Part shown: piece by piece, positions 1 to 64,000 of the stretch
Numbering within the stretch: position 1 is the stretch's first letter
How the letters are laid out: each line of letters opens with the position of its first letter
DNA from: Campylobacteraceae bacterium
GTDB lineage: Bacteria > Campylobacterota > Campylobacteria > Campylobacterales > JALSKU01
Assembly: GCA_026993075.1 (NCBI GenBank)
Contig: JALWUQ010000005.1
Location: 1,022 to 65,021 of the forward strand
Length of the DNA: 64,000 nt
Reading direction: 5' to 3'
Translations under genes and position numbers: made by a program
The notes under the pieces: generated by a model
Database searches by the model: none
What the model was told of the DNA's origin: nothing
What the model saw: the letters and a program-made list of their open reading frames with translations, nothing else

Positions 1-1
1 T

Positions 2-1879
2 GGAAATATCATCGGTAAAAAGATAGTTTATGGTTTCGCAAAGTATCTAAGAGATGCTCTGCCAAATGCCACTTATCTTGGATTTACGGGAACACCTATT
101 GAGAATAGTGATGTCAATACTCCTGCTGTATTTGGGAACTATGTGGATATTTACGATATTTCTCAAGCGGTTGAAGATGGAGCTACTGTGAAGATTTACT
201 ATGAGAGTCGGCTTGCAAAGATAAACTTAAGTGATGAGGGAAAAAAGTTAGTCAAAGAGCTTGATAATGAGTTAGAAAATGATGATTTGAGTGAAATGCA
301 AAAAGTCAAAGCAAAATGGACCCAACTTGAAGCACTTATAGGGAGTAAAAATCGCATTAAAGAGGTGGCAGATGACATAGTCACTCATTTTGAAGCTCGC
401 CAAGAAGTATTTGACGGCAAGGGCATGATAGTGGCGATGAGCAGAAGAATCGCAGTAAAACTTTACGATGAGATAATCAAACTTCGCCCAAAGTGGCATA
501 GCGATGACTTAACAAAAGGTGTTATAAAAGTTGTAATGACTTCAAACAGTAGTGATGGAGCAGAAATAGCAAAACATCATACCACCAAAAAACAACGAAG
601 AGATTTGGCAAATCGCATGAAAGATGCAAATGATGAGTTAAAGCTTGTCATCGTGCGAGATATGTGGCTTACTGGATTTGATGCCCCTTCGTTGCATACA
701 CTTTACATTGATAAGCCTATGCGTGGTCATAACCTTATGCAAGCTATCGCAAGAGTAAATAGGGTTTATATAGATAAGCCTGCCGGACTCGTGGTTGATT
801 ATCTTGGAATTGCAAGTGATTTGAAAAAAGCTCTTTCATTTTATAGCGATAGCGGTGGCAAGGGCGACCCCGCATTAGCTCAAGAACAAGCTGTTGCACT
901 TATGCTTGAAAAGCTTGAAATTGTATCTGATATGCTCCATGGGTTTGCATATAAAAAATACTTTAAAGCCGATACAGCAGAGAAGCTTTCACTCATACTT
1001 GAAGCCCAAGAGCATATCTTAGGGCTTGAAGATGGCAAAAAAAGGTATATCAAAGAAGTAACTGCACTCTCCCTTGCTTTTGCAATCGCAGTTCCTAGTG
1101 AAAAAGCGATGGGTGTCAAAGATGAAATCTCTTTCTTCCAAGCCGTAAAAGCACGACTTGTCAAATTTGAAAGCTCAAGTGGTGGTAAAACTGATGAAGA
1201 GGTGGAGACTACTATCAGGCAAGTGATAGATAAAGCATTGGTTACGGAGCAAGTTATAGATATATTTGATGCCTCTGGGATTAAAAAACCTAATATTTCC
1301 GTGCTTGATGAAGAGTTTTTGCTTGAAGTAAAAGGGATGAAACACAAAAATATCGCTATAGAAGTGCTTAAAAAACTACTGAATAACGAAATAAAAACAA
1401 GACAAAAAACAAATCTAGTTCAGAGCAAATCTCTCATGGAGATGCTGGAAAACTCCATCAAAAAATATCACAACAAGATAATTACCGCAGCCGAAGTTAT
1501 AGAAGAGCTTATAGAACTCAGTAAAGATATACACAAAATGGATGAAGAGCCAAAAGAGATGGGTTTAAGTGATTTTGAGTATGCTTTTTACAGTGCTATT
1601 GCGTCAAATAACAGTGCCAAAGAAGTGATGGAAAAAGAGAAATTAAGAGAATTGGCAGTTGTTTTAACACAAAGAGTACGAGCCAATACTTCGATAGACT
1701 GGACTATCAAAGAGAGTGTAAGAGCTAAACTAAAAGTGATAGTAAAACGAACCCTCAGACAGTTTGGCTACCCACCAGATATGCAAAAATTAGCAACTGA
1801 GACTGTACTCAAACAAGCCGAGATGATAGCAGAGGAGCTAACAAATGATAATTTTATTGCACCTAAAAATAACCAATAA
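2..1879 (+). CDS. hsdR: Type I restriction enzyme R subunit (HsdR), C-terminal ~625 aa; the 5' end lies outside the window
   Basis: Frame 2 is open from the window edge ([37 protein letters not shown]...) and runs into the listed 143..1879 ORF. It carries helicase C-terminal motifs ([32 protein letters not shown]) and the long helical C-terminal region typical of HsdR. Confidence 0.85.
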
Positions 1880-1988
1880 TAGCCATTTTTTAAAAAATGA
1901 TAGAGTTACAAATAGTTTTAATACAAAATAAAAAACTTACAATATTGATATGAAATATTATGGGTGTCTATATTGTGCAGTAGTTTCA

Positions 1989-2645
1989 TTATGGTTTTGA
2001 GGTAAAGACTTCTATCTTTTTATCAATTATTTTTCTTTCCTTTGGTGCACTTTTTTTCTTTAGCAATTCATACCATCTTAAAGTTGCGTGTTTATATCCT
2101 ACAGAAGAAGAAACTTTGATGATATATTTTATCTCTTTTTTTGTTAATTTATTTTTCATAATCGATGCTGCGATAAGCTTTGATGATACAGTTTGCATAC
2201 TTTGTATGGATTTAAAAGCGTTTTTATAGTTTTTATTTTTTAAATTTTCGATAAAAATTTTATATTGAGAGGGTAAGTATTTTGTACTTATGTTACCTAT
2301 ATCATTTTGTAGGAGATTATAATAACCATCTAATTTATTGTTTGGTATTAACTGTTTGATTGAAGTATATTGTTCGCATCGATCTTTAATTAAAAGTGCA
2401 TTGTGCATGGCACACTCCCCAAGGTATATCTTAGCTATCGCATTTACATCTGTTCCACTTTTTGCACTGTGTAAAGCTCTTTTTAGTGCTATTGAGGCAA
2501 GTCTTGTCTCTCCCTTTAAATAATATCTTTTATAGCTTTCAAATGAGTTCGAAGCATTGACTCTGTATTTGTATTTTTCATTTATTTTAAAAGAACATCC
2601 GGCAAATAAAATTATAAAAATTATACTAAATGTTAAATTTTTCAT
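1989..2645 (-). CDS. Lipoprotein of unknown function, last gene of the Mla-like operon
   Basis: 218-aa ORF with a signal peptide and lipobox (IILFAGC). Its start overlaps the stop of the upstream MCE gene by 4 nt. No family recognised. Confidence 0.6.
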   Translation of the reverse strand: MKNLTFSIIFIILFAGCSFKINEKYKYRVNASNSFESYKRYYLKGETRLASIALKRALHSAKSGTDVNAIAKIYLGECAMHNALLIKDRCEQYTSIKQLIPNNKLDGYYNLLQNDIGNISTKYLPSQYKIFIENLKNKNYKNAFKSIQSMQTVSSKLIAASIMKNKLTKKEIKYIIKVSSSVGYKHATLRWYELLKKKSAPKERKIIDKKIEVFTSKP

Positions 2646-3574
2646 GGTAATTTTACCCTTTTATTGTTATCTTCAATCAAAGAATTTACTTTATTGAGTA
2701 AATTATTTGCCTTGTCCGCACCTAAGAGAATTTGCTCTTTTAAAAGAACTATATCTTTACTCGATGAGCCTACTGTATCGACTAATTTGTTAAGTTTTTT
2801 AAGTTTTTTCTTGATATCTGTTAAAATATCATTTATATTTTTTGGTATTTGTTCACTTGGTTTTATGATATTGTGATTTAATTCTTTTAATATACTGTTT
2901 ATCTGTATGGTGATATTTTTGACCTCTTTCATGCTTTGTTTTAGATAGTCGATGCTTTGGGATATATTGTAAGAACTGTTTGTCTCACCCATCACAGTAT
3001 CTATGATGGATTTATTGTTTGCAAATTTTCCGGTAATGACTTGTAAATTATCCATAGTTTTAAATAATGGACCTTTTGGCGATGCCAGTTTTTTAACTAT
3101 TTTATCCGTATTTGTTATGATATTTGAAAGTTTAACAACTATTGGTTTTAGTTTTATAACAAGCGAATTTATATCATCTTTGACTTCAAAGTCAAGTATG
3201 GCATTTGGGGTAATTTTTGGATAATTTGGATCAGATATGACAGATATAACAGCACCGCCGATAAGAGGCTTATTTAGTACCAAATAAGCTCTTTTATTGA
3301 TCCACTTTGCATTTTTTGCATCTACAATGAAGTGGACGAAGACTTTTCCATCATAAGTGAAGTTGATTTTATTGATATAGCCTATATCAAAACCAGAATA
3401 TTTTATGGGTGTTCCTATGTTGAAATTATTTGCACTATTTGCATAAAACGCATAAGTATAATGTTTATCAAACATGCCTTTGCTTTTTAGTACAAAATAA
3501 ATCGCAAAAGAGAGTGCAGTAATCGTAAAAAAAGTAAATATCCCAACAGAAATCCTCATTTTATTATAAGACAT
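2642..3574 (-). CDS. mlaD: MlaD/MCE-domain periplasmic component of an Mla-like ABC transporter
   Basis: 310 aa. One N-terminal TM helix is followed by an MCE-like core (GTPIKYSGFDIGYINKINF...) and a long helical tail. It sits in an operon with a MlaE-like permease. Confidence 0.75.
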   Translation of the reverse strand: MSYNKMRISVGIFTFFTITALSFAIYFVLKSKGMFDKHYTYAFYANSANNFNIGTPIKYSGFDIGYINKINFTYDGKVFVHFIVDAKNAKWINKRAYLVLNKPLIGGAVISVISDPNYPKITPNAILDFEVKDDINSLVIKLKPIVVKLSNIITNTDKIVKKLASPKGPLFKTMDNLQVITGKFANNKSIIDTVMGETNSSYNISQSIDYLKQSMKEVKNITIQINSILKELNHNIIKPSEQIPKNINDILTDIKKKLKKLNKLVDTVGSSSKDIVLLKEQILLGADKANNLLNKVNSLIEDNNKRVKLP

Positions 3575-4038
3575 TTGTTTTCCTTGTAGTAATTGTGTAA
3601 GGTTGTGTCAACTATTTGTATTCTTTTGTTAAATATATTGGATAATTTGATTATATAATCAATATCTTCTATTTTATCTATCATGGAGAATGGCTTAATT
3701 ATCGTTATCATTTCGCAACTACTTACATAAGCTCTTAAAAACTGTATCAGCAAACGATCTTTTTTACCTATTTCAAAAGGCAGTTTGTCTCTTAATTCTT
3801 CAAGTCCAGATTTTTGTAACAGATTTGAAGTAATTTTTTTGGATTTTTTAATATTGAATCTATTGTGATATTCCAAAATAAGTGATATATTTTGGGTCAC
3901 AGTGAGTTCTGAAAGCAAAGGAGTATTTTCGCTGACTATACTGGTTTTCTCACTTTCAATATATTTATTAAGAGTATCGATATCCTCAAAGATTTTTATA
4001 TAAATTCTATTATTAATGATAACACCTCTATAAAACAA
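3556..4038 (-). CDS. Truncated, catalytically degenerate MlaF-like ABC ATPase domain (no Walker A)
   Basis: The 160-aa ORF aligns by eye to the C-terminal two thirds of MlaF. The Q-loop region is IVSENTPLLSELTVTQNI. The signature position reads EIGKKD instead of LSGGM. The Walker B position reads ITIIKPFSMID instead of hhhhDEP. No P-loop is present, and there is no room for one because mlaE ends at 3996. Confidence 0.6.
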   Translation of the reverse strand: MFYRGVIINNRIYIKIFEDIDTLNKYIESEKTSIVSENTPLLSELTVTQNISLILEYHNRFNIKKSKKITSNLLQKSGLEELRDKLPFEIGKKDRLLIQFLRAYVSSCEMITIIKPFSMIDKIEDIDYIIKLSNIFNKRIQIVDTTLHNYYKENKCLIIK

Positions 4039-4754
4039 ATTATAATAAAAAGAGAAGATATGGTTTTTGACAGACTAAAGGGGATTTCAAAATATCTTTT
4101 TTTTGTCATAAGTCCATCATAGCTTGGAATGGTAACTATGATAAAACCAAATAATAAACTTTTAAATACAAATATCAAAATATCTTTTAATGATATGGCT
4201 TTTACTAATGTTGATAAAAATATATCCAGATTCATTCCCATTATAAGAAAAAGAAAAACATATCCACTAATCATCATAATAAGAGAAAATAAAAATGCCA
4301 GTGATAAAAAGCCGAGCATGTTGCCCAATGCTCTTGGCATAAATAGGTATTTTACTGTATCTATACCAAATATCTCTAATGTATTTAACTCATTATTGAC
4401 TTTCATTATAGAAGTTTTGGCCGAAACTCTAAGACCTGTTCTAAAAGATATGATAAGAGCCAGCAAGAAAGGCACAAGCTCAACTATAATCAGTTTTATT
4501 ATCAAATAACCTATATATTGTTGCATATTGTATTCTATCGATAGTGAAACAATCAGCCCCATGATGATAACACCAAATACAATCGCAGATAATAAGAATA
4601 CGGGTAATATTTCAATAGCTGTGTAAAAGATTTGTTGCACCAAAACTTGCCTTGAAGCAGGATTGTAATTTTTAGGATTAAACATATATAACAGGCAAAC
4701 TACCGAAAAAAAATAGTATTTAGTAAAATGTATTATACCTGAAAAAATATTCAT
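3996..4754 (-). CDS. mlaE: MlaE-family ABC transporter permease
   Basis: Polytopic membrane protein of ~252 aa with MlaE-like length and topology. I prefer the ATG at 4754, which is preceded by agagg (SD), over the TTG at 4778. Confidence 0.75.
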   Translation of the reverse strand: MNIFSGIIHFTKYYFFSVVCLLYMFNPKNYNPASRQVLVQQIFYTAIEILPVFLLSAIVFGVIIMGLIVSLSIEYNMQQYIGYLIIKLIIVELVPFLLALIISFRTGLRVSAKTSIMKVNNELNTLEIFGIDTVKYLFMPRALGNMLGFLSLAFLFSLIMMISGYVFLFLIMGMNLDIFLSTLVKAISLKDILIFVFKSLLFGFIIVTIPSYDGLMTKKRYFEIPFSLSKTISSLFIIICFIEVLSLIIEFI

Positions 4755-5151
4755 GTTAACCTCTGATTTAATATGCAATATCGGTTAATAATAACACAAA
4801 TATACTAAAAACCATATATTTTTTAAAAAATATCATTACACAAAGGATCAAAAGCCTATTGGCAAAACAAATACTATTAAGATAAATAACTTTATAAGCA
4901 GTATTTTATTTACCAAATTTTTTTCCATTTTTTGACTATTTTTGCGACATCCCCCATGCAGTAATTTTCACTTGGATTATTCTCCTTTATTTGGATAATA
5001 TTATTATATGATCAAAATGTTAATATAGAATTAACAATTTAAAATGTGTAAGATCAGTTATCAGTACCAAGTGCAAGTAATCAAAGATTAAAAGAAAAAG
5101 AGTTATAATCTGTTTATAAATCTTAAACAGTTAATATTTCAAGGAATACAG

Positions 5152-6024
5152 ATGAAAACAAAACGAGAAATAACAGTTGCCCATTCGCCCGATGCTGATG
5201 ATATTTTTATGTACTATGCTATTAAGTTCGGGTGGGTAGGGAGTAAAAATATAAGATTTAAAAATCTCGCTCTTGATATAGAGACGCTAAATAAAAAGAC
5301 TTTGCAAGGCATATATGACATAAGTGCCATTAGTTTTGCACTTTATCCAAAGATAAAAGACGAATATGCTCTTTTAAAAACAGCTGTTAGTTTTGGAGAG
5401 GGATATGGACCTAAGTTGATAAAGAAAAAAGGGAGTAAATTAAAAAGAAATTTTAAAGTAGCCTTAAGTGGTGAAAATACAACAAATGCTCTTCTTTTTA
5501 AAGTAGCATACCCTGATGCAAGAATTATTTACAAAAACTTTTTAGATATAGAAAAATCTGTTCTTGAGGGTGAATGTGATGCTGGAGTTTTAATACATGA
5601 GAGTATTTTAGAGTTTGATAAGAGTCTGGTGGTAGAGAGAGAGATTTGGGATATTTGGCAAGATCTTTCAAAAGAAGATATTCCTTTGCCTTTAGGCGGA
5701 ATGGCAATAAGACGCTCTATTCCTTTAAATATTGCCATAGAATGTGAAGAAATTTTAACTAAAGCTGTCAGGATTGCAAGAGATAATGCAATGTTTATGT
5801 CAAAAATGTTGATAGAGAGAAATCTTATGAGGGTTGATGAGACAACACTTGAGCAATATTTAAACCTTTATGCAAATGAAAATTCTATCTCCTTAAATGA
5901 TTTACAGATAAAAGCTATAGATAAACTTTTTGAAATAGGCTATAATAACGGATATTTTGATGAACTTATAAGTTGTGAAGATTACTTCATACCAAATGAA
6001 TACAAGGAGTTAAGGAGCAGATAA
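5152..6024 (+). CDS. MqnA/MqnD-family (VitK2 biosynthesis) menaquinone/futalosine-pathway protein
   Basis: 290 aa. The N-terminal VAHSPDADDIFMYYAI motif and overall periplasmic-binding-protein-like layout fit the MqnA/MqnD family. The subfamily is not resolved. Confidence 0.6.
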   Translation: MKTKREITVAHSPDADDIFMYYAIKFGWVGSKNIRFKNLALDIETLNKKTLQGIYDISAISFALYPKIKDEYALLKTAVSFGEGYGPKLIKKKGSKLKRNFKVALSGENTTNALLFKVAYPDARIIYKNFLDIEKSVLEGECDAGVLIHESILEFDKSLVVEREIWDIWQDLSKEDIPLPLGGMAIRRSIPLNIAIECEEILTKAVRIARDNAMFMSKMLIERNLMRVDETTLEQYLNLYANENSISLNDLQIKAIDKLFEIGYNNGYFDELISCEDYFIPNEYKELRSR

Positions 6025-6290
6025 TGGAAGCAAAACTCATAGGTCTTGGTGTTGAAACTTTTAAGTTAGCTCTTTATCTGTCTTTGCCGATGCTTCTTTC
6101 TGGTTTGATTGCCGGACTAGCTATCAGTATATTTCAAGCTACTACCCAGATCAATGAAATGACACTTAGTTTTGTTCCAAAGATTATATTGGTTGTAGTT
6201 GTTATAATATTTACAATGCCTTGGATGATGAATATGATGATAGAGTTTACAAAACATGTTTTAAATATGATTCCAAGTTTTATATTTTGA
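6024..6290 (+). CDS. fliQ: Flagellar export apparatus protein FliQ
   Basis: 88 aa with two TM helices and the conserved LSFVPKI motif. ATGA-type junction with the upstream gene. Confidence 0.9.
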   Translation: MEAKLIGLGVETFKLALYLSLPMLLSGLIAGLAISIFQATTQINEMTLSFVPKIILVVVVIIFTMPWMMNMMIEFTKHVLNMIPSFIF

Positions 6291-7057
6291 AGCTATTAGA
6301 CTTTTCAAAATACAGTAGCATCAAAATAGGCCCTACAGTTAAAATAAAGATAATTGATAAGATAAAAAAAGAAAATGAAAGTTATACTATAATTGGTGGA
6401 GCAAATAATTTGCTTGTTTCGCCAAATCCGCCAAAACTTGCAAAACTTTCAAAATCATTTGATTATATCTACCAAAAAGATAATCTTTTATATATCGGCG
6501 GAGCAACGCCAAGCGGAAAAATTCTCTCTTATGCAAAAAAAAATGATATTGCCCATTTTGAAATAATGCAAAAACTCCCAGGTCTTCTTGGCGGTATAGT
6601 AAAGATGAATGCGGGACTCAAAGAATATGAGATTTCTAACTATTTGCTTTACATTAAAACTATAAATAATTATATTGAAAAAGATAATATAAAGTTTTCT
6701 TATAGATATACTAATATAAAAAATATAATTTATGAAGCTGTTTTTAAAATTGAAAAAGGATTTAACTATAAACTTTTTAAATACTTTGAGAATCTAAGAG
6801 CAAATCAACCAAATTTACCAAGTGCGGGAAGTTGTTTTAAAAATCCAAAAGGTTACTATGCCGGAGAAATAATAGAAAATTGTGGACTAAAGGGGTATCA
6901 AAAAGGAAATGCTGCTTTTAGTAAGCAACATGCAAATTTTTTAGTTAATTTAGGAAATGCAAAATTTCAAGATGCTTTATATTTGATAGAATTAGCTGAG
7001 AATAAAGTTTTTGAAAAGTTTAAGATAAAGCTCGAAAAAGAAATAATTATATTGTAA
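6287..7057 (+). CDS. murB: UDP-N-acetylenolpyruvoylglucosamine reductase MurB
   Basis: Short epsilon-type MurB (KYSSIKIGP..., GGANNLL, PSAGSCFKNP, AKQHANFLVN). The likely TTG start at 6287 overlaps the fliQ stop (TTGA). The listed ORF start at 6221 lies inside fliQ. Confidence 0.85.
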   Translation: MKLLDFSKYSSIKIGPTVKIKIIDKIKKENESYTIIGGANNLLVSPNPPKLAKLSKSFDYIYQKDNLLYIGGATPSGKILSYAKKNDIAHFEIMQKLPGLLGGIVKMNAGLKEYEISNYLLYIKTINNYIEKDNIKFSYRYTNIKNIIYEAVFKIEKGFNYKLFKYFENLRANQPNLPSAGSCFKNPKGYYAGEIIENCGLKGYQKGNAAFSKQHANFLVNLGNAKFQDALYLIELAENKVFEKFKIKLEKEIIIL

Positions 7058-7206
7058 GATTGTAAGTGGTTATGCAAGAAGTCTAATATAATAAAGTATT
7101 ATCATTATTGAAAACTATATCTTTAAAAAAAATCCAAAAATATATTTTAATCTGCTATTTAACTTATTAAGATAAAATTTCATAATTTCGTTTAAAAGGA
7201 TAGTTT

Positions 7207-10200
7207 GTGGTAAAATATTTTAAAAATCTGTTTTTATCCATGCAAAGTGCAATTGTTTTATTTCTTATTTTTGCCGTAGTGTCGGCAATAGCAACATTTG
7301 TAGAGAGTGATTTTGGTACACAAACAGCATGGGCTATGATATATGGCACACTTTGGTTTGGAGCAATTCAACTGCTTCTTGGTATAAATTTAGCTTATAA
7401 TATATTTAAATATAAGCTTTACAAGAAAAATAAAATTCATGCTTTTATATTTCATATAGGGTTTTTATTTATTTTATTAGGTGCAGGTGTTACAAGATAT
7501 ATCGGATATGAAGGAATAATGCACATACGAGATGGGCAGAGCGAAAACAGGATGATTTCAAGCGAACCGTATATTCAAGTTGATGCTGTTAAGGGTAATA
7601 AAATCTATCATGTTGATAAAAAAGCTTATCTTTCAAAGATTAGTGATAATTATTTTGATTTGGATATGAATATCGGTGCTAAAAAGGCTGAAATTAAATA
7701 TTTAAAATTTGTACCGAATGCAACAAGCAGTATAGTTTATGCTCCAGATGGAAAACCAATGATATCTTTTATGAGTACAGACCCTGAAAATAGTAATTTT
7801 GTTTTAAAAGATAAGTCAAAAAAAGATGTTGGGAATATTATTTTTACATTAAATGGTACAAAACTAAAAAGTGCAAATTCTATATGGAGTAATCCGAAAG
7901 TAAATATAACAACCAATAACGGTAAATTTTACATTACATCAAACAAAGATATAACTGTTTTTAACATGGCTACTCAAGGTAAAAAGATACTAAAATCAGG
8001 TAAGCAATATAAATTTATCGGCAAAAGACTCTACACAATAGGCAAAATTAATTTTGCTCCAAAATCTATGAATATAAAAGGTAAAGAAGAGTTAATCTCC
8101 GGTGGAAAAACAAGAGCCGGTATGAGATTTAACGGTTTGGATGCGGTTGTTGTGCAGGTAAAATACAATGGTGATACAAAAAAAGTGACAATGTTCGGCC
8201 AAGGAAAAGGTGCCAAAGGATTTACCAAACATGAGACGATAGGCGGAATTCCGTTTAGCTTTGAGTGGGGATCAAAAGTTATAACTCTACCTTTTCATGT
8301 AAAACTTAGAAAATTTATCTTAGACAGATACCCAGGCTCAATGTCACCATCATCTTATGCAAGTGAAGTAACACTTATAGATAAGAAAAATGGAGTTGAC
8401 AGACCTTTTAGGATATATATGAACCATGTGCTTGATTATAAGAATTATAGATTTTTTCAATCTTCTTATGATAGAGATGAAAAAGGAACTATACTCTCAG
8501 TAAACCATGATCCTGGAAAATATCCGACATATTTTGGATATCTTCTTTTGGCAATAGGATTTATTTTGACTGTACTTAGTCCAAAAAGTAGATTTAGAAC
8601 ACTTGGAAGGAAAATACAACAAGAGATGAAAAAAAGTAAAAACGCAATAAGTGCTGTAATGATAGTTGCCTTTTTATCGGTATTGTTTTATGCACCTCAG
8701 CCATTGCAGGCACAGACAAAACTAACGCTCAAAGAAAGTATAAAGATAGCAAAAAAATATGAGAAAAAACATGCGGATGAGTTCGGACATTTACTTATGC
8801 AAAATAAAGAGGGAAGGATTGAGCCGATTGATTCTTTTGCCAATAATGTTTTAGATAAAGTCTCAAGAAAGAGAAGTTTTTACGGACTTGACGCAGACCA
8901 GATTATATTAGGTATGTTAAGTGCACCTGGAGTTTGGCAAAATATTCCTATGGTTAAAATATCTCATAGTAAGATAAAAAGGATTTTGGGGCTTAAACAA
9001 AGTGCAAAGTATGCCTCTTTTAAAGAGTTTTTTAACTATGGTGCAAAAAATCCGTATAAATTATCAACTTATGCCGAAGTAGCAAGTAGAAAGCCTCCGA
9101 TTGATAGAAATATGTTCGATAAAGATGTTTTAAGAGTTGATGAGAGACTAAATGTTTTATATTATGTCTATACCGGTTCTTTATTTAGGATATTTCCCAA
9201 GATAGACGATCCTACAAATAAATGGTATGATCCAAAAACAGCTATTTCAACTTTTCCAAAAGCTCAAAGTATTGAGATAAGAACTCTTTTGGCAAATTAT
9301 TTTGAAAGTTTAAACAAAGGCGTTAAAACAGGAAATTGGCAAAGTGCGGACAATGCATTGAAAGCCATATCAAATTACCAACAAAAATATGGGGCTAAAG
9401 TCATAGAAAATACTTCACATGTTAAAGCAGAGATACTTTATAACCGTTTAAATATATTTACTAGGTTGATACCTATTTATTTGATATCAGGTTTGTTATT
9501 GTTATTTGCTGTTATGTATAAGATGCTAAGACCAAAAAGTTCGGTAAAATGGTTTGAGCGAGCCTTATTTGTGGTGATATTTTTAGCATTTTTAACTCAG
9601 ATATTTAATATGGGACTAAGGTGGTATGTTGCAGGTCATGCACCTTGGAGTGATGGCTATGAATCGATGATATATATATCCTTTGCACTGATGTTGGCAG
9701 GGCTTATTTTTTCTAAGCATTCTACCATGGCTTTGTCTTTGACGGCTATTTTGACCGGAGTTTTTTTATTTGTTGCACATTTAAGTTGGATGGATCCACA
9801 GATAACAAACTTAGTACCAGTTCTTAAATCGTATTGGCTGATGATACATGTTTCAGTTATAACGGCGAGTTATGGATTTTTGGGACTTAATATGTTATTG
9901 GGAATGTTTACCCTTATTATGTATATTATGCTTAGTAATGATCCTAAAAATAAAAGAAATAAATCTATCCTAAATGGCATAACAGAAGCAACAAGGGTAA
10001 ATGAAATGTCTATGATACTTGGTCTTATGCTTTTAACTATGGGTAACTTTTTAGGCGGTGTTTGGGCAAATGAGTCTTGGGGTAAATATTGGAGTTGGGA
10101 TCCTAAAGAGACTTGGGCATTAATATCTATACTTGTCTATGCAGCAGTAGTTCATATGAGACTTGTTCCAAGACTGAATGGTCAATTTGCTTTTGCGGTA

Positions 10201-10389
10201 GCTTCTACGGTAGCTTACTTTTCAATTATTATGACATATTTGGGAGTAAATTATTATTTAGTAGGTATGCACTCTTATGCATCAGGTCAGCCTGTACCTA
10301 TCCCAGATTGGATATATTATGCTATCGCTACAGTTTTCATTGTTATATTTTTAGCTATACCAAAACGAAAATATTCAAAAAGATTATGA
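7207..10389 (+). CDS. ccsBA: Fused cytochrome c biogenesis protein CcsBA (ResB + CcsA, system II)
   Basis: 1060 aa. The N-terminal half is ResB-like with a large periplasmic domain. The C-terminal half is a CcsA polytopic domain with the WWD motif WGKYWSWDPKETW. The fusion is characteristic of Campylobacterota. Confidence 0.88.
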   Translation: MVKYFKNLFLSMQSAIVLFLIFAVVSAIATFVESDFGTQTAWAMIYGTLWFGAIQLLLGINLAYNIFKYKLYKKNKIHAFIFHIGFLFILLGAGVTRYIGYEGIMHIRDGQSENRMISSEPYIQVDAVKGNKIYHVDKKAYLSKISDNYFDLDMNIGAKKAEIKYLKFVPNATSSIVYAPDGKPMISFMSTDPENSNFVLKDKSKKDVGNIIFTLNGTKLKSANSIWSNPKVNITTNNGKFYITSNKDITVFNMATQGKKILKSGKQYKFIGKRLYTIGKINFAPKSMNIKGKEELISGGKTRAGMRFNGLDAVVVQVKYNGDTKKVTMFGQGKGAKGFTKHETIGGIPFSFEWGSKVITLPFHVKLRKFILDRYPGSMSPSSYASEVTLIDKKNGVDRPFRIYMNHVLDYKNYRFFQSSYDRDEKGTILSVNHDPGKYPTYFGYLLLAIGFILTVLSPKSRFRTLGRKIQQEMKKSKNAISAVMIVAFLSVLFYAPQPLQAQTKLTLKESIKIAKKYEKKHADEFGHLLMQNKEGRIEPIDSFANNVLDKVSRKRSFYGLDADQIILGMLSAPGVWQNIPMVKISHSKIKRILGLKQSAKYASFKEFFNYGAKNPYKLSTYAEVASRKPPIDRNMFDKDVLRVDERLNVLYYVYTGSLFRIFPKIDDPTNKWYDPKTAISTFPKAQSIEIRTLLANYFESLNKGVKTGNWQSADNALKAISNYQQKYGAKVIENTSHVKAEILYNRLNIFTRLIPIYLISGLLLLFAVMYKMLRPKSSVKWFERALFVVIFLAFLTQIFNMGLRWYVAGHAPWSDGYESMIYISFALMLAGLIFSKHSTMALSLTAILTGVFLFVAHLSWMDPQITNLVPVLKSYWLMIHVSVITASYGFLGLNMLLGMFTLIMYIMLSNDPKNKRNKSILNGITEATRVNEMSMILGLMLLTMGNFLGGVWANESWGKYWSWDPKETWALISILVYAAVVHMRLVPRLNGQFAFAVASTVAYFSIIMTYLGVNYYLVGMHSYASGQPVPIPDWIYYAIATVFIVIFLAIPKRKYSKRL

Positions 10390-10390
10390 T

Positions 10391-10424
10391 ATAAAAAGTC
10401 ACAAGGTGCCAAGCATCTTGTGAC
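10391..10424. terminator. Bidirectional rho-independent terminator candidate (ccsBA on + ; tRNA operon on -)
   Basis: Hairpin gtcacaag(10398-10405)/cttgtgac(10417-10424) with an 11-nt loop. An A-run (ataaaaa) lies on the + side, giving a T-run on the minus strand. Only a weak T-run follows on the plus strand. Confidence 0.5.
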
Positions 10425-10602
10425 AAATACTTTTATGAGTGTCTGCACTATACAGTAGTCTCTTTAACCCAAATATTGCATTAAAAACCATCTTCTACTA
10501 TAAGTATTGATATATTTTTACTATCTCTCAATAGAAAATTTGGGCATAAAATTAATAATGCTAATATAATTTTTTGGAAATATTTATTTGTAGTTTTGAA
10601 AG

Positions 10603-10679
10603 TGGCGCGGCGGACGAGGTTTGAACTCGCGACCCCCGGCGTGACAGGCCGGTATTCTGACCAGCTGAACTACCGCCGC
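10603..10679 (-). tRNA. tRNA-Asp (GTC)
   Basis: The reverse complement is GCGGCGGTAGTTCAGCTGGTCAGAATACCGGCCTGTCACGCCGGGGGTCGCGAGTTCAAACCTCGTCCGCCGCGCCA. It folds as a cloverleaf with anticodon loop CTGTCAC and an encoded CCA. Confidence 0.95.
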
Positions 10680-10742
10680 AACCTAAATAACAAAGTAACA
10701 ACAAACTACTTAGAAAACCTGTAATCTGTTTTTTTGTTAATA

Positions 10743-10818
10743 TGGTGGTCGCTACAAGACTCGAACTTGTGACATCCACCTTGTAAGGGTGGCGCTCTAC
10801 CAACTGAGCTAAGCGACC
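10743..10818 (-). tRNA. tRNA-Val (TAC)
   Basis: The reverse complement is GGTCGCTTAGCTCAGTTGGTAGAGCGCCACCCTTACAAGGTGGATGTCACAAGTTCGAGTCTTGTAGCGACCACCA, with anticodon loop CTTACAA and an encoded CCA. Confidence 0.95.
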
Positions 10819-10855
10819 AAGTGTTTGTCCAGGACTTTTTGACCATACTAAATGA

Positions 10856-10931
10856 TGGCGACCCCAAGGGGATTTGAACCCCTGTTACCGCCGTGAAAGG
10901 GCGGGGTCCTGGGCCACTAGACGATGGGGTC
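10856..10931 (-). tRNA. tRNA-Glu (TTC)
   Basis: The reverse complement is GACCCCATCGTCTAGTGGCCCAGGACCCCGCCCTTTCACGGCGGTAACAGGGGTTCAAATCCCCTTGGGGTCGCCA, with anticodon loop CTTTCAC. Confidence 0.95.
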
Positions 10932-11010
10932 ATTTAAATTATAAATGCTAAATTATGAGTGTTGAATAAAAAAATAATTTAAAATTCATAAGTCAAAATC
11001 AAACATTAAA

Positions 11011-11086
11011 TGGTGACCCCTGTTGGATTCGAACCAACGGCCCATTCCTTAAAAGGGAATTGCTCTACCAACTGAGCTAAGGAGTC
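11011..11086 (-). tRNA. tRNA-Lys (TTT)
   Basis: The reverse complement is GACTCCTTAGCTCAGTTGGTAGAGCAATTCCCTTTTAAGGAATGGGCCGTTGGTTCGAATCCAACAGGGGTCACCA, with anticodon loop CTTTTAA. Confidence 0.95.
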
Positions 11087-11113
11087 ATCTGTTCACCGTG
11101 AAATGGAGTTGAA

Positions 11114-11142
11114 ATTATAGAGAAAAAATATCTTTTTGTCAA
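11114..11142 (-). promoter_or_regulatory. Consensus sigma70 promoter of the tRNA Lys-Glu-Val-Asp operon
   Basis: The minus strand reads cTTGACA-aaaagatattttttctc-TATAATttcaac. Both the -35 and -10 hexamers are perfect, the spacer is 17 nt, and the -10 lies ~28 nt upstream of tRNA-Lys. Confidence 0.7.
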
Positions 11143-11157
11143 GAGTTTTTATAACTT

Positions 11158-12249
11158 TTAGAAAAAAATATCTTTTTTAAGATTTAGAAGCAGTTTTATT
11201 GTATATAAGGCAGCTTGATTTTGGATATATATTCTATCACCTTGTAAATGCAACCTTTCTATTATTTGCCCATTGTCTTTACTTTTTGCTCCTATATAAA
11301 CAGTTCCTACTGGTTTTTCATTTGTACCTCCATCTGGCCCGGCAATACCACTGATAGCAAGTGATATATCAGAGTTACTGACATTTACAGCACCTTCTAG
11401 CATCTCTTCAACACACTGTTCGCTTACTGCTCCAAAATTTTTTAGTGTTTGTGTACTCACACCAAGCCAAGCCTCTTTTATATCGTTTGAGTAAGTTACT
11501 AAGTTTCCATTGATGATATTTGATGCACCGCTGTATTTTATAAACATTGAAGACAAAAGACCTCCGGTACAACTTTCTGCCACTGTAATTTTATTATTGT
11601 TTTTTATCAATTTATATTTAATATATAAAAGGACATCCTCCTCTGGTATAAGATTTTTATTTAAAAGTTGTTTTGCTGATTCTATGAAGTTGTTTATTTG
11701 TCCGTATTTTAAACTTTCTATTTTTATAAGATTCCAGCCTTCTATGATTTTGATAATTTTTATTTTTATTTCAAAGTTTTCTGCTATCGGACTTAATAAA
11801 ATCTGACAAGATTCTTCATCTATGTCAAATACATTGATAAATTTTATATTATTTTGTTTATTTAGAAGAATTGCAGGTAACTTTTGATTTTCTTTGATTC
11901 TTAATACATTTATCTTATTGTTTTTAGTTTCTATCATGTAGGTATTTTTGTCATAAACGGAGCTTTTTGAGGGAAGCAGCATCTCTTGTTTTAACACAAG
12001 AGAATCATTATGAATTGTAGATAAAATTTTGCCGATTATATTAAAATTTTTTTCATCAGTTGCAATTACGAGATTATTGTTTTTGGATATAGCTTCTTCC
12101 AAACTCAAAAAAAGATTTTTATCGCTTCCCTCTAATAGATAAAATGTATCTAGTGCCTGTAAACGCTCTTTTATAGCTCTTTGTATATAATCAACTAAAA
12201 TTGTATTGTATTTAATATTCTCGCCCACTATGAACAATGCTGTTTTCAT
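11158..12249 (-). CDS. cinA: CinA-family protein (C-terminal PncC-like nicotinamide-nucleotide amidase domain)
   Basis: 363 aa. The C-terminal domain carries TVAESCTGGLL...GAVSEQCVEEM...ISGIAGPDGG. The N-terminal part is divergent. Confidence 0.7.
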   Translation of the reverse strand: MKTALFIVGENIKYNTILVDYIQRAIKERLQALDTFYLLEGSDKNLFLSLEEAISKNNNLVIATDEKNFNIIGKILSTIHNDSLVLKQEMLLPSKSSVYDKNTYMIETKNNKINVLRIKENQKLPAILLNKQNNIKFINVFDIDEESCQILLSPIAENFEIKIKIIKIIEGWNLIKIESLKYGQINNFIESAKQLLNKNLIPEEDVLLYIKYKLIKNNNKITVAESCTGGLLSSMFIKYSGASNIINGNLVTYSNDIKEAWLGVSTQTLKNFGAVSEQCVEEMLEGAVNVSNSDISLAISGIAGPDGGTNEKPVGTVYIGAKSKDNGQIIERLHLQGDRIYIQNQAALYTIKLLLNLKKDIFF

Positions 12250-12365
12250 TTAAATTCCTCGTATTTTTATGAAGTATTATATCATAGCTGTTATTAACCG
12301 ATTTTTAATACCTTTTTCGATATACTTGCGAAATTTATAACAAACTGACCTTGGAGCTAAATATT

Positions 12366-15143
12366 ATGGATTACAAAGATACGCTGCTTTTACCGAAGAC
12401 TTCATTTTCTATGAGAGGAAACCTGCCTCAAAATGAGCCCAAAAGGTATAAAGAGTGGTTTGAAGAAAAAAATGTATATGAAAAGATGAAGCAAAACAGA
12501 AAAAATACTAAAAAGAGTTTTACTTTGCATGACGGTCCTCCTTATGCAAACGGACATATTCACATAGGACATGCCTTAAATAAAATATTAAAAGATATGA
12601 TTGTTAAAAAACACTATTTTTTTGGTGAAGATGTAAGATATGTTCCAGGTTGGGATTGTCATGGGCTTCCGATTGAGCAACAAGTCGAACTTAAGATCGG
12701 GAAGCAAAAAAAAGATACTTTGCCAAAGAGTAAAATCAGAGAGTTATGCAGAGCCCATGCTGCCAAATTCTATAAAATCCAAGAACATGAGTTTAAAGCA
12801 CTTGGTGTCATAGGAGATTGGGAAAATCCTTACTTGACAATGAAGTTTGAATTTGAGGCAAATATCTACAGAGCACTTTGTGATATTGCAAAAAAAGGGC
12901 TTTTGGTCGAAAGAAGTAAGCCTATATATTGGTCATGGGCAGCAAAAACTGCTTTGGCTGAGGCTGAGGTGGAGTATCAGGACAAAGAAGATTATTCTAT
13001 ATTTGTAGCTTTTAAACTAAGTGATGAAGCAAAGAAAAAACTTAAAATTGACGGTAAAGCTTCTGTGATTATCTGGACAACCACACCCTGGACGCTACCT
13101 GCAAATATGGCGATAGCTTTAAATCCTGAAGAAGAGTATGTACTGACAAGTGACGGTTTTATAGTAGCTAAAAAATTGTATAAGAATTTAATAGAAGATG
13201 AAATTATAAAAGGCGATATAGTTAAAACATTCGCTTCAAAAGAGTTGGAACATTTAAATGCAATAAGTCCGCTAAATGGAAGAAATTCTAAGATTATTTT
13301 AGGTGAGCATGTCGAGATGAGCGGAGGTAGTGGATGCGTTCATACAGCTCCAGGTCATGGCGAGGATGATTATAGGGTTGCTCTTAGATATGATATTGAT
13401 GTTATTATGCCAGTTGATGAAGATGGACTTTATGATGAAACAATCATCAGAGAAAATTTAATCCCCAATGCAGAGGATTTTGTAGGCATGCATGTTTTTA
13501 GTGCAAATGATAAAATTTTGGAATTATTAGGGGATGCACTTATAAAATCTTCAAAATTTACCCACTCTTATCCATACTGCTGGAGAACCCACAAACCGGT
13601 AATTTATAGAGCTACAAGACAATGGTTTATAGCAATGGATAAAGAAACAGACGGTGGCATACTTAGAGATAATGCTTTAAATGAGATAAAAAAAGTTAGA
13701 TTTTTTCCAAAAACGGGCGAAAAAAGACTCCAGACTATGATAGAAAACAGACCTGATTGGTGTATAAGCAGGCAAAGAGACTGGGGTGTGCCTATCGCAT
13801 TTTTTAGAGATAAAATAAGCGGTGAACCTGTATTTGATAAGGAAATTTTGGAAAATATTGCAAATATTTTTGAGCAAAAAGGAGCAGATGCATGGTGGGA
13901 TCTTAGTATAGAAGAATTATTGCCTAAAAATTCAAAATATGATGCAAAAAATCTTACAAAAGTGATGGACATACTCGATGTTTGGTTTGATAGTGGTTCT
14001 ACTTGGAGAGCTGTCCTTGAAAGTGGGGATTATGATGCCGGGAGTTATCCTGCTGATATGTATCTTGAAGGAAGTGATCAACACAGAGGTTGGTTTCAAA
14101 GTTCACTTTTAGTAAGCACTGCCATAAATGCTCACGCCCCATATAAAGATATTTTAACTCATGGCTTTACAGTTGATAAAAAGGGTGAAAAGATGAGTAA
14201 GTCCAAAGGGAATGTTATCGCTCCTAATGATATAGCTAAAAAATATGGAGTGGAAATACTTAGACTTTGGGTTGGCATGAGTGATTATACTACGGATTTG
14301 AAAATAAGTGATTTGATTTTAAAACAAGTTGCAGAACAATACAGAAAGATAAGAAATACTTTTAGATTTTTACTTGCAAATGCAAATGATTTGGATACTT
14401 TAGAAAGCATAAAAAACTTCTCACCCATTGACAAATGGATACTTTCTAAAGCAAATAGAGTTTTTATAGAGTGTAAAGATGCTTTTGATGTGTATGATTT
14501 TTCAAAAGGGTTATCTCTTTTAAGTCATTTTATCACAAATCATTTAAGCGGAATATATCTTGATATATCAAAAGACAGGCTTTATTGTGATCCAAAAGAT
14601 TCCATTACAAGAAGAAGTTCTCAAAGCGCAATGGCACTTATTGCTAAAAATATGTTAACTCTATTTGCTCCTGTTCTTACTTATAGCGTTGATGAGATAT
14701 TAGAACACGCACCAAAAGTCATAAAAGGCGAATGTGAAGATGTTTTTGATCTTGTTTATGAAGAGTTGCCTGAAGTCGAAGATGACTTTGATGAAGATTA
14801 TATGATGGAAGCAAGAGAGAAGTTTTTTGAAATTGTTGACAGTCTTAAAAAAGATAAAAAGATAAAATCAACTTTAGAGTTGGTTTTGTTTTCAAATTCA
14901 CTTGAACTTGGTAAAATGACAGGTGCTGACGGTGAAGACTGGTTTACTGTGAGCAATATAATCTGTGCTACTAAAGATGAAGAGATAGGCTCTTTTACAG
15001 TTGGTAAAGATAAATTTAAAATATATTTTGCAAAAAGATATAAATGCCCTCGATGTTGGAAATACAGAGCTAAAGTTGAGAATGAGCTTTGCGGTCGATG
15101 CAAAGGTGAAAAGCCAAAAACAAGTTGTAGTATCGATGTTTAA
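12366..15143 (+). CDS. ileS: Isoleucine--tRNA ligase
   Basis: HIGH ([11 protein letters not shown]) and KMSKS motifs are present, with a C-terminal Zn-finger (CPRCW...CGRC). I prefer the ATG at 12366 ([12 protein letters not shown]) over the upstream TTG at 12351. Confidence 0.95.
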
Positions 15144-15240
15144 GGAGCCTGTTACTTTAAGATTTATTTTTGAGACTATCGGAGTTATATTTGTTATAGT
15201 TGCAATTGGTATATATTTTGTCAAAAAAATGGCTAAATAG
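15136..15240 (+). CDS. Possible 34-aa single-TM mini-protein overlapping the ileS stop
   Basis: ATG at 15136 gives [34 protein letters not shown]. It has one hydrophobic helix and no independent SD. It is the only non-ileS part of the listed 15001..15240 ORF. Confidence 0.25.
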
Positions 15241-15269
15241 CAGAGTAATAATGTGAAGGAGAAAATATA

Positions 15270-16625
15270 GTGATAACACTAAAAGAAGCATTGAGTATTC
15301 CAAAAGAAGAGATGGCTGAAGTTAGAAAAGATTTGCAAAATAAAATAAAACAAAATAAAGATTTGGGTGCTTATGTAGAACAATTAATCGGTACTGACAT
15401 AAGTATCAGCGGCGAGGGGATACCTATAGCCATAAAAGATAATATACAAGTAAAAAACTGGAGTGTAACTTGTGCTTCAAATATACTTCAAGGCTATAAG
15501 GCTCCTTATGATGCCTGCGTAATAGAAAACTTAAGAAAAGCAGGTTTAAGCCCGTTTGGAAGAACCAATATGGATGAATTTGCTATGGGAAGCTCTACTG
15601 AAACTTCATTTTATGGAAAAACCAAAAATCCTTTCAATTCAAAATGCGTACCCGGAGGAAGCAGTGGCGGAAGTGCGGCAGCGGTAAGTGCCGGGATTGC
15701 TATTGCTGCTCTTGGCAGTGATACGGGAGGAAGCATAAGACAGCCTGCTGCGTTTTGTGGGTGTGTCGGCATGAAACCTACTTATGGAAGAGTCAGCAGA
15801 TATGGTTTGAGTGCTTTTTCTAGCTCACTTGATCAAATAGGTCCTTTTGCACAAACAGTTGAAGATGCAGCTATTTTATATGATATCATCAGCGGTTATG
15901 ACAAAAGAGATTCTACTAGTGCCAATATCAAATACAACAAGGTATCTAAAAGTTTAAACAGTGATAGAAAATTGACTATTGCTGTGATTGAAAATTATCT
16001 TGAAAGTGCAAGTGATGAAGTTAGAATTAAAATAATAGATGCCATAAAGGCTCTTGAGAGTGCTGGTCATAAAATCATATACAAAAACAGACTAAATACA
16101 AAATATGATATTGCAACTTACTATATCATAGCAACCGCTGAAGCGAGTGCAAACTTAAGCAGATATGATGGGATAAGATATGGTAATCGAGCAGAAAGTA
16201 TAAATTTAAAAGAGATGTATAAAAAAACAAGAGGAGAGGGTTTTGGTGATGAGGTAAAAAGAAGAATACTTCTTGGAACTTTTGTTTTAAGCAGTGGGTA
16301 TTATGATGCATATTATATAAAAGCTCAAAAAGCAAGGCATCTCATAAAAGAACAGTTTGAAGAGATTTTAAATGAAGCAGACTTGATCTTTGCTCCTGTT
16401 ACTCCTACAACCGCATTTGAATTTGGAAGTATAAAAGATCCTTTGCAAATGTATCTTGAAGATATTTACACTATAGCCGTAAACCTTGCAGGACTTCCTG
16501 CCATTTCATTGCCACTTGGATTTGATAGTAAAAATCTTCCCGTGGGCGGTCAATTTATAGGTAAGTCTTTTGATGAGCAGACTTTGTTTGATGGTGCTTT
16601 AAGCTTGGAAAAATTACTGAAATAA
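15270..16625 (+). CDS. gatA: Glutamyl-tRNA(Gln) amidotransferase subunit A
   Basis: Amidase signature [11 protein letters not shown] plus [12 protein letters not shown]. 451 aa with a GTG start after aaggag. Confidence 0.93.
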
Positions 16626-16639
16626 AAGGAGAGGTAAAT

Positions 16640-18088
16640 ATGAAAATAAGAAAAAAAGCTTTAACATTTGAAGATATTTTATTGGTTCCAAAATATTCTG
16701 AAATTTTGCCGAAAGAAGTTGTTGTCAAGACTATACTGACAAAAAATATCACATTAAACATTCCTTTGGTTTCAGCTGCTATGGATACCGTTACCGAGCA
16801 TAGAGCAGCTATTGCTATGGCAAGACTTGGAGGCATCGGGATAATTCATAAAAATATGGATATAGCTCATCAAGTATTTGAAGTAAAAAAAGTCAAAAAA
16901 AATGAAAGTGGAGTTATCTTTGATCCTATTAAAATTGGACCTGAAGCAAAGATAAGTAAAGCTTTGGATATTATGAGTGAATATAAAATTTCAGGTGTTC
17001 CCGTCGTTGATGAAGACAACAGGTTAGTTGGTATATTAACAAACAGAGATTTGAGATTTGAGAAAGATTTTAATAAAAAAGTTAAAGAGGATATGACAAA
17101 AGCTCCACTGGTAACTGCAAAAAAAGGAACTACCATAGATGAAGCAGAAGAGCTTTTTCACACAAATAAAATAGAAAAAATACCTCTTGTTGATGAAGAT
17201 GGACGACTTGCCGGACTTATAACAATAAAAGATATCAAAAAAAGAAAAGAATACCCAAATGCCAATAAAGATGAAAACGGAAGATTAAGAGTGGGGGCGG
17301 CGATTGGAGTAGGGCAGATAGATCGAGCAAGAGCTTTAGTTAAAGCTGGTGTTGATGTGCTTGTACTTGACTCAGCTCATGGTCATTCAAAAGGAATTAT
17401 TGATACTGTTAAAGTTATAAAAGATGAATTGGATATTGATGTGATTGCTGGCAATGTAGCTACTGCCGAAGCCGTTGAAGCATTGGTAAAAGCAGGAGCG
17501 GACGCAGTTAAAGTGGGTATTGGTCCAGGAAGTATATGTACTACCAGGATAGTTGCCGGAGTAGGTGTGCCTCAAATAAGTGCCATAGACGAGTGTGCAA
17601 GTACAGGAAAAAAATTTGGCATACCTGTTATAGCTGACGGAGGGATAAGATACAGTGGTGATATTTCAAAGGCTTTAGCCGTTGGGGCTAGTTCTGTGAT
17701 GGTAGGAAGTTTGCTCGCTGGAACTGATGAGAGTCCTGGTGATCTTATCATGTATCAGGGAAGACAATATAAGAATTACCGTGGAATGGGCAGTATCGGA
17801 GCTATGAAGCAAGGAAGCAGTGATAGGTATTTTCAAGAAGGAACAGCTCAGGAGAAATTGGTCCCGGAGGGTATTGAGGGACGGGTTCCTTATCGTGGAA
17901 AAGTTGGCGATGTGATCCATCAGCTTATCGGAGGCTTGAGGTCTTCTATGGGATATGTTGGTGCAAAAGATATAAAAGATTATCAAGCAAAGGCTGAATT
18001 TGTCGAGATTACTACTGCAGGACTTAAAGAGAGTCATGTTCACGATGTCATGGTAACAAGAGAAGCACCGAATTATCATATAAGTTAG
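16640..18088 (+). CDS. guaB: IMP dehydrogenase
   Basis: [16 protein letters not shown]-terminus, a CBS pair, and the catalytic loop [11 protein letters not shown]. Confidence 0.95.
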
Positions 18089-18110
18089 AGTATAGTAGAT
18101 AAAATAGTAT

Positions 18111-19211
18111 ATGAAAATAACTACAGCCACTAAGCATTTTACTTCTCCTTTGTATTTAGAAAGTGGCAGGATACTTGAACCATACGATATATCGTATGAA
18201 ACATACGGCGAATTAAACGAAGATAAAAGCAATGTTATAGTTATCTGTCATGCACTCACTGGAAGTCACCATGTAGCTGGATATTATGAAGATGATAAGA
18301 AGCCTGGATGGTGGGATTCTCTTGTGGGTGATGGAAAATGTATTGATACAAAAAAGTATTTTGTAATTTGTTCAAATGTCATAGGCAGCTGTTTTGGCTC
18401 AACGGGTCCTATGTCTGCAAAATATCCATCAAGCGAATTATATAGACTTAGATTCCCGGTAATTACAATAAGTGATATGGTCAAAGCTCAAATCAGCCTG
18501 TTTGATTCTCTTGGGATTTATGAAGCCCATGCTATAATAGGCGGTTCAATGGGCGGCATGCAAGCTCTTTGCTACGCGGTTGAATATCCTCACTTTACCA
18601 AAAGAAATATCATAATAGCAGCAACTCATGCAACTCAGCCCTGGGCAATAGCTTTTAATAAAGTAGCAAGAGAATCTATCATTAAAGATCCAAAATTTAA
18701 CGGTGGAATGTATGATGTAAAAGAGATTAAACAAAATGGACTTAATGGCTTAGCCATAGGTAGAATGAGCGGTCATATAAGTTACTTAAGCGAAAACTCA
18801 ATGCAAAACAAATTTGGTAGAAACTATGTAGAAACTGAAGGTTTGTACGAGCTTTTCGGACGGTTTCAAGTAGAGAGATATTTGGACTACAACGGATACA
18901 ACTTTTCAAAATGGTTTGACCCTCTTAGCTACCTTTATATCACAAAAGCAATCAATATATTTGATGCGAGTAGAAATTATGACTCTTTGGAAGATTCTTT
19001 ATCTCATATAGAAGGTAAATTGACACTATTGTCTATAAAAAGTGATAATCTTTTTTTTAAAGAAGAGATGGAGCAAATACAAAAGAGTATGAAAATGATA
19101 GGAAAATCCCACTTGGTGGATTATAACTGCGTGGATAGTGACTATGGGCATGATGCATTTTTGGTGGAAGTTGATAAATTTACCCCATACATAAGCAAAG
19201 CTTTAAAATAA
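18111..19211 (+). CDS. metX: Homoserine O-acetyltransferase
   Basis: Alpha/beta hydrolase with a MetX-type N-terminus (ESGRILEPYDISYETYGELN) and nucleophile elbow GGSMGGMQAL. Confidence 0.88.
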   Translation: MKITTATKHFTSPLYLESGRILEPYDISYETYGELNEDKSNVIVICHALTGSHHVAGYYEDDKKPGWWDSLVGDGKCIDTKKYFVICSNVIGSCFGSTGPMSAKYPSSELYRLRFPVITISDMVKAQISLFDSLGIYEAHAIIGGSMGGMQALCYAVEYPHFTKRNIIIAATHATQPWAIAFNKVARESIIKDPKFNGGMYDVKEIKQNGLNGLAIGRMSGHISYLSENSMQNKFGRNYVETEGLYELFGRFQVERYLDYNGYNFSKWFDPLSYLYITKAINIFDASRNYDSLEDSLSHIEGKLTLLSIKSDNLFFKEEMEQIQKSMKMIGKSHLVDYNCVDSDYGHDAFLVEVDKFTPYISKALK

Positions 19212-19222
19212 AGGAATAGTAC

Positions 19223-19750
19223 ATGGCATATATAAAATTACCGACTTTTGAAGAGATGTCTCCTTCAATTCAGGAAAAGGCAAAACCGATTTTGGAAAAA
19301 ACCGGAAAACTCGGAGAGATATTCCAACTTCTTGCAATAGATGAAAAAGTATATTTCGCTACAGATGAAATGGTACAAAATTATCTTTTAAAACCTACAT
19401 ATTTATCTTATGAGATTAAAGAGGCTATAGCTCTTTTGGTATCTAAAGAAAATAGATGTAAAATGTGTGTAGATGTTCATCAAAATATAGCAAAAATGCT
19501 TGGACTTACAAAAGAAAGGATAGAAGAAATTCTTAGTGGAATTGATGCTATGCATGTTAAAAATAGAGAAAAGCATCTGCTTGGATTTTGTATAAAAGCT
19601 TCAAAAAAAGATAACTATAAAATGCAAAAACAAGATATTGACAGGTTAAAATCATTAGGATACAGTGATAAAGAAATTCTTGAGGCCGTTGCAATTACCG
19701 GATATTTCAATTATATAAATACTCTCTCAAATGTATTTGGTTTAGGATAA
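19223..19750 (+). CDS. Carboxymuconolactone decarboxylase / AhpD-like family protein
   Basis: 175 aa with the CxxC-H motif RCKMCVDVH typical of the AhpD/CMD fold. Confidence 0.65.
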   Translation: MAYIKLPTFEEMSPSIQEKAKPILEKTGKLGEIFQLLAIDEKVYFATDEMVQNYLLKPTYLSYEIKEAIALLVSKENRCKMCVDVHQNIAKMLGLTKERIEEILSGIDAMHVKNREKHLLGFCIKASKKDNYKMQKQDIDRLKSLGYSDKEILEAVAITGYFNYINTLSNVFGLG

Positions 19751-19845
19751 TTGAACCAGTATATACAATTCTGATGTTTTAAAGATAATTAACTGATTTA
19801 TTATTTAAATAGAACATAAAATAAAAAACATAAAAGAAAATTAAT

Positions 19846-19873
19846 TTCTAATTATATTAGAATATGCTAATAT
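19846..19873 (+). promoter_or_regulatory. Candidate operator (TTCTAAT-tat-ATTAGAA) abutting an extended -10 (TGcTAATAT) upstream of merT
   Basis: A perfect 7-bp inverted repeat lies at 19846-19862. TGCTAATAT follows at 19865-19873, 24 nt before the merT ATG. Confidence 0.4.
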
Positions 19874-19896
19874 ACTAAAAAATTAAGGAATCCCGT

Positions 19897-20283
19897 ATGA
19901 ATTATAAAGCGACAAATAGTTTCAAATGGTTGACTCTTTTGGTGACAGGAAGTACATTATTGTGCTGTGCTTTACCTATATTGCTAGTTAGTTTAGGGTT
20001 AGGTGCTACTATGGCAAGTTTAAATTTTAATATACCGGGTTTAGTTTTTTTAGCAGAGCATAAAGTTTGGACTTTTAGTATATCTGCTGTAATGTTGCTT
20101 TTTTTGGCATGGATGATATGGAGGCCAAACCAAAGCTGTCCTAATGATCCGGAATTGGCAGGATATTGTGAAACTTCTAAAAAGTGGAACAAAATAGTAT
20201 TGTTCTTGAGTGTGCTAATATGGTTTAGCAGTTTTTTCTTTAGTTATTTATTGGTTCCAATTAGAGAATATTTTAATATATAA
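19897..20283 (+). CDS. merT: MerT-like mercuric ion transport membrane protein
   Basis: 128 aa with 3 TM helices. There is a CC pair in TM1 (LLCCALPILL) and a second Cys pair in the TM2-TM3 loop (RPNQSCPNDPELAGYC), matching MerT architecture. SD aagga is present. Confidence 0.75.
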   Translation: MNYKATNSFKWLTLLVTGSTLLCCALPILLVSLGLGATMASLNFNIPGLVFLAEHKVWTFSISAVMLLFLAWMIWRPNQSCPNDPELAGYCETSKKWNKIVLFLSVLIWFSSFFFSYLLVPIREYFNI

Positions 20284-20292
20284 GGAGAAGTT

Positions 20293-20580
20293 ATGAAAAA
20301 ATTGTTAATTGTTGGTTTGATTGTTGGAGCATTTGTATTGTCATCAGTATTTGCAAAAACAATAAAAGTTGATATATATGGTATGACCTGTTCTTCATGT
20401 GTTTATAGTTTAAATAAAACATTTAAGAGTATGAAAGGTGTGAAAAATGCAAATGTAAGCTTAAAAGATAAAAATGCAATACTGGAAATTACAGACAATG
20501 GACCCACTATCAAAAAAATAAAAAAAGCTATAGTTGATACGGGGTTCACTCCGACAAAGATTACTGTTCTTTCTAAGTAG
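20293..20580 (+). CDS. merP: Periplasmic mercury-binding protein MerP (HMA domain)
   Basis: Signal peptide followed by an HMA fold with GMTCSSC. 95 aa. SD aaggag is present. Confidence 0.8.
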   Translation: MKKLLIVGLIVGAFVLSSVFAKTIKVDIYGMTCSSCVYSLNKTFKSMKGVKNANVSLKDKNAILEITDNGPTIKKIKKAIVDTGFTPTKITVLSK

Positions 20581-20619
20581 TTTTTACGCTATTTATCGCA
20601 TTGTTCGTATTGTTGAATG

Positions 20620-20628
20620 TGCTATAAT
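20620..20628 (+). promoter_or_regulatory. Possible internal extended -10 promoter (TGcTATAAT) for arsR-merA
   Basis: tgctataat lies at 20620-20628, 32 nt upstream of the arsR-family ATG. Confidence 0.3.
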
Positions 20629-20659
20629 GTGAAGCGTAAGTTTTTATAAAAGGAAGAGT

Positions 20660-21010
20660 ATGGAAAATCTATGTTGTACTAGAATTGAAGTTGATGAAAA
20701 ACTTATTAAAGATGCCATAAACTTTCTTGGCACTGAAGATATAAACTTAAAAAAACAGGCAAAGTTTTTTTTACTTCTTGGCAATGAAATGCGTCTAAAA
20801 ATAGTGAGACTAATTTTGGAATTTGGAAGAATGTGCGTATGTGATTTGGCCGATGTGTTGCGCATGAAACAATCTCCTGTATCACAGCATCTAAGAAAGT
20901 TGAAAGATGGTGGTATTCTTATCCCAAAAAGAGAAGGAATGACTGTTTTTTATATGATAAGTCCATCTGCTATGGATGATATAAAAAGATGTGTAAAGGA
21001 AAAATTATGA
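20660..21010 (+). CDS. ArsR/SmtB-family metalloregulator
   Basis: 116 aa. Winged-helix core RLKIVRLILEFGRMCVCDLADVLRMKQSPVSQHLRKLKDGGIL with the alpha3 CVC metal site, plus an N-terminal CC pair (MENLCC). Confidence 0.85.
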   Translation: MENLCCTRIEVDEKLIKDAINFLGTEDINLKKQAKFFLLLGNEMRLKIVRLILEFGRMCVCDLADVLRMKQSPVSQHLRKLKDGGILIPKREGMTVFYMISPSAMDDIKRCVKEKL

Positions 21011-22647
21011 AAAATATAAAGATAAAAATTTCGGGAATGACATGTGTAGGATGTGCGAATACTATAGAGAGAGCTTTGTCGGTAAAAGGAATAGAGTATG
21101 TAAAAGTTGACTATGAAAACATGTCTGCTTTTATAAGTTTTGATGAAAATATTATAAGCGAGAGTAATATAGCTGACATCATAAACAGTGTAGGGCATTA
21201 CAAAACTGAAAGTGTTGAAGAGATTGTTGATAAGAGCATACAAAATATAAAAAATCATCTTGTCATTATCGGAGGCGGTTCTGCAGCATTTGCCGCCGCT
21301 ATACAGGCAAAAGAGTTTGGTATAAAAACTACTATGATCAATGGCGGGCTTCCTATAGGAGGGACTTGTGTCAATGTAGGGTGTGTACCGTCCAAATATC
21401 TCATAAGGGCTGCCGAAACTTTGCACAAAGCCAACAACAACCCTTTTGAAGGTATTGTATCCAGCGCAGAGGTATTGGATTTTGAAAAAATTATAAAAGA
21501 TAAAGAAAAACTTGTCTTAAACTTACAAAAAGAAAAATATATTGATATTTTAAATCAGATGGAAGAGTTTGAACTCATTGAAGATAGAGCCCAACTGCTC
21601 TCAAAAAAAGAGATAAAAGTCGGTAACAGGGTGATAAATGCTACCCATATACTCATCGCTACAGGTGCAAGTGCAATGATACCGGATATAAAAGGTTTAG
21701 ATAGTGTTGATTATCTAACGAATATTGAAGCATTTGAATTGGATAGTTTGCCTAAAACAATGATAGTTTTGGGTGGCGGATATATTGCACTGGAAATTGC
21801 TCAAATGTTTTCAAGATTTGGCAGTAAAATAACTTTGTTGCAACGCTCTAGTCAAATACTTTCAAAAGAAGAAAAAGACATCAGTGATGAATTGATAAAA
21901 CATTTTGAAAACGAAGGGATAGAGGTTGTTACAGATAATAATATACAAAATATCTATCAAAAAGATGATCAGGTAGAGGTTACAACACAGATAAAAGATA
22001 AAATAAGAAAATATAGTGCAAAAAAGTTAGTCGTTGCAACCGGAAGAGTGCCAAATACTCTTGGTCTCAGGCTTGATAGTGCCGGTGTAAAAATAGAACA
22101 AAACGGATCTGTGTCAGTAAATGAGTTTATGCAAACAAATATTCCAAATATTTACGCAGCCGGAGATGTCATCGGAAAAAATATGTTTGTCTATACGGCT
22201 GCATATGAGGCAAAGCTTGCCGTTATCAATATGTTTTCTCAAAATAAGCAGCCGGCTGATTTTGAGGTTGTACCATGGGTGGTTTTTACTGATCCTCAAG
22301 TTGCAGGTGTTGGAATGGATGAAAAAGAGGCGAAACAAAAAGGTATCGATTATGATGTAGCCGTTTTACCTTTGAGCTATGTTCCAAGATCCATAGCGGC
22401 AAAAGATACACGAGGTTTTATAAAACTTATAAGAGACAAAGAAAATGATATACTTGTAGGTGCTCGCATAGTCTCTCCCGAGGGTTCTGAACTGTTAATG
22501 GAAGTTTCTATGGCTATTAAGTTTGGTATCAAAGTTTCCAAGATAAGAGATATGCTTCATCCGTATTTGACGCTCTCTGAGGGCATCAAACTGGCAACTA
22601 TAACATTTGATAAAAGTGTTAAGTCACTTAGCTGTTGTGCAACATAA
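21007..22647 (+). CDS. merA: Mercuric reductase MerA with N-terminal HMA (NmerA) domain
   Basis: N-terminal GMTCVGC HMA domain, FAD-disulfide active site GGTCVNVGCVPSK, and the C-terminal Cys pair (LSCCAT). I prefer the ATG at 21007 (aagga SD, ATGA overlap with the arsR stop) over 20989. Confidence 0.9.
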   Translation: MKNIKIKISGMTCVGCANTIERALSVKGIEYVKVDYENMSAFISFDENIISESNIADIINSVGHYKTESVEEIVDKSIQNIKNHLVIIGGGSAAFAAAIQAKEFGIKTTMINGGLPIGGTCVNVGCVPSKYLIRAAETLHKANNNPFEGIVSSAEVLDFEKIIKDKEKLVLNLQKEKYIDILNQMEEFELIEDRAQLLSKKEIKVGNRVINATHILIATGASAMIPDIKGLDSVDYLTNIEAFELDSLPKTMIVLGGGYIALEIAQMFSRFGSKITLLQRSSQILSKEEKDISDELIKHFENEGIEVVTDNNIQNIYQKDDQVEVTTQIKDKIRKYSAKKLVVATGRVPNTLGLRLDSAGVKIEQNGSVSVNEFMQTNIPNIYAAGDVIGKNMFVYTAAYEAKLAVINMFSQNKQPADFEVVPWVVFTDPQVAGVGMDEKEAKQKGIDYDVAVLPLSYVPRSIAAKDTRGFIKLIRDKENDILVGARIVSPEGSELLMEVSMAIKFGIKVSKIRDMLHPYLTLSEGIKLATITFDKSVKSLSCCAT

Positions 22648-22720
22648 AAATGTTTTATAAAATTTTGGATACTCCAAAAAGTAATTATTTATAATTTCTT
22701 ATGATCTGATATCTCAAAGT

Positions 22721-23002
22721 GTGAGAAACATATCATCTTTGCTTCTTATGACTTTTGCATTTGCTTTGATGCTTTTTTGGTTGAGTCTGAAAAGTTTGAG
22801 CCATATATCAAAGAAATACTACGATAAAATACAAAATAAGTTGAAATTTTTGTTATTTAATCTTTATATTGATATTGATGCTGTGGGATATATAACATCA
22901 CTTGCTCGATCAATTTTTGGGTATTTACAAGTTGGAGTTTACTGCAAATATATTTTCAAAAGGACATATACCACCTATTTGGGCTATGAAAATGACAAAT
23001 AA
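22721..23002 (+). CDS. Hypothetical 93-aa ORF (doubtful)
   Basis: GTG start without an SD, one N-terminal hydrophobic segment, no recognisable family. It lies in the 435-nt gap after merA. Confidence 0.2.
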   Translation: MRNISSLLLMTFAFALMLFWLSLKSLSHISKKYYDKIQNKLKFLLFNLYIDIDAVGYITSLARSIFGYLQVGVYCKYIFKRTYTTYLGYENDK

Positions 23003-23082
23003 AATTATTGACATGGTTTGGGCATAAATCTTATGGTATAATACAGATATTCATCATATAAAAGAATATTTTAGGAAAAGTT

Positions 23083-24882
23083 ATGACAGTAGTATCAGAT
23101 ATGAATTGTTTGTTATTTGAGGGACTCCCTTTAGAGGAAGTACCTGTAACTTTCAAACAGTATAATGATATTTTAAATATACAAAAAACGATTTTTAAAA
23201 TGATAGCGAGAAGAGAAGATTATCATATTATTTTAGATAAGCTTTGCAAAATGGCTGAATCTCTTTTGTCAAATGCTGTGGCATCCATTATGATAAGAGA
23301 CAGTAAAACGGGATTATTAAATGTTTTAAGTGCTCCTTCTCTTTCCAAAGAGGGTATAAGAGTTTTGAATGGATTAAGACCCGGCAAAACTACAGGCTCC
23401 TGCGGCAATGCCATATACAGTAATAAACCTCATTTTGTAAAAGATACTTTTCATGACGAAAGATGGAGCGATATAAGGCAGGTTGCCTATGATTTTAATA
23501 TTTGTGCCTGCTGGTCTATACCTGTAAGAGATAAAAACGGTACAGCTGTGGGAACATTTGCTCTTTCATCATTTGAGCATCGAAGCCCCTCTTATTATCA
23601 TAAAATTATTCTTGAAACGATATCCGAGATCATCAGTATAATCCTTGAGAATAAAACAGTAGATCAAAAGATAAATAATATGTCAAATTTTGATATTTTA
23701 ACAGGAATACAAAATAAACACTCTTTAGATGAAACTCTCAATAATAGAGAAAAAGATTTTTCTTTGATACAAATGGATTTAAATAATATAAGTTATATAA
23801 ATTCAGCATACGGTTTTGGATTTGGAGATAAGCTTTTAAAAGAAATAGCATATATACTTTCAACTAAATTTGATGCTTTTAAGACATTTAGAATCAGTTC
23901 TGATGAATTTATACTTTTGTATAAAAAAGAGAAAAATATAATTGATTATATAAAAAAATTACAAGAATATTTTTATAATCACTCCTTGGATATTAATGGT
24001 GTTATTTTGAATGTATCTTTTAACTATGGTGCTTGCGTAATGAGTAAAAATTTACTTGAAAAGGCATCTTGGTCATTAAAATATTCAAAAGATATAGGTA
24101 AAAATAGATATTATATATATAATGAAAAGCAAGACAGAGTCAAACAAAAAGAGAAAAACAGATTTATAGCAATAAACCAACTATTGCATAAAGCTATAAA
24201 ATCAGATCAAATTATACCATTTTTTCAAGGAATTAGAGATAATCAAACAGGAAATATTAATAAATATGAAGCTTTGGTCAGAATAGAAACAAATGATCAC
24301 ATCTTATCTCCGATAGAGTTTTTAGATGTTGCTGCTCTTTCGGGATTGTTGCCAGAAATTACCAAGATAATGATAGATAAAAGTTTTAAAATTATGCAAA
24401 ATAAAGATTATGAATTTTCTATAAATATAACTGAAGATGATTTAAATAGAAATTATTTAATACAGTATCTTGGGGAAAAATCAAAAGAGTATAATATAAC
24501 TCCTAAAAGGGTTGCATTGGAAATACTTGAAGGCATTAGTCAATTTGGAAAAAATTCTCATATTGTGCAACTCAAAGAATTAAAAGCAAATGGATATTGT
24601 CTTGCTTTGGATGATTTTGGAATAGAATATTCAAATTTTGAAAGAGTTTTAGATCTTGATATAGATGTATTGAAAATTGATGCAAAATATATAAAAAATA
24701 TTGATAAAGATAAAAAGAGTTATGAAATAGCAAAATCAATCGCATATTTTGCTAAAAATGCAGGGATTACCTGTGTTGCAGAGTTTGTGCATTCCAATGA
24801 AGTTCAAAAAAAGGTTGAAGAGCTTGGGATAGGCTTCTCTCAAGGATTTTATTTTAGTGAACCAAAAAAAATAAAAAGTTAA
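23083..24882 (+). CDS. GAF - degenerate GGDEF - EAL signalling protein (probable c-di-GMP phosphodiesterase)
   Basis: N-terminal GAF-like domain (GSCGNAIYSNKPHFVKD). The GGDEF position reads SSDEF. The EAL domain has YEALVR, DDFG, KID and QGF motifs intact. Confidence 0.8.
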   Translation: MTVVSDMNCLLFEGLPLEEVPVTFKQYNDILNIQKTIFKMIARREDYHIILDKLCKMAESLLSNAVASIMIRDSKTGLLNVLSAPSLSKEGIRVLNGLRPGKTTGSCGNAIYSNKPHFVKDTFHDERWSDIRQVAYDFNICACWSIPVRDKNGTAVGTFALSSFEHRSPSYYHKIILETISEIISIILENKTVDQKINNMSNFDILTGIQNKHSLDETLNNREKDFSLIQMDLNNISYINSAYGFGFGDKLLKEIAYILSTKFDAFKTFRISSDEFILLYKKEKNIIDYIKKLQEYFYNHSLDINGVILNVSFNYGACVMSKNLLEKASWSLKYSKDIGKNRYYIYNEKQDRVKQKEKNRFIAINQLLHKAIKSDQIIPFFQGIRDNQTGNINKYEALVRIETNDHILSPIEFLDVAALSGLLPEITKIMIDKSFKIMQNKDYEFSINITEDDLNRNYLIQYLGEKSKEYNITPKRVALEILEGISQFGKNSHIVQLKELKANGYCLALDDFGIEYSNFERVLDLDIDVLKIDAKYIKNIDKDKKSYEIAKSIAYFAKNAGITCVAEFVHSNEVQKKVEELGIGFSQGFYFSEPKKIKS

Positions 24883-24962
24883 AGTTTATATAGGATATAT
24901 TTAGTCTTATTTAAGGAAGAAGATAGTATAAATCATTAAAATAAATATAAAAAGGTTTTGTT

Positions 24963-25298
24963 ATGATTTTTAATGATGAAGAGATATATAAAGCTGTGGT
25001 TTATTATCTCCCTGAAGTAAATGAATATGTAAAATCACATGGAGGCAAAATAAAACTTTTAGGAGTTAAAGACGGTACTGTTTATATTAAATTAACAGGA
25101 AGTTGCCAGGGGTGTTCTATGAGTTTAATGACTACTAAAATGGTTGTTCAAAAAAGCCTTAGAGGATATATTCATCCTGAACTTAATGTTATAAATGTTG
25201 ATGGTATGCCTGAAAATAAACTTCCCGAAGAGTTTTATGCTGAAGAAGAAGAAAAAAATACAATACTTGGAAAAGTTAGTAAAATATTTAAAAGGTAA
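24963..25298 (+). CDS. Nfu/NifU C-terminal-domain Fe-S cluster protein
   Basis: 111 aa with HGGKIKLLGVKDGTVYIKLTGSCQGCSMS (Nfu CxxC motif). Confidence 0.8.
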   Translation: MIFNDEEIYKAVVYYLPEVNEYVKSHGGKIKLLGVKDGTVYIKLTGSCQGCSMSLMTTKMVVQKSLRGYIHPELNVINVDGMPENKLPEEFYAEEEEKNTILGKVSKIFKR

Positions 25299-25302
25299 TG
25301 TA

Positions 25303-25767
25303 ATGGAAGAAAATGAAGAAATAATACCGGAAGTGAATGATATTATTTTAGAGCATTTAATGAATCCTCGAAATTATGGGCAGATAGATAATTGTGGATG
25401 TTGTGGAATAGGATATGATGATAAAAGTGGTGAATTTGTGATAGTTTATATGAATATCGAAGATGACACTATAAGTGATATCAAATTTTCTGCGCAAGCT
25501 TGCCAGGATACTATTGTAGCTGGTTCTATGTTTACTGAAATGGTAATAGGTGATAAGTTGGCAAATGGTGCCAAATCAGCCTTATTCGTAAGAGATAAGA
25601 TAAAAGAAGCACCATTAAAACAAAGAGCTTGCACATCACTTGTGATAACTGCTTTTGAAGCATGTATGAAAAACTATGAAAACAGAGCTTTGGGTATCGA
25701 TGAAGAGTTGCATAAAACAAAAATACAAGAGAGTTGTGAAATAAAAGAGGAGAAACAACATGGATAA
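25303..25767 (+). CDS. IscU/NifU N-terminal-like scaffold domain protein
   Basis: 154 aa from the ATG at 25303, just after the nfu stop. The three scaffold Cys positions are present (NCGCCGIGYD, AQACQD, RACTSL). The listed ORF start at 25195 overlaps nfu. Confidence 0.7.
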   Translation: MEENEEIIPEVNDIILEHLMNPRNYGQIDNCGCCGIGYDDKSGEFVIVYMNIEDDTISDIKFSAQACQDTIVAGSMFTEMVIGDKLANGAKSALFVRDKIKEAPLKQRACTSLVITAFEACMKNYENRALGIDEELHKTKIQESCEIKEEKQHG

Positions 25768-26569
25768 AATTTACAAAAACAAGCATGAACTTTGGCTAAA
25801 AGTTTTATTTTCATCTTTTGCAGTTAAAAATACGAGTATCAAAGGTAAATTGTATGATTTTTCACAAATATTGTTTAGACATTTAAAATGGATTTCATCT
25901 CGAAATAAAATTTTAAATATTGAATATAATTATGACAAAAGTAATATAGATATCCAAAAAAAGAGTAATTTTGATTTTTTCAACTTTTTAATTGATGAAA
26001 TAAGAAAAACTTCATCTTTATATCAAAATGAAGAACTTTTTGACAGGATTAAAAATGATGAAAATTATATAGTATTTTATTTACAAAATCTTTTAAAAGA
26101 TAATAGCAATGATCAACCAATAGAGGCATTTAATAAAAAAAGAATTTACGAAAACAAAGTGTTATCAAAAGCATCAACAGATGCGTTGACACTATTTTTA
26201 TTTGAAGAGACTTATAAAGAGTATGAACTTATCATGGTTTACTCATATATGCAAAATTATACCAAAAGTATCAAAGAATATGCAATATATCAAGATTTGG
26301 TTGATGAGTCACTTTTTCATTTAAAATCATTTGGAAATATGCTTGCAAAAATGGGAATTCTATCTATCCCACGAGTTATCACAGAAAGTATTTATAAAGT
26401 TACCAATATAAATAAATTTATAAATGATGGCATCAAGGAAGAGGAAGCTGCGAAAGAAGAGTGCGTAAAACTGGCTTCAATGGTTGATGATATTGAACTT
26501 AGTAAATTTTTTGAATTTATAAATTTTCAAGAAAATTATCACATAGAATTAATGAAAAAGCTATTGTAG
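25760..26569 (+). CDS. Hypothetical protein, possibly ferritin-like helical bundle in the C-terminal half
   Basis: 269 aa, overlapping the iscU-like stop by 8 nt. Glu/His-containing helices (EETYKEYE, DESLFH, QENYHIE) only loosely resemble a di-iron bundle. Confidence 0.55.
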   Translation: MDKIYKNKHELWLKVLFSSFAVKNTSIKGKLYDFSQILFRHLKWISSRNKILNIEYNYDKSNIDIQKKSNFDFFNFLIDEIRKTSSLYQNEELFDRIKNDENYIVFYLQNLLKDNSNDQPIEAFNKKRIYENKVLSKASTDALTLFLFEETYKEYELIMVYSYMQNYTKSIKEYAIYQDLVDESLFHLKSFGNMLAKMGILSIPRVITESIYKVTNINKFINDGIKEEEAAKEECVKLASMVDDIELSKFFEFINFQENYHIELMKKLL

Positions 26570-26573
26570 CTTT

Positions 26574-26789
26574 TCATGCATAAATATCTAAAAAACTTGT
26601 ATTATCTGTAAGTTTCGTATTATTTGTTTGCGCTTTCAACTCATTAGAATTTATATTTTGGGTATTTTGTTCTTTTGAGATAGAGATATTTTCCTGATTG
26701 TTGCTGTTTTGTTTTGTTGTGTATTCTGGCATACCCATTTGAATCTGGTTTGGATAGGGTGATCTGAATATATAATTTGTAACTTCCAT
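26574..26789 (-). CDS. Small Q/N/T-rich hypothetical protein (71 aa)
   Basis: A strong SD (aaggag) sits 7 nt upstream of the ATG on the minus strand. Low-complexity polar sequence with no recognised family. Confidence 0.5.
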   Translation of the reverse strand: MEVTNYIFRSPYPNQIQMGMPEYTTKQNSNNQENISISKEQNTQNINSNELKAQTNNTKLTDNTSFLDIYA

Positions 26790-26935
26790 ATCAATCTCCT
26801 TTTTAAGTAACTGACCTTGTGTATTATAGCATAAATCAAATTTATATAAAAATCACAGCTTCGCATTAAATCTAAATATCTGTATAAAAATAAGCCAATT
26901 TTGGGTATAATAAGAGAATATTTTTAAGGATTTAT

Positions 26936-27136
26936 ATGAAGATAAACGACTTTGAAAAAAAGATAGAAAAATCAAAAGAAATTTTAGATAAATTGATGGA
27001 TCCTGAAATTTCTTTGGATAACAGTATGAAGTTATATAAAGAGGGTATCAAGGAACTAAAAGAGGCAAATAAAATGCTTGAACTTGCAAAATTAGAGTTT
27101 GAAGAACTTTCCGGTGATACCAAGGCTAAAGAGTGA
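26936..27136 (+). CDS. xseB: Exodeoxyribonuclease VII small subunit
   Basis: 66 aa with FEKKIEKSKEILDKL...SLDNSMKLYKEGIKELK, typical of XseB. Confidence 0.85.
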   Translation: MKINDFEKKIEKSKEILDKLMDPEISLDNSMKLYKEGIKELKEANKMLELAKLEFEELSGDTKAKE

Positions 27137-27930
27137 ATGTAGTCGCACTCCAACTCTCAACTCTTCCTATGAGTAAGGCTAAGCTGGATTATTATCTTAA
27201 TATTTGCAAAAAAAGAGATGTTTCATTGGTATTATTAGGTGAATATAATTTAAATAGTTTTTTTAAAGAGTTGGAGTCTATGCCAAAACTTATGATTAAA
27301 AAACAGTCAACCCATAAGATAAATATATTAAAAGAGTTGGCAAAAGAGTACAACTTGATTATTGTGGCACCGATTATAATTTTTAAAAAAGATAAAATGT
27401 ATAAAACGATTGCAAGATTTACTCCAAAAACTACACACTTTCAAAATCAACAATACCTTATAAATTATAAACACTGGAATGAAGAGAAGTTTTTTGATAA
27501 TGAAATTTCCAATGAATATTCTCCAATGATATTTACAATAAATGGTATGAAAATAGCAGCTATGAATGGATTTGAGCTTCATTTTGATAATATTTGGTTA
27601 GAAATTTTGAAAAAAAAAGTTGATCTGGTTTTATTGCCTACTGTAAGTACCTTTGGCTCAGAACAAAGGTGGAGTGAGCTTATAAAAGCAAGAGCATTTT
27701 TAAATGGAGCTTTTATTTTAAGAGCCAATCGTATCGGAGAATATACAGATAAGGAGATATCCTGGAAATTTTACGGAGAGAGTTATCTGGTATATCCAAA
27801 TGGAGAAATCCATAATATTTTAGGATCTAAAGAAGAGATGCTTATAGCTCAAATTGATAAAAGTATATCAAAAGATGTAAAAAGAGATTGGGGATTTGGT
27901 GCTCAAATTACAAAAAGAGAAAAATTATGA
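27133..27930 (+). CDS. Carbon-nitrogen hydrolase family protein
   Basis: 265 aa with CN-hydrolase-like layout. The GTG start overlaps the xseB stop (GTGA). Confidence 0.6.
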   Translation: MNVVALQLSTLPMSKAKLDYYLNICKKRDVSLVLLGEYNLNSFFKELESMPKLMIKKQSTHKINILKELAKEYNLIIVAPIIIFKKDKMYKTIARFTPKTTHFQNQQYLINYKHWNEEKFFDNEISNEYSPMIFTINGMKIAAMNGFELHFDNIWLEILKKKVDLVLLPTVSTFGSEQRWSELIKARAFLNGAFILRANRIGEYTDKEISWKFYGESYLVYPNGEIHNILGSKEEMLIAQIDKSISKDVKRDWGFGAQITKREKL

Positions 27931-29060
27931 TTCAATTTAATGAATATCCTTTTGAGAAGTTAAATAAGCTTTTAAAAAATATTAAAGCAAATGATAATTA
28001 CGAACCACTTAGTCTTACTATAGGCGAACCACAGTTTCAAACGCCACTTTTTATCCAAAAAAAGCTTAAAGAGAGTGCTGTATATTTAAACAAATATGCA
28101 AAAACTTCCGGAGAAGAATTTTTAAAAGATTCTATGATAAAATTTGTAAAAAAGAGATTTGGTGTAGTGCTTCAAAAAAGTGAGATTATTCCTACTTTTG
28201 GAACGCGAGAAGTGCTTTTTAATTTTCCGCAGTTTTTTCTACATGATAAAGAAAATCCTGTTATAGCATATACAAATCCTTTTTATCAAATATACGAAGG
28301 TGCTGCTATGGCAGCAAAAGCTAAAAGTATTTATATAAATCTTACTAAAGAAAATAGCTATAAACCTATAATAAATGAGAATGATTTGAAAAAAACAGAT
28401 TTGGTGATACTTAATTTTCCAAACAATCCAACAGCCTCTACTATGAGTATTGATGATTATAAGCCATGGATAGAATTGGCACTAAAATATGATTTTACTC
28501 TTTTAAATGATGAGTGCTACAGTGAGATTTATATAAAAAAGCAGCCATCTCTTTTAGAGGCTTCTTTATCTTTTGGCAATGATAAATTTAAAAACATTCT
28601 AATTCTTAATTCAATATCTAAAAGAAGTTCCTCGCCGGGACTTAGAAGTGGTTTTATAGCTGGAGATAAAGAGATATTAAGTGGTTATACAAAATACAGA
28701 ACATATACCGGATGTGCGGTACCGCTTCCTTTACAACATGCTGCAGCAGTCGCATGGAGTGATGAAAAACATGTTGAGGAAAACAGACAAAAATATAGAA
28801 AGAATTTTGAAATTGCAAAAAAGATTTTAAATATTGATATACCAGAGGCTACATTTTATATATGGCTTGAAGTTGATAATGATATTGAGTTTACAAAAAG
28901 ATTGTATAAAGAAAAAAATGTAAAAGTAATCCCGGGTAGTTTTCTCTCAAGAGACAATCAAGGCAAAACAAATGTAAGAATTGCTTTGGTAGAAGATGAA
29001 GAAAAAACCAAAGAAGCCCTAACAAGAGTGGCTGAAATTTTAAAGGAAAGAGTTGAATAA
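27927..29060 (+). CDS. Class I/II PLP aminotransferase (DapC-like)
   Basis: 377 aa from the ATG at 27927 (ATGA overlap with the upstream stop). PLP-lysine motif SKRSSSPGLRSGF. The listed start at 27888 lies inside the upstream gene. Confidence 0.75.
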   Translation: MIQFNEYPFEKLNKLLKNIKANDNYEPLSLTIGEPQFQTPLFIQKKLKESAVYLNKYAKTSGEEFLKDSMIKFVKKRFGVVLQKSEIIPTFGTREVLFNFPQFFLHDKENPVIAYTNPFYQIYEGAAMAAKAKSIYINLTKENSYKPIINENDLKKTDLVILNFPNNPTASTMSIDDYKPWIELALKYDFTLLNDECYSEIYIKKQPSLLEASLSFGNDKFKNILILNSISKRSSSPGLRSGFIAGDKEILSGYTKYRTYTGCAVPLPLQHAAAVAWSDEKHVEENRQKYRKNFEIAKKILNIDIPEATFYIWLEVDNDIEFTKRLYKEKNVKVIPGSFLSRDNQGKTNVRIALVEDEEKTKEALTRVAEILKERVE

Positions 29061-30360
29061 AATTCATTTTATAGGAATTGGAGGGATAGGTCTCTCGGCA
29101 CTGGCAAGATTTTTAAATCATAAAGGATATATAGTAAGCGGCTCTGATATAAAAGATACTCATATTACAAATGAATTAAGAAATGAGGGTATCAGAGTTG
29201 ATGTTCCCCATAATTCTATAAACATAACAAATCAAGATTATATAATTTATTCTGCAGCAATAAAAAAAGATAACATAGAATATAAAAGAGCAAAACAATT
29301 AGGACTTACGGTACTTTCAAGAAAAGAGGCTTTGAAGATTATATTGAAAAATAAAAAAGTATATGCAGTTGCCGGAGCTCATGGAAAAAGTACAACAAGT
29401 GCAATTTTGGCATCATTGGTTGATGGAAGTATGATAATAGGTGCAGAAAGTAATCAATTTAGCTCAAATATGCACTATTGTGATAGTCAAAATTTAGTTT
29501 TTGAAGCGGATGAGAGTGATGAGAGTTTTTTAAATTCAAATCCTTATATGGCTATTGTTACAAATTGTGAGCCTGAGCACATGGACTTTTACAATCATGA
29601 TATTAAAAGATTTTACAGTGCTTATGAAAGATTTTTAAAAATAGCAAAAGTTAGAGTTATAAATGCTGAAGATGAATTTTTAGGTTCACTTGACATTGAT
29701 GCAATTAAGCTTTATCCGTCAAAAGATATCAAAAATATAGGTTATATTTTGGAAAACAATAAGCCTTATACTATATTTAATCTAAAGGATTTTGGTAAAT
29801 TTAAAGTGATAGGTCTTGGAGATCATGTGGCGCTTGATGCATCTTTGGTTATACTTGCTGCACTTTATGAGGGCATGAGTAAAGATGAAATTCGATTTAA
29901 AATAAAAAACTATCAAGGCATAAAAAAGAGATTTGATATTTTAGTAAGTGGAGACAGAGGTGCAATCGTGGATGATTATGCTCATCATCCAACTGAAATA
30001 GAAGCTACACTAAAATCAGCAAAAAAATATGCAAGCCTAATGGGTTACAAGAGTGTCAAAGCGATATGGCAACCGCATAAATATTCAAGAGTTATAGACA
30101 ATATAGAAAAATTCAAAACCTGTTTTCAGGAGGCAAATGAGTTGACTATATTGCCTGTTTGGAGTGCAGGAGAAACAAAAGTAGATATAGATTTTGGAGA
30201 AATATTTAAAAGTTATAAACCTGTATTTGCAGATAGAGTAAAAAGAGAAGACGATAAGCTTAAATTGATAAAAGACAACCATTGTATCAATACTTTAAAA
30301 CAAGAGTTGATTATTGGTTTTGGAGCCGGAGATTTAACTTATCAATTAAGAGGAAAATAA
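29053..30360 (+). CDS. murC: UDP-N-acetylmuramate--L-alanine ligase
   Basis: IHFIGIGGIGLSALARFL N-terminus and the Mur ligase P-loop GAHGKSTTS. Confidence 0.92.
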   Translation: MNKIHFIGIGGIGLSALARFLNHKGYIVSGSDIKDTHITNELRNEGIRVDVPHNSINITNQDYIIYSAAIKKDNIEYKRAKQLGLTVLSRKEALKIILKNKKVYAVAGAHGKSTTSAILASLVDGSMIIGAESNQFSSNMHYCDSQNLVFEADESDESFLNSNPYMAIVTNCEPEHMDFYNHDIKRFYSAYERFLKIAKVRVINAEDEFLGSLDIDAIKLYPSKDIKNIGYILENNKPYTIFNLKDFGKFKVIGLGDHVALDASLVILAALYEGMSKDEIRFKIKNYQGIKKRFDILVSGDRGAIVDDYAHHPTEIEATLKSAKKYASLMGYKSVKAIWQPHKYSRVIDNIEKFKTCFQEANELTILPVWSAGETKVDIDFGEIFKSYKPVFADRVKREDDKLKLIKDNHCINTLKQELIIGFGAGDLTYQLRGK

Positions 30361-30701
30361 TGAGAATTGTATTACTTCTTGTAGTAATTTTACTCTTTTT
30401 GATTATATTTTCAAACAAAACAATACCTACATATTTAAAGACTATTTTTTCAATCTTATTGGTTGTGATATTTGCTTTTGGATATTTATATGAAATGAAT
30501 ATGGAAAACAATGAAGCTGTGAGAATAAAAAGACTGGAATATTTTCAGCAAGGTAAAGAGTTGTTGTGTCGTGGAAAAATAATCGTAAATAATAAAACAT
30601 TCTCATATCTTAGTGGTACAATGACATTTTCTCCATTTTTGGGAAATATTAAAGATAAAGGACTTATCATCAGTATCAATAATTGTCGTATTAAGAAATA
30701 G
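30360..30701 (+). CDS. Small membrane protein (2 TM), unknown function
   Basis: 113 aa from the ATG at 30360, overlapping the murC stop (TAATG). MRIVLLLVVILLFLIIF... The listed start at 30282 lies inside murC. Confidence 0.55.
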   Translation: MRIVLLLVVILLFLIIFSNKTIPTYLKTIFSILLVVIFAFGYLYEMNMENNEAVRIKRLEYFQQGKELLCRGKIIVNNKTFSYLSGTMTFSPFLGNIKDKGLIISINNCRIKK

Positions 30702-30710
30702 GTTACGCTG

Positions 30711-32909
30711 ATGCAAGAGATTATAAATAAACTTGATTTGGGCAATTTTATAACGACATTTACTACCTTTTTATCAAGAAATAAGCCTGTATTTATACAA
30801 GGAGATATTAAATTACATTATAAATACATACAAGAACTTTCAAAATATGAGTTTAAGCCTCCGCCTGAAGTATCCAATCTTGACCAAAATATTATCCATC
30901 TTAAAAAAATGGGTGTATTAAAACTTTATGAAATATATGAATTTATAAAAATTATTAATTATTTTACATATATTAAAAAAATTTTATTACAGGGTGATTT
31001 GGTAACTTGGTTGGAAAATATTAAGATTCCTCAGGATATTTTAGATTTGATAAAATACTTTGATGAAAAAGGAGAGTTAAGAAGTGATATAGATGATGAA
31101 TTTTTAATGATAGAAAATGCAATTATTAAAAATAAAAAAAATTTAAAAGAGTCTTTAAGAAGAATTTTAAGTTCACAAAAACTTGCTCCATATCTTGTCG
31201 ATACTCAAATACATTATGTAAATTCTGAAGAAGCTTTGCTTTTAAGAGGAGGATTTAATCATGTTTTAAGAGGTACCGTTACAGGTAGAAGTTCAGCTGG
31301 ATTTTTTTATATTGTTCCAGAGTCAATTAAAAAACTAAAAGAAAAAGAGGCAGGATATTTAAGTAAAAAAGAAGAAATCAAATATAAATATGAAAAAAAA
31401 ATATCCTTGATTTTAAGTAGTTATATTAAATTTTTAACTTTTCTCAATAAAGAGTTTGACAGATTTGATCATTATCAAGCAAGAGTTTTTTTTGCAAAAC
31501 AAAAAGATTATAATTTTTTATTGCCAAATAGTAAAAAGGAGATATTGATAAAAGATTTTAAACATCCTGCTTTAAAAGAGCCTAAGGCGGTATCAATAGA
31601 ATTTAAGAAAAAATTACTTTTTATTACGGGCGTAAATGCAGGTGGAAAAACTATGCTTTTGAAATCAATATTAAGTGTAGCTTTTTTATCAAAATACTTA
31701 CTTCCTATGAGTATAAATACATATCATTCCAAGATAGGTAGTTTCAAATACATAAAAGCTATTCTTGATGATCCTCAAAATGTAAAAAACGATATCTCCA
31801 CATTTGCCGGTAGGATGACTGAATTTAGTAAACTTTTTAGATTAAATGGAGCATTAATAGGGGTTGATGAGGTGGAGCTTGGAACAGATTCTGATGAAGC
31901 TGCGGCACTGTTTAATGTAATGCTTCAAGAATTAATTAAAAAGGATATGAGAATTATTATAACTACTCATCATAAAAGACTCGCATCCATGATGGCATCT
32001 TTTGATGAAGTTGAGTTATATGCAGCTTTATACGATGAAAAATATAGGATACCTACATTTGAATTTTTAAAAGGCACTATTGGGAAAAGCTATGCTTTTG
32101 AAACAGCTTTAAGATACTCTATACCTGTAAATATAGTTCAAAATGCTAAAAAGTTATATGGAAAGGATCAAGAAAGTTTAAGTGATTTGATTCAGAAAAA
32201 TATTGATTTAGAACTTGATTTAAAGAAAAAAACTTATCAATTAAAAGAAGATTTGGATGAAATTAAAAAAGAGAAACAGAAGATAAAAGATATAAAAGAT
32301 AAGAGTCAAGAAAAATTAGAAAATATAATAAATTCTTATGAATCAAAATATAGAGTCTTGATGAGTGAAATTAAAAAAGTTGCCAGAGAAAATAATACTA
32401 AAGAAATTCATCGGACACTAAATAAAATAACTAAAATCAAAAAAGATATCAAGGTTGAAAAAATACCTTGTAATGACTCTTTTAAATTAGGAGATTTTGT
32501 AAAATTTGGAAATCAAAAAGGAAAGATTGTCTCTTTAAAAAAGAGTGAAGCAACCTTGGAGTGTAGTGGTATGATTCTTAGAGTACCATTATCTAAGTTA
32601 AAACATACTACAATTATTTTAAATAAAGAAAAAATAAAGACAAGTATTAAACATCAAAAGCCAAACTCATCATCCATTAAGATTGACTTACATGGAATGA
32701 GAGCAGAAGAGGCACTGGAAAAACTTGATAAGTTTCTTTCAGATGCTTTGATAACAGGATATGATGAAGTTTTGATAAGCCATGGCATAGGTACTGGCAA
32801 ATTAGCCTATGCAGTTAAAGAATTTTTAAAAATTCATCCAAAAATAAAAAGTTTTGAAGACGCTCCAATAAATCTTGGAGGTTATGGGGCAACTTTGGCA
32901 AGGCTATAA
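30711..32909 (+). CDS. mutS2: Endonuclease MutS2 (MutS ATPase + C-terminal Smr domain)
   Basis: Walker A GVNAGGKT, MutS-type ATPase core, coiled-coil linker, and a C-terminal Smr domain (IDLHGMRAEEALEKLDKFL). Confidence 0.9.
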   Translation: MQEIINKLDLGNFITTFTTFLSRNKPVFIQGDIKLHYKYIQELSKYEFKPPPEVSNLDQNIIHLKKMGVLKLYEIYEFIKIINYFTYIKKILLQGDLVTWLENIKIPQDILDLIKYFDEKGELRSDIDDEFLMIENAIIKNKKNLKESLRRILSSQKLAPYLVDTQIHYVNSEEALLLRGGFNHVLRGTVTGRSSAGFFYIVPESIKKLKEKEAGYLSKKEEIKYKYEKKISLILSSYIKFLTFLNKEFDRFDHYQARVFFAKQKDYNFLLPNSKKEILIKDFKHPALKEPKAVSIEFKKKLLFITGVNAGGKTMLLKSILSVAFLSKYLLPMSINTYHSKIGSFKYIKAILDDPQNVKNDISTFAGRMTEFSKLFRLNGALIGVDEVELGTDSDEAAALFNVMLQELIKKDMRIIITTHHKRLASMMASFDEVELYAALYDEKYRIPTFEFLKGTIGKSYAFETALRYSIPVNIVQNAKKLYGKDQESLSDLIQKNIDLELDLKKKTYQLKEDLDEIKKEKQKIKDIKDKSQEKLENIINSYESKYRVLMSEIKKVARENNTKEIHRTLNKITKIKKDIKVEKIPCNDSFKLGDFVKFGNQKGKIVSLKKSEATLECSGMILRVPLSKLKHTTIILNKEKIKTSIKHQKPNSSSIKIDLHGMRAEEALEKLDKFLSDALITGYDEVLISHGIGTGKLAYAVKEFLKIHPKIKSFEDAPINLGGYGATLARL

Positions 32910-32912
32910 TAA

Positions 32913-33047
32913 ATGAAATATTCATATTTTTCAAAAATACAAATACAAATAAAAACTATGAATGTTTCTCTTGCCCATTGGGGCAAAGCAATGCTAAAGA
33001 GGAATTTTGCTGAAGCTTGCTTTAGTAAAAAGGAGATTATTAGGTGA
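32913..33047 (+). CDS. Candidate 44-aa mini-ORF spanning the cassette (29-aa conserved core from ATG 32958)
   Basis: MKYSYFSKIQIQIKTMNVSLAHWGKAMLKRNFAEACFSKKEIIR. Its TGA overlaps the GTG start of the next gene (GTGA). The core is conserved in frame in copy 2. Confidence 0.35.
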   Translation: MKYSYFSKIQIQIKTMNVSLAHWGKAMLKRNFAEACFSKKEIIR

Positions 33048-33050
33048 AAA
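32913..33050 (+). repeat. Gene-start cassette copy 1 (paralogue of 38495-38627)
   Basis: About 85% identical by hand alignment to the copy upstream of proB. The last 41 nt differ at 1 position and contain aaggag plus the GTG start of the downstream gene. Bracketed by TGAAA at 32914-32918 and 33045-33049. Confidence 0.85.
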
Positions 33051-33535
33051 AAATTATATTAATATTGATTATGTTTGTGAGTTTACTTTTTTCATATAAC
33101 AGCAATGATTTAAATAAATTTAAAAAAAACAGAGATTGCCCAAAATGTGATCTTAGCTATGCTAATTTGAAAGGATGGGATATTACCTGGGCAGATTTAA
33201 AAGATGCAAACTTAAGCCATGCAAATCTAAATGGAGCCAATGCTCACAGGGCAGATTTTAGTGGTGCTGATTTAAGCTATGCAAGTTGCAAAGGAACAAA
33301 TTTAAAGGGAGTAAAATTTATAGGCGCAAAACTTGTAAAAGTTAATTTTACAAATGCAAGAATTTGGAAAAGCAATTTCACCAATGCTAAGATTGTAAAA
33401 TGTAATTTTAAAGGTGCGGCTCTTGGCTCAAGTATTTTTAAGGGAAACAATTTAAGTAATTCAAAATTTGACAGCAATACTATTTTATATAAAACGGTAT
33501 TTGAGCATGTTAAGGGAATACCAAAAAGGAAATAA
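33044..33535 (+). CDS. Secreted pentapeptide-repeat protein
   Basis: Signal peptide followed by tandem A(D/N)LxX pentapeptides (ANLKGWDITWADLKDANLSHANLNGANAHRADFSGADLSYA...). Confidence 0.8.
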   Translation: MKKIILILIMFVSLLFSYNSNDLNKFKKNRDCPKCDLSYANLKGWDITWADLKDANLSHANLNGANAHRADFSGADLSYASCKGTNLKGVKFIGAKLVKVNFTNARIWKSNFTNAKIVKCNFKGAALGSSIFKGNNLSNSKFDSNTILYKTVFEHVKGIPKRK

Positions 33536-33536
33536 T

Positions 33537-34637
33537 ATGGATACAAAAGAGTTGTTTTTTAAGTTGCTTTCATTCAAATCAATAACCCCAGATGATGGTG
33601 GAGCTTTTGAATTTATAAAAGATTATATGAAAGACTTTAAATCTGTAAGGCTTGATAAAAAGGGAATTAAAAACCTTTTTTTATATAAGAAATTTGGCGA
33701 AGGCAAACATCTTTGTTTTGCAGGACATATTGATGTGGTACCATCTGGTGAGGGATGGGACAGTGATCCTTTTGTACCGGTTGAGAAAAATGGATATATT
33801 TATGCCAGAGGTGCACAGGATATGAAAAGTGGAGTTTGTGCTTTCTTGCAAGCTTGCAAAGAGTGCAAAAAGTTTGATGGAACTCTCTCTTTACTTCTTA
33901 CAAGTGATGAAGAGGGTGAAGCAAAGTTTGGAACGGTTGAGGTTTTAAATTACTTGAAAAAAGAGAATTTTTTACCCGATTTTGCTGTAGTTGCCGAACC
34001 AACATGCGAAAAAATATTTGGTGATACCGTGAAAATAGGAAGAAGAGGTTCGATAAACGGATATCTTACTTTAAAAGGGAGACAAGGACATGCTGCCTAT
34101 CCTGATAAATCAATAAATCCTATCAACCTAATAGCACCGATTTTATTTAAAATAGCAGGTATTGATTTGGATAGTGGAGATGAAAATTTTGCTCCTAGTA
34201 AGTTTGTAATCACTGATATAAGATCTGGAATGCAAGTTACAAATGTAACTCCTGATAAGTTGGATATGATGTTTAATGTAAGAAATTCTACTAAAACATC
34301 AAAGAGTGATATTGAATCTTTTGTATATAAAAATTTTAAAGGATTTGAGACAGAAATTAGATTAAAACAAAGTTCAAAACCATTTTTGACAAATAGAAAC
34401 TCTAAAATAGTAAAGTTAATGTCTAAAACAATTAAAGAGTGTACCAAAGTAAATCCAAGTTTGAGCACTTCAGGGGGAACCAGTGATGCCAGATTTTTTG
34501 GTGAATTCGAAGTAGAAACTGTTGAATTTGGCGTAAAAAATGATACAATACATTCTGTAAATGAAAGAACAACTTTAAAAGAAGTAAAAAAGTTGGAAGA
34601 AGTTTTTAAAACTTTGATAAATAACTTAAAAGGATAA
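33537..34637 (+). CDS. dapE: Succinyl-diaminopimelate desuccinylase
   Basis: M20 peptidase motifs (CFAGHIDVVPSGEGWDSDPF, ARGAQDMKSG, SDEEGEA). I prefer the ATG at 33537 over the listed 33468, which overlaps the upstream gene. Confidence 0.85.
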   Translation: MDTKELFFKLLSFKSITPDDGGAFEFIKDYMKDFKSVRLDKKGIKNLFLYKKFGEGKHLCFAGHIDVVPSGEGWDSDPFVPVEKNGYIYARGAQDMKSGVCAFLQACKECKKFDGTLSLLLTSDEEGEAKFGTVEVLNYLKKENFLPDFAVVAEPTCEKIFGDTVKIGRRGSINGYLTLKGRQGHAAYPDKSINPINLIAPILFKIAGIDLDSGDENFAPSKFVITDIRSGMQVTNVTPDKLDMMFNVRNSTKTSKSDIESFVYKNFKGFETEIRLKQSSKPFLTNRNSKIVKLMSKTIKECTKVNPSLSTSGGTSDARFFGEFEVETVEFGVKNDTIHSVNERTTLKEVKKLEEVFKTLINNLKG

Positions 34638-34640
34638 AAT

Positions 34641-35015
34641 ATGCAATACATTCAAACAGATAAGGCACCAGCAGCTATCGGACCATACTCTCAAGCTATA
34701 AAAGTAGGTGATATGGTTTACACTTCAGGACAAATAGCTCTTGATACAAAAGGATTATTTTTTGATGGTACGGTCAAAGATCAAGCTCAGCTTGTTTTGC
34801 AAAATCTTGAAGAAGTTTTAAAAGAAGCGGGGAGTTCTATGCAACAAGTTGTTAAAACTACAATATTTCTGGCAGATATGACAGATTTTAATGAAGTCAA
34901 CGAGGTATATGCAAAAGCATTTGGAAATCATAAACCTGCAAGGAGTACAATAGAGGTGCAAAATCTTCCAAAAGATGCACTTATAGAGATTGAGGCAATA
35001 GCTAAAATAGATTGA
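34641..35015 (+). CDS. ridA: RidA/YjgF-family reactive intermediate deaminase
   Basis: 124 aa with APAAIGPYSQAIKVGDMVYTSGQIAL...ARSTIEVQNLPKDALIEIEAIA. Confidence 0.9.
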   Translation: MQYIQTDKAPAAIGPYSQAIKVGDMVYTSGQIALDTKGLFFDGTVKDQAQLVLQNLEEVLKEAGSSMQQVVKTTIFLADMTDFNEVNEVYAKAFGNHKPARSTIEVQNLPKDALIEIEAIAKID

Positions 35016-35146
35016 ATAACTGACCTTACGCACTTTTTTCTCGAAAAGTCCTACTTTTCGTAAGCTTCAAGGGGTTGTAGGGACTTTGAGTTTCTGCCAC
35101 TATAGAGAGCTTTGCTCATTATAGTGCGTAAGGTCAGTGAATAACT
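35013..35146. mobile_element. MITE-like palindromic element (~118 bp) with 16-bp terminal inverted repeats and 9-bp flanking direct repeat
   Basis: The TIR actgaccttacgcact (35019-35034) pairs with agtgcgtaaggtcagt (35123-35138). The direct repeat TGAATAACT occurs at 35013-35021 and 35138-35146. Internal hairpins include cgaaaag-tccta-cttttcg (35042-35060) and cactata...tatagtg. No ORF is present. Confidence 0.65.
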
Positions 35147-35158
35147 TAGGATATATAA

Positions 35159-35908
35159 GTGAAAAAAATAATTTTATTTTTATCTATATTTGCAGTCTTC
35201 TTGTATGCAGGTGTTAAAACGACTATAAAATTTAAATCTCTTGACAATGTTATTATCACTGCTGATTTATACATAAGTAATATAAATAAAAAAACTCCAT
35301 TTATTGTTTTATTTCATCAAGCAGGTTGGAGCAGAGGTGAGTACAGTGGTATCGCATTGAAACTGAATGCTCTTGGGTATAATTGTATGGCAGTAGATCT
35401 TAGATCCGGAGGAGAGATAAGAGGTGTTGAAAATCTTACAAAAAAGGATGCTGTAAAAAAAGGTAAAAGTACAACATATATAGATGCGATGCAAGATATA
35501 AAAGCATCTCTTTTGTATGCAAGAGATCATTTTGCCAAAGGGCAGCTTATCGCATGGGGAAGTTCTTATTCAGCTGCTCTTGTTATAAAGATTGTTGGTG
35601 ATGATAACAAACTTGCTGATAAAGTTATATCTTTTTCTCCCGGAGAATATTTTACAAAATACAATAAAGCACCGGATTGGATTAAACAATCTGCAAAAAA
35701 ACTAAGAGTTCCTATATTTATAACTTCAGCAAAAAATGAAAAAAAATATTGGCAGCCTATATATAATGCCATAAATTCTAACAAATCTTTTTATCTTCCA
35801 ACAAAAACAAAAGGTCATCACGGCTCAAGATCTCTTTGGAGCAGATACAGTGATAATACCGGATATTGGAGAGCTGTTAAAGGATTTCTAAGGAGTGACT
35901 ATAAATGA
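35159..35908 (+). CDS. Secreted alpha/beta-hydrolase-fold protein
   Basis: Signal peptide, HQAGWSRGEY, and the nucleophile-elbow-like AWGSSYSA. 249 aa with a GTG start. Confidence 0.6.
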   Translation: MKKIILFLSIFAVFLYAGVKTTIKFKSLDNVIITADLYISNINKKTPFIVLFHQAGWSRGEYSGIALKLNALGYNCMAVDLRSGGEIRGVENLTKKDAVKKGKSTTYIDAMQDIKASLLYARDHFAKGQLIAWGSSYSAALVIKIVGDDNKLADKVISFSPGEYFTKYNKAPDWIKQSAKKLRVPIFITSAKNEKKYWQPIYNAINSNKSFYLPTKTKGHHGSRSLWSRYSDNTGYWRAVKGFLRSDYK

Positions 35909-36585
35909 GTTTAGACCTTTATGCAAAGATAGAGCCTTATATAGGTTTCTACGAACATTATGAGAGGTTATATGGCTTTTATATGAAAATTTTAAGTGAA
36001 TTTGAGATAAATAATATTTTAGATGTAGGATGTGGAAATGGTAGAATGTTGGAACATTTGCAACAAAGCTATGATGCCCGTGGAATTGATTTGAGTGCCA
36101 AGATGGTAGAAATAGCAAGAAAAAGAGGTGTTTTGGCAGAACAAAAAAATATATCTCAAGTTAAAGAAAAGTATGATGCCATTGTTGCTGTTGCTGATGT
36201 GTTAAACTATATGGATGCGAAATCTCTCAAGAGGTTCTTAAAATATATAAAAAATGCTTTAAAAAAAGATGGTATATTTATATGCGATATCAATAGCAAG
36301 TATGGATTTTGTGATGTTGCAGACGGAACAATGATAAAAGAAGATAGTGAAATATTTTTGGCAATAGATGCTATATTTGATGGAAAAATATTAGATACCA
36401 ATATAACATTTTTTGAAAAAGAAGATGAAATGTATAAAAAATATAGTGGTTCGATTTTACAGTATTATCACAGCAACAAAGAGATAATCGAATATACTCC
36501 AATGGAGATAGTAGATAAAAAACAAATTAGCCTTTTCTCTGAGAAACCTGATAAAATAATTTACACTTTTTCAAATAAAGTATGA
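35905..36585 (+). CDS. Class I SAM-dependent methyltransferase
   Basis: SAM-binding motif I ILDVGCGNGRM. 226 aa. 4-nt overlap with the upstream gene. Confidence 0.75.
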   Translation: MSLDLYAKIEPYIGFYEHYERLYGFYMKILSEFEINNILDVGCGNGRMLEHLQQSYDARGIDLSAKMVEIARKRGVLAEQKNISQVKEKYDAIVAVADVLNYMDAKSLKRFLKYIKNALKKDGIFICDINSKYGFCDVADGTMIKEDSEIFLAIDAIFDGKILDTNITFFEKEDEMYKKYSGSILQYYHSNKEIIEYTPMEIVDKKQISLFSEKPDKIIYTFSNKV

Positions 36586-36705
36586 AAGTTGTTATCTATA
36601 AGTATCATATAATGCTCTACTTAACCGAAATTTAAATATTTTTAGGATATACTTCGCGTTCATGGTCTGTTTTTGCAGGCTAAATCACTTAAAAAGGAAT
36701 AGCTG

Positions 36706-37014
36706 ATGTACGCTATTATCAAAAATGGTGGGAAGCAATACAAAGTTCAAGAGGGAGATTTTTTAAATCTCGACAAGCTTGACGCTCAGCCAAAAGATAC
36801 CGTAGAGGTAGAAGAAATACTTGCTGTCAATGACGGTGAGTTTAAAGTGGGTACTCCATTTGTTGATGGAGCAAAAGTAACACTCGAAGTTGTAACTAAC
36901 GCAAAAGCCAAAAAGGTTGTGATTTTCAAAAAAAGAAGAAGAAAAGACAGCAAGCTAAAAAAAGGTTTTAGAAGAGAATATACTCGCGTAAAAGTTACAA
37001 ATATTTCAGCATAA
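36706..37014 (+). CDS. rplU: 50S ribosomal protein L21
   Basis: [18 protein letters not shown]... is the canonical L21 N-terminus. Confidence 0.95.
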
Positions 37015-37023
37015 GGAGAAGAA

Positions 37024-37281
37024 ATGGCTCATAAAAAAGGTCAGGGTAGTACCCAGAATAATAGAGATAGTGCAGGAAGGCGTTTAGGTGTTAAAAAATT
37101 TGGCAGTGAATTTGTCAGAGCCGGTAATATTATAATAAGACAAAGAGGAACCGCTACTCATCCAGGTAACAATGTTGGAATGGGTAAAGATCATACATTG
37201 TTTGCTTTAATTGATGGATATGTAAAATTTGAAAGAAAAGATAAGCATAGAAAAAAAGTTTCAGTTTATACCGCAGCATAA
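37024..37281 (+). CDS. rpmA: 50S ribosomal protein L27
   Basis: [27 protein letters not shown]... is canonical L27. Confidence 0.95.
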
Positions 37282-37285
37282 CTTG

Positions 37286-37315
37286 AAAAGAGAAAGTTTA
37301 ATTCTTTCTCTTTTT
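37286..37315 (+). terminator. Rho-independent terminator/attenuator after rpmA
   Basis: An 11-bp stem aaaagagaaag/ctttctctttt with loop tttaatt. The 3' arm runs into a T-tract. Confidence 0.55.
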
Positions 37316-37357
37316 ACCGACCCATCTCCTATAACCAATTAATACAAGGCAATCAAA

Positions 37358-38449
37358 ATGTTTACAGATAATGTAGAATTAACACTCAAATCCGGAAAAG
37401 GAGGTGCAGGTGCAGTATCATTCAGAAGAGAGAAATTCGTTATAAAAGGTGGTCCCGATGGCGGCGATGGCGGCGATGGCGGCGATATTTATATAAAAAT
37501 AGACAATAACAGTCATACCCTTTCTCATTTTAGAGGAAAACATATACTAAAAGCCGGAAATGGAAAACAAGGAGATGGAAGAAAAAGATATGGCAGCAAA
37601 GGAGAATCTTTAACAATATCTGTACCTCCTGGAACGCAAATCATAGATGCACAAAGTAACGAAGTGTTGTTTGATATGCTTGAAGAAGGTAAAAAAATTA
37701 AATTTTTAAAAGGTGGTAAAGGGGGGCTTGGTAACTGGCATTTTAGAAGTTCTACAAATCAGCGTCCAACATACGCGCAGCCAGGATTAACGGGTGAAGA
37801 GAAGCATATAAGGCTTGAGCTTAAACTTATAGCCGATGTAGGTTTGGTAGGTTTTCCAAATGTAGGAAAGTCAACACTTATATCAATATTATCCAACGCA
37901 ACACCTGAAATCGCAAATTATGAATTTACTACTTTAACACCAAAATTAGGTGTTGTAAATGTTGATAATTTTCACTCTTTTGTTATAGCGGATATTCCTG
38001 GTATAATAGAAGGTGCAAGTGATGGAAAAGGGCTTGGATTGGGCTTTTTAAAACATATTGAAAGAACAGAGTTTTTACTTTTCATGTTGGATATATCAAA
38101 TTACAGAAAATTAGAAGAACAGTATGAGTTATTGAAAAAAGAATTAGAAAATTTTTCAGACAATCTAACAAATAAAGCTTATGCAGTTGCTTTTACAAAA
38201 GTGGATACAAAGAGTGTTGAAAGTGTAAATGAAAAAATAAATGATTTTTTTAAAAAAATTGATTTACATCCTAGTGAAAAAAATAATTTTGGTTTTGATG
38301 AAAGATATTTATTTTTTAATCAAGACAAATATGAGTTCAATGAAAAAAAACCATTTTTTATCGCACCTCTGTCATCAGTAGCCAATATAAATAAAAAAGC
38401 GATTAAATACGCATTATATGATGGCGTAGGGGTTGTTTTAAAAAAGTAA
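37358..38449 (+). CDS. obg: GTPase Obg/CgtA
   Basis: Obg fold with Gly-rich repeats ([13 protein letters not shown]) and the G domain GFPNVGKST...DIPG. Confidence 0.95.
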
Positions 38450-38494
38450 AAAGTTTTTATATGCTGATAAAACTTTTACAAAAGGAGAGTGCAG

Positions 38495-38627
38495 GTGAAG
38501 CACTCATATTTCAAAAACACAAATAACAATAAAAATCATGAGAGTTTCTCTTGCTAGAGGCAAAGTTTTAGTGAGAGGAATTTTTACTGAAGCTTGCTTT
38601 AGTGAAAAGGAGATTATTAGGTGAAAA
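38495..38627 (+). repeat. Gene-start cassette copy 2 (paralogue of 32913-33050)
   Basis: See copy 1. Bracketed by AGGTGAA at 38493-38499 and 38619-38625. It supplies aaggag plus the GTG start of proB. Confidence 0.85.
38538..38624 (+). CDS. Candidate 28-aa mini-ORF (paralogue of the copy-1 core), stop overlapping the proB GTG
   Basis: MRVSLARGKVLVRGIFTEACFSEKEIIR compares with MNVSLAHWGKAMLKRNFAEACFSKKEIIR in copy 1. No SD precedes its ATG. A separate 20-codon ORF (38495-38557, VKHSYFKNTNNNKNHESFSC) starts at the SD-preceded GTG. Confidence 0.3.
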   Translation: MRVSLARGKVLVRGIFTEACFSEKEIIR

Positions 38628-39391
38628 GAGTTGTTGTAAAAGTCGGCAGTCATGTTTTAAGTGAACAAAATAGAATCGAAAAGACAAGAATGATGAATTT
38701 AGTTGAATTTGTATCTTTGCTGCATGATCGTTACGAAGTTATACTTGTAAGCTCAGGTGCGGTAGCAGCCGGGTATTCAAAGCTGAAACTTGATAAAAAT
38801 TTCATTTCAAACAGACAGGCGATAGCTTCAGTAGGTCAACCTTATTTGATGCGGGAATATCAGAAAAAATTTGAAAAATTTGAAAAACTTACAGCCCAGT
38901 TTCTTTTAACTGCTAGTGATCTTGATTCAAGAAAGAGAACAAAATTTGCTAAAAATGCCATAGAAGTTTGTTTAAAAAATAAAGTTATACCTATCATCAA
39001 TGAAAATGATACAACAGCAACGGATGAATTGGTTTTTGGAGATAATGACCAACTTTCAGCTCATGTTGCATATTACTTTAATGCTGATATACTTGTGATA
39101 TTGTCTGATATAGACGGATATTATGATAAAGATCCAAGAAAAAACAGTGAAGCAAAAATAAAAAAAATAGTCCATCAAATAAGTGAGGATGAATCCAAAA
39201 TCCCAAATGAACCGACTGATTTCTTTGCAACAGGAGGCATAGCTACAAAGCTTAAATCTGCAGATTTTCTTTTAAAAAGAGGCAAATCCATGTTTATGTG
39301 TGATGGTTTTAACTTAAATGATGCAAAAAGTTTTTTGCTGAATGAAGAACACCAGGGGGGAACACTGTTTTGTCCAAAGATGGTAGATTAA
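38621..39391 (+). CDS. proB: Glutamate 5-kinase
   Basis: MKRVVVKVGSHVL..., VSSGAVAAG, INENDTTATDEL, GDNDQLSA. Short form lacking PUA. Confidence 0.92.
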   Translation: MKRVVVKVGSHVLSEQNRIEKTRMMNLVEFVSLLHDRYEVILVSSGAVAAGYSKLKLDKNFISNRQAIASVGQPYLMREYQKKFEKFEKLTAQFLLTASDLDSRKRTKFAKNAIEVCLKNKVIPIINENDTTATDELVFGDNDQLSAHVAYYFNADILVILSDIDGYYDKDPRKNSEAKIKKIVHQISEDESKIPNEPTDFFATGGIATKLKSADFLLKRGKSMFMCDGFNLNDAKSFLLNEEHQGGTLFCPKMVD

Positions 39392-40302
39392 AAATAATTT
39401 TTATGGGTACTCCTGATTATGCGGGAGTTATACTTGAAAAACTTTTAGATAGTAGCTTTGTAGATGTTGTGGGAGTTTTTACTCAACCAGACAAGCCTGT
39501 TGGGAGAAAACAGATAGTCACACCTCCTTTTGTCAAGAAAATATTATTACAAAAATACTCAAATATCAAGATATACCAGCCAAATGATTTAAAATCTTTG
39601 AAGATTGAGCAGATTATAAAAAAATTGGCAGCAGATTATATTGTGGTTGCGGCATATGGACAAATTTTACCTAAAAATATACTAGATTTAATCCCTTGTA
39701 TAAATTTACATGCTTCCTTGCTGCCATTATACAGAGGTGCTAGTCCGATACAATCTTCCATATTAAATCATGATAATTACAGTGGCGTAACAGCTATGCT
39801 AATGGATGAAAAGCTTGATACAGGTGATATGATAGGGTTCGAATATATAAAAATAGATAAAAATATGATGGTTGATGAATTATTTGTGAGATTGTCCAAC
39901 TGTGCTGCGACTTTATGCATAAAGGTATTAGAGCAATATAAAACTTTAAAACCAATAAGTCAGTTTAATGTGCTTAGCTCATATTCAAAAAAGATAAAAA
40001 AAGAAGACGGATTGGTTGATTTAGATGATGCTGATTTAATCTATTCAAGATTTAGAGCTTATCATCCATGGCCTGGTATTTATCTTTCAAATCAGTTAAA
40101 ATTAAAAAAAATTAAAATTTCAAATTTAAAAAGCAGTGGGAAAAAGGGAGAAATTATATCTGTTGAAAATGATTTTATTACAATTTCTTGTGATAAAGGA
40201 GCTATCAATGTGTATAGGATTCAGCCAGATTCCAAAAAAGAGATGCCGGCAAAATCATATATACTTGGAAAAAGGTTAAAAGTTGGAGATTGCATACTAT
40301 AA
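39370..40302 (+). CDS. fmt: Methionyl-tRNA formyltransferase
   Basis: IIFMGTPDYA and HASLLPLYRGASPIQ. The TTG start at 39370 overlaps the proB end, so the start is uncertain (the alternative ATG at 39403 would remove conserved residues). Confidence 0.88.
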   Translation: MSKDGRLKIIFMGTPDYAGVILEKLLDSSFVDVVGVFTQPDKPVGRKQIVTPPFVKKILLQKYSNIKIYQPNDLKSLKIEQIIKKLAADYIVVAAYGQILPKNILDLIPCINLHASLLPLYRGASPIQSSILNHDNYSGVTAMLMDEKLDTGDMIGFEYIKIDKNMMVDELFVRLSNCAATLCIKVLEQYKTLKPISQFNVLSSYSKKIKKEDGLVDLDDADLIYSRFRAYHPWPGIYLSNQLKLKKIKISNLKSSGKKGEIISVENDFITISCDKGAINVYRIQPDSKKEMPAKSYILGKRLKVGDCIL

Positions 40303-40918
40303 AAGTATTGATTCTACACATCAGTTGCTTATAAGTGAAATTAAAAAAGGTTTAACAAGTAGATCCAAATGTATAGTTGCAGATATGCAAACTAATGGTA
40401 TAGGAAGCAGAGGAAATAGTTGGATTGGACAATATGGCAATCTGTTTATGTCAATATGTGTAGAATTGAAACAATTACCAAATGATTTGCCTTTGCAGTC
40501 AAATTCGATCTATTTTGCATCCCTTTTTAAAGACATTTTATCAGAAGAAGGCTCTAAAACATGGGTAAAGTGGCCAAATGACTTTTATGTAGAAGATAAA
40601 AAAATAGGCGGAATTATTACAACTAAAATATCTACCTTTATAGTTTGCTCTATCGGCTTGAATATCAAGCAGTCACCGGAAAATTTTGGTATTCTTGATG
40701 TGATTGTATGTAAAGAAGAGATAATTAATAAATTTATAAAAAAAATTAAAAAGTTTATTTCATGGAAGAAAGTTTTTAGCAAATATAAGATAGAATTTCA
40801 AAAGAGTAAAAATTTCAATTTTCATAATCAAGATAAAATAATCTCATTGAAAGATGCGGAGTTGGATTTTGATGGTTCCTTGATAATCAATAACAAAAAG
40901 GTGTATAGTTTAAGATGA
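40283..40918 (+). CDS. birA: Biotin--[acetyl-CoA-carboxylase] ligase (class I, no HTH)
   Basis: 211 aa with the QTNGIGSRGNSW biotin-binding loop and KWPNDFYVEDKKIGGI. TTG start overlapping the fmt end. Confidence 0.85.
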   Translation: MEIAYYKSIDSTHQLLISEIKKGLTSRSKCIVADMQTNGIGSRGNSWIGQYGNLFMSICVELKQLPNDLPLQSNSIYFASLFKDILSEEGSKTWVKWPNDFYVEDKKIGGIITTKISTFIVCSIGLNIKQSPENFGILDVIVCKEEIINKFIKKIKKFISWKKVFSKYKIEFQKSKNFNFHNQDKIISLKDAELDFDGSLIINNKKVYSLR

Positions 40919-40937
40919 AATATTTAAAAAGACTGAT

Positions 40938-41723
40938 ATGAAAGAAATTATTGCAATTGCTAACCAAAAAGGTGGCGTAGGAAAAACTACTACCGCTATA
41001 AATTTAGCAGCATCATTGGCTGTTGCAGAAAAAAAAGTTTTATTGATTGATGCTGATCCTCAATCAAATGCAACAACTGGTTTAGGATTTCATAGGAATG
41101 ATTATGAATTTAATATTTATCATGTATTAATCGGTAGTAAGAAATTATCCCAGATAATTCTAAAGACTTCTATTCCTACTCTTCATTTGGCACCATCAAA
41201 TATCGGTCTTGTGGGTATAGAAAAAGAATTTTATGATGAAGATACCAATGGTAGAGAATTAGTTCTTAAGGATAAAATTGCTGAAGTTAAGAATTCTTAT
41301 GATTATATAATTATAGATTCTCCACCTGCTCTTGGAAGTATCACAATAAATGCATTAAGTGCAGCAAATTCAGTAATAATACCAATACAGTGTGAATTTT
41401 TTGCACTTGAGGGTTTGGCTCAACTCTTAAACACTATAAAGCTTATCAAAAAAACCATAAACCCAAAATTGAGAATAAAAGGATTTTTGCCTACAATGTA
41501 CAGTACTCAAAATAATCTATCAAAACAAGTATTTGCTGATCTCAAACAACATTTTAAAAATAAATTATTTTTAGATAAGGAAACATCTTCTTATGTTGTC
41601 GTACCTAGAAATATAAAGCTTGCAGAAAGTCCAAGTTTTGGTAAGCCTATAATACTATATGATATCAAATCAACCGGCTCTTTGGCATATCAAAATCTTG
41701 CTACATCTATTTTGGCTGGATAA
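40938..41723 (+). CDS. parA: Chromosome partitioning ATPase ParA/Soj
   Basis: Deviant Walker A NQKGGVGKTTTAINLA. 261 aa. Confidence 0.93.
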   Translation: MKEIIAIANQKGGVGKTTTAINLAASLAVAEKKVLLIDADPQSNATTGLGFHRNDYEFNIYHVLIGSKKLSQIILKTSIPTLHLAPSNIGLVGIEKEFYDEDTNGRELVLKDKIAEVKNSYDYIIIDSPPALGSITINALSAANSVIIPIQCEFFALEGLAQLLNTIKLIKKTINPKLRIKGFLPTMYSTQNNLSKQVFADLKQHFKNKLFLDKETSSYVVVPRNIKLAESPSFGKPIILYDIKSTGSLAYQNLATSILAG

Positions 41724-41726
41724 GTA

Positions 41727-42587
41727 ATGGCTAAAACTAAAAAAGCGTTAGGTAGGGGAATTGGTGCTATTTTAGAAGATGTGGAAGAGGCATATAGGCA
41801 AGATATACAGAAGAAGGCAAATCTTGTAAGAGAGATTAGTATAGATGAAATAATTCCAAATATCTACCAACCTAGAACTTATTTTAATAAAACAGCATTG
41901 AAAGAACTTGGACAGTCTATAAAAAAACATGGATTGCTGCAACCTGTAATAGTGGTAAAAAAAGATAATGGTTATATGCTTATAGCTGGCGAGAGGAGAC
42001 TGCGAGCCAGTAAAATTGCCGGATTAGATCATATAAAAGCTATCATTGCGGATATTGAATCAGAAAATTTAAGAGAATTGGCTCTTATAGAAAATATACA
42101 AAGAGAAAATTTAAATCCTATAGAACTTGCAAATGCTTATAATGAATTGATAAAACAATATAAGATAACTCATGATGCACTGTCTAATATAATACATAAA
42201 AGTAGAACCCAGATAACAAATACTATGAGGCTTTTGAACCTGACAGACAAAACAAAACAACTTTTATGCGAAAATAAAATTTCCCAAGGCCATGCAAAGA
42301 TTTTGGTTGGTTTAAATAAAAAAGATGAAGAGAGCATTGTAAATAGTATTATCGGGCAAAAACTAAGTGTAAGAGAAACTGAAAATATTGTAAAATTACT
42401 AAAAAATGGTAAGTCTGAACGAAAAGACAAGAATATTACTGCTCAGTTATTAGAAATAGAAAAGATTGTCCAGAAGTTTAAAAAAATTGGCTTTAAATGT
42501 AAACAAAAAAATAATAAAATTTCTATTGAATTTAATAATCAAGATGAAATTTTAAAATTTTTATCTAAAATTAATAATTTAGTTTAG
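41727..42587 (+). CDS. parB: Chromosome partitioning protein ParB/Spo0J
   Basis: GERRLRAS box and LIENIQRENLNPIE. Confidence 0.93.
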   Translation: MAKTKKALGRGIGAILEDVEEAYRQDIQKKANLVREISIDEIIPNIYQPRTYFNKTALKELGQSIKKHGLLQPVIVVKKDNGYMLIAGERRLRASKIAGLDHIKAIIADIESENLRELALIENIQRENLNPIELANAYNELIKQYKITHDALSNIIHKSRTQITNTMRLLNLTDKTKQLLCENKISQGHAKILVGLNKKDEESIVNSIIGQKLSVRETENIVKLLKNGKSERKDKNITAQLLEIEKIVQKFKKIGFKCKQKNNKISIEFNNQDEILKFLSKINNLV

Positions 42588-42616
42588 TTTGTTTAATAAA
42601 AGTTTACAATTAATTT

Positions 42617-42625
42617 TGATACAAT
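42617..42625 (+). promoter_or_regulatory. Possible extended -10 promoter (TGaTACAAT) of the atp operon
   Basis: tgatacaat lies 46 nt upstream of the atpF' ATG. Confidence 0.3.
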
Positions 42626-42670
42626 ACGCTGATTTAAATAAAAAGTAAGGCTAAAATATAAGGAGTTAGA

Positions 42671-43093
42671 ATGTTGGATATAATTCCAGGGCTGATATTG
42701 CTCGTTGCAGTTATATTTATCTTTTTGATTATAGTTCTCAATAAGATACTATATAAACCATTACTCACATTTATGAGTGATAGAGATAAATCAATACAAA
42801 GTGATACCCTGCAAGCAAAAAACAATAGCAGTAATGTCGCTCAACTAAATGAAGAAGCATTGAAAATAATTCATGATGCAAAAACACAAGCTTCAAATAT
42901 AAGAGAAAGTGCTGTGCAAGAAGCTAAAACAAAAGTTGCAAAAGAAATTGAGAGTAAAAAAATGACTATGGAAAAAAAGTATGATTTGTTTATCGGTAAA
43001 TTAGAAAATGAAAAGCATGATTTAAAAGTAAAACTTTCAGAAAGTTTACCACTATTCCAAAAAGCTTTAAAAACTAAACTTAATCAGATATAA
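42671..43093 (+). CDS. atpF': F0F1 ATP synthase subunit b'
   Basis: 140 aa with a single N-terminal TM and a long charged helix. It is the first of two b-type subunits, as in Campylobacterota. Confidence 0.8.
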   Translation: MLDIIPGLILLVAVIFIFLIIVLNKILYKPLLTFMSDRDKSIQSDTLQAKNNSSNVAQLNEEALKIIHDAKTQASNIRESAVQEAKTKVAKEIESKKMTMEKKYDLFIGKLENEKHDLKVKLSESLPLFQKALKTKLNQI

Positions 43094-43103
43094 GGAGTAT
43101 ATT

Positions 43104-43604
43104 TTGTTGATTAAAATATTGATATTATTATTACCAGCTTTTTTATTTGCCGGTGAAGGACATACTGATATAATACCACGTACCATAAATTTCTTAATTT
43201 TTGCTGCTATTTTGTATAGATTTATTGCTGAGCCTATAAAGAGTTTTTTAAAAGATAGAAGTAACGGTATATTAAACCTCCTCAAATCAATTCAAGAAAA
43301 AGTTGATGAATCAAAAAAAATAAAACAAGATGCACTGTCTAATCTCGAAGCTTCAAAAGTTTTAGCTCAAAATATTATAGAGGATGCTAAAAAAGAGGCT
43401 GAATTATTAGTTTTAAGAATTCAGGAAGATTTTGAAAACGAATTGAAGATAATGCAAAAATATTATGAGGATAAACAAGATATTGAAAGACGAAAAATGG
43501 TTAAAATGGTTATCGCAGAAACAATAGATTCCTTGTTGGGTGAAGAATTAGAAAGCTTCAACAATAAAGAATTGATAAATATCGTTATTAAAAAGGTAGC
43601 ATAA
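43104..43604 (+). CDS. atpF: F0F1 ATP synthase subunit b
   Basis: 166 aa with b-subunit architecture. TTG start after aaggag. Confidence 0.8.
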   Translation: MLIKILILLLPAFLFAGEGHTDIIPRTINFLIFAAILYRFIAEPIKSFLKDRSNGILNLLKSIQEKVDESKKIKQDALSNLEASKVLAQNIIEDAKKEAELLVLRIQEDFENELKIMQKYYEDKQDIERRKMVKMVIAETIDSLLGEELESFNNKELINIVIKKVA

Positions 43605-44134
43605 TGGTTACTGTAATTGCTAAAAAATATGTTAGAGCATTGTTGGAAGGAAAAAGTTTAGAAAATGTGGAAGGATATTATAAGGATTTACATATTTTAA
43701 ATGATGTATATAATTTAGATAAAATGAAAAATATTATTTTATCTCCAGATATTGCAAAATCGGATAAATTTGATTTTATTATATCACTTTTAGATAATTG
43801 TGATAATCGTATAAGAAATTTTATCAATATTTTAGTACAAAATGACAGAATATATCTTTTACCAGCTATATGTGATGAAATAAGATATCAAATCTCAGTA
43901 AGAAAAAATGAATTTATTGGAAATATTATCACCAAAGAGGCAATAGATATCAATAGTAAACGCAATATTGAAGAAAAAATAAGTAAAAAATTTAATTCAT
44001 CAATAAGTTTAAATAATATTGTTTCCAACTATCCCGGTATAAAAATTGAAATAGAAGATTTAGGTGTTGAAATAAGTTTTTCGATTAACAGACTTAAAGC
44101 TCAAATGGCTGAGCATATATTAAAAGCAATATAA
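43604..44134 (+). CDS. atpH: F0F1 ATP synthase subunit delta
   Basis: 176 aa in the OSCP/delta position between atpF and atp[11 protein letters not shown]-terminus. Confidence 0.8.
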
Positions 44135-44156
44135 AAATACAATAAGGAGTGCTCAA

Positions 44157-45674
44157 GTGAGTTCAAAGATTAAAGCTGATGAAATAAGCTCGATTATAAA
44201 AGACAGAATTGATAATTATGAGTTGAGTGTAGATATTGAGGAGACTGGTAAAGTTATCTCTATCGCTGATGGTATTGCCCAAGTTTATGGACTTAAGAAT
44301 GTAATGGCGGGTGAAATTGTAGAGTTTGAAAATGGTGAGAAGGGTATCGCATTAAATCTTGAAGAATCAAGTGTCGGTGTAGTTGTACTTGGAAAAGGTA
44401 ATGATATAAGTGAGGGATTTTCTGTAAAGAGAGATGGAAAACTTTTAAAAGTTCCAGTCGGTGATGCAGTTATTGGAAGAGTTGTAAATCCTCTTGGTGA
44501 GCCAATAGATTCCAAAGGTCAAATAGAAACAGATGAGTTTAGATTTGTGGAAGAAAAAGCTCCCGGGATTATGGCAAGAAAATCAGTCCATGAGCCATTG
44601 CAGACAGGTATTAAAGCTATAGATGCCTTGGTTCCCATAGGAAGAGGACAAAGAGAGCTTATTATTGGAGACAGGCAAACAGGAAAGACTACTGTTGCTA
44701 TTGATACTATCATAAATCAAAAAGGACAGGATGTAGTTTGTATTTATGTAGCAATCGGACAAAAGCAATCAACTGTTGCCCAAGTTGTTAAAAAACTTGA
44801 AGAATATGGAGCGATGCAATATACTATTGTAGTAAATGCCGGAGCCAGTGATTCAGCAGCCTTGCAATATTTAGCACCATATTCAGGTGTTACTATGGGC
44901 GAGTATTTTAGAGATAATTCAAAACATGCATTAATAATTTATGATGATTTAAGTAAACATGCTGTTGCTTATAGAGAAATGTCATTGATATTAAGAAGAC
45001 CTCCTGGTCGTGAAGCATATCCTGGTGATGTTTTTTATCTTCATAGCAGACTTTTGGAAAGAGCAGCAAAGCTTAGTGATGATTTAGGTGCCGGAAGCTT
45101 GACGGCATTACCAATAATAGAAACTCAAGCAGGCGATGTATCTGCTTATATACCTACAAATGTTATTTCTATTACCGATGGTCAGATATTTTTAGAAACA
45201 GATTTGTTTAATTCTGGTATCAGACCTGCTATAAATGTTGGACTTTCTGTATCAAGAGTTGGTGGTGCTGCACAGATAAAAGCTATAAAACAAGTTGCAG
45301 GAACGCTTAGGCTTGACTTGGCACAATACAGAGAATTGCAGGCATTTGCACAATTTGCGAGTGATTTGGATGAGTCAAGCAGAAATCAGTTAGAAAGAGG
45401 GGAAAGAATGGTCGAAGTGCTAAAACAGCCTCCATATTCACCTCTGCCTGTTGACAAGCAAGTTGTAATAATTTATGCCGGTGCCAATGGTTTTCTTGAT
45501 GATATAAGTGCTGAGCTTGTAACAAAATTTGAATCAGAATTAATTCCTTTTATAGAGTCAAAATATCCAGACCTTTTTGATGATATTAAAACAAAACAAA
45601 AAATTGATGATGAGATTAAAGTCAAGTTGAATAAAATATTAGATGAGTTCAAAAATACCTTTGAAGTTAAATAG
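44157..45674 (+). CDS. atpA: F0F1 ATP synthase subunit alpha
   Basis: GDRQTGKT Walker A. 505 aa. Confidence 0.97.
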
Positions 45675-45682
45675 GATAAAAA

Positions 45683-46567
45683 ATGGCAAATCTAAAAGAT
45701 ATTAAAAGGAAGATTGGTAGTGTTAAAAATACCCAAAAAACTACTAGGGCTATGAAACTTGTCTCAACTGCAAAATTGATGAAAGCGAAATTGGCAGCTG
45801 AGCGCTCAAGGGAATACGCTATTAAAATAAATGATGTTTTGTCTGAAATATCTTATAAAATCAATAAATATAGAGTAGGTGGTATCAAGAGTAGATTTTT
45901 TGATATAAATGATAATCCTAAAATTGTAGATATAATTTTTATTACTGCTGATAAAGGTTTGTGTGGAGGATTTAATATTCAAACTATTAAAGCGGTAAAT
46001 AAGCTTTTAGACAAATATGAGAGTAAAAAAACAAAAATTAGGCTTAGAGCAATTGGTAAAAAAGGAATTGCATACTATAATTTCAAGAGTATTAAGATGT
46101 ATGATACAAAAGTAGGTATTAGTTCAGCTCCAACTTACGATAAAGCTTCTGAGATTATAAATGAGACTATAAATGATTTTCTGGATAAAAAAACTGATAA
46201 AGTTATACTTATTCACAATGGATATAAAAATATGATCTCTCAAGAATTAAAAGTTCTTGATCTTGTGCCAATAAAATCTTTTGATGAGCCAAGTTCCGTC
46301 TCAACATCAATGATTGAAGTTGAACCAGAAGATAATACAAAATTATTAGATGAATTAGCAAAAAAGTATTTTGAATACAATATGTACTATTCACTTATAG
46401 ATTCGTTAGCAGCAGAACATAGTGCAAGAATGCAAGCTATGGATAGCGCAACAAATAATGCAAGTGAGAGAGTTCAAGAGTTGACCCTTGAGTATAATAA
46501 AGCAAGACAAGGTTCAATTACAACTGAATTAATTGAGATTATAAGTGGCGTAGAGGCACAAAAATGA
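45683..46567 (+). CDS. atpG: F0F1 ATP synthase subunit gamma
   Basis: [28 protein letters not shown]-terminus and [12 protein letters not shown]-terminus. Confidence 0.95.
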
Positions 46568-46595
46568 TTGCAATAAGTAATAAGGAGATAAATAA

Positions 46596-47996
<1,401 letters not shown>

Positions 47997-48033
47997 GGAT
48001 TTTTCCTGACTGTTTAATTATAAGGACACATAG

Positions 48034-48426
48034 ATGCAAACAATTAAACTTGAGATAGTTAGTCCAGAAGGTCCCATATTTAAAGGTGAAGTATCAAGCA
48101 TCACGCTACCTGGAAGTGAAGGTGAATTTGGTGTACTGCCAGGTCATGCTTCGCTTTTGACATTGCTAAAAGCCGGTGTTATAGATATAGAAAAAAGTGA
48201 TAGCAAACATGAGATTGTTGCTATAAATTGGGGCTATGCTGAAGTTGATGAAACAAAGGTAACCATACTTGCCGATGGTGCTGTATATGTTGGAGGCGAT
48301 AGTAGTGCTGAGATTGAAAAATCAATACAAAATGCAAAAGAATTACTTCAAAGCATCAGTAGTGATTCAGTTGCGATAGCAAGTGTTGTCTCAAAAGTCG
48401 AAAATGTTGCAAAAAGTAGATATTAA
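48034..48426 (+). CDS. atpC: F0F1 ATP synthase subunit epsilon
   Basis: 130 aa with LEIVSPEG...GEFGVLPGHA. Confidence 0.92.
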   Translation: MQTIKLEIVSPEGPIFKGEVSSITLPGSEGEFGVLPGHASLLTLLKAGVIDIEKSDSKHEIVAINWGYAEVDETKVTILADGAVYVGGDSSAEIEKSIQNAKELLQSISSDSVAIASVVSKVENVAKSRY

Positions 48427-48429
48427 CTT

Positions 48430-49023
48430 ATGACTGCAGCTGATCTTTTTTTAAATTATTTATCAAGAAGTAGCATGATTACCATCGCGGTCTTGCTTTG
48501 GTTGTCCTTATACTTTTTGATTACTTTTTGGGTTGTTATATACAGATATCTTTACCTAAATTCGCTGATAAGAAAAGAGGAGTCTTCTCTTGAGGCAATA
48601 CTTATGGGAACCAATACAGTAAGAGCTGATTCAATACTTAGAAAATGTACAAACCAGTATAATGACTCAATGGCGATATTTGATGTTTGTACAAATGTTG
48701 CTGAGAAAAATGCAACTACATATCTCTCAACACTGTCAGTGATATCTTCTACATCACCTTTTATCGGACTTTTTGGTACTGTTGTAGGTATTCTTGAAAC
48801 ATTTTCAAAACTCAGTGGAGCTACCAGTGCATCTTTAAATATAATTGCACCTGCAATCAGTGAAGCATTAGTAGCAACTGCCGGAGGAATTTTGGTTGCC
48901 ATTCCAGCTTATAGCGGATATATATTTTTAAAGAGAAAAGCTTATGATTATCTAAGTGTTGTTGATAGAGAAAAAACTTTACTTTTGAGTATAAATTTGC
49001 AAAGTAAAAACAAAGAAGCATGA
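48430..49023 (+). CDS. tolQ: TolQ/ExbB-family proton channel protein
   Basis: MotA/TolQ/ExbB C-terminal motif (GLFGTVVGILETF...ISEALVATAGGILVAIPA). Confidence 0.85.
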   Translation: MTAADLFLNYLSRSSMITIAVLLWLSLYFLITFWVVIYRYLYLNSLIRKEESSLEAILMGTNTVRADSILRKCTNQYNDSMAIFDVCTNVAEKNATTYLSTLSVISSTSPFIGLFGTVVGILETFSKLSGATSASLNIIAPAISEALVATAGGILVAIPAYSGYIFLKRKAYDYLSVVDREKTLLLSINLQSKNKEA

Positions 49024-49412
49024 AGATAGACTGGGATGAGAAACCTGAGTTAAATATAACTCCTTTAGTTGATATAATGCTAGTGTTGCTAGCTATATTA
49101 ATGGTAACTACACCTGCTATAATTTATGAAGAAAATATAAAATTACCTACTGGTACAAAAAAAACATCTTTAAGTAAAATCCCTGATTTGGAAGTAAGAA
49201 TTACAAAGAATAAAAAAGTTTTTGTTGGTAAAAATCAATATCAATATAATGCATTTGCTGATAATTTTATACTTTTTTCAAAATCAATACCAAAAAGTAC
49301 CATTGTTTATATAAGAGCAGACAAGCATTTACAATATGGTAGTATTATGTATATTTTGAAAAGTGTCAAAGAGGCTGGATTTTCGAAAGTATCTCTGATA
49401 ACACAAGGATAA
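49020..49412 (+). CDS. tolR: TolR/ExbD-family protein
   Basis: 130 aa with the LNITPLVDIMLVLLAILM TM segment carrying the conserved Asp. Confidence 0.85.
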   Translation: MKIDWDEKPELNITPLVDIMLVLLAILMVTTPAIIYEENIKLPTGTKKTSLSKIPDLEVRITKNKKVFVGKNQYQYNAFADNFILFSKSIPKSTIVYIRADKHLQYGSIMYILKSVKEAGFSKVSLITQG

Positions 49413-49414
49413 AT

Positions 49415-50164
49415 ATGAAAGGAAACAGCACTTATTTTTTTATAGGTGGATTTTTATCACTTGTGATTTACATATCATTATTATTTTTTATTTTTTCATA
49501 TTTAGGTCAGATTGATGTAAAGTCAAAACAGTATTCTAGTTCAAAAAATAATTTTATTGAAGTTAGTATCTCTGATATAAAAGCTCCAAAAAAACATAAA
49601 GTAGCCCGCAAAAAGAAATCAGTTGAAAAAAAGAAAAGAAATAGAAAAAGAAAAGTTAAAAAGAGTATCAAGCGGACAAGTGTCTCAAATTCCTTAAAGT
49701 CTTTATTTAAAAATATTAATACCTCAAAATATATGAAGAAATATAAAGAAAAGAATTTAACAAAGAAAACTGTACAAAATGAGAATAGCAGAATACCACA
49801 AAAAAGTAACAATTTGGAAATTGAAAACAGAGCTTCAAAAATTATAAAAAGCTTAAGTTTAGAGAATGTAAATTCAAGTAAAACTAAAAATACTGGAGAA
49901 TATAATAAATATTTAGGTAAAATTAGTGATATTCTTGATAAAAAATGGCAAGATACACCAGGAACTATTGCGGGCAATTCAGCAACAGTTACTGTAAGAA
50001 TTGATAAGTTTGGAAATTTCAGCTATAAAATAGATTCTCTTTCTTATAATAACGAATTTAATGCAAAATTGCAAAATTTCCTGGAAAGTTTAAAAGATGA
50101 AAAATTTCCACCATACAAAAAAGGAAATTATATAGAAATAAGAGTTAATTTTAAAGATGAATAA
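49415..50164 (+). CDS. TolA/TonB-like energy transducer
   Basis: N-terminal TM, a Lys-rich spacer (KKHKVARKKKSVEKKKRNRKRKVKK), and a small C-terminal domain. It sits between tolR and tolB. Confidence 0.65.
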   Translation: MKGNSTYFFIGGFLSLVIYISLLFFIFSYLGQIDVKSKQYSSSKNNFIEVSISDIKAPKKHKVARKKKSVEKKKRNRKRKVKKSIKRTSVSNSLKSLFKNINTSKYMKKYKEKNLTKKTVQNENSRIPQKSNNLEIENRASKIIKSLSLENVNSSKTKNTGEYNKYLGKISDILDKKWQDTPGTIAGNSATVTVRIDKFGNFSYKIDSLSYNNEFNAKLQNFLESLKDEKFPPYKKGNYIEIRVNFKDE

Positions 50165-50174
50165 AGGAGTTTGT

Positions 50175-51449
50175 GTGAAAAAAATTATTGTTTTAATTTT
50201 AGTTTCTTTGGTTTCATTGTATGCTTATGATGCAAGTATTGATATAGTGAAAAACAGCGATAAATTACCAAGTATTATTGTACAAGATGCAACAAATATA
50301 AATTTTAATTCTAAAAAAATTGAAAAAAAGATATTTAAATTACTTATTGGCGATTTAAAAATATCAGCGAATTTTATAGTAGATGATTCTTATGTAAGAA
50401 CTTCTTATGATGGTAATTTTAAAAATAATTTTCAAAGTGATAAACATGTTAATTTGATACTTAGATTTAAACTTGAAAATGACGGTAATTCATTGATAGG
50501 ATATATGAAGCTTATAAATGCAAAAAATGGAAATATTGTTACACAAAAAATATATAAAATTTCAAATGATAGAAGATATCCTTTTTTAGCACATAAAATG
50601 ATTATAGATGCAAATAACGCAATAGGTGCACCCTCTATAGACTGGATGCAAAAATTTGTTATATTTTCTAAGATAACAGGTAAAAGAAAAAGTGATATTG
50701 TTATTTCTGATTATACTTTAAGCTATCAAAAAACCGTTGTGACAGGCGGTTTAAACATATTTCCAAAATGGGCTGATGATAATCAGGATGCTTTTTATTA
50801 TTCATCTTATAACGGAAGAATTCCAGTGCTTTATAGGGTAAATCTGGACAAAGGGACACGAACAAAAATAATATCGAGCCAAGGAATGCTTGTCTGTTCT
50901 GATGTAAGTAAAGATGGTACAAAACTATTGCTTACAATGGCTCCACATGACCAACCAGATGTTTATCTCTATAATATTAAAACTAAAAGAAAAGAGAGAT
51001 TAACAAAATTTCCAGGTATTGATGTTAGTGGAAATTTTATTGATAATGAAACAAGATTTGCATTTGTATCTGATAGACTTGGGTATCCAAATATTTTTGC
51101 AAAAAGATTTAACATAAATGCACCAGTAGAACAACTTGTATATCAGGGCAGAAATATAAGCTCATTTAGCTCTTATAATAATTATATAGTATTTTCCAGA
51201 AGAGAAGGTGATAGCGAATTTGGTAAAAACAGTTTCAATCTCTATCTCATATCAACCAAAACTCAATACATAAGACAGCTAACTGCAACAGGTAAAAATT
51301 ATTTTCCAAGATTTGCAAACAAAGGTGAGACGATAATGTTTATTAAAAATTATAAAGGTCAATCAGCATTGGGGATTATTAGATTATATTCTAACAAAAG
51401 TTTCCTTTTTCCATTAAAAGTTGGAAAAATTCAATCCATTGATTGGTAA
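50175..51449 (+). CDS. tolB: Tol-Pal system beta-propeller protein TolB
   Basis: Signal peptide from the GTG at 50175 (aaggag SD 6 nt upstream). The listed ATG at 50157 contains that SD. Repeated WD-like/propeller blades (PDVYLYN, FVSDRLGYPNIF). Confidence 0.85.
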   Translation: MKKIIVLILVSLVSLYAYDASIDIVKNSDKLPSIIVQDATNINFNSKKIEKKIFKLLIGDLKISANFIVDDSYVRTSYDGNFKNNFQSDKHVNLILRFKLENDGNSLIGYMKLINAKNGNIVTQKIYKISNDRRYPFLAHKMIIDANNAIGAPSIDWMQKFVIFSKITGKRKSDIVISDYTLSYQKTVVTGGLNIFPKWADDNQDAFYYSSYNGRIPVLYRVNLDKGTRTKIISSQGMLVCSDVSKDGTKLLLTMAPHDQPDVYLYNIKTKRKERLTKFPGIDVSGNFIDNETRFAFVSDRLGYPNIFAKRFNINAPVEQLVYQGRNISSFSSYNNYIVFSRREGDSEFGKNSFNLYLISTKTQYIRQLTATGKNYFPRFANKGETIMFIKNYKGQSALGIIRLYSNKSFLFPLKVGKIQSIDW

Positions 51450-51499
51450 TTTAAGAAAAAAATGGTAGAATAATAAAAACATTTAAAAAAGGACTCGAT

Positions 51500-52081
51500 G
51501 TGAAGAAGATAGTATTTATAGGGATAGGAACAGCTCTTTTATTATTTACAGGATGTAGCAAAAAAACTCCAGAGGTGGACATGACTAAAAATGCTCAGAT
51601 GAGCACCCAGCAAAAGCCACAGTCAGCTGATACAAAAATTTCAAATATGAACAGTGAAATGAGTAGCACTGGTATGCAATCAGCAAATAATGGGAATAAT
51701 GTTAATAAAAATAGTGTTAACTACCAGATTGCACAGTTGGAACAAGAAGTAAAAATAATACATTTTGATTTTAATAAGTATAATATTAGAAAAGATCAAA
51801 AACCTTTAGTAGTTTTTGATGCAAAACTTATAAATTCACCTGCTGCAAAAGATTTTTCTGTCAAGCTTGAAGGAAATTGTGATGAGTGGGGAAGTGATGA
51901 ATATAACTATGCCCTTGGATTAAGAAGAGCAAATAGAGTAAAAACAACATTATCTGCATTAGGTGTAGATTCAAGTAGATTAATGATTATAAGCTATGGC
52001 AAAAGCAATCCTGTTTGTACTCAACATACAAGAGCTTGTTGGGCCAAGAATAGAAGAGTCGATTTCGAATTTTTACCATAA
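51500..52081 (+). CDS. pal: Peptidoglycan-associated lipoprotein Pal (OmpA-C domain)
   Basis: Lipobox LLFTGC. OmpA-like C-terminal domain (FDFNKYNIR...GNCDEWGSDEYNYALGLRRA...NRRVDF). Confidence 0.9.
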   Translation: MKKIVFIGIGTALLLFTGCSKKTPEVDMTKNAQMSTQQKPQSADTKISNMNSEMSSTGMQSANNGNNVNKNSVNYQIAQLEQEVKIIHFDFNKYNIRKDQKPLVVFDAKLINSPAAKDFSVKLEGNCDEWGSDEYNYALGLRRANRVKTTLSALGVDSSRLMIISYGKSNPVCTQHTRACWAKNRRVDFEFLP

Positions 52082-52133
52082 TATAACATATAAATTATTT
52101 AGAATTAAATCAAGTATATTGGTGGATTAGTAT

Positions 52134-52165
52134 AGCTTCAGTGTTTTGGTGCTGAAGCATTTTTA
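52134..52165 (+). terminator. Rho-independent terminator candidate after pal
   Basis: Stem agcttcag/ctgaagc(a)t with loop tgttttggtg, followed by ttttt. Confidence 0.5.
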
Positions 52166-52182
52166 AAAAAGGAGATATATTT

Positions 52183-53073
52183 TTGAGGTTATTTTTTACA
52201 TTATTGCTATTGGCTGTTTTTTCTTTAGCAGCCGAACCCTCCGCTTTTGATGCAGGCAATATTAATTTACCAAATCCATACGGTCTTACAAATAATGAAA
52301 AAGTAATACTTAAAAATAAAAAAGAAGTTAAATCTTTATCTACAAATATTGGTTTTGTCAAATCAGATTTATCGAATATGCAAGAAAAAATAGACGGTAT
52401 CAGAAGTGTTGTAGAATCACAAAATTTAAGGATTGCAAAAATCGAAAAAAAAATTTTTCAGTTACAACAAAGTGATGCAAATATTTCTGTAAAAATGCAA
52501 AATATTGGTAATGATTTAAATACTACAAAAAATATACAAAAACAAAATTATCAAAAAATCAAATTAGTTTTATCAGAGCTTAGCTCACTTATTGATTCTA
52601 TTAATAATTCATATATCTCGAAAGATGATTTTAACTCTAAATTAAATATTTTGCGAAATAAACTAAATCAAAAAATTACTGCACTAAAGCAAAATAATCT
52701 TAATAACACTTTGGCTTCAAAAAATGGTAAAGCACTATTTAAGGAAGCAAAAAAACTTTATAAAAATAAGAATTATTCTAAAGCAAAAATATTTTTTACA
52801 CAAAGTATAAAAAAAGGGCATTTGCCTGCGACTAGCAATTTTTATTTAGGTGAAATTAGTTACCATAAAAAAAATTATTCAAAGGCAATCAGCTATTATA
52901 AAAAAAGTATATCTTTGTATGGTAAAACTACAACTTTTACGCCTACATTACTTCTACATACTTCTTTGTCATTTAAAAAATTAGGAGACAGTAAGGATGC
53001 AGATAGGTTTAAGAAAATACTAATAATGAAATATCCAAGGTCTAAAGAATCAAAACAGGTAAAAAAACTATAA
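52183..53073 (+). CDS. ybgF: YbgF/CpoB-like Tol-Pal-associated protein (coiled coil + TPR)
   Basis: Signal peptide, an N-terminal coiled coil, and C-terminal TPR-like repeats (YSKAKIFF..., YSKAISYYKKSI). TTG start after aaggag. Confidence 0.7.
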   Translation: MRLFFTLLLLAVFSLAAEPSAFDAGNINLPNPYGLTNNEKVILKNKKEVKSLSTNIGFVKSDLSNMQEKIDGIRSVVESQNLRIAKIEKKIFQLQQSDANISVKMQNIGNDLNTTKNIQKQNYQKIKLVLSELSSLIDSINNSYISKDDFNSKLNILRNKLNQKITALKQNNLNNTLASKNGKALFKEAKKLYKNKNYSKAKIFFTQSIKKGHLPATSNFYLGEISYHKKNYSKAISYYKKSISLYGKTTTFTPTLLLHTSLSFKKLGDSKDADRFKKILIMKYPRSKESKQVKKL

Positions 53074-53168
53074 AATTTAACTCAAAAAATATATCGAAAT
53101 TTAAGTTAAAGCTATAATAAAACTTATTTTGGTTACAATCAATATTCAAATATATTATAGGAGTTAAG

Positions 53169-53675
53169 ATGTCAATTGGTGATAATAAAGTTGTATCTTT
53201 GGAGTATGAATTAAAAGATGCAAATACAGGTGAAGTGTTAGATAGTAATGTTGGAAAAGAGCCATTAGAATATATTAGTGGCAAGGGACAAATTATACCT
53301 GGTTTAGAAAGTAAAGTTAACGAGCTTAATGTGGGAGATAAAGCCGATGTATCTGTTTTGGCAAAAGATGGGTATGGCGAAGTTAATCCTGATGCTGTTC
53401 AAACACTTCCAAAAGAGCAATTTGCCGGTATTGAATTAGAAGAAGGAATGGTGCTGTATGGTCAAGGTGAAGATGGCAATACCGTACAGGTTGTTGTGAA
53501 AAGTTTTGATGATGAAAATGTCAATGTAGATTTTAATCATCCATTAGCTGGTAAAGACTTAATGTTTAGTGTTTCTTTATTGGGGCTTAGAGATGCAACT
53601 TCAAATGAGATTTCAAGCGGTGTTGTTGGAGGTGGAGAATCTTGCGGTTGCGGAACAGGTTGTGGCTGCGATTAA
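53169..53675 (+). CDS. slyD: FKBP-type peptidyl-prolyl isomerase SlyD with Cys-rich tail
   Basis: VVSLEYELKD...DFNHPLAGKDL and the C-terminal GGGESCGCGTGCGCD. Confidence 0.9.
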   Translation: MSIGDNKVVSLEYELKDANTGEVLDSNVGKEPLEYISGKGQIIPGLESKVNELNVGDKADVSVLAKDGYGEVNPDAVQTLPKEQFAGIELEEGMVLYGQGEDGNTVQVVVKSFDDENVNVDFNHPLAGKDLMFSVSLLGLRDATSNEISSGVVGGGESCGCGTGCGCD

Positions 53676-54417
53676 TTTTATTGCAAACAGTAGGGCCTCA
53701 AAAGAGGTCCTTAAATCTGCGAATATATTAAGAAGTATTGATATCAATGCACTAATTCAAGGTGAAGCAGGTGTAGGTAAAACTTTATTGGCTAAGTATA
53801 TTTTGAATGCACCTATTGTAGATGCAGATACTAATATTGATAATATTATACACTTATTGTCTCAAAATAGTAAATTAATCATAAAAAATTTTGATTTGAT
53901 ACAGCATATTGATTTATTTGAAAAAAATTTAAAAAAATTTAAAACCAGAATTATTGCGACAACAAAAAAAAATATAATTGACAAAATTAGCGATAGATTT
54001 TTTAGTTTAAGGATAAATATCCCACCATTAAGAGATAGAAAGGAAGATATATACCCTTTAGCTAAGAAATTTTTAAATGAAGCAGAGTTAAATTTTAACA
54101 AAAAAAGTAGTATTAAGTTATCTGTGCTGGATTTTTCATTAAAAGAAAATTGTTATTCTCTGAAATTTGATATTTATAAAGCATTTTTTGAGGAATTTTT
54201 TGATGATAGAGATTTGTTACAGTTTTTACAAAAATTATTTGAGAAAAAGATTGGTACAAAAAATGATTATAGAAAAAATCTTTATCTATATGAAATACCA
54301 TTAATAAAAGCCGGAATGGCAAAATTTAAATCACAATTAAAAATATCAGAGGAATTCGGGATAAATAGAAATACTTTAAGAAAAAAAATTTTAGAATATA
54401 ATATTTTGGAGAGTTAA
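53662..54417 (+). CDS. Minimal AAA+/Fis-HTH protein related to bacterial enhancer-binding proteins but lacking the receiver domain and GAFTGA loop
   Basis: Walker A QGEAGVGKTLLAKYI, an arginine-finger region RINIPPLRDRKEDIYPLAKKFL, and a C-terminal Fis-type HTH (ISEEFGINRNTLRKKILEYNI). The start is uncertain: GTG at 53662 overlaps the slyD end, and the listed ATG at 53569 overlaps slyD by 107 nt. Confidence 0.6.
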   Translation: MAAINFIANSRASKEVLKSANILRSIDINALIQGEAGVGKTLLAKYILNAPIVDADTNIDNIIHLLSQNSKLIIKNFDLIQHIDLFEKNLKKFKTRIIATTKKNIIDKISDRFFSLRINIPPLRDRKEDIYPLAKKFLNEAELNFNKKSSIKLSVLDFSLKENCYSLKFDIYKAFFEEFFDDRDLLQFLQKLFEKKIGTKNDYRKNLYLYEIPLIKAGMAKFKSQLKISEEFGINRNTLRKKILEYNILES

Positions 54418-54420
54418 ATA

Positions 54421-55359
54421 ATGCAAAAAACTAAAAAAACAGTCTTTTTGTTTCCAGGGCAGGGAAGTCAATTTGTAGGAATGGGTAAAGATTTTTATCA
54501 AGCAAGTGTAATTGCTAAAGATATGATAGATAATGCAAGTGAGAAAATAAAAGTCGATTTTAGAAAATTACTTTTTGAAGAAAATGATAAACTAGAAAGA
54601 ACAGAATTTACTCAACCTGCTATTTTGCTAATAAGTGCGATTGCACATAAACTATTTGAAGATGAGATGATGATAAGAGCATCTTCTGCCATGGGACACT
54701 CTTTGGGTGAATTTTCTGCTCTTGTTGGTATTGGAGCACTTGATTATCTTGACGGAGTTTGGCTTACTCACAAAAGAGGAAAGCTAATGCAAGAAGATTG
54801 CAAAAATATTGATGCGGGCATGATGGCACTTATTGGACTTAGTGATGAAGATGTTGAAAATATAGCAAAGAAAGCAAGAGAAAATGGTAAGCAAATTTGG
54901 CCGGCTAATTATAACAGCAAAGGACAAATAGTTGTTGCAGGTATAAAAAAAGATCTTTTTGATTTAGAAGAAATATTTAAAAAAGCAGGTGCAAAAAGAG
55001 CGATAGTATTGAATATGTCAGTAGCAAGTCATTGTCCCTTGCTTGCATCCGCCTCAGATGCATTAAAACCATATCTTCAAGAATTTTTAAAAGATGAATT
55101 TATCTCACCAATTATTTCCAATGTCACATCTGAACCTTATCAAAATAAAAAAGATGCGATTGAGCTTTTATCAAAACAGTTGATTGAACCAGTTTTATAT
55201 AAACAATCCATTGAAAATGTAGATCCTTACAATGATTTATATATTGAATTTGGTGGTAGTGTCTTAAAAGGGCTTAATAAAAGAATTACCAAAAAGCCTA
55301 CTTTTAGTATAACTGATATGAATTCATTAAATAGTGTATTTGATACATTGTCAAGGTAA
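54421..55359 (+). CDS. fabD: Malonyl CoA-acyl carrier protein transacylase
   Basis: FPGQGSQ and GHSLGEFSAL motifs. Confidence 0.93.
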   Translation: MQKTKKTVFLFPGQGSQFVGMGKDFYQASVIAKDMIDNASEKIKVDFRKLLFEENDKLERTEFTQPAILLISAIAHKLFEDEMMIRASSAMGHSLGEFSALVGIGALDYLDGVWLTHKRGKLMQEDCKNIDAGMMALIGLSDEDVENIAKKARENGKQIWPANYNSKGQIVVAGIKKDLFDLEEIFKKAGAKRAIVLNMSVASHCPLLASASDALKPYLQEFLKDEFISPIISNVTSEPYQNKKDAIELLSKQLIEPVLYKQSIENVDPYNDLYIEFGGSVLKGLNKRITKKPTFSITDMNSLNSVFDTLSR

Positions 55360-55382
55360 CATATTAAAGCTAAAGGAATGCA

Positions 55383-56150
55383 GTGAAAGTATGTTTATCT
55401 CAAATCACATCAAAACTCTCAAGAGATAATATTAAAAAGCACCTAAGATATGTAAGTGTGGCAAAAGAAGATGGATGTGATTTGGTAATATTTCCTGAAT
55501 TGTCATTAAATGGATATAGAATGATGGATTTGGTTTTTGAGGATGCATACAATATAGAAGATCTTATGCTACTAAAAAATGCAAGTAAAGATATTGATAT
55601 TTTAGCAGGTGCTGCTTTAAGAAGTGGCCATAAAATCTACAATAGTGCCATTTATTTTAGTAATTCAGAAATTTTAAATATATATCATAAAAACACGCTG
55701 CCAAATTATGGAATGTTTGAAGAGGCAAGATTTTTTTTCGCCGGTGACACAATAAGTAGTTTTTCAACAAAGTTTGGCATTGCTGTTTGTGTTATCTGTG
55801 AAGATTTGTGGAATGTTAAAATAATAGATAAAATAGTTTCAATAAAACCTGATTTTGTATATGTAATATCTTCATCTCCCGCAAGAGGTTTTAGCAATGA
55901 AGGGATTGAGATAGAGAATAAATGGAACAGTATCCTCTCGGTAACAGCGGGACTGAGTGGAACTTATACTATATTTGTTAACAGAGTTGGTTTTGAAGAC
56001 GGACTTGGTTTTTGGGGAGGTAGCAGGGTTGTGAATCCAAAAGGATTGATTGAAAAAAAAGCTTCTTTGTTTGAGGAAGAACTTTTAGAAGTTGAACTTT
56101 TTAATAATCTTTCAAAAACAGAAAAATACTTATTAAGGATAAATGAATGA
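55383..56150 (+). CDS. Carbon-nitrogen hydrolase (nitrilase superfamily) protein
   Basis: CDLVIFPELSLNGY (catalytic Glu) and VCVICEDLW (catalytic Cys). GTG start. Confidence 0.75.
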   Translation: MKVCLSQITSKLSRDNIKKHLRYVSVAKEDGCDLVIFPELSLNGYRMMDLVFEDAYNIEDLMLLKNASKDIDILAGAALRSGHKIYNSAIYFSNSEILNIYHKNTLPNYGMFEEARFFFAGDTISSFSTKFGIAVCVICEDLWNVKIIDKIVSIKPDFVYVISSSPARGFSNEGIEIENKWNSILSVTAGLSGTYTIFVNRVGFEDGLGFWGGSRVVNPKGLIEKKASLFEEELLEVELFNNLSKTEKYLLRINE

Positions 56151-56845
56151 TAGTAGGTTTGCTGGGAGCCATGGTTGAGGAGATTGAGCCATTATTGGAG
56201 TATTTTAAAAATTATGAAGTTGTAGAGTATGCAGATAATAAATTTTACCTTGCTGATTATAACGAACACAAAATAGTCATAGCTTATAGTAAAATTGGTA
56301 AAGTGCATGCTGCATTGACTGCTGCAACTATGATTGAAAAATTTAAAATTGAAGCTCTGCTTTTTTCTGGAGTTGCGGGTGCGATTGATGAGAATTTGCA
56401 TATAGGCGATCTTATAGTCGCTTCTGCTTTGTGTCAGCATGACTTAGACATCACAGCTTTTGGTCATCCTTATGGTTATGTGCCAGAGGGAAAAGTATGC
56501 TATGAGTCTGATGATAGCCTTAGAGAATTAGCCCAAAGAGTTGCTAAAGAAAATAATGTTGACTTAAAAGAAGGTATCATTGCAACAGGGGACCAATTTA
56601 TAGCAGATGAAAAAAAGAAAGAATGGATAAAAAGGGCTTTTAATGCTTCGGCTATTGAAATGGAAGGTGCCAGTGTTGCTGTGGTGGCTCACTCTTTAAA
56701 AATTCCTTTTTTGGTTATCAGATCTATAAGTGATGCAGCAGGCATGGATGCAGGATTTGATTTTGATGAATTTTTGAAGACTTCTGCCAAAGTGAGTGCT
56801 GTTTTTTTAACTGATATTTTGGATAAACTTATTGCTAAAAGCTAA
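56147..56845 (+). CDS. mtnN: MTA/SAH nucleosidase (Pfs/MtnN; in futalosine-pathway organisms also aminodeoxyfutalosine nucleosidase)
   Basis: IVGLLGAMVEEIEPL, AIEMEGASVA and SISDAAG motifs. Confidence 0.9.
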   Translation: MIVGLLGAMVEEIEPLLEYFKNYEVVEYADNKFYLADYNEHKIVIAYSKIGKVHAALTAATMIEKFKIEALLFSGVAGAIDENLHIGDLIVASALCQHDLDITAFGHPYGYVPEGKVCYESDDSLRELAQRVAKENNVDLKEGIIATGDQFIADEKKKEWIKRAFNASAIEMEGASVAVVAHSLKIPFLVIRSISDAAGMDAGFDFDEFLKTSAKVSAVFLTDILDKLIAKS

Positions 56846-57575
56846 TATTAGTAAAAAATTACTTAAAGCAGTAGGCAGGACAAACGGAAAATATAATCTT
56901 ATCCAAGAAGGTGATAAAATACTTTTGGGTCTTAGCGGTGGGAAAGATTCTCTTACGCTATCTCATATTTTAAAACACATTAGTAGTGTAGCTCCTTTTA
57001 ATTTTGAATTTAAAGCAGTTTGCGTAAGCTATGGAATGAATGAAGAATTTTCATCTTTGAAAAACCATTGTAAAGAGTATGATATACCTTTTGAGATTTA
57101 TGAGACTGAAGCATTTGAGCTTGCAAAAGAGAAAATTCGTAAGAATTCCTCTTTTTGTAGCTTTTTTTCAAGAATGAGAAGAGGAGCTCTTTATAGCGCT
57201 GCATTAAAAGGTGGATATAATAAAGTGGCACTCGCTCACCACTTGGACGATGCAGTGGAGAGTTTTTTTATGAATTTTATGTATAATGGTGCCTTGAGAA
57301 GTTTGCCTCCAAAATATAAGGCTTCAAATGGACTCGAAGTAATTAGACCCTTGATTCTTGTAAGAGAGAGACAGCTTGTCGATGCTGCTAAATTAAATGA
57401 ATTTCCGCTTGTAACAGATGAGGCATGCCCTGCTTTTAGGTTTGATGTTAAAATGCCTTATGCAAGGGCAAAAACAAAAAAAATGTTAAAAGAGATGGAA
57501 GAAAACAATCACCAACTTTTTATCTCTTTAAAAGCTGCATTTTCACATATACATAATGATAGTTTTTTGGAGTAA
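56832..57575 (+). CDS. TtcA-family PP-loop ATPase (tRNA thiolation-type)
   Basis: PP-loop LGLSGGKDS and FCSFFSRMRRGALY, which resembles the TtcA CxxC-SRLRRG region. Confidence 0.75.
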   Translation: MLKANISKKLLKAVGRTNGKYNLIQEGDKILLGLSGGKDSLTLSHILKHISSVAPFNFEFKAVCVSYGMNEEFSSLKNHCKEYDIPFEIYETEAFELAKEKIRKNSSFCSFFSRMRRGALYSAALKGGYNKVALAHHLDDAVESFFMNFMYNGALRSLPPKYKASNGLEVIRPLILVRERQLVDAAKLNEFPLVTDEACPAFRFDVKMPYARAKTKKMLKEMEENNHQLFISLKAAFSHIHNDSFLE

Positions 57576-57577
57576 AT

Positions 57578-58831
57578 ATGAAAAAAGAATTGAAAGATTT
57601 TAGTAGTTATTTTGTTCAAAATATAGGTTCAAAAAAAGGTCCAATTTCTCCTTGCATTGCAAATTCTGCTTCCTTTTCTTATGGAGACAGCAATACAGCA
57701 GAAGGTATATTTGAAGGAAGTATAAAAAAATCTTTATATTCTAGAATGGGCAATCCAACAACCAAAAGGCTTGAGACTATTTTAGCCGGGATGGATAAAG
57801 GAGTTGGTGCTGTGGTAACAAGCAGTGGCATGGGAGCTGTATCTCTTGCTTGCATGTCTTTACTGAATGCTTCTGATGAAGTTATTTGTATCGGTGGACT
57901 TTTTGGTGGTACTTATTCATTTTTTAAGGAAACAATGTTTAGATTTAGCATAAAAACACATTTTTTAAATGCTTCACAAACAAAAGATATAGAATCATTG
58001 ATTAATGAAAAAAGTAAAATAATATATTTTGAAAGTATTGGCAACCCAAATATGAGAATTGTGGAAATCGACAATATAGTGCAAATTGCAAAAAAATACA
58101 ATATCGCAACTATTATAGACAATACTTCTACCCCATTAACATTTCAACCATTAGGTATGGGCATAGATATTGCAATATACTCAACAACAAAAATTATAAG
58201 TGGAAATTCATCTGCTTTAGGCGGGGTAGCTATTTTTAGAGGCATAAATAAGAAAGATGATAAATTCAAAAGTGATAAATTTAAAGATATTCATAAATTT
58301 ATAAAAAGTAAAGGTGAAACAGCACTTGTTGTAAATGCTAGAAAACGGGCTTTAAGAGACTTTGGTATGAGTGCGTCCGCTTTTAACAGTTACCTTACTC
58401 TTTTAGGATTGGAGACATTAGCAATTAGAACAAATTTTGTTGCGAATTCTACAAAAAAGATAGTCAAGGCATTGTCCAAAGCAGGAATGAATGTAAATCA
58501 TCCATCACTCAAAAATCATCCTGATAATAAATTGTATAAAAAATATTTTAAAAATGGCTGTGGCACTGTTTTTACCATTGATTTTGGAGTTAAAAAAAGA
58601 GCATACGAATTTATAAATAATTTAAAATTTGCATTTGTTACAGCAAATATATCTGATAGCAGGACATTGGCACTTCATATGGATTCTACTATATTTAATG
58701 ATTTTTCAAAGGATGAGAAAGAATTTTTGGGTATTGGCAAAGGTCTTGTTCGTATTTCAGTCGGCCTTGAAAATCCTGATGATATTATAGCTGATTTTTT
58801 GCACTCATATACAGCTTTTTCTACTTCTTAA
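57578..58831 (+). CDS. metY: Cys/Met-metabolism PLP enzyme, O-acetylhomoserine sulfhydrylase-like
   Basis: 417 aa with YSRMGNPT, the PLP-lysine motif YSTTKIISGNS, and a RISVGLENPDDIIADF C-terminus. Confidence 0.75.
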   Translation: MKKELKDFSSYFVQNIGSKKGPISPCIANSASFSYGDSNTAEGIFEGSIKKSLYSRMGNPTTKRLETILAGMDKGVGAVVTSSGMGAVSLACMSLLNASDEVICIGGLFGGTYSFFKETMFRFSIKTHFLNASQTKDIESLINEKSKIIYFESIGNPNMRIVEIDNIVQIAKKYNIATIIDNTSTPLTFQPLGMGIDIAIYSTTKIISGNSSALGGVAIFRGINKKDDKFKSDKFKDIHKFIKSKGETALVVNARKRALRDFGMSASAFNSYLTLLGLETLAIRTNFVANSTKKIVKALSKAGMNVNHPSLKNHPDNKLYKKYFKNGCGTVFTIDFGVKKRAYEFINNLKFAFVTANISDSRTLALHMDSTIFNDFSKDEKEFLGIGKGLVRISVGLENPDDIIADFLHSYTAFSTS

Positions 58832-58858
58832 AACAAGTCTATTTCAAAAACTTATCTT

Positions 58859-58881
58859 TTACCCCACAAAATGTGGGGTAA
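58859..58881. terminator. Bidirectional terminator between convergent metY-like gene and clpB
   Basis: ttaccccaca-aaa-tgtggggtaa (9-10 bp stem) flanked by T-runs on both strands. Confidence 0.65.
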
Positions 58882-58886
58882 ATTAG

Positions 58887-61463
58887 TTATTTTACATTAA
58901 TTGATATATTTTTATCGATTTCATCGACTATTATGGTATCACCATCATTTATTTTATCTTCAAGGATCATTTCGGCTATTTTATCTTCTACAAATTCATA
59001 TATAGTTCTTTTAAGCGGTCTAGCTCCATATATAGGATCAAATCCTGCCTCAGCCAAAAGAGTTTTCGCGTTTTCGCTTAAGCTTATTTCTATACCTCTT
59101 TGTTTTAGTCTGTTTTTAAGATCTATCATCATAATATCAACTATCTCTTTAATTTGCTCCAGACCCAATGGATTAAAGATAACTATATCATCAAGTCTGT
59201 TTAAAAATTCCGGCTTAAAGTGAAATTTTAACTCATCCATTACAGCTTTTTCCTTATCTTTTTGATCTGTAAACTCCATTATTTTTCCACTTGCTATATT
59301 TGAAGTTAAGATTATGATACTATTTTTAAAATCTACCGTAACACCTTTGTTATCAGTTAATCTTCCGTCATCTAAAACTTGTAAAAGTATATTAAATACA
59401 TCAGGATGAGCTTTTTCAATTTCATCAAAGAGTAAAACACTATAAGGGTGTCTTCTAACAGCTTCAGTTAACTGTCCGCCCTCATCATATCCAACATATC
59501 CAGGAGGTGCTCCCACAAGTCGGCTTACGGCATGTTTTTCCATGTATTCGCTCATATCAAATCTAATAAGTGATTTTTCATTATCAAATAAAAATTTTGC
59601 CAAAGTTTTTGCAGTTTGAGTTTTCCCCACTCCAGTAGGTCCTAAAAACATAAAACTACCTATCGGTTTTGTCTCGGAACTTAATCCTGCCTTATTTCTT
59701 TTTATAGCTCTACTGACAGCTTTTAGCGCCAAATCCTGTCCTTTGACTTCTTTTTTAAGCTCATCTTCTATGTGTAAAACTTTATCTTTTTCGCTTTGAA
59801 GCATTTTGGTAACAGGTATACCTGTCCATTTGGCTACAATTTTAGCAATCATATTTTCATCAACACTGTTCCTAAGAAGTGTACCACTCTCTTGCATTTT
59901 AGCCCACTGTTCGTTTAATGCCTCTTCCTTTTTCATAAGTTCTGGAATTTTTCCATATTCTATTTCGGCAGCTTTATTAAAATCACTATTTCTTTTTGCA
60001 AGTTCTGCTTCTCTTTTTAAAGTATCTATTTCAGTTTTAAGTTCAGCTATTTCATTAAAAACTTTTTTTTCATTTTCAAATTGATTTTGTAATGATCTTT
60101 TAGACTCTTCTTTGTCGGCTAACTCTTTTTCTATCTCTTTTAGTCTATCTTTATTTTTTTTAGGACTATCCATTTTCAGTGCTTCTTTTTCAACCAATAA
60201 TGCATTTATTTCTCTTTTAATCTTTGAGAGTTCCATAGGCTCACTCTCGATCTGCATTTTAAGTTCAGCCGCTGCCTCATCTATCAAATCTATCGCTTTA
60301 TCAGGTAAAAATCTATCTGATATATATCTGTCACTTAATTTGGCCGCTGCTACTAGCGCACTGTCAAGAATGGTAACATTATGATGGGCTTCAAGTTTTT
60401 CTTTTATGCCACGAAGAATTTGTAAAGCTTCGTTGATGCTTGGCTCTTCAACCTTAATAGGCTGAAATCTCCTCTGGAGTGCCGCATCTTTTTCAAAATA
60501 TTTTCTATATTCTTTAAGGGTTGTTGCGCCGATTGTATGCAGTTCACCTCTTGCTAATGCAGGTTTTAACATATTGGCAGCATCCATACTACCCTCGCTT
60601 GCTCCTGCTCCAACAATTGTATGTATTTCATCTATAAAAAGTATTATATTTCCATCTTCTTTAACTTCATTTATAACAGCCTTCAATCTGTCTTCAAACT
60701 CACCTCTATATTTTGCACCGGCTATTAATGCACTCATATCCAGTCCGACAACCCTTTTGTTTTGAAGGCTAATGGGTACAACCTTTTCTATTATTCTTTG
60801 AGCTAACCCTTCAACAATAGCTGTTTTTCCGGTTCCTGGCTCACCCAATAGTATCGGATTGTTTTTTGTTTTCCTGATTAGAATCTGCATAATTCTTTGT
60901 ATTTCCTCATCTCTGCCAATAACTGGATCTAATTCATTATTTGCTGCTTTTTTTGTCAAATCTATTCCGTATTTTTCCAAATTTTCCAAATTTTCATCTG
61001 CAGTTTGAGATTCAATTTTTTTATTACCTCTTATTGCTTCAATATTTTTTTTAAGTTCACTAATATCTAAATATTTTGAAAAAATATTTTTAAATTGTTT
61101 GTTATCTATATTTGAGAGTATCCAAGTGTCAACTGCCAAAAAACTATCTCCTGTTGAATTCATAAGACCTTCAGCTTTTTGCAATGTTTCAGCTAATTTT
61201 CTAGAAATTTTAATATTCTCTTTTGTAAGTGTTGAAACTTTTGGCAATCTCTCAGCCTCACTTTTAACCTCAAGTTCGATAGCAACTTTATCAATATTCA
61301 TTTTATTTAATGCTTGATTTAAAATAGAATTGCTATTGCTTAGCAGACCCCATATAACATGTATCTCTTCAACTTCACTGTTTTTATTGTGTAGTGCCAA
61401 AGAAATACCGCTTTCAATAGCTGCTGTCATTTGGTGTGTCAGTTTTTCAAATAATTGTTTCAT
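58887..61463 (-). CDS. clpB: AAA+ disaggregase ClpB
   Basis: Two AAA+ modules ([15 protein letters not shown]; [15 protein letters not shown]) and a long middle coiled coil. I prefer the ATG at 61463 (aaagga SD), giving MKQLFEKLT..., over the listed 61505. Confidence 0.95.
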
Positions 61464-61699
61464 TTTGATATCCTTTAGTAATAATTTGGGGTAATTATAC
61501 AACATTTAGTCTATATATGTCAAGTTTTATTAATAATATTTCTAAATGAAGTTTAAAAATATATATAAACTATAAGTATATTTATCAAAATTGATAATAA
61601 AAATATTTTTTTAAAAACTTCTTCTTTATTTTAACAATCTATTTAGGAAATTTTATATAAAATATCGTTCTTAATATCACAATTATAGGAATTAAAAAT

Positions 61700-63016
61700 A
61701 TGAAAAAAACAAGACTCATAACTTTAGGCTTTATCAGCACATTAATAGGTGGTGCACTTCTTCTGTCTTCAACTCTTTCAGCTAAAAGCAAATATGATAA
61801 TGATGCAAGACTCATGGCTCTTTCAAAATTTACAAAGGTTCTTGGAATTGTGAAAAAATACTATGTTGATGATTTGACAATGAATAAAATTATCAATAAA
61901 TCCATTGCGGGTCTGCTGTCAAATCTTGATGCGCATTCATCTTTTTTAAATAAAAAAGCTTTTAAAGAGATGCAAGTTCAAACAAATGGTGAGTTTGGTG
62001 GACTTGGAATCACAGTTGGTATGAGAAATGGAATTTTAACAGTTATTGCACCTATTTATGGTACTCCAGCATATAAGGCTGGTATAAAAGCAGGTGATAT
62101 TATCTTAAAGATTAATAATAAATCAACATTAAATATGACCATTGATGATGCGGTATCTCTAATGAGAGGAAAGCCAAAAACAAAGATTTTTCTTACTGTT
62201 GTTAGAAAAGGTGTAAATACACCTATAAAGATAAAAATTATTAGAGATATAATCAAAATACAATCAGTATATGCAAAAAATATTGAAAAAAGCGGGATTT
62301 TATATATCAAAGTTACAAGCTTCGATAAAAAAGTAGTCGCAGGTGTTAAAAAAGCGATAAAAGAGTACCCTGACAATAAAGGAATTATATTGGATCTTAG
62401 AAATAATCCAGGAGGTCTTCTGTCCCAAGCTGTAGGACTTGTAAATTTATTTGTTAAAAAAGGTATTATAGTTTCGCAAAAAGGAAGAGTTAAAAGTGAA
62501 AATATGGTCTATAACGCAACAGAAAAAGGAACAATGTCTAAAGTGCCTTTGGTAGTTTTAGTAAATGGTGGAAGTGCAAGTGCCAGTGAAATCGTAAGCG
62601 GATCTTTGCAAGATCACAAAAGAGCGATTATCGTTGGTGAAAAAACTTTTGGAAAAGGAAGTGTTCAAGTTATCCTGCCGATAGATAAAACTGAAGCAGT
62701 TAGGCTGACAATTGCAAGATATTATTTACCAAGTGGTAGGACAATCCAATCTGTCGGGGTCACTCCTGATGTTACAGTCTATCCAGGAGTCGTACCTGGT
62801 AAAAAGAATGAATTTATATTAAAAGAAGTAGAGCTTAAAAAACACTTAAAAAGTGAGCTGGAGAAAACGATTCCAAAAAAAGAAAGAAGAGTGGTTAAAG
62901 CATTAGGTAAAAAAGAGACAAAAAGCATAATAACAAAAACCCAATTGTATAAAGATTTACAATTAAAAACTGCAAGAGATATCATAAAAGTTTTAGATAT
63001 AGAAGGCAAGCAATGA
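61700..63016 (+). CDS. ctpA: Carboxy-terminal processing protease (S41)
   Basis: Signal peptide, a PDZ domain (GGLGITV), and the S41 catalytic region ([12 protein letters not shown]...KTFGKGSVQ). Confidence 0.9.
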
Positions 63017-63726
63017 AAAAAAAAGAATTATTATATGAGGGAAAAGGAAAAAGATTATTTAAAACAGCAGATGAAAATCTTTTAATATCTGAATTTAAAG
63101 ATGATTTGACCGCATTTAATGCACAAAAGAAAGGTAGTGAAAAAGGTAAGGGTGCATTAAATTGTAAAATCAGTACCGAACTTTTTAAATTATTGGAAAA
63201 AAATGGTATAAAAACTCATTTGGTTGAGACAATCAGTGATAATGAACAATTGGTTAAAAAGGTAGATATAATACCTTTGGAAGTTGTTGTAAGAAATATA
63301 GCAACCGGATCTCTAACTAAAAGATTAAATATAAAAGATGGGACTGTGTTGCCTTTTTCTTTGCTTGAATTATATTTTAAAGATGATGATCTCGGAGATC
63401 CTTTGTTAAATGATGAACACTGTATCTTACTTAATATTGCCAACAATGATGAATTGGAAATACTCAAAAATGAAGCAAAGAAAATTAATAAAATTTTAAA
63501 AAGCTTTTTTAAAAACAAGGGATTAAATCTTGTAGATTTTAAAGTAGAGTTTGGCAAAGATAAGGATGGAAATATTTTGTTATCAGATGAAATAAGTCCT
63601 GATAGTTGTAGATTTTGGGATATAAATACCAATGAAAAATTAGATAAAGATAGATTTAGAGAAGGTATAGGAAATGTTAAAGTTGCCTATGAAGAAATAT
63701 TAACAAGAATTTTGGATATAACCTAA
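63013..63726 (+). CDS. purC: SAICAR synthetase
   Basis: [11 protein letters not shown]...[10 protein letters not shown]...EVVVRN motifs. Confidence 0.93.
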
Positions 63727-63736
63727 AGGAGTGTGT

Positions 63737-63982
63737 GTGAAAGTAAAAGTAAATATAGGTTTGAAAAAAGGAGTTCTTGATCCACAGGGTAAGACAGTAT
63801 TTCATGCTCTCAAATCTTTGTCTTTTAATGAAGTTAAAAATGTTAGGATAGGAAAACAAATTGTTTTAGATATAGACAATGATGATCCGATAGAAATAAA
63901 AAATATGGTTAGTAAAATGAGTGAAGAATTACTTGCAAATACTGTTATTGAAGATTATGAAATTATACTTGAGGATGATTGA
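63737..63982 (+). CDS. purS: FGAM synthase subunit PurS
   Basis: VKVKVNIGLKKGVLDPQG is a typical PurS N-terminus. GTG at 63737 follows aaagga. The listed start at 63731 is a GTG two codons upstream. Confidence 0.88.
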   Translation: MKVKVNIGLKKGVLDPQGKTVFHALKSLSFNEVKNVRIGKQIVLDIDNDDPIEIKNMVSKMSEELLANTVIEDYEIILEDD

Positions 63983-64000
63983 TTGAAAAAATTATCTAAA

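Follow-up and report, generated by a model that had tools for sequence, protein, structure and literature searches.

Two copies of an element of about 130 nt were found to end in the Shine-Dalgarno (SD) sequence and GTG start codon of two unrelated genes in a stretch of Campylobacteraceae DNA. These copies probably belong to a family of roughly 125-140-nt non-autonomous start-codon insertions in a Campylobacterales clade, which would be harmless to the invaded gene through termination-reinitiation and through an SD that the element brings along itself. The reading is carried by features established through sequence comparison, namely insertion, an exclusive location at gene starts (17 sites), the supply of SD and start codon, hairpins, the geometry of an element-spanning reading frame and a non-coding pattern of substitution.

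Two element copies at the starts of unrelated genes

The window, meaning the whole stretch analysed, comprises 64,000 nt of a Campylobacteraceae bacterium (assembly GCA_026993075.1, contig JALWUQ010000005.1, positions 1,022-65,021 of the forward strand). Positions 32913-33046 and 38495-38623 hold two copies of the ~130-nt element, which aligned at 84% mean column identity with indels of 2, 3 and 1 nt (MAFFT), in line with the approximately 85% identity and three small indels of the original prediction. A single difference had been predicted over the final 41 nt, and one base differs over the final ~40 nt; a 37-nt pattern from the 3' end, CTGAAGCTTGCTTTAGTRAAAAGGAGATTATTAGGTG, occurs exactly twice in the window (33010-33046 and 38587-38623) at an expectation of 0.00 from 100 shuffles. 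The pair constitutes the top direct-repeat family of the window, in which pattern, repeat and nhmmer searches all returned two copies only. Both copies terminate in AAAAGGAG-N8-GTG, the working start of an unrelated gene. The features at the two loci are as follows.

32916-33046, + strand: element copy 1, ~131 nt; nhmmer E=1.2e-31 to the family model; edges ambiguous within the repeated TGAAA
33030-33046, + strand: SD and start of copy 1; AAGGAG at 33030-33035, 8-nt spacer, GTG at 33044-33046, the start of the pentapeptide-repeat gene
32900-32915, + strand: start signals read as derived from the pentapeptide gene, AAGG-N9-ATG; ATG 32913-32915 is now the first codon of the element ORF
33044-33535, + strand: host gene 1, secreted pentapeptide-repeat protein; 163-aa ORF from GTG 33044 with Pentapeptide domains
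38498-38623, + strand: element copy 2, ~126 nt; nhmmer E=6.1e-39 to the family model
38607-38612 (SD) and 38621-38623 (GTG), + strand: SD and right start of copy 2, the start of proB
38482-38497, + strand: start signals read as derived from proB, AAGGAG-N7-GTG; the GTG at 38495-38497 is the left start
38621-39391, + strand: host gene 2, proB (glutamate 5-kinase); 256-aa AA_kinase ORF from GTG 38621, with homologues named glutamate 5-kinase

The claim that the repeat supplies the SD and GTG of two unrelated genes was accordingly confirmed for the pentapeptide protein and proB, and the second SD-like/start motif that had been noticed at the 5' edge of each copy corresponds to the AAGG-N9-ATG and AAGGAG-N7-GTG signals listed above. 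At copy 1 these signals lie 3 nt after the stop codon of mutS2. Copy 1 is flanked by TGAAA (32914-32918 and 33045-33049) and copy 2 by AGGTGAA (38493-38499 and 38619-38625), and RTGAA is the finest interval within which the element boundary is placeable. In the other copies ATG predominates as the left codon and GTG as the right one, and the best reading is therefore that the element brings the right GTG and that the left start belongs to the host. A GTG as left start occurs in the proB copy alone, with ATG at the left edge of all other copies, and the start codon of proB is also GTG in the relative L023, which further argues that the left start belongs to the host.

The repeat search of the window found no terminal inverted repeats (TIRs) joining the element ends, the hairpins described below being internal and local, and the earlier view that this is not a classical MITE stands. 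A scan with the sigma-70 consensus, which does not model Campylobacterota promoters, returned no + strand promoter inside either window copy, and no intrinsic terminator was found on the + strand inside either. Rfam returned four tRNAs only for the whole window at the gathering score, and only noise for copy 1 at E up to 10. While all sequence statements of the original prediction held, three hairpins and a 44-codon ORF that are central to the probable working of the element had been missed.

Filled and empty sites in relatives

In order to compare filled and empty sites, syntenic contigs were fetched through ProB and MutS2 homologues. The close relatives L010 and L022 (proteins 97-98% identical) have both copies. 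In L022, 48 nt comprising the 5' arm and loop of the first hairpin (P1) are deleted from copy 1 between two AATG repeats, with the gene retained. Empty sites were found at both junctions where they had been proposed to be sought, downstream of mutS2 (L023 and L024) and between obg and proB (L011-L017). In L023, with a MutS2 identity of 77%, and in L024, mutS2 is directly followed by ATGAAAAAAATT, with the pattern ATGAAAAAA(A/G)TT; the junctions read ...ttatag gag ATGAAAAAAATTATA and caa ATGAAAAAAGTT, respectively. Both relatives have an ATG at the orthologous position with AAAAAA(A/G)TT directly after it, so that the compact conventional start expected upon conceptual removal of the cassette is seen in actual genomes. 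At obg-proB the element is missing from L011-L017, which represent four relative lineages, and obg abuts or overlaps proB. The proB junction of L023 has an 18-nt spacer with AAAAGGAGATGCTTAG-GTG that resembles both the left-flank SD of the window and the element 3' end, and its RBS, AAAAGGAGATGCTTAGGTG, is similar to that 3' end as well. It may represent the ancestral RBS or a scar from recombination between host SD and element SD. As a deletion scar is possible, L023 was set aside as a clean empty site for proB, and the obg-proB argument rests on L011-L017.

The empty sites support insertion. Active transposition is a more cautious suggestion from the sequences, because neither a mobilising enzyme nor a target duplication nor recent identical copies were found. 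Copies within one genome are only ~75-90% identical, and the search for recent identical copies at different loci returned none. L008 and L027 carry an element at the same site, where the flanks are 92-94% identical and the elements only 85%; a closer match to the L008 element, at 96% identity, is the L021 copy, which sits at a different gene. These identities point to re-insertion or gene conversion between copies.

These comparisons also bear on the simplest account, in which the repeat would be an ordinary vertically inherited leader, duplicated once, with neither insertion nor family. Such a leader would fit the presence of only two copies in 64 kb, but it has practically no chance of being correct, as it is already refuted by the empty orthologous sites together with the family census given below, which places the element at 17 host sites across several lineages. 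The closer match of the L008 copy to that of another gene than to its orthologous counterpart speaks against it as well.

A family found at gene starts

The first family search relied on 21 bases of the 3' hairpin region, a pattern without a start codon. It identified eight true loci in four Campylobacterales MAGs along with one locus, L009 in a GC-rich Planctomycete MAG, that was discarded as a chance match to the 21-nt pattern. A looser pattern matched four metagenome contigs and found no match in viral contigs; phage and plasmid searches were likewise empty. An nhmmer profile of full-length copies yielded one extra copy, L007b. Finally, a peptide-profile search with the element frame, which is biased toward intact frames, returned ~45 distinct called ORFs of 30-68 aa, and four of the matching contigs were fetched and examined for host sites.

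Altogether 17 distinct host sites were identified in Campylobacterales MAGs and metagenomes (partial genomes; host GC 32-40%). At every one of them the element lies in sense orientation directly 5' of a start codon. The underlying idea of a small module that lands on a gene start and re-supplies SD and start codon is upheld by these sites together with the empty ones. The identified host genes encode the pentapeptide protein, proB, glgA, a YgjP-like peptidase, a cheW-like gene, serA, gmd, purH, a histidine kinase after a response regulator, a TolC-like protein after marR, hobA after lysC, nosY inside a nos cluster, a DUF202 protein and a gene after cas1, and the host genes of the 17 sites have no common function.

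The left start of a full-length copy can be placed at 14 sites. At 8 of these its distance from the upstream stop is -4, -1, +1 or +3 nt and at 5 it is +10 to +45 nt, while no upstream ORF was found at the remaining site, L003. These positions match where the start of an operon-internal gene normally lies. Full-length copies span 122-140 nt. For all copies whose contig extends into a host gene, the ORF that begins at AAAAGGAG-N8-RTG is long or recognisable by Pfam; tandem-internal units and copies cut off by a contig end fall outside this score.

Both window copies are single. At L021 two nearly identical copies stand in tandem, the second starting right after the GTG of the first, and the stop of the upstream gene overlaps the first ATG of the dimer. 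L001 and L019 contain tandem arrays of an 87-nt partial unit, and at Sulfurospirillum-type loci it is the half comprising the second and third hairpins and the SD (P2-P3-SD) that is arrayed. A run of 100 N in L001, considered as masking, proved to be a scaffold gap inside the tandem array.

A reading frame across the element

The left start codon opens a reading frame that spans the element in copy 1 and is broken in copy 2.

32913-33047, + strand: element ORF of copy 1, 44 codons; TGA 33045-33047 overlaps the host GTG at 33044 (GTGA)
38495-38557, + strand: broken ORF of copy 2, 20 codons, ending at TAG 38555-38557; a 2-nt deletion shifted the frame

The frame was scored in 17 rows, each row being a copy whose left start could be scored; a site can contribute more than one row through orthologous copies. 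In 10 of the 17 the ORF ends no more than 3 nt from the host start, with an RTGA overlap in 8 of the 10. In 5 rows the ORF ends 33 nt upstream of the host start, at a TGA inside ACTGAAGC, and in one, window copy 2, it ends 66 nt upstream; the ORF of L003 has no overlapping stop and reads into the host gene. With the frame broken or ending early in 6 of 17 rows and reading through in L003, coupling is not required for a copy to persist.

The peptide of the copy 1 ORF has an exact counterpart among the genes called in a JGI contig (P0243). On a rival account, the peptide itself would be the functional product of a genuine small-protein gene (43-46 aa, motif GKALVRGIFTEACFSKKEI) spreading from operon to operon. 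We find this very improbable. It is favoured by the ~45 distinct intact ORFs called in public assemblies, by a start and stop that overlap the flanking genes as in a normal operon gene, and by a variant with a 33-nt in-frame insertion (P0251, P0252). Substitutions, however, are spread evenly over codon positions 1, 2 and 3 (8/7/7), residue changes in the N-terminal half track the base pairing of P1, and three variants of the third hairpin (P3) give unrelated C-terminal peptides with the hairpin kept. Even the middle segments differ as peptides between type A (AMLKRNF) and type B (ALVRGIF). Moreover, about half of the copies ascertained from DNA are broken, truncated or without an overlapping stop, intact frames are what the peptide search favours, and no Pfam family matches the element peptide. 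Coding selection on the peptide was rejected on the basis of the 8/7/7 distribution and the three P3 variants. The substitution data indicate that the feature kept is the open frame from old to new start and not the peptide sequence.

For the family of start-codon insertions favoured here, the following mechanism is proposed. The element sits in sense orientation immediately after the host start codon, usually at a tight operon junction. The host SD and start, or the stop-start overlap with the upstream gene, stay on the left and now open a frame of ~43 codons. At its right end the element has an exposed strong SD and, after a spacer of 8 nt, a GTG of its own, behind which the host gene continues with its second codon. 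In intact copies, e.g. copy 1, ribosomes would start at the old start, translate through the element and terminate at the TGA overlapping the new start (RTGA, -4 overlap), and re-initiation would carry host expression across the insert. Broken-frame copies such as copy 2 at proB would depend on direct initiation at the SD and GTG of the element. Because termination-reinitiation is established at overlapping stop-start codons (PMC6728339, PMC12548453), we infer co-transcription, translation of the ORF and termination-reinitiation at the element.

Three conserved RNA hairpins

An alignment of 14 copies (A3) served to test three hairpins that had been picked out by eye. Their positions in the window copies are given below.

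32915-32968, + strand: hairpin P1 of copy 1, predicted by folding; arms 32915-32926 and 32957-32968, A-rich loop
32971-32986, + strand: hairpin P2 of copy 1; TTGCCC / GGGCAA, 98.7% of cells paired
33005-33030, + strand: hairpin P3 of copy 1; TTTTGCTGAAG / CTTTAGTAAAA, immediately 5' of the SD
38497-38508/38537-38548, + strand: hairpin P1 of copy 2
38551-38555/38559-38563, + strand: hairpin P2 of copy 2
38582-38592/38597-38607, + strand: hairpin P3 of copy 2

In A3, 95.2% of cells were paired as compared to 42-54% in slid-partner controls. Changes on both sides were found in 8 pairs, and 0 of 500 shuffles reached the observed values. RNAalifold independently returned the same three helices and left the SD unpaired in the consensus. 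P1 is 11-12 bp long, begins at the G of the left start codon and has 4 of 12 pairs changed on both sides across the family; P2 is a short stem that contains GC pairs. P3 is retained with three unrelated stems, ACTGAAGC/GCTTTAGT, CAAGGAGC/GCTTCTTG (L007b) and GATTGGAA/TTCCAATC (L029), and a conserved G-U pair in it fits the sense strand. The segments GCTTTAGT / ACTGAAGC / GCTTTAGT allow two alternative pairings, and in the minimum-energy fold of copy 2 TCTCTT pairs with the SD. A conserved GAGAGGAA lies between the alternative arms, and a second GGA is found in the SD.

Hairpins of this kind could mean that the element is primarily a portable cis-regulatory RNA leader (a protein-binding one, e.g. 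with CsrA-type GGA sites, or a thermosensing or translation-sensing switch) that numerous genes have recruited, and to which the insertion geometry is secondary. Conservation of all three hairpins with covariation, preservation of P3 despite its different stems, the alternative pairings that reach the SD in copy 2, the GAGAGGAA and SD GGA motifs and the arrayed P2-P3-SD halves all point in this direction. We nevertheless consider it rather improbable as the main explanation. The host genes are without common function, no Rfam match was obtained, the orthologous sites of relatives are empty, L022 has lost P1 and kept the gene, and the SD is unpaired in the consensus fold. A leader also leaves unexplained why each copy begins exactly at the host start or at the stop-start overlap. 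The two accounts are compatible and not exclusive, and the conserved hairpins and GGA motifs suggest that the RNA may also be regulatory, beyond the main model of a start-codon insertion.

Flanking repeats and mobility

The direct repeats that had been described as bracketing each copy were found at the predicted coordinates, but they did not hold up as a general target duplication. The 5-7 nt common to both flanks in the window copies shrink to TG in L003 and L007a, and a fixed-length target-site duplication was rejected on this account. RTG is present at the left flank of every copy, usually as part of RTGAA. No transposase or recombinase was found among the 30 window ORFs scanned in Pfam, the remaining ORFs of the window being housekeeping genes by synteny with L022. 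The element, best read as a non-autonomous insertion, has no transposase in cis, no TIR and no consistent duplication.

Hairpin elements derived from IS200/IS605 or of the REP/RAYT type have subterminal hairpins and no TIR or target-site duplication, depend on a cognate Y1 transposase and insert 3' of a fixed tetra- or pentanucleotide. The present element is like them in having hairpins and in being without TIR and target-site duplication. A bolder reading, which is conceivable although on the unlikely side, is that of an actively mobile element that evolved independently of MIRUs and homes to start codons, recognising translation-initiation regions by an as yet undescribed mechanism, e.g. a trans-acting recombinase guided by P1/P3. 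Its conserved RNA structure, with loops that bear GGA and with alternative pairings, would moreover place the invaded genes under shared post-transcriptional control. If true, intercistronic parasites or regulators that preserve coupling would form a general class.

Comparison with known systems

The original prediction knew of no described family that behaves in this way. This has to be corrected, since MIRUs are described as doing so (PMC12548453, PMC3184786) and Neisseria REP2 supplies an RBS and ATG (PMC3184786). MIRUs are short dispersed repeats of 40-100 bp at intercistronic operon junctions, co-oriented with the flanking genes (PMC12548453, PMC3184786), that are described as inserting at start codons, with an internal ORF coupled to the host gene by a -4 overlap (Supply et al. 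1997, summarised in PMC12548453 and PMC3184786). The element likewise occupies operon junctions in the same orientation as the flanking genes (17/17 sites), the ends of its ORF overlap or abut these genes, as in copy 1 (GTGA) though not in copy 2 with its broken frame, and orthologous sites are filled or empty between relatives. Tandem copies are known for MIRUs; for the element the L021 dimer and the L001 and L019 arrays are the exception rather than the rule. Unlike MIRUs, the element resides in AT-rich Campylobacterales and not in GC-rich mycobacteria, is longer (~130 nt as opposed to 40-100 bp), and has three covarying hairpins along with a strong consensus SD and its own GTG. The two were compared by description, as sequence homology is unexpected.

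Neisseria REP2 (CREN) and related IR sequences of Borrelia plasmids are 120-150 bp long and without TIRs, with two internal stem-loops in REP2 (PMC3184786). REP2 provides a promoter, RBS and ATG for unrelated downstream genes, has a translatable frame and co-regulates contact-induced genes (PMC3184786). The element, at 122-140 nt, shares with it the lack of TIRs, internal hairpins, an RBS and start for unrelated genes and an open frame. REP2 has a promoter, whereas none was seen in the element with the sigma-70 scan, which does not model those of Campylobacterota. In contrast to REP2, many copies of the element are operon-internal, with a stop-start overlap at either side, and insertion at start codons is not described for REP2 in the literature compared.

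Correia/NEMIS, ERIC, YPAL and Rickettsia RPE are MITE-like repeats of ~100-170 bp with TIRs and often TA duplications that land intergenically or in frame inside genes (PMC2229807). The element resembles them in being non-autonomous, in its stable RNA hairpins, in open frames that are fused or would be co-translated with those of hosts, and in probably being tolerated through not destroying host expression; it differs in having neither TIRs nor a consistent duplication and in being found at start codons only (17 sites). In bicistronic 'ribosome delivery' leaders, natural or engineered, the stop of a short upstream ORF overlaps the main start (ATGA/GTGA), whereby ribosomes are handed to the main gene and mRNA structure is neutralised (PMC6728339, PMC12548453). 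These leaders are fixed single loci or synthetic designs, whereas the element is a dispersed repeated insertion. It can be viewed as a natural 'bicistronic design' cassette, with a structured leader, an exposed strong SD and an overlapping stop-start. For annotation it is a warning, as its 37-54-aa ORFs are called hypothetical proteins and host starts can be mis-assigned.

The element combines MIRU-like behaviour with REP2-like architecture and is an analogue of both families and a member of neither. In the literature compared, MIRUs are the only family described as inserting at start codons and as harmless through a coupled ORF. The element is a second, independent case of this rarely discussed strategy, and one and the same locus is documented for it both with and without the insertion. 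That an unrelated family in another phylum has the same geometry marks the strategy as evolutionarily repeatable and not as a mycobacterial oddity, and it offers a second system in which to seek a mobilising enzyme, the mobilisation of MIRUs having been unexplained since 1997.

Turnover and rearrangement of element copies

Copies of the start-codon insertion repeat were compared at a marR / tolC-like junction that carries the element at the same site in two related genomes, L008 and L027.

L008:3084-3218, minus strand: element copy at the marR / tolC-like junction
L027:10001-10134, plus strand: element copy at the same site

The flanks of this junction were 92–94% identical while the elements were only 85% identical, their middle segments being of type A in L008 (GCAATACTAAAG) and of type B in L027 (GCTTTAGCGAG). 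The L008 element was instead 96% identical to a copy at another gene, in contig L021. As the elements are less alike than their flanks and the L008 element is this close to the L021 copy, the sequences suggest either gene conversion between copies or re-insertion at the junction.

Tandem copies were also seen, both of the full-length element and of part of it.

L021:1-260, minus strand: tandem dimer of full-length copies that differ at 1 base
L001:3869-4114, minus strand: tandem array of 87-nt units
L006:1725-1822: tandem array of 87-nt units
L019:1009-1194, minus strand: tandem array of 87-nt units

The first ATG of the dimer is overlapped by the stop codon of the upstream gene (TAATG), and the contig ends within the second copy. 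The arrays lie between lysC and hobA in Sulfurospirillum-type contigs. Their unit corresponds to the 3' half of the element (hairpins P2 and P3 and the SD) with roughly 20 extra nt, and a start codon follows the final unit only. Assemblies break at these arrays, with a 100-N scaffold gap and contigs that stop within the array.

Shortened and extended forms were found as well.

L022:12200-12288: shortened copy 1 with a 48-nt deletion
L005:598-764, minus strand: insert-bearing subfamily copy without hairpin P1

In L022, a 97%-identical relative, the deletion of copy 1 lies between two AATG repeats and removed the P1 5' arm and loop, with the host gene still intact. Other copies shortened by deletion, in their case from one GCTTTAGT repeat to the other, can be recognized in the element-ORF peptides P0256 and P0281. 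The subfamily, comprising L005 and peptides P0251, P0252, P0260 and P0279, carries an additional insert of ~33–38 nt between seg1 and seg2 that encodes in-frame ...CS(I/V)SGIPQRSEDNC....

In the more distant relative L023, classed as 'empty', the proB RBS (L023:18143-18163; AAAAGGAGATGCTTAGGTGAAAAGA) matched the element 3' end at 23/25 positions. This RBS may be a scar of SD-SD recombination or the source sequence of the element 3' end.

Other host sites and neighboring genes

L025:250-3180: region of a CRISPR-Cas adaptation module that holds one element copy, with cas1 on one side of the copy and a 79-aa ORF on the other
L030:846-11434: region of a nitrous-oxide reductase (nos) gene cluster that holds a diverged element copy

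In L025, there are cas2-like genes to either side, with a Cas_APE2256 gene upstream; the diverged L030 copy is directly 5' of a nosY-like ABC-2 membrane gene.

Elsewhere in the window, the following genes were observed.

143-1876, plus strand: type I restriction enzyme R subunit (C-terminal part), at the window edge
10606-11086, minus strand: four clustered tRNA genes
20660-22644: arsR-type regulator and MerA-like pyridine-nucleotide disulfide oxidoreductase with an HMA domain

The content of the arsR/MerA-like region differs in L022 (HTH_5 and a CopZ-type zinc-finger gene).

Sequence separating hairpins P2 and P3

32987-33009 and 38564-38586: P2-P3 intervening segment of both window copies (columns 83-106 of A3, the alignment of 14 element copies)

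Within this segment GAGAGGAA is near-invariant in A3, and its flanks are able to pair alternatively with the P3 arms: in type B, seg1 and seg3 are the same sequence, and in type A, seg1' nearly matches seg2. Leaders bound by CsrA classically have one GGA in a hairpin loop and one in the SD. The two GGAs of the element, of which one would lie in a hairpin loop and the other is in the SD, resemble this arrangement and are putative CsrA sites by analogy.

Follow-up and report, generated by a model that had tools for sequence, protein, structure and literature searches.

Two stretches of about 130 nt in one contig of a Campylobacteraceae bacterium are similar to each other and end exactly where a gene begins, which raises the question of what such a repeat is doing at a start codon and whether the short open frame inside it is a gene. 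An earlier note on this DNA had described both cassettes as carrying a conserved mini-ORF of 28 or 29 amino acids that ends in a stop/start overlap with the downstream gene. Its stop/start geometry stood up to analysis, whereas its conserved peptide did not. The cassettes are better read, with a probability of about 0.65, as copies of a putatively mobile start-codon element dispersed among the Campylobacterales, which would resemble the mycobacterial MIRUs in carrying a translated pass-through ORF and which brings its own ribosome-binding site.

The window analysed here (64,000 nt) holds two copies of the repeat, 81% identical over ~135 nt in a pairwise alignment that also recovers the indels listed previously. 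Both finish with AAGGAG-N8-GTGA, copy 1 at the beginning of a pentapeptide-repeat gene and copy 2 at that of proB, and both lie on the forward strand. Copy 1 (32913-33043), delimited by nhmmer, a covariance model and alignments, runs from a displaced start ATG and ends immediately ahead of the new start GTG, with mutS2 (stop 32907-32909) on its 5' side and the pentapeptide-repeat gene on its 3' side. Its Shine-Dalgarno (SD) and start region (33030-33047) comprises AAGGAG (33030-33035), an 8-nt spacer, the GTG (33044-33046) and the overlapping TGA (33045-33047). Copy 2 (38495-38620; nhmmer and covariance model) lies between obg (stop 38449) and proB, and its corresponding region (38607-38624) consists of AAGGAG (38607-38612), an 8-nt spacer, the proB GTG (38621-38623) and the overlapping TGA (38622-38624). 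The displaced host ribosome-binding site of proB is still recognizable at 38482-38497, with the SD AAGGAG at 38482-38487 and the GTG at 38495-38497 forming the 5' boundary of the copy, and a 7-nt direct repeat, AGGTGAA, flanks copy 2 at 38493-38499 and 38619-38625. The covariance model scored copy 1 at 138 bits (E = 1e-28) and copy 2 at 150 bits (E = 2e-31), with nhmmer E-values of 3e-34 and 1e-39, respectively; pattern, nhmmer and covariance-model scans of the 64-kb window found no third copy. The similarity of the two copies is beyond chance, and the same element is also present in other genomes.

Both mini-ORFs exist as described: 32958-33047 translates to MNVSLAHWGKAMLKRNFAEACFSKKEIIR and 38538-38624 (28 aa) to MRVSLARGKVLVRGIFTEACFSEKEIIR, and the TGA of each overlaps the GTG of the next gene, at 33044 for the pentapeptide-repeat protein and at 38621 for proB. 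Neither internal ATG is preceded by an SD, and both sit in the 3' arm of a conserved stem (P1, below). The unit is nevertheless not a 28/29-aa ORF starting at this ATG, as the frame of copy 1 opens 45 nt earlier, at ATG 32913, and the mini-ORF is the C-terminal part of an ORF of 44 codons plus TGA (32913-33047, MKYSYFSKIQIQIKTMNVSLAHWGKAMLKRNFAEACFSKKEIIR) whose stop codon reaches 4 nt into the new start. ATG 32913 lies 3 nt past the mutS2 stop and is preceded at a distance of 9 nt by an SD-like AAGG; no record matched the 44-aa product in an exact look-up. The 2-nt frame-breaking indel, in the A-rich loop, does lie 5' of the internal ATG, as had been pointed out, yet because the frame of copy 1 is open from ATG 32913 it falls inside the longer frame. 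In copy 2 it puts the frame of GTG 38495 (38495-38557) out of frame with the ORF at 38538, and this truncated frame ends after 20 codons at a TAG (38555-38557) inside the hairpin P2. The full frame thus reaches the junction in copy 1, and the internal-ATG frame alone does so in copy 2. Nor is the internal ATG a start codon of the family: it is replaced by ATA in locus L003, by ATT in L010 and L020 and by TTG in L005, and it is base-paired in P1.

We collected ~25 further copies from Campylobacterales metagenome-assembled genomes (MAGs) and metagenomes by DNA pattern, as by-catch of nhmmer and covariance-model searches and via called small ORFs; this sample is small and biased, the genome pattern having demanded an SD and the protein search open frames. 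Matches with nhmmer or covariance-model E-values of 1e-28 to 1e-35 were obtained in many genomes. The element is 126-150 nt long, with a GC content of 26-36% and a longest frame of 47 codons. Several MAGs or contigs carry 2-3 copies, and copies may adjoin one another, head to tail in L016 and as two perfect 87-nt units in tandem in L033. At all of the ~20 distinct loci the element lies between co-oriented genes and in their orientation, often within an operon, at sites as varied as cas1/x, marR/OEP, a nos cluster (before nosY), lipB/lipA, x/purH, response regulator/histidine kinase, purA/fliJ, x/panD, x/glgA and x/hobA. Four of the seven metagenome pattern matches were rejected as chance matches, and the long proteins from the representative search (P0171 and P0187) as unrelated repeat proteins. 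A literature search found no described Campylobacterales repeat of this kind.

The boundaries of the copies coincide with translation signals, a displaced host start (RTGAAA) at the 5' end and an SD with a new start at the 3' end. AGGAG is invariant before the new start in every copy of this partly SD-selected sample, with the start 7-8 nt further 3'. The downstream genes differ from the background in how they begin: AAA follows the start codon in 15 of the 19, compared with 15 of 96 genes of the background (p = 2e-9), and GTG is the start in 9 of 19 against 7 of 96 (p = 3e-6). Of the 20 copies, 18 have ATG as their 5' start, in line with the background, and in six copies (L017, L020, L023, L026, L027a and L027b) the stop of the upstream gene overlaps or abuts it. 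The frame opened at the 5' boundary stops so as to overlap or abut the downstream start in 12 of 20 copies, 10 of them with the arrangement NTGA, and meets a premature stop in 7. The stop/start overlap first noticed in two copies is therefore a trait of the family. Because the junction is reached in only 12 of the 20, and in only 7 of the 14 copies found without ORF calls (one more runs past it and six stop early), selection for coupling is unproven.

The obg/proB site offers a comparison of filled and empty forms. Three relatives with the same rplU-rpmA-obg-proB order and a ProB 79-81% identical to that of the window (L029, L030 and L031) carry no element, and their obg stop overlaps the proB ATG; in L032, with a ProB 98% identical, the element is present between obg and proB. 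The N-terminus of ProB is unchanged by it, MKRVVVKVG in the window and MKRIVVKVG at the empty site. This contrast concerns a single locus, at which the 3' end of obg also differs in the relatives.

These observations suggest how such an element could settle at a gene start and leave the gene intact. The host SD and start codon (usually ATG, then AAA) remain at its 5' boundary, where they open a short frame through the element. Its 3' end provides AAGGAG, a spacer of 7-8 nt and a new start, in many cases GTG with AAA as the next codon, and the N-terminus of the host protein is preserved. In the intact form the short frame closes with a TGA that overlaps this start (NTGA, -4 spacing). The element would be, or have been, mobile and insert at RTG-AAA starts. 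Ribosomes arriving from the old ribosome-binding site or from the upstream cistron may then read through it, melting the hairpins on their way, and so be brought to, or lay bare, the new ribosome-binding site; the insertion would therefore have little polar effect, even in operons, a rationale put forward for mycobacterial MIRUs and applied in synthetic bicistronic designs.

The hairpins in question, P1, P2 and P3', were predicted de novo on the sense strand (RNAalifold). P1 encloses the displaced start codon and the A-rich loop. Its arms show covariation; in copy 1 the 5' arm (32915-32926, GAAATATTCATA) takes in the final G of the displaced ATG, while the 3' arm (32957-32968, TATGAATGTTTC) contains the internal ATG (32958-32960), and in copy 2 (arms 38497-38508 and 38537-38548) 10 of 12 pairs form. 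P2, whose helix is nearly invariant across the family, includes the hairpin that had already been picked out in copy 1, TTGCCC-ATTG-GGGCAA (32971-32986), and takes the form TTGCT-AGA-GGCAA in copy 2 (38551-38563). P3' adjoins the new SD, which it abuts in copy 1 (33005-33030, TTTTGCTGAAG-CTTG-CTTTAGTAAAA), and in copy 2 spans 38581-38608 (TTTTTACTGAAG-CTTG-CTTTAGTGAAAA); fold and covariation agree in both. In the alignment of copies 94.3-94.5% of the helix cells are paired, against 39-61% when the partners are slid by 1-3 columns, and 10-12 pairs are changed on both sides (6-8 of such pairs in the P3' helix), values reached by none of 500 shuffles. L027b and L008b have unrelated yet perfectly paired stems in place of P3', and a conserved G-U pair in 17 of 20 copies marks the sense strand. 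The covariation check that had been proposed thus came out in favour of structure for all three hairpins, a signal that an RNA fold and a single-stranded DNA fold would share.

A fold supported by covariation that ends right at the SD might mean that the element is mainly a cis-regulatory leader RNA, whether a thermosensor, a CsrA-type protein-binding site or riboswitch-like, with an incidental ORF, and was spread by duplication. This would suit the orientation of every copy along its genes and the unpaired, purine-rich GUGAGAGGAAU between P2 and P3', which is very strongly conserved and is followed ~40 nt downstream by a second GGA in the SD, as well as a tract UCUCUU able to pair with an upstream GAGAG or with the real SD (copy 2 fold; 97% of cells compatible). 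We nevertheless consider it unlikely, as the downstream genes belong to no common pathway (proB, glgA, purH, lipA, nosY, fliJ, panD, hobA, an efflux OEP and a histidine kinase), Rfam gave no relevant match at gathering score or at E up to 10, and presence or absence at orthologous sites and head-to-tail copies would be unexpected of such a leader. The consensus fold (RNAalifold) also leaves the SD unpaired, and the two helices that could give a switch are without covariation: P3 (GCUUUAGUGA/UUACUGAAGC), the seeming switch partner of P3', pairs no better than shuffles, and P2a, in which the pyrimidine tract CUCUU would pair with GAGAG further upstream, fits the alignment and is uninformative. 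A ribosome-mediated attenuator of the erm/cat type was rejected on the same two grounds, the lack of covariation for the exclusive helices P3 and P2a and the unpaired SD. An inserted start-codon element could regulate its neighbour too, and in this respect the two readings are compatible.

The hairpins might instead serve DNA transposition. Campylobacterales are known to harbour IS200/IS605 elements, one of them IS608 of Helicobacter, and the repeat could be a non-autonomous derivative of this type (a PATE) that inserts 3' of a fixed TGAAA and survives at start codons alone, owing to an SD and a start that it carries by happenstance. Like a MITE, the element is small and multi-copy and codes for no transposase; the terminal inverted repeats of a MITE are absent, all inverted repeats found being internal (P1, P2 and P3') with none joining both ends. 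RTGAAA stands at both boundaries with the same sequence in every copy, and there is no copy-specific target-site duplication; being identical in all copies, the boundary motif could belong to the element or represent a fixed target. The lack of terminal inverted repeats, hairpins near both ends, the fixed TGAAA at the left boundary with a similar RTGAAA at the right end and G-T wobbles that are strand-specific would all fit a PATE. The P1 loop, however, is ~30 nt long and encloses a start codon, unlike known LE/RE hairpins, and the invariance of the SD together with the stop/start geometry suggests translation as the constraint. Pattern scans of viral contigs and blastn against plasmids and phages found no match. 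We regard a PATE origin as rather improbable.

The proposal closest to the earlier note, that the mini-ORF is translationally coupled to the host gene and specifies a functional small protein or leader peptide dependent on its sequence, draws on several features of the frame. Public data contain more than 40 distinct small ORFs called as open, 30-68 aa long and sharing a near-invariant GKALVRGIF core, although the protein search recovers open copies only. The lengths of several indels are divisible by 3, among them those of a 33-nt insertion variant and of the 87-nt tandem units, and second indels restore the frame in window copy 1, L008b, L028b and class 2. Pairwise pN/pS was 0.54 in the real frame against 0.81-0.86 in shifted frames, in pairs that are not independent, and this lower value could reflect a weak coding constraint. 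Variant alleles tell against it: they fall 14/10/15 on the three codon positions, and 21 are synonymous against 64 non-synonymous, for an expected synonymous fraction of 0.206 (p = 0.21), much as in shifted frames. Depending on the copy, the conserved 3' arm of P1, the GGCAAAG block and P3' fall in frame 0 or in frame 1, and a Thr/Ser to Ile/Asn co-variation (7/0 vs 1/16, p = 2e-5) corresponds to a C-G to U-A change in P3', so that amino-acid change tracks base-pairing. Orthologous insertions are intact in L020 and broken in L009 and L010. Pfam and NCBIfam gave no match for three peptide variants. Both kinds of result that the earlier note had named as speaking against coding were thus obtained, namely copies with stops or frameshifts and no third-position bias, and covariation for an RNA fold; the internal ATG, missing in some copies and preceded by no SD, adds to these. 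On the evidence of the aligned copies, the peptide itself is not under selection, and a functional small protein is very unlikely. That the two copies are merely two AT-rich intergenic regions alike by chance, with an accidental open frame, can be dismissed: a 15-mer of the repeat is not rare at 3 mismatches in an AT-rich genome and a frame of ~30 codons would be open by luck at roughly the 10% level (a rough estimate), but the extent of the identity, the E-values in other genomes, the conserved position relative to genes and the covarying stems refute it.

The start-codon element preferred here has its nearest counterpart in the MIRUs, units of 40-100 bp (PMC3184786) that insert at start codons and whose internal ORF is coupled to the host gene with a spacing of -4 nt, as summarized in PMC12548453 and PMC3184786. 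As these sources outline them (Supply et al. 1997, via PMC12548453 and PMC3184786), MIRUs are likewise short repeats in polycistronic operons, in gene orientation, and their ORF overlaps at its ends with the stop and the start on either side; orthologous sites may be filled or empty, units may be in tandem, and for both kinds of repeat the arrangement is presumed to keep any disturbance of expression by the insertion small. The present family differs in belonging to the Campylobacterota and not the Actinomycetota, in its GC content, in its longer unit (with an 87-nt module) and, going by the reviews' description, in the prominence of three covarying hairpins and an invariant AAGGAG; about a third to half of its copies have lost the full frame. 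A GC content of 26-36% makes sequence homology to the mycobacterial MIRUs unlikely. More tentatively, at somewhat less than an even chance, this may be a family unrelated in sequence to MIRUs that homes to RTG-AAA starts and whose insertion is neutralised by a built-in 'bicistronic design' made up of the displaced host ribosome-binding site, the pass-through ORF, a hairpin, the new SD with its start and the NTGA overlap. In a 2025 review of coupling, MIRUs are the only natural case cited of a start-codon repeat rendered harmless through translational coupling, and an unrelated family of this kind in a further phylum would turn start-codon insertion from a mycobacterial oddity into a recurrent strategy. 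If this is true, translation-transparent elements targeting start codons arose at least twice, and the sense-strand hairpins would suggest either an undescribed mode of targeting or a portable module for regulation placed before unrelated genes.

The synthetic bicistronic design, BCD (PMC5995908; in PMC12548453), shares with the element, as these sources set it out, a short leader cistron that has its own SD and holds a second one near its end; in both, the leader stop overlaps the gene start, and translating ribosomes are expected to melt local structure. BCD is engineered and no genomic repeat, whereas the leader cistron of the element uses the displaced host ribosome-binding site and contains conserved hairpins. 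The element could serve as a ready-made natural translation-initiation cassette for AT-rich bacteria, if its presumed role in expression holds. With its clean covariation, invariant SD and orthologous copies both intact and broken, it also constitutes a natural experiment on the need for pass-through translation. For annotation, it would explain dozens of 'hypothetical' ORFs of 30-68 aa and the unusual frequency of GTG starts beside them, and it cautions against gene calls for conserved small ORFs that lie in repeats.

Other repeats share parts of this organization. Neisseria REP2 and Borrelia IR-A/IR-B, in the outline given by PMC3184786, lie directly upstream of genes, supply a ribosome-binding site and start codon and have internal stem-loops towards the 5' end. 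REP2 is described as having a promoter as well (PMC3184786). Inside the two copies in the window a sigma-70 consensus scan, crude for this clade, found no site on the + strand; many copies of the family are moreover intra-operon, and a pass-through ORF with stop/start overlap is not part of the REP2 description in that source. Rickettsia palindromic elements (RPEs) and other ORF-containing MITEs (PMC10969869) are of similar size (~150 bp), have an open frame and tolerate translated regions. RPEs, however, lie in frame within genes and add a peptide (PMC10969869), whereas the frame of the element stops before the host protein, and the element is set apart from both by its lack of terminal inverted repeats. 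ERIC, BOX and Correia are also structured, co-transcribed intergenic repeats able to alter the expression of neighbours, but are whole palindromes or have terminal inverted repeats, occur in either orientation and are not bound to start codons; BOX is modular, to which the 87-nt module is comparable. A promoter and terminator scan of the window showed nothing specific to the elements, and the same crude sigma-70 scan placed one match astride the 5' boundary of copy 1 (32895-32922).

A repeat search, nhmmer and a covariance model agreed that the window holds just two copies of the element: copy 1 (32913-33043), between mutS2 and a gene for a pentapeptide-repeat protein with a signal peptide (GTG 33044), and copy 2 (38495-38620), between obg and the gene for glutamate 5-kinase, ProB (GTG 38621). 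The two copies share 81% identity across ~135 nt in a pairwise alignment. The mini-ORFs described in the earlier note are present as translated there, at 32958-33047 (29 residues) and 38538-38624 (28 residues), and the TGA of each overlaps the GTG of the next gene. In copy 1 the frame is already open from ATG 32913, which lies 3 nt 3' of the mutS2 stop with an SD-like AAGG 9 nt upstream, giving 44 codons. The counterpart of this ATG in copy 2 is GTG 38495, behind a good SD (AAGGAG, 38482-38487), where a 2-nt indel in an A-rich stretch throws the long frame out of register and into a stop, TAG 38555-38557, in hairpin P2. Since this indel sits within the longer frame and breaks it in copy 2, it cannot be counted as lying outside the ORF, as had been proposed.

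Related copies were collected by several routes. Scanning a genome collection for the 3' core of the element returned 10 matches on 9 contigs, all of them Campylobacterales MAGs under the labels Sulfurimonas, Sulfurospirillum or Campylobacteraceae, and a metagenome scan, using a pattern without the SD requirement, added three real copies. A profile built on the translated frames retrieved 47 called small ORFs, and the proteins from an exhaustive search fell into 36 clusters (50% identity), of which two were spurious. Running nhmmer and the covariance model over all loci, including the DNA of six small ORFs, yielded four further by-catch copies unselected by ORF calls. No family in Rfam matched the element, and literature searches found no description of this Campylobacterales repeat family.

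The element is dispersed, oriented and structured, sits exactly at translation starts and carries its own SD and start codon. All copies lie between two co-oriented genes, in many cases within an operon: between marR and an outer-membrane efflux protein (OEP) gene, the nos cluster and nosY, lipB and lipA, a response regulator and a histidine kinase, purA and fliJ, cas1 and a small gene followed by cas2, or with purH, panD, glgA or hobA as the downstream gene. At the 5' boundary stands a start codon with AAAC directly after it, and the upstream stop often overlaps or abuts this start, as with ATGA in L020 or TGAAATG in L017 (L numbers denote collected loci, a and b separate copies in one locus, and P numbers proteins). 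At the 3' end an AGGAG, invariant among the copies, precedes the start of the downstream gene by 7-8 nt. Downstream genes more often have AAA as second codon (15/19 vs 15/96 neighbouring genes, p = 2e-9) and GTG as start (9/19 vs 7/96, p = 3e-6), and 18 of 20 copies have ATG at the 5' boundary, much like the background. From this we infer that the 5' start is the displaced start of the host gene and that the 3' start, originally GTG, was brought by the element. In L017 (1658-3180) one copy is placed within a CRISPR adaptation module, its small downstream gene encoding 79 aa, and a second cas2 lies upstream of cas1.

With 18 copies aligned by plain MAFFT, RNAalifold predicted three helices de novo. 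In P1, GAAACACUCAUG and CAUGAGUGUUUC close an A-rich loop of ~30 nt, with the displaced start codon in the 5' arm and the ATG of the mini-ORF in the 3' arm; P2, UUGCC(C)-loop-(G)GGCAA, is the hairpin that the earlier note had recognized; and P3', which abuts the SD, pairs UUUUUACUGAAG with CUUUAGUAAAAA across a CUUG loop. In the 18 copies 94.3% of cells were paired, compared with 41-61% when the partners were slid by 1-3 columns; ten pairs had changed on both sides, and none of 500 shuffles matched any observed measure. A model-fitted alignment of 20 copies was 94.5% paired, with 12 pairs changed on both sides (four in P1 and eight in P3'), so that the conserved RNA fold that had been raised as an alternative to coding is supported by covariation. 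In L027b and L008b, unrelated and fully paired stems stand in place of P3'. The predicted fold is assigned to the sense strand, either as RNA or as top-strand single-stranded DNA, by a G-U pair retained in 17/20 copies and by further wobbles. Covariation was absent from an alternative partner for the 5' arm of P3', which was rejected as a conserved helix, and from the pairing of a pyrimidine tract with the upstream GAGAG. Between P2 and P3' all copies have an unpaired, SD-like, purine-rich tract, G(U)GAGAGGAAU (window 32993-33004 and 38570-38580; AAGAGGAAU in copy 1), which ranks among the best-conserved parts of the element. Ribosomes might use the tract as a standby or decoy site, or it might supply one of a pair of GGA sites bound by a protein such as CsrA.

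The frame did not behave as a peptide gene. Conserved blocks change frame from copy to copy: 10 copies have the 3' arm of P1 in frame 0 and 8 have it in frame 1, and for the GGCAAAG block the numbers are 13 and 5, respectively. Among ten full-length same-frame copies, variant alleles at codon positions 1, 2 and 3 numbered 14, 10 and 15, without the third-position bias of a codon-periodic pattern, and 21 synonymous versus 64 non-synonymous variants were found for an expected synonymous fraction of 0.206 (p = 0.21), both shifted frames being similar. The only hint of peptide constraint is a pairwise pN/pS of 0.54 versus 0.81-0.86 in the shifted frames, driven by a few frequent polymorphisms counted repeatedly. 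In the peptide list, Thr/Ser co-vary with Ile/Asn (7/0 vs 1/16, p = 2e-5), which, on the predicted fold, amounts to the replacement of C-G by U-A at one pair of P3', and the pass-through peptides had no protein-family matches. The peptide of the pass-through frame is without constraint; what stands of the coding interpretation is the stop/start geometry.

Read from the 5' start, the frame of 12/20 copies ends at a stop that overlaps the new start or lies directly next to it, whereas it runs past the new start in 1/20 and ends early in 7/20; six of the seven early stops are the same UGA, in the P3' arm 30 nt upstream of the new start, and the seventh is that of copy 2. The 14 copies found without ORF calls were divided likewise into 7 junction, 1 past and 6 premature. 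Second indels have regained the frame in window copy 1, L008b, L028b and class 2, which is suggestive, not decisive, for selection on the open frame. An open frame to the junction may be favoured and is clearly dispensable. The orthologous insertions between marR and the OEP gene (L009:3076-3228, minus strand; L010:7559-7706; L020:9991-10142) have near-identical flanks and differ in internal subtype, L009 and L010 having GCAAUACUAAAGAG and a frame broken by a +1 frameshift and L020 having GCUUUAGCGAGAGG and an intact frame, which points to gene conversion among copies or to more than one insertion event at the same site.

At proB, filled and empty sites can be compared. Loci of ProB homologues with 79-81% identity have the same synteny, rplU-rpmA-obg-proB-fmt, and the covariance model found no element in them; the stop of obg and the ATG of proB overlap in these loci (GAGTAATGAAACGA). 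The ProB N-terminus is kept (MKRVVVKVG in the window, MKRIVVKVG at the empty site), and L032, from a 98%-identical relative, carries this insertion too, 97% identical in nucleotide sequence. The comparison argues for an insertion at proB rather than an ancestral leader, and the element is inferred to be mobile now or formerly. No terminal inverted repeats were found in the element, and its sole boundary repeat is fixed as RTGAAA (AGGTGAA in copy 2), so that duplication, target and element part look alike.

Several variants were found. L016 (2-270, minus strand) carries a head-to-tail pair of complete elements in which the second uses the SD-GTGAAA of the first as its start. Such an arrangement would be expected if the 3' start of the element can itself be targeted. 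The locus ends within the gene 3' of the second copy. A Sulfurospirillum-type variant (L033:667-830; L002:3861-4014, minus strand, N-masked in part; L007:1684-1822) is without P1 and is built from 87-nt modules (29 codons) in tandem, every one of which contains P2, P3' and an SD; in L033, a single open frame (P0005) runs through two perfect units upstream of hobA. A sub-family (L006:590-749, minus strand; proteins P0011, P0013, P0020, P0040, P0044 and P0170) has an insertion of ~33 nt downstream of the GAGAGG tract and upstream of P3' (peptide ...GCSVSGIPQRSEDNC...), in-frame in all called ORFs. The short copy L028:2089-2204 is missing ~35 nt between direct repeats GCTTTAGT (P3 region to P3'), a deletion that puts an otherwise shifted frame right and regains the GTGA end at the panD start.

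The closest description in the literature is that of the mycobacterial MIRUs, which are 40-100 bp long, lie in operons, have ORF ends overlapping the adjacent genes and occur as empty and filled sites (PMC3184786). They are described as settling at start codons, with the internal ORF coupled to the host gene by a -4 nt spacing (PMC12548453). The Campylobacterales family works in the same way, and its Sulfurospirillum-type tandem modules are VNTR-like, as are MIRUs, but it differs in phylum, composition, covariation-supported hairpins and its own module structure. Neisseria REP2 and Borrelia IR repeats, which have 5' stem-loops, likewise provide an RBS and an ATG start (PMC3184786), and synthetic bicistronic designs have the same geometry. 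The best placement for the family is among start-codon-associated repeats, as a new MIRU-like variant. Translation from the displaced RBS or the upstream cistron would cross the element and melt its hairpins, after which ribosomes might reinitiate at the NTGA overlap or the new SD might merely become exposed; insertion would thereby be tolerated, even within operons.

Beyond copy 1, the final 68 nt of the pentapeptide-repeat ORF (33468-33535) also belong to the mechanical ORF of an M20 peptidase (TTG 33468), whose true start is probably further downstream. Four clustered tRNA genes lie at 10606-11086 on the minus strand.

Follow-up and report, generated by a model that had tools for sequence, protein, structure and literature searches.

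The obg-proB spacer

The genes for the GTPase Obg (obg) and glutamate 5-kinase (proB) are neighbors on the + strand of the window, by which we mean the whole 64 kb stretch of DNA that was analyzed. The two genes are separated by 171 nt (obg end at 38449, proB GTG at 38621). This spacer contains two small ORFs and a series of hairpins, the latter belonging to a repeated element that also occurs elsewhere in the window. We refer to the element at obg-proB as copy 2. The features of the locus are as follows.

37358 to 38449, + strand: obg (GTPase Obg), the upstream gene, taken from the ORF call, with its TAA stop at 38447-38449; the identical locus L009 carries the Pfam domains GTP1_OBG/MMR_HSR1
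38450 to 38494, + strand: degenerate partial unit, a weak hairpin followed by ACAAAAGGAGA (GGAG at 38484-38487) and a spacer; it is the source of the SD for GTG 38495
38495 to 38557, + strand: uORF-a, GTG start, 20 codons (VKHSYFKNTNNNKNHESFSC), TAG stop at 38555-38557; in the proB frame, 126 nt upstream
38497 to 38548, + strand: P1 hairpin of copy 2, from the fold, with GAAGCACUCAU, an A-rich loop and AUGAGAGUUUC; it holds the T3/A5 runs at 38509-38517
38538 to 38624, + strand: uORF-b, an SD-less ATG within the 3' arm of P1, 28 codons, TGA stop at 38622-38624 overlapping the proB GTG
38550 to 38565, + strand: P2 hairpin of copy 2, CUUGCU-AGA-GGCAAAG with one U-G pair; the family consensus is CUUGCC-AAA-GGCAAAG
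38566 to 38580, + strand: linker of copy 2, UUUUAGUGAGAGGAA, with an SD-like GAGAGGA at 38573-38579; near-invariant across 77 aligned copies
38581 to 38608, + strand: P3 hairpin of copy 2, UUUUU-ACUGAAGC-UU-GCUUUAGU-GAAAA
38609 to 38623, + strand: SD and start of copy 2, GGAG at 38609-38612, an 8-nt spacer and the proB GTG at 38621-38623; identical to positions 33032-33046 of copy 1
38621 to 39391, + strand: proB (glutamate 5-kinase), GTG start, Pfam AA_kinase

We checked the sequence against the original prediction and recovered all of its coordinates, including the 171-nt length of the spacer, the GTG 38495 frame (VKHSYF...) with its SD (GGAG 38484-38487) and TAG stop (38555-38557), and the 28-codon ORF (38538-38624) behind an SD-less ATG. 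The 45 nt from the obg stop to GTG 38495 look like the degenerate 3' module of another unit. They can be aligned to the 3' module of copies 1 and 2 (AGT.A.A.G..TTTTTA ... AAAAGGAGA ... AGGTGAA), and their predicted fold is not above that of shuffled sequences.

A scan of the whole window with Rfam 15 at gathering thresholds returned four tRNAs only. Permissive Rfam scans of both copies gave only hairpin matches far below threshold, the best being mir-644 at 26.9 bits against a threshold of 96. A scan for intrinsic terminators and promoters found nothing above shuffle background, with no + strand terminator in 38450-38620.

A second copy in the window

The other copy of the element lies downstream of mutS2.

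32913 to 33046, + strand: copy 1, with P1 at 32915-32968, P2 at 32970-32988, an SD-like motif at 32997-33004, P3 at 33005-33031, GGAG at 33032-33035 and GTG at 33044

Its ATG (32913) is located 3 nt after the mutS2 stop and opens, as predicted, a frame of 44 codons (MKYSYF...; 32913-33047) whose TGA (33045-33047) overlaps the GTG (33044) of the next gene. We call such a reading frame a relay ORF. The gene order here is mutS2, relay ORF and a pentapeptide-repeat gene. In relatives, a gene for an M20 peptidase directly follows mutS2.

The two copies share a 39-mer at the 3' end, including the GTG, that is exact apart from one R position; it matches twice in the window, compared with none expected from 100 shuffles. 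Furthermore, a covariance model built from relatives scored copy 2 at 83.3 bits (E = 2.9e-19) and copy 1 at 64.1 bits, with the next score in the 64 kb window at 20. A scan of the window for modules consisting of a U-run, hairpin, A-run and GGAG found the two copies and three probably fortuitous sites only. Both copies are of the long form, which includes P1.

The copies differ in the length of a T-run, which is T5 in copy 1 (catatttttcaaaaa) and T3 in copy 2 (catatttcaaaaa), and the register from start codon to P2 core is 57 nt in copy 1 and 55 nt in copy 2. The original prediction held that this shortening splits the long ORF. The run lengths are as described, with a refinement: the 55-nt register is common in the family, where it otherwise pairs with P3 types that are open in that frame, and the stop that ends the frame in copy 2 is a TAG created in the P2 loop. 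The 2-nt difference is probably an ordinary indel between diverged paralogs and not a switch.

The GTG of copy 2 (38495) lies 46 nt past the obg stop, and the relay ORF is absent from this copy. The stop of uORF-a is 63 nt before proB, and only the SD-less uORF-b ends on the proB start. Since the register of GTG 38495 has a TAG in P2 (38555-38557) and a TGA in P3 (38588-38590), there is no relay in this register, and translation of proB most likely starts directly from the SD and GTG that the element provides. Copy 2 is thus a copy that lost a read-through mini-ORF kept by many other copies.

A family of structured leaders in Campylobacterales

A pattern search with the 3' end of the element found eight loci in four Campylobacterales MAGs. 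A core-pattern search of metagenome contigs then gave more than 119 stretches among the matches listed, mostly from hydrothermal-vent samples. With chance matches removed, the family has at least 98 distinct copies in Campylobacterales MAGs and metagenomes, and one further copy was found in the cultured species Sulfurospirillum arcachonense. The covariance model gave 95 hits elsewhere at E below 1e-3 among the copies listed. Literature searches, by exact sequence and for repeats in vent Campylobacterota, found nothing relevant. With no match in Rfam or the searched literature, the family is apparently undescribed.

From 5' to 3', the element consists of an optional P1, a pyrimidine-rich tract, P2 (CUUGCC-loop-GGCAAG, N3-8), the linker GCUUUAGUGAGAGGAAUUUU with its SD-like GAGAGGAAUUUU, P3, AAAAGGAG, a spacer and a start codon. 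P1 is present in about a third of copies, as a stem of 10-13 bp with an A-rich loop of 20-35 nt. The SD-like motif of the linker is conserved and single-stranded, and positions 38566-38585 of copy 2 match the consensus exactly from AGUGAGAGGAAUUUU on. P3 is flanked by a U-run on its 5' side and an A-run on its 3' side, in contrast to a terminator hairpin, which is followed by a U-run. After P3 come AAAAGGAGA, a spacer peaking at 8 nt, and the ATG, GTG or TTG of a long ORF; the family is defined by a start codon 5-10 nt after its SD AAAAGGAG.

Covariation supports the hairpins. RNAalifold recovered P2 and P3 from 77 copies. In the model-based alignment of 95 hits, P3 pairing is 97.8%, compared with 82.6% in shuffles, and its covariation score is 0.40, whereas shuffles give 0.12 and slid partners no more than 0.09. 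For each of five P3 pairs, 12-54 sequences differ on both sides; the counts made alongside RNAalifold give 28-54 double changes per pair. There are 76 distinct P3 cores among 97 copies. The arms of P1 (23 distinct pairs) are 93% paired, compared with 82% for shuffled partners (maximum 87% in 1000 shuffles), and show compensatory CG/UA/AU changes at five positions. G-U greatly outnumbers A-C in both hairpins (41 vs 5 in P3, 14 vs 2 in P1); therefore, it is the sense strand, with respect to the downstream gene, that folds. The sequence of P2 was set by the search pattern; the covariance model nevertheless found a compensatory P2 (CUAUGC-AGA-GCAUUAG) in the S. arcachonense copy. A possible helix joining the SD-like motif to the pyrimidine tract that precedes P2 was 72% paired with no compensatory changes. 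The SD has a predicted mean probability of about 0.48 of being unpaired, a value that marks it as neither plainly accessible nor plainly sequestered.

Tandem arrays with near-identical units also occur. In one subfamily, the module running from P2 through linker and P3 to the SD is common to at least 11 loci with unrelated flanks, while P1 drifts with compensation. A uniform P3 beside a drifting P1 fits gene conversion or a genome-specific partner, and it keeps alive the alternatives of a mobile element and of a trans-acting factor, which are weighed below.

The obg-proB junction in relatives

The same junction was compared in relatives.

L012/L013, L014/L015 and L017 (ProB 78-81% identical to the window): obg and proB overlap by 1-17 nt
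L140, Sulfurospirillum sp. T05 (ProB 66% identical): overlap of 20 nt
L138 (ProB 80% identical): 17-nt gap, no element
L141, S. arcachonense: gap of 45 nt
L142 (ProB 76% identical): spacer of about 170 nt, no element
L016 (ProB 75% identical): two tandem short-form copies at the junction, with a different P3
L052, a metagenome contig: element before proB
L009, an independent assembly: locus identical to the window

In most relatives the two genes overlap (1-20 nt) or lie 17 nt apart; the exceptions are L141, L142, L016 and L052. The claim that a repeated element interrupts a junction that is tight in most relatives is therefore upheld, and the 39-mer and the model scores show that the repeat is not due to chance. 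Compared with L138, orthology resumes exactly at the start codon (...ATG AAAAGAGTTGTCGTAAAAGTCGG in L138, ...GTG AAAAGAGTTGTTGTAAAAGTCGG in the window). The proB start is ATG in all relatives, as well as in L137 (see below), and GTG in the window. Copies 1 and 2 both end in ...GGAGATTATTAGGTGAAAA, and because this end is common to both, the SD, spacer and start belong to the element. These comparisons show an insertion of the element at a junction where obg and proB of most relatives overlap or nearly abut, with the ribosome-binding site and GTG start of proB now supplied by the element.

As a reference for the divergence of copy 2, we used L137, a strain from another sample with a ProB 98% identical to that of the window. 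P1 has no differences in 55 positions, and the linker, P3, SD and spacer together have 1 in 55. P2 differs at 4 of 16 positions. The 5' remnant (38450-38494) is the fastest-changing part of the spacer, with 7 differences in 45, and the constrained modules (P1 and linker+P3+SD) differ from it in rate (Fisher p = 0.0008). L137 has CGA in place of the TAG at 38555-38557, so the frame from GTG 38495 would continue to the TGA at 38588-38590, and its upstream SD is weakened to GAAG. The T3/A5 homopolymers are identical in the window, L009 and L137. On this comparison, the RNA modules of copy 2 are intact, and the copy is not decaying as RNA. The suggestion that copy 2 is a decayed version consequently holds for the read-through ORF only, and fails for the RNA modules, which score higher than those of copy 1 under the covariance model and, for P1 and linker+P3+SD, are nearly unchanged in L137.

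Genomic context of the copies

All copies listed (at least 98) are in the sense orientation to the downstream gene, and most lie between co-directional housekeeping genes. Sixty of the 86 assessable copies listed lie within 170 nt after the end of an ORF on the same strand. The 66 downstream proteins that were examined match 97 Pfam families that share no functional theme. Several genes appear repeatedly: PurH seven times, ProB three times, and FtsY, PyrB, UvrC, MoeA, NFACT and DAGK twice each. The start is a codon other than ATG in 33%. The S. arcachonense copy lies between parA and parB. The copies before purH, presumed by us to be orthologous, retain P3 in several species by means of compensatory changes, an argument for selection at that locus.

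A relay ORF spans many copies

In 19 copies, the upstream gene's stop is overlapped or directly adjoined by an ATG, as ATGA or TAATG, which is the common form of overlapping gene junctions. The ORF opened by this ATG ends between -6 and +5 of the downstream start in 14 of the 19, compared with a rough chance expectation for read-through of about 0.13. Three of the five exceptions come from tandem arrays, where the ORF extends only as far as the start of the next unit. The read-through ORF of copy 1 is thus real, as first proposed, and it recurs in the family. Of 75 copies, 30 have no stop across the element in the frame that finishes in NTGA, and an upstream ATG is present in 24 of these 30; the corresponding figure for the other non-gene frame is 9 of 27. 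In S. arcachonense, the parA TAA is followed by 3 nt, an ATG, 27 codons and a TGA overlapping the parB GTG. Considered without regard to the upstream gene, an ATG is found 6-30 nt before the core in 55% of copies against 39% of shuffles, a modest enrichment. The informative signal comes from conditioning on the stop of the upstream gene.

The ORF is not universal, and its product varies. Long forms with starts 54, 57 or 63 nt before the core encode ...VSLAKGKALVRGIF..., while starts at 52 or 55 nt give ...FSCQRQSFSERNF.... The AGAGGAATTTT motif is read in different frames in copy 1 and copy 2. No start codon precedes P1 in 7 of 27 long forms, many short forms also have none, and in one long-form subfamily the ATG frame stops after 4 codons. 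Overall, about half of the copies are without a spanning uORF, for example, the purH copies, which lie in primary 5' UTRs. The 44-residue peptide of copy 1 matched only itself among 5.8 billion proteins. The peptide sequence is thus not conserved, and translation through the element probably matters. Of the earlier suggestion that the peptide is irrelevant, we would keep the part that concerns its sequence, given the two registers and the many copies without a start, and set aside the part that would extend to its translation.

Proposed mechanism

The reading that we favor, with moderate confidence in its two parts taken jointly, is that a structured leader element, dispersed and sense-oriented in Campylobacterales, is present in one complete copy at 38495-38620, and that this element would serve as a portable module for translation initiation by which translational coupling within operons is preserved. 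The 5' ATG would be the former start codon of the downstream gene, still overlapping the stop of the upstream gene. This former start would open a short ORF that is read through all hairpins and the internal SD and that ends on the new start (RTGA). Ribosomes finishing the upstream gene would then translate the relay ORF, unfold the leader, and re-initiate on the downstream gene. In copies without a relay, such as copy 2 and the purH leaders, initiation would occur directly at the strong SD adjoining P3. We infer the relay from sequence statistics on copies that are related and not independent, and in the same manner we infer that it is intact in copy 1.

The relay leaves both the near-invariant P2-linker and the uniformity of P3 within subfamilies unaccounted for. 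Since about half of the copies have no spanning uORF, the hairpins and conserved linker must do more than relay. The uniformity of P3 within a genome, together with its hypervariability from one genome to another, hints at a trans-acting partner that matches it, be it a transposase, an RNA or a protein. A bolder proposal, which we regard as tentative and rather unlikely, is that the element is a self-propagating "portable translation-initiation cassette," a new kind of element that inserts exactly at start codons in operons, supplies a structured leader, SD and start codon of its own, and turns the old start into a relay mini-ORF, with coupling between the genes maintained.

Alternative explanations

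Two explanations place the function in the reading frame itself. A functional micropeptide (MKHSYF...GKALVRGIFTEACFSKKEIIR), with copy 2 as its pseudogene, would account for ORFs of 39-46 codons and similar sequence in copy 1 and several relatives, and for the avoidance of in-frame TAA in the A-rich loops of these copies. However, the two registers yield unrelated peptides (VSLAKGKALVRGIF and FSCQRQSFSERNF), the shared motif changes frame between copies 1 and 2, residues are scrambled by the covariation of P3, the start codon is missing from the long and short forms noted above, and the copy 1 peptide has no match besides itself in the protein search, all of which makes this explanation very improbable. 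In the second, phase variation or ribosome slippage at the T3/A5 runs would switch the copy between the split and the long ORF; the 2-nt difference in T-run length between the window copies could be cited in its favor. Contingency homopolymer tracts are usually at least 7-8 nt, but the tracts here are only 3 and 5 nt, and they are the same in the window, L009 and L137. Reaching the copy 1 frame would need a +1 shift, for which there is no known shift motif, and in L137 the ORF is still cut, at a different stop (the TGA in P3). We find this idea scarcely credible: members of the family ordinarily vary between 3 and 5 in T-run length, which is no evidence of a switch. A programmed frameshift site was rejected as well, as a +1 shift is required and neither an X XXY YYZ nor a prfB-like motif was seen by inspection. 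Nor does the locus resemble an amino-acid or antibiotic attenuator with a leader peptide, as neither ORF register nor peptide is conserved, the ORF is absent in many copies, and there is no + strand terminator.

The other two explanations concern the element as DNA or as RNA. It could be selfish, non-autonomous mobile DNA of the MITE, REP/REPIN or IS200/IS605-derived type, integrating at start codons (~RTGA), with a transposase from another locus recognizing the hairpins in their single-stranded DNA form; the SD, start and open frame would then only make the insertion harmless. Presence or absence of the element at orthologous junctions, near-identical units in tandem arrays, the same P2-linker-P3-SD module at 11 or more loci with unrelated flanks, and the identical 39-nt 3' end, GTG included, of copies 1 and 2 all agree with mobility. 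The excess of G-U over A-C is also compatible with strand-specific hairpins in single-stranded DNA, and RTGA is found at both ends of many copies, although this may simply reflect the common Met-Lys start. On the other hand, by inspection there are no terminal inverted repeats (the ends are ATGAAAC... and ...GGAGATTATTAGGTG), no target duplication of fixed length was seen, and the stretch after ATGA at the 5' boundary is constant in neither length nor sequence. The purH-linked copies keep P3 by compensation, pointing to selection on the hairpin at each locus, the modules of copy 2 are conserved between strains while the flank drifts, and the sole match to a viral contig is a GC-rich chance match. 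We think mobile DNA of this kind an unlikely explanation. A cis-regulatory RNA that binds a trans factor (CsrA at two GGA motifs, a small RNA or a small molecule) and places a broad housekeeping regulon under common control is, in our view, quite unlikely. It would suit a near-invariant P2 and linker (GGCAAAGCUUUAGUGAGAGGAAUUUU) beside a freely covarying P3, two GGA motifs about 35 nt apart with one in the SD, the fixed position directly before start codons, and the fact that purH, proB, parB, ftsY, pyrB and uvrC are led by the element in several lineages. Against this, the 66 downstream genes have no theme across their 97 Pfam families, the first GGA is outside any hairpin loop, no Rfam family matches, and gain and loss between close relatives, along with tandem copies, would be unusual for riboswitches. 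Prompted by the term "cassette," we also considered an integron attC cassette and set it aside, as the element lies 5' of genes in housekeeping operons and no integrase context was seen.

Comparison with known systems

The favored reading, a portable initiation module, has its nearest parallel in leader-cistron coupling. In tap-repA and repY-repZ of IncFII, IncB and IncI plasmids, as well as in the synthetic "bicistronic design," a short ORF contains a second SD (SD2) and stops on the start of the gene. The peptide sequence is unimportant in leader-cistron systems, where translation opens a structure and delivers ribosomes. The element resembles these in having an upstream SD and start, a short ORF holding the downstream SD, and a stop on the downstream start (ATGA, GTGA or TAATG), an architecture present in copy 1 and 14 of the 19 junction copies, but not in copy 2. 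Unlike these systems, it is a repeat with conserved hairpins, dispersed in many copies ahead of dozens of unrelated genes of the chromosome; it can lack the relay ORF, and there is no known antisense RNA or pseudoknot partner.

BOX of pneumococcus, ERIC/IRU of enterobacteria, Correia/NEMIS of Neisseria and REP/BIME are families of transcribed intergenic repeats. Like the element, they are short (about 100-150 nt), modular, hairpin-forming, multi-copy, co-transcribed and variably present, and are sometimes tandem or partial. However, they occur in both orientations at variable distances from genes, and several have terminal inverted repeats and target duplications. We know of no such family that equips the downstream gene with its SD and start codon or retains a read-through ORF. 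The orphan leaders classed as "Cis-reg" in Rfam share the position in the 5' leader, conserved unpaired nucleotides beside covarying helices, and an SD at the 3' edge; in contrast to these, the element has no common downstream function, and its copies turn over between close relatives.

Two further likenesses concern the linker. STAB-SD of Bacillus thuringiensis cryIIIA is an SD-like 5' mRNA stabilizer. The GAGAGGA of the element is similarly SD-like, lies upstream of the real SD and has no start codon after it. In leaders bound by CsrA, two GGA motifs are separated by 10-63 nt; one of them overlaps the SD, and they usually sit in hairpin loops. Copy 2 has candidate sites at 38577-38579 and 38609-38611, about 35 nt apart and within this range, but the upstream GGA lies in the linker and not in a loop. 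The combination of a structured repeat, an SD and start, and a relay ORF is not found in Rfam or the searched literature.

Significance

The underlying element is more interesting than a decayed ORF would be, and the homopolymer-switch reading is not supported. For RNA biology, the family is a large and strongly covarying motif, with about 100 copies and 76 P3 variants, that matches no Rfam family. For annotation, it explains the unusually long spacers, GTG starts and spurious small ORFs in the genomes that carry it. The copy between parA and parB of S. arcachonense opens the relay idea to testing in a cultured species. If the favored reading is true, the element would be a natural, reusable module that gives dependable translation starts regardless of the neighboring sequence, as bicistronic designs do, and it would illustrate a way for insertions to be accommodated where genes of an operon overlap tightly, with translational coupling left unbroken.

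An insertion carrying the element and a downstream gene

We compared the region downstream of mutS2 with relative L014, in which mutS2 and the M20 peptidase gene are directly joined (mutS2-TAA-AAAGGAAAATT-ATG) and no insertion is present. Copy 1 and the pentapeptide-repeat ORF that follows it make up one insertion. On one side of it is the stop of mutS2 and on the other the ancestral AAAGGAAA..ATG belonging to the M20 peptidase gene; the true start of that gene is the ATG at 33538 (MDTKELFF). The element may move together with a gene, the two forming a leader-plus-ORF cassette. Features of the window described in this section and the next are as follows.

Window 32910-33537: copy 1 plus the pentapeptide-repeat ORF, a single insertion
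Window 33044-33535: pentapeptide-repeat ORF, 163 codons, downstream of copy 1
Window 51402-51429, - strand: lone module in which a 5-bp hairpin stands between a U-run and an A-run, with GGAA after it, resembling the P3-SD part of the element
Window 10606-11086, - strand: four clustered tRNA genes, which account for all Rfam matches in the window

At the locus of copy 2, relative L142 (1-6780; ProB 76% identical) has a different obg-proB spacer, ~170 nt in length, and the element is absent. L142 also carries type I restriction gene fragments and an ORF with an IS3-type transposase HTH upstream of rplU.

Divergent copies and start codons

The lone module on the minus strand scores 20.4 bits with the full covariance model. 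Family member L005 591-728 still scores 41.8 bits despite an insertion of ~45 nt that separates the linker from P3. Judged by eye, the gene downstream of L005 is a candidate for a CheW-like N-terminus. Copies were also found in Sulfurospirillum, both in the cultured species Sulfurospirillum arcachonense (GCA_000597725.1; L141) and in an uncultured MAG (L001 and L006).

L141 13079-13173: element copy between parA and parB
L141 15623-15716: weaker relatives of the element at atpH-atpA, apparently degenerate
L141 about 8790-8835: SD-like motif, P3 and SD only, 5' of obg
L001 3862-4200 and L006 1690-1822: tandem array of 87-nt (29-codon) units

The parA-parB copy has a P2 altered by compensatory change and an intact 27-codon relay ORF. 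Units of the tandem array, which is partly masked as N, lack P1 and a canonical P2, and a single frame stays open across them to a TGA on the downstream ATG.

GTG or TTG is the start codon of 25 of 76 element-led genes. This share, 33%, looks high given an AT-rich genome. Taking the first NTG that follows the SD as the start may have raised the figure.

Conserved sequence around and within the element

The copies 5' of purH (L023, L046, L078, L103, L109, L115 and L130) lack an upstream ATG and are preceded by a conserved block of ~50 nt, TTTACCAT..CTAAACTC.ATTTAGATAAAATT. An extended -10-like TGnTAAAAT lies inside this block, which is probably the purH promoter or an operator.

Eleven copies with unrelated flanks (loci named: L036, L042, L056, L058, L080, L098, L106, L113, L120 and L129) share a near-identical P2-linker-P3-SD module, with P3 being GTTGGAATTYAYTTCCAAC, while their P1 stems differ through compensatory changes. 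P3 is thus uniform inside a subfamily and hypervariable between subfamilies, a pattern suggestive of gene conversion, or else of a matching partner that acts in trans.
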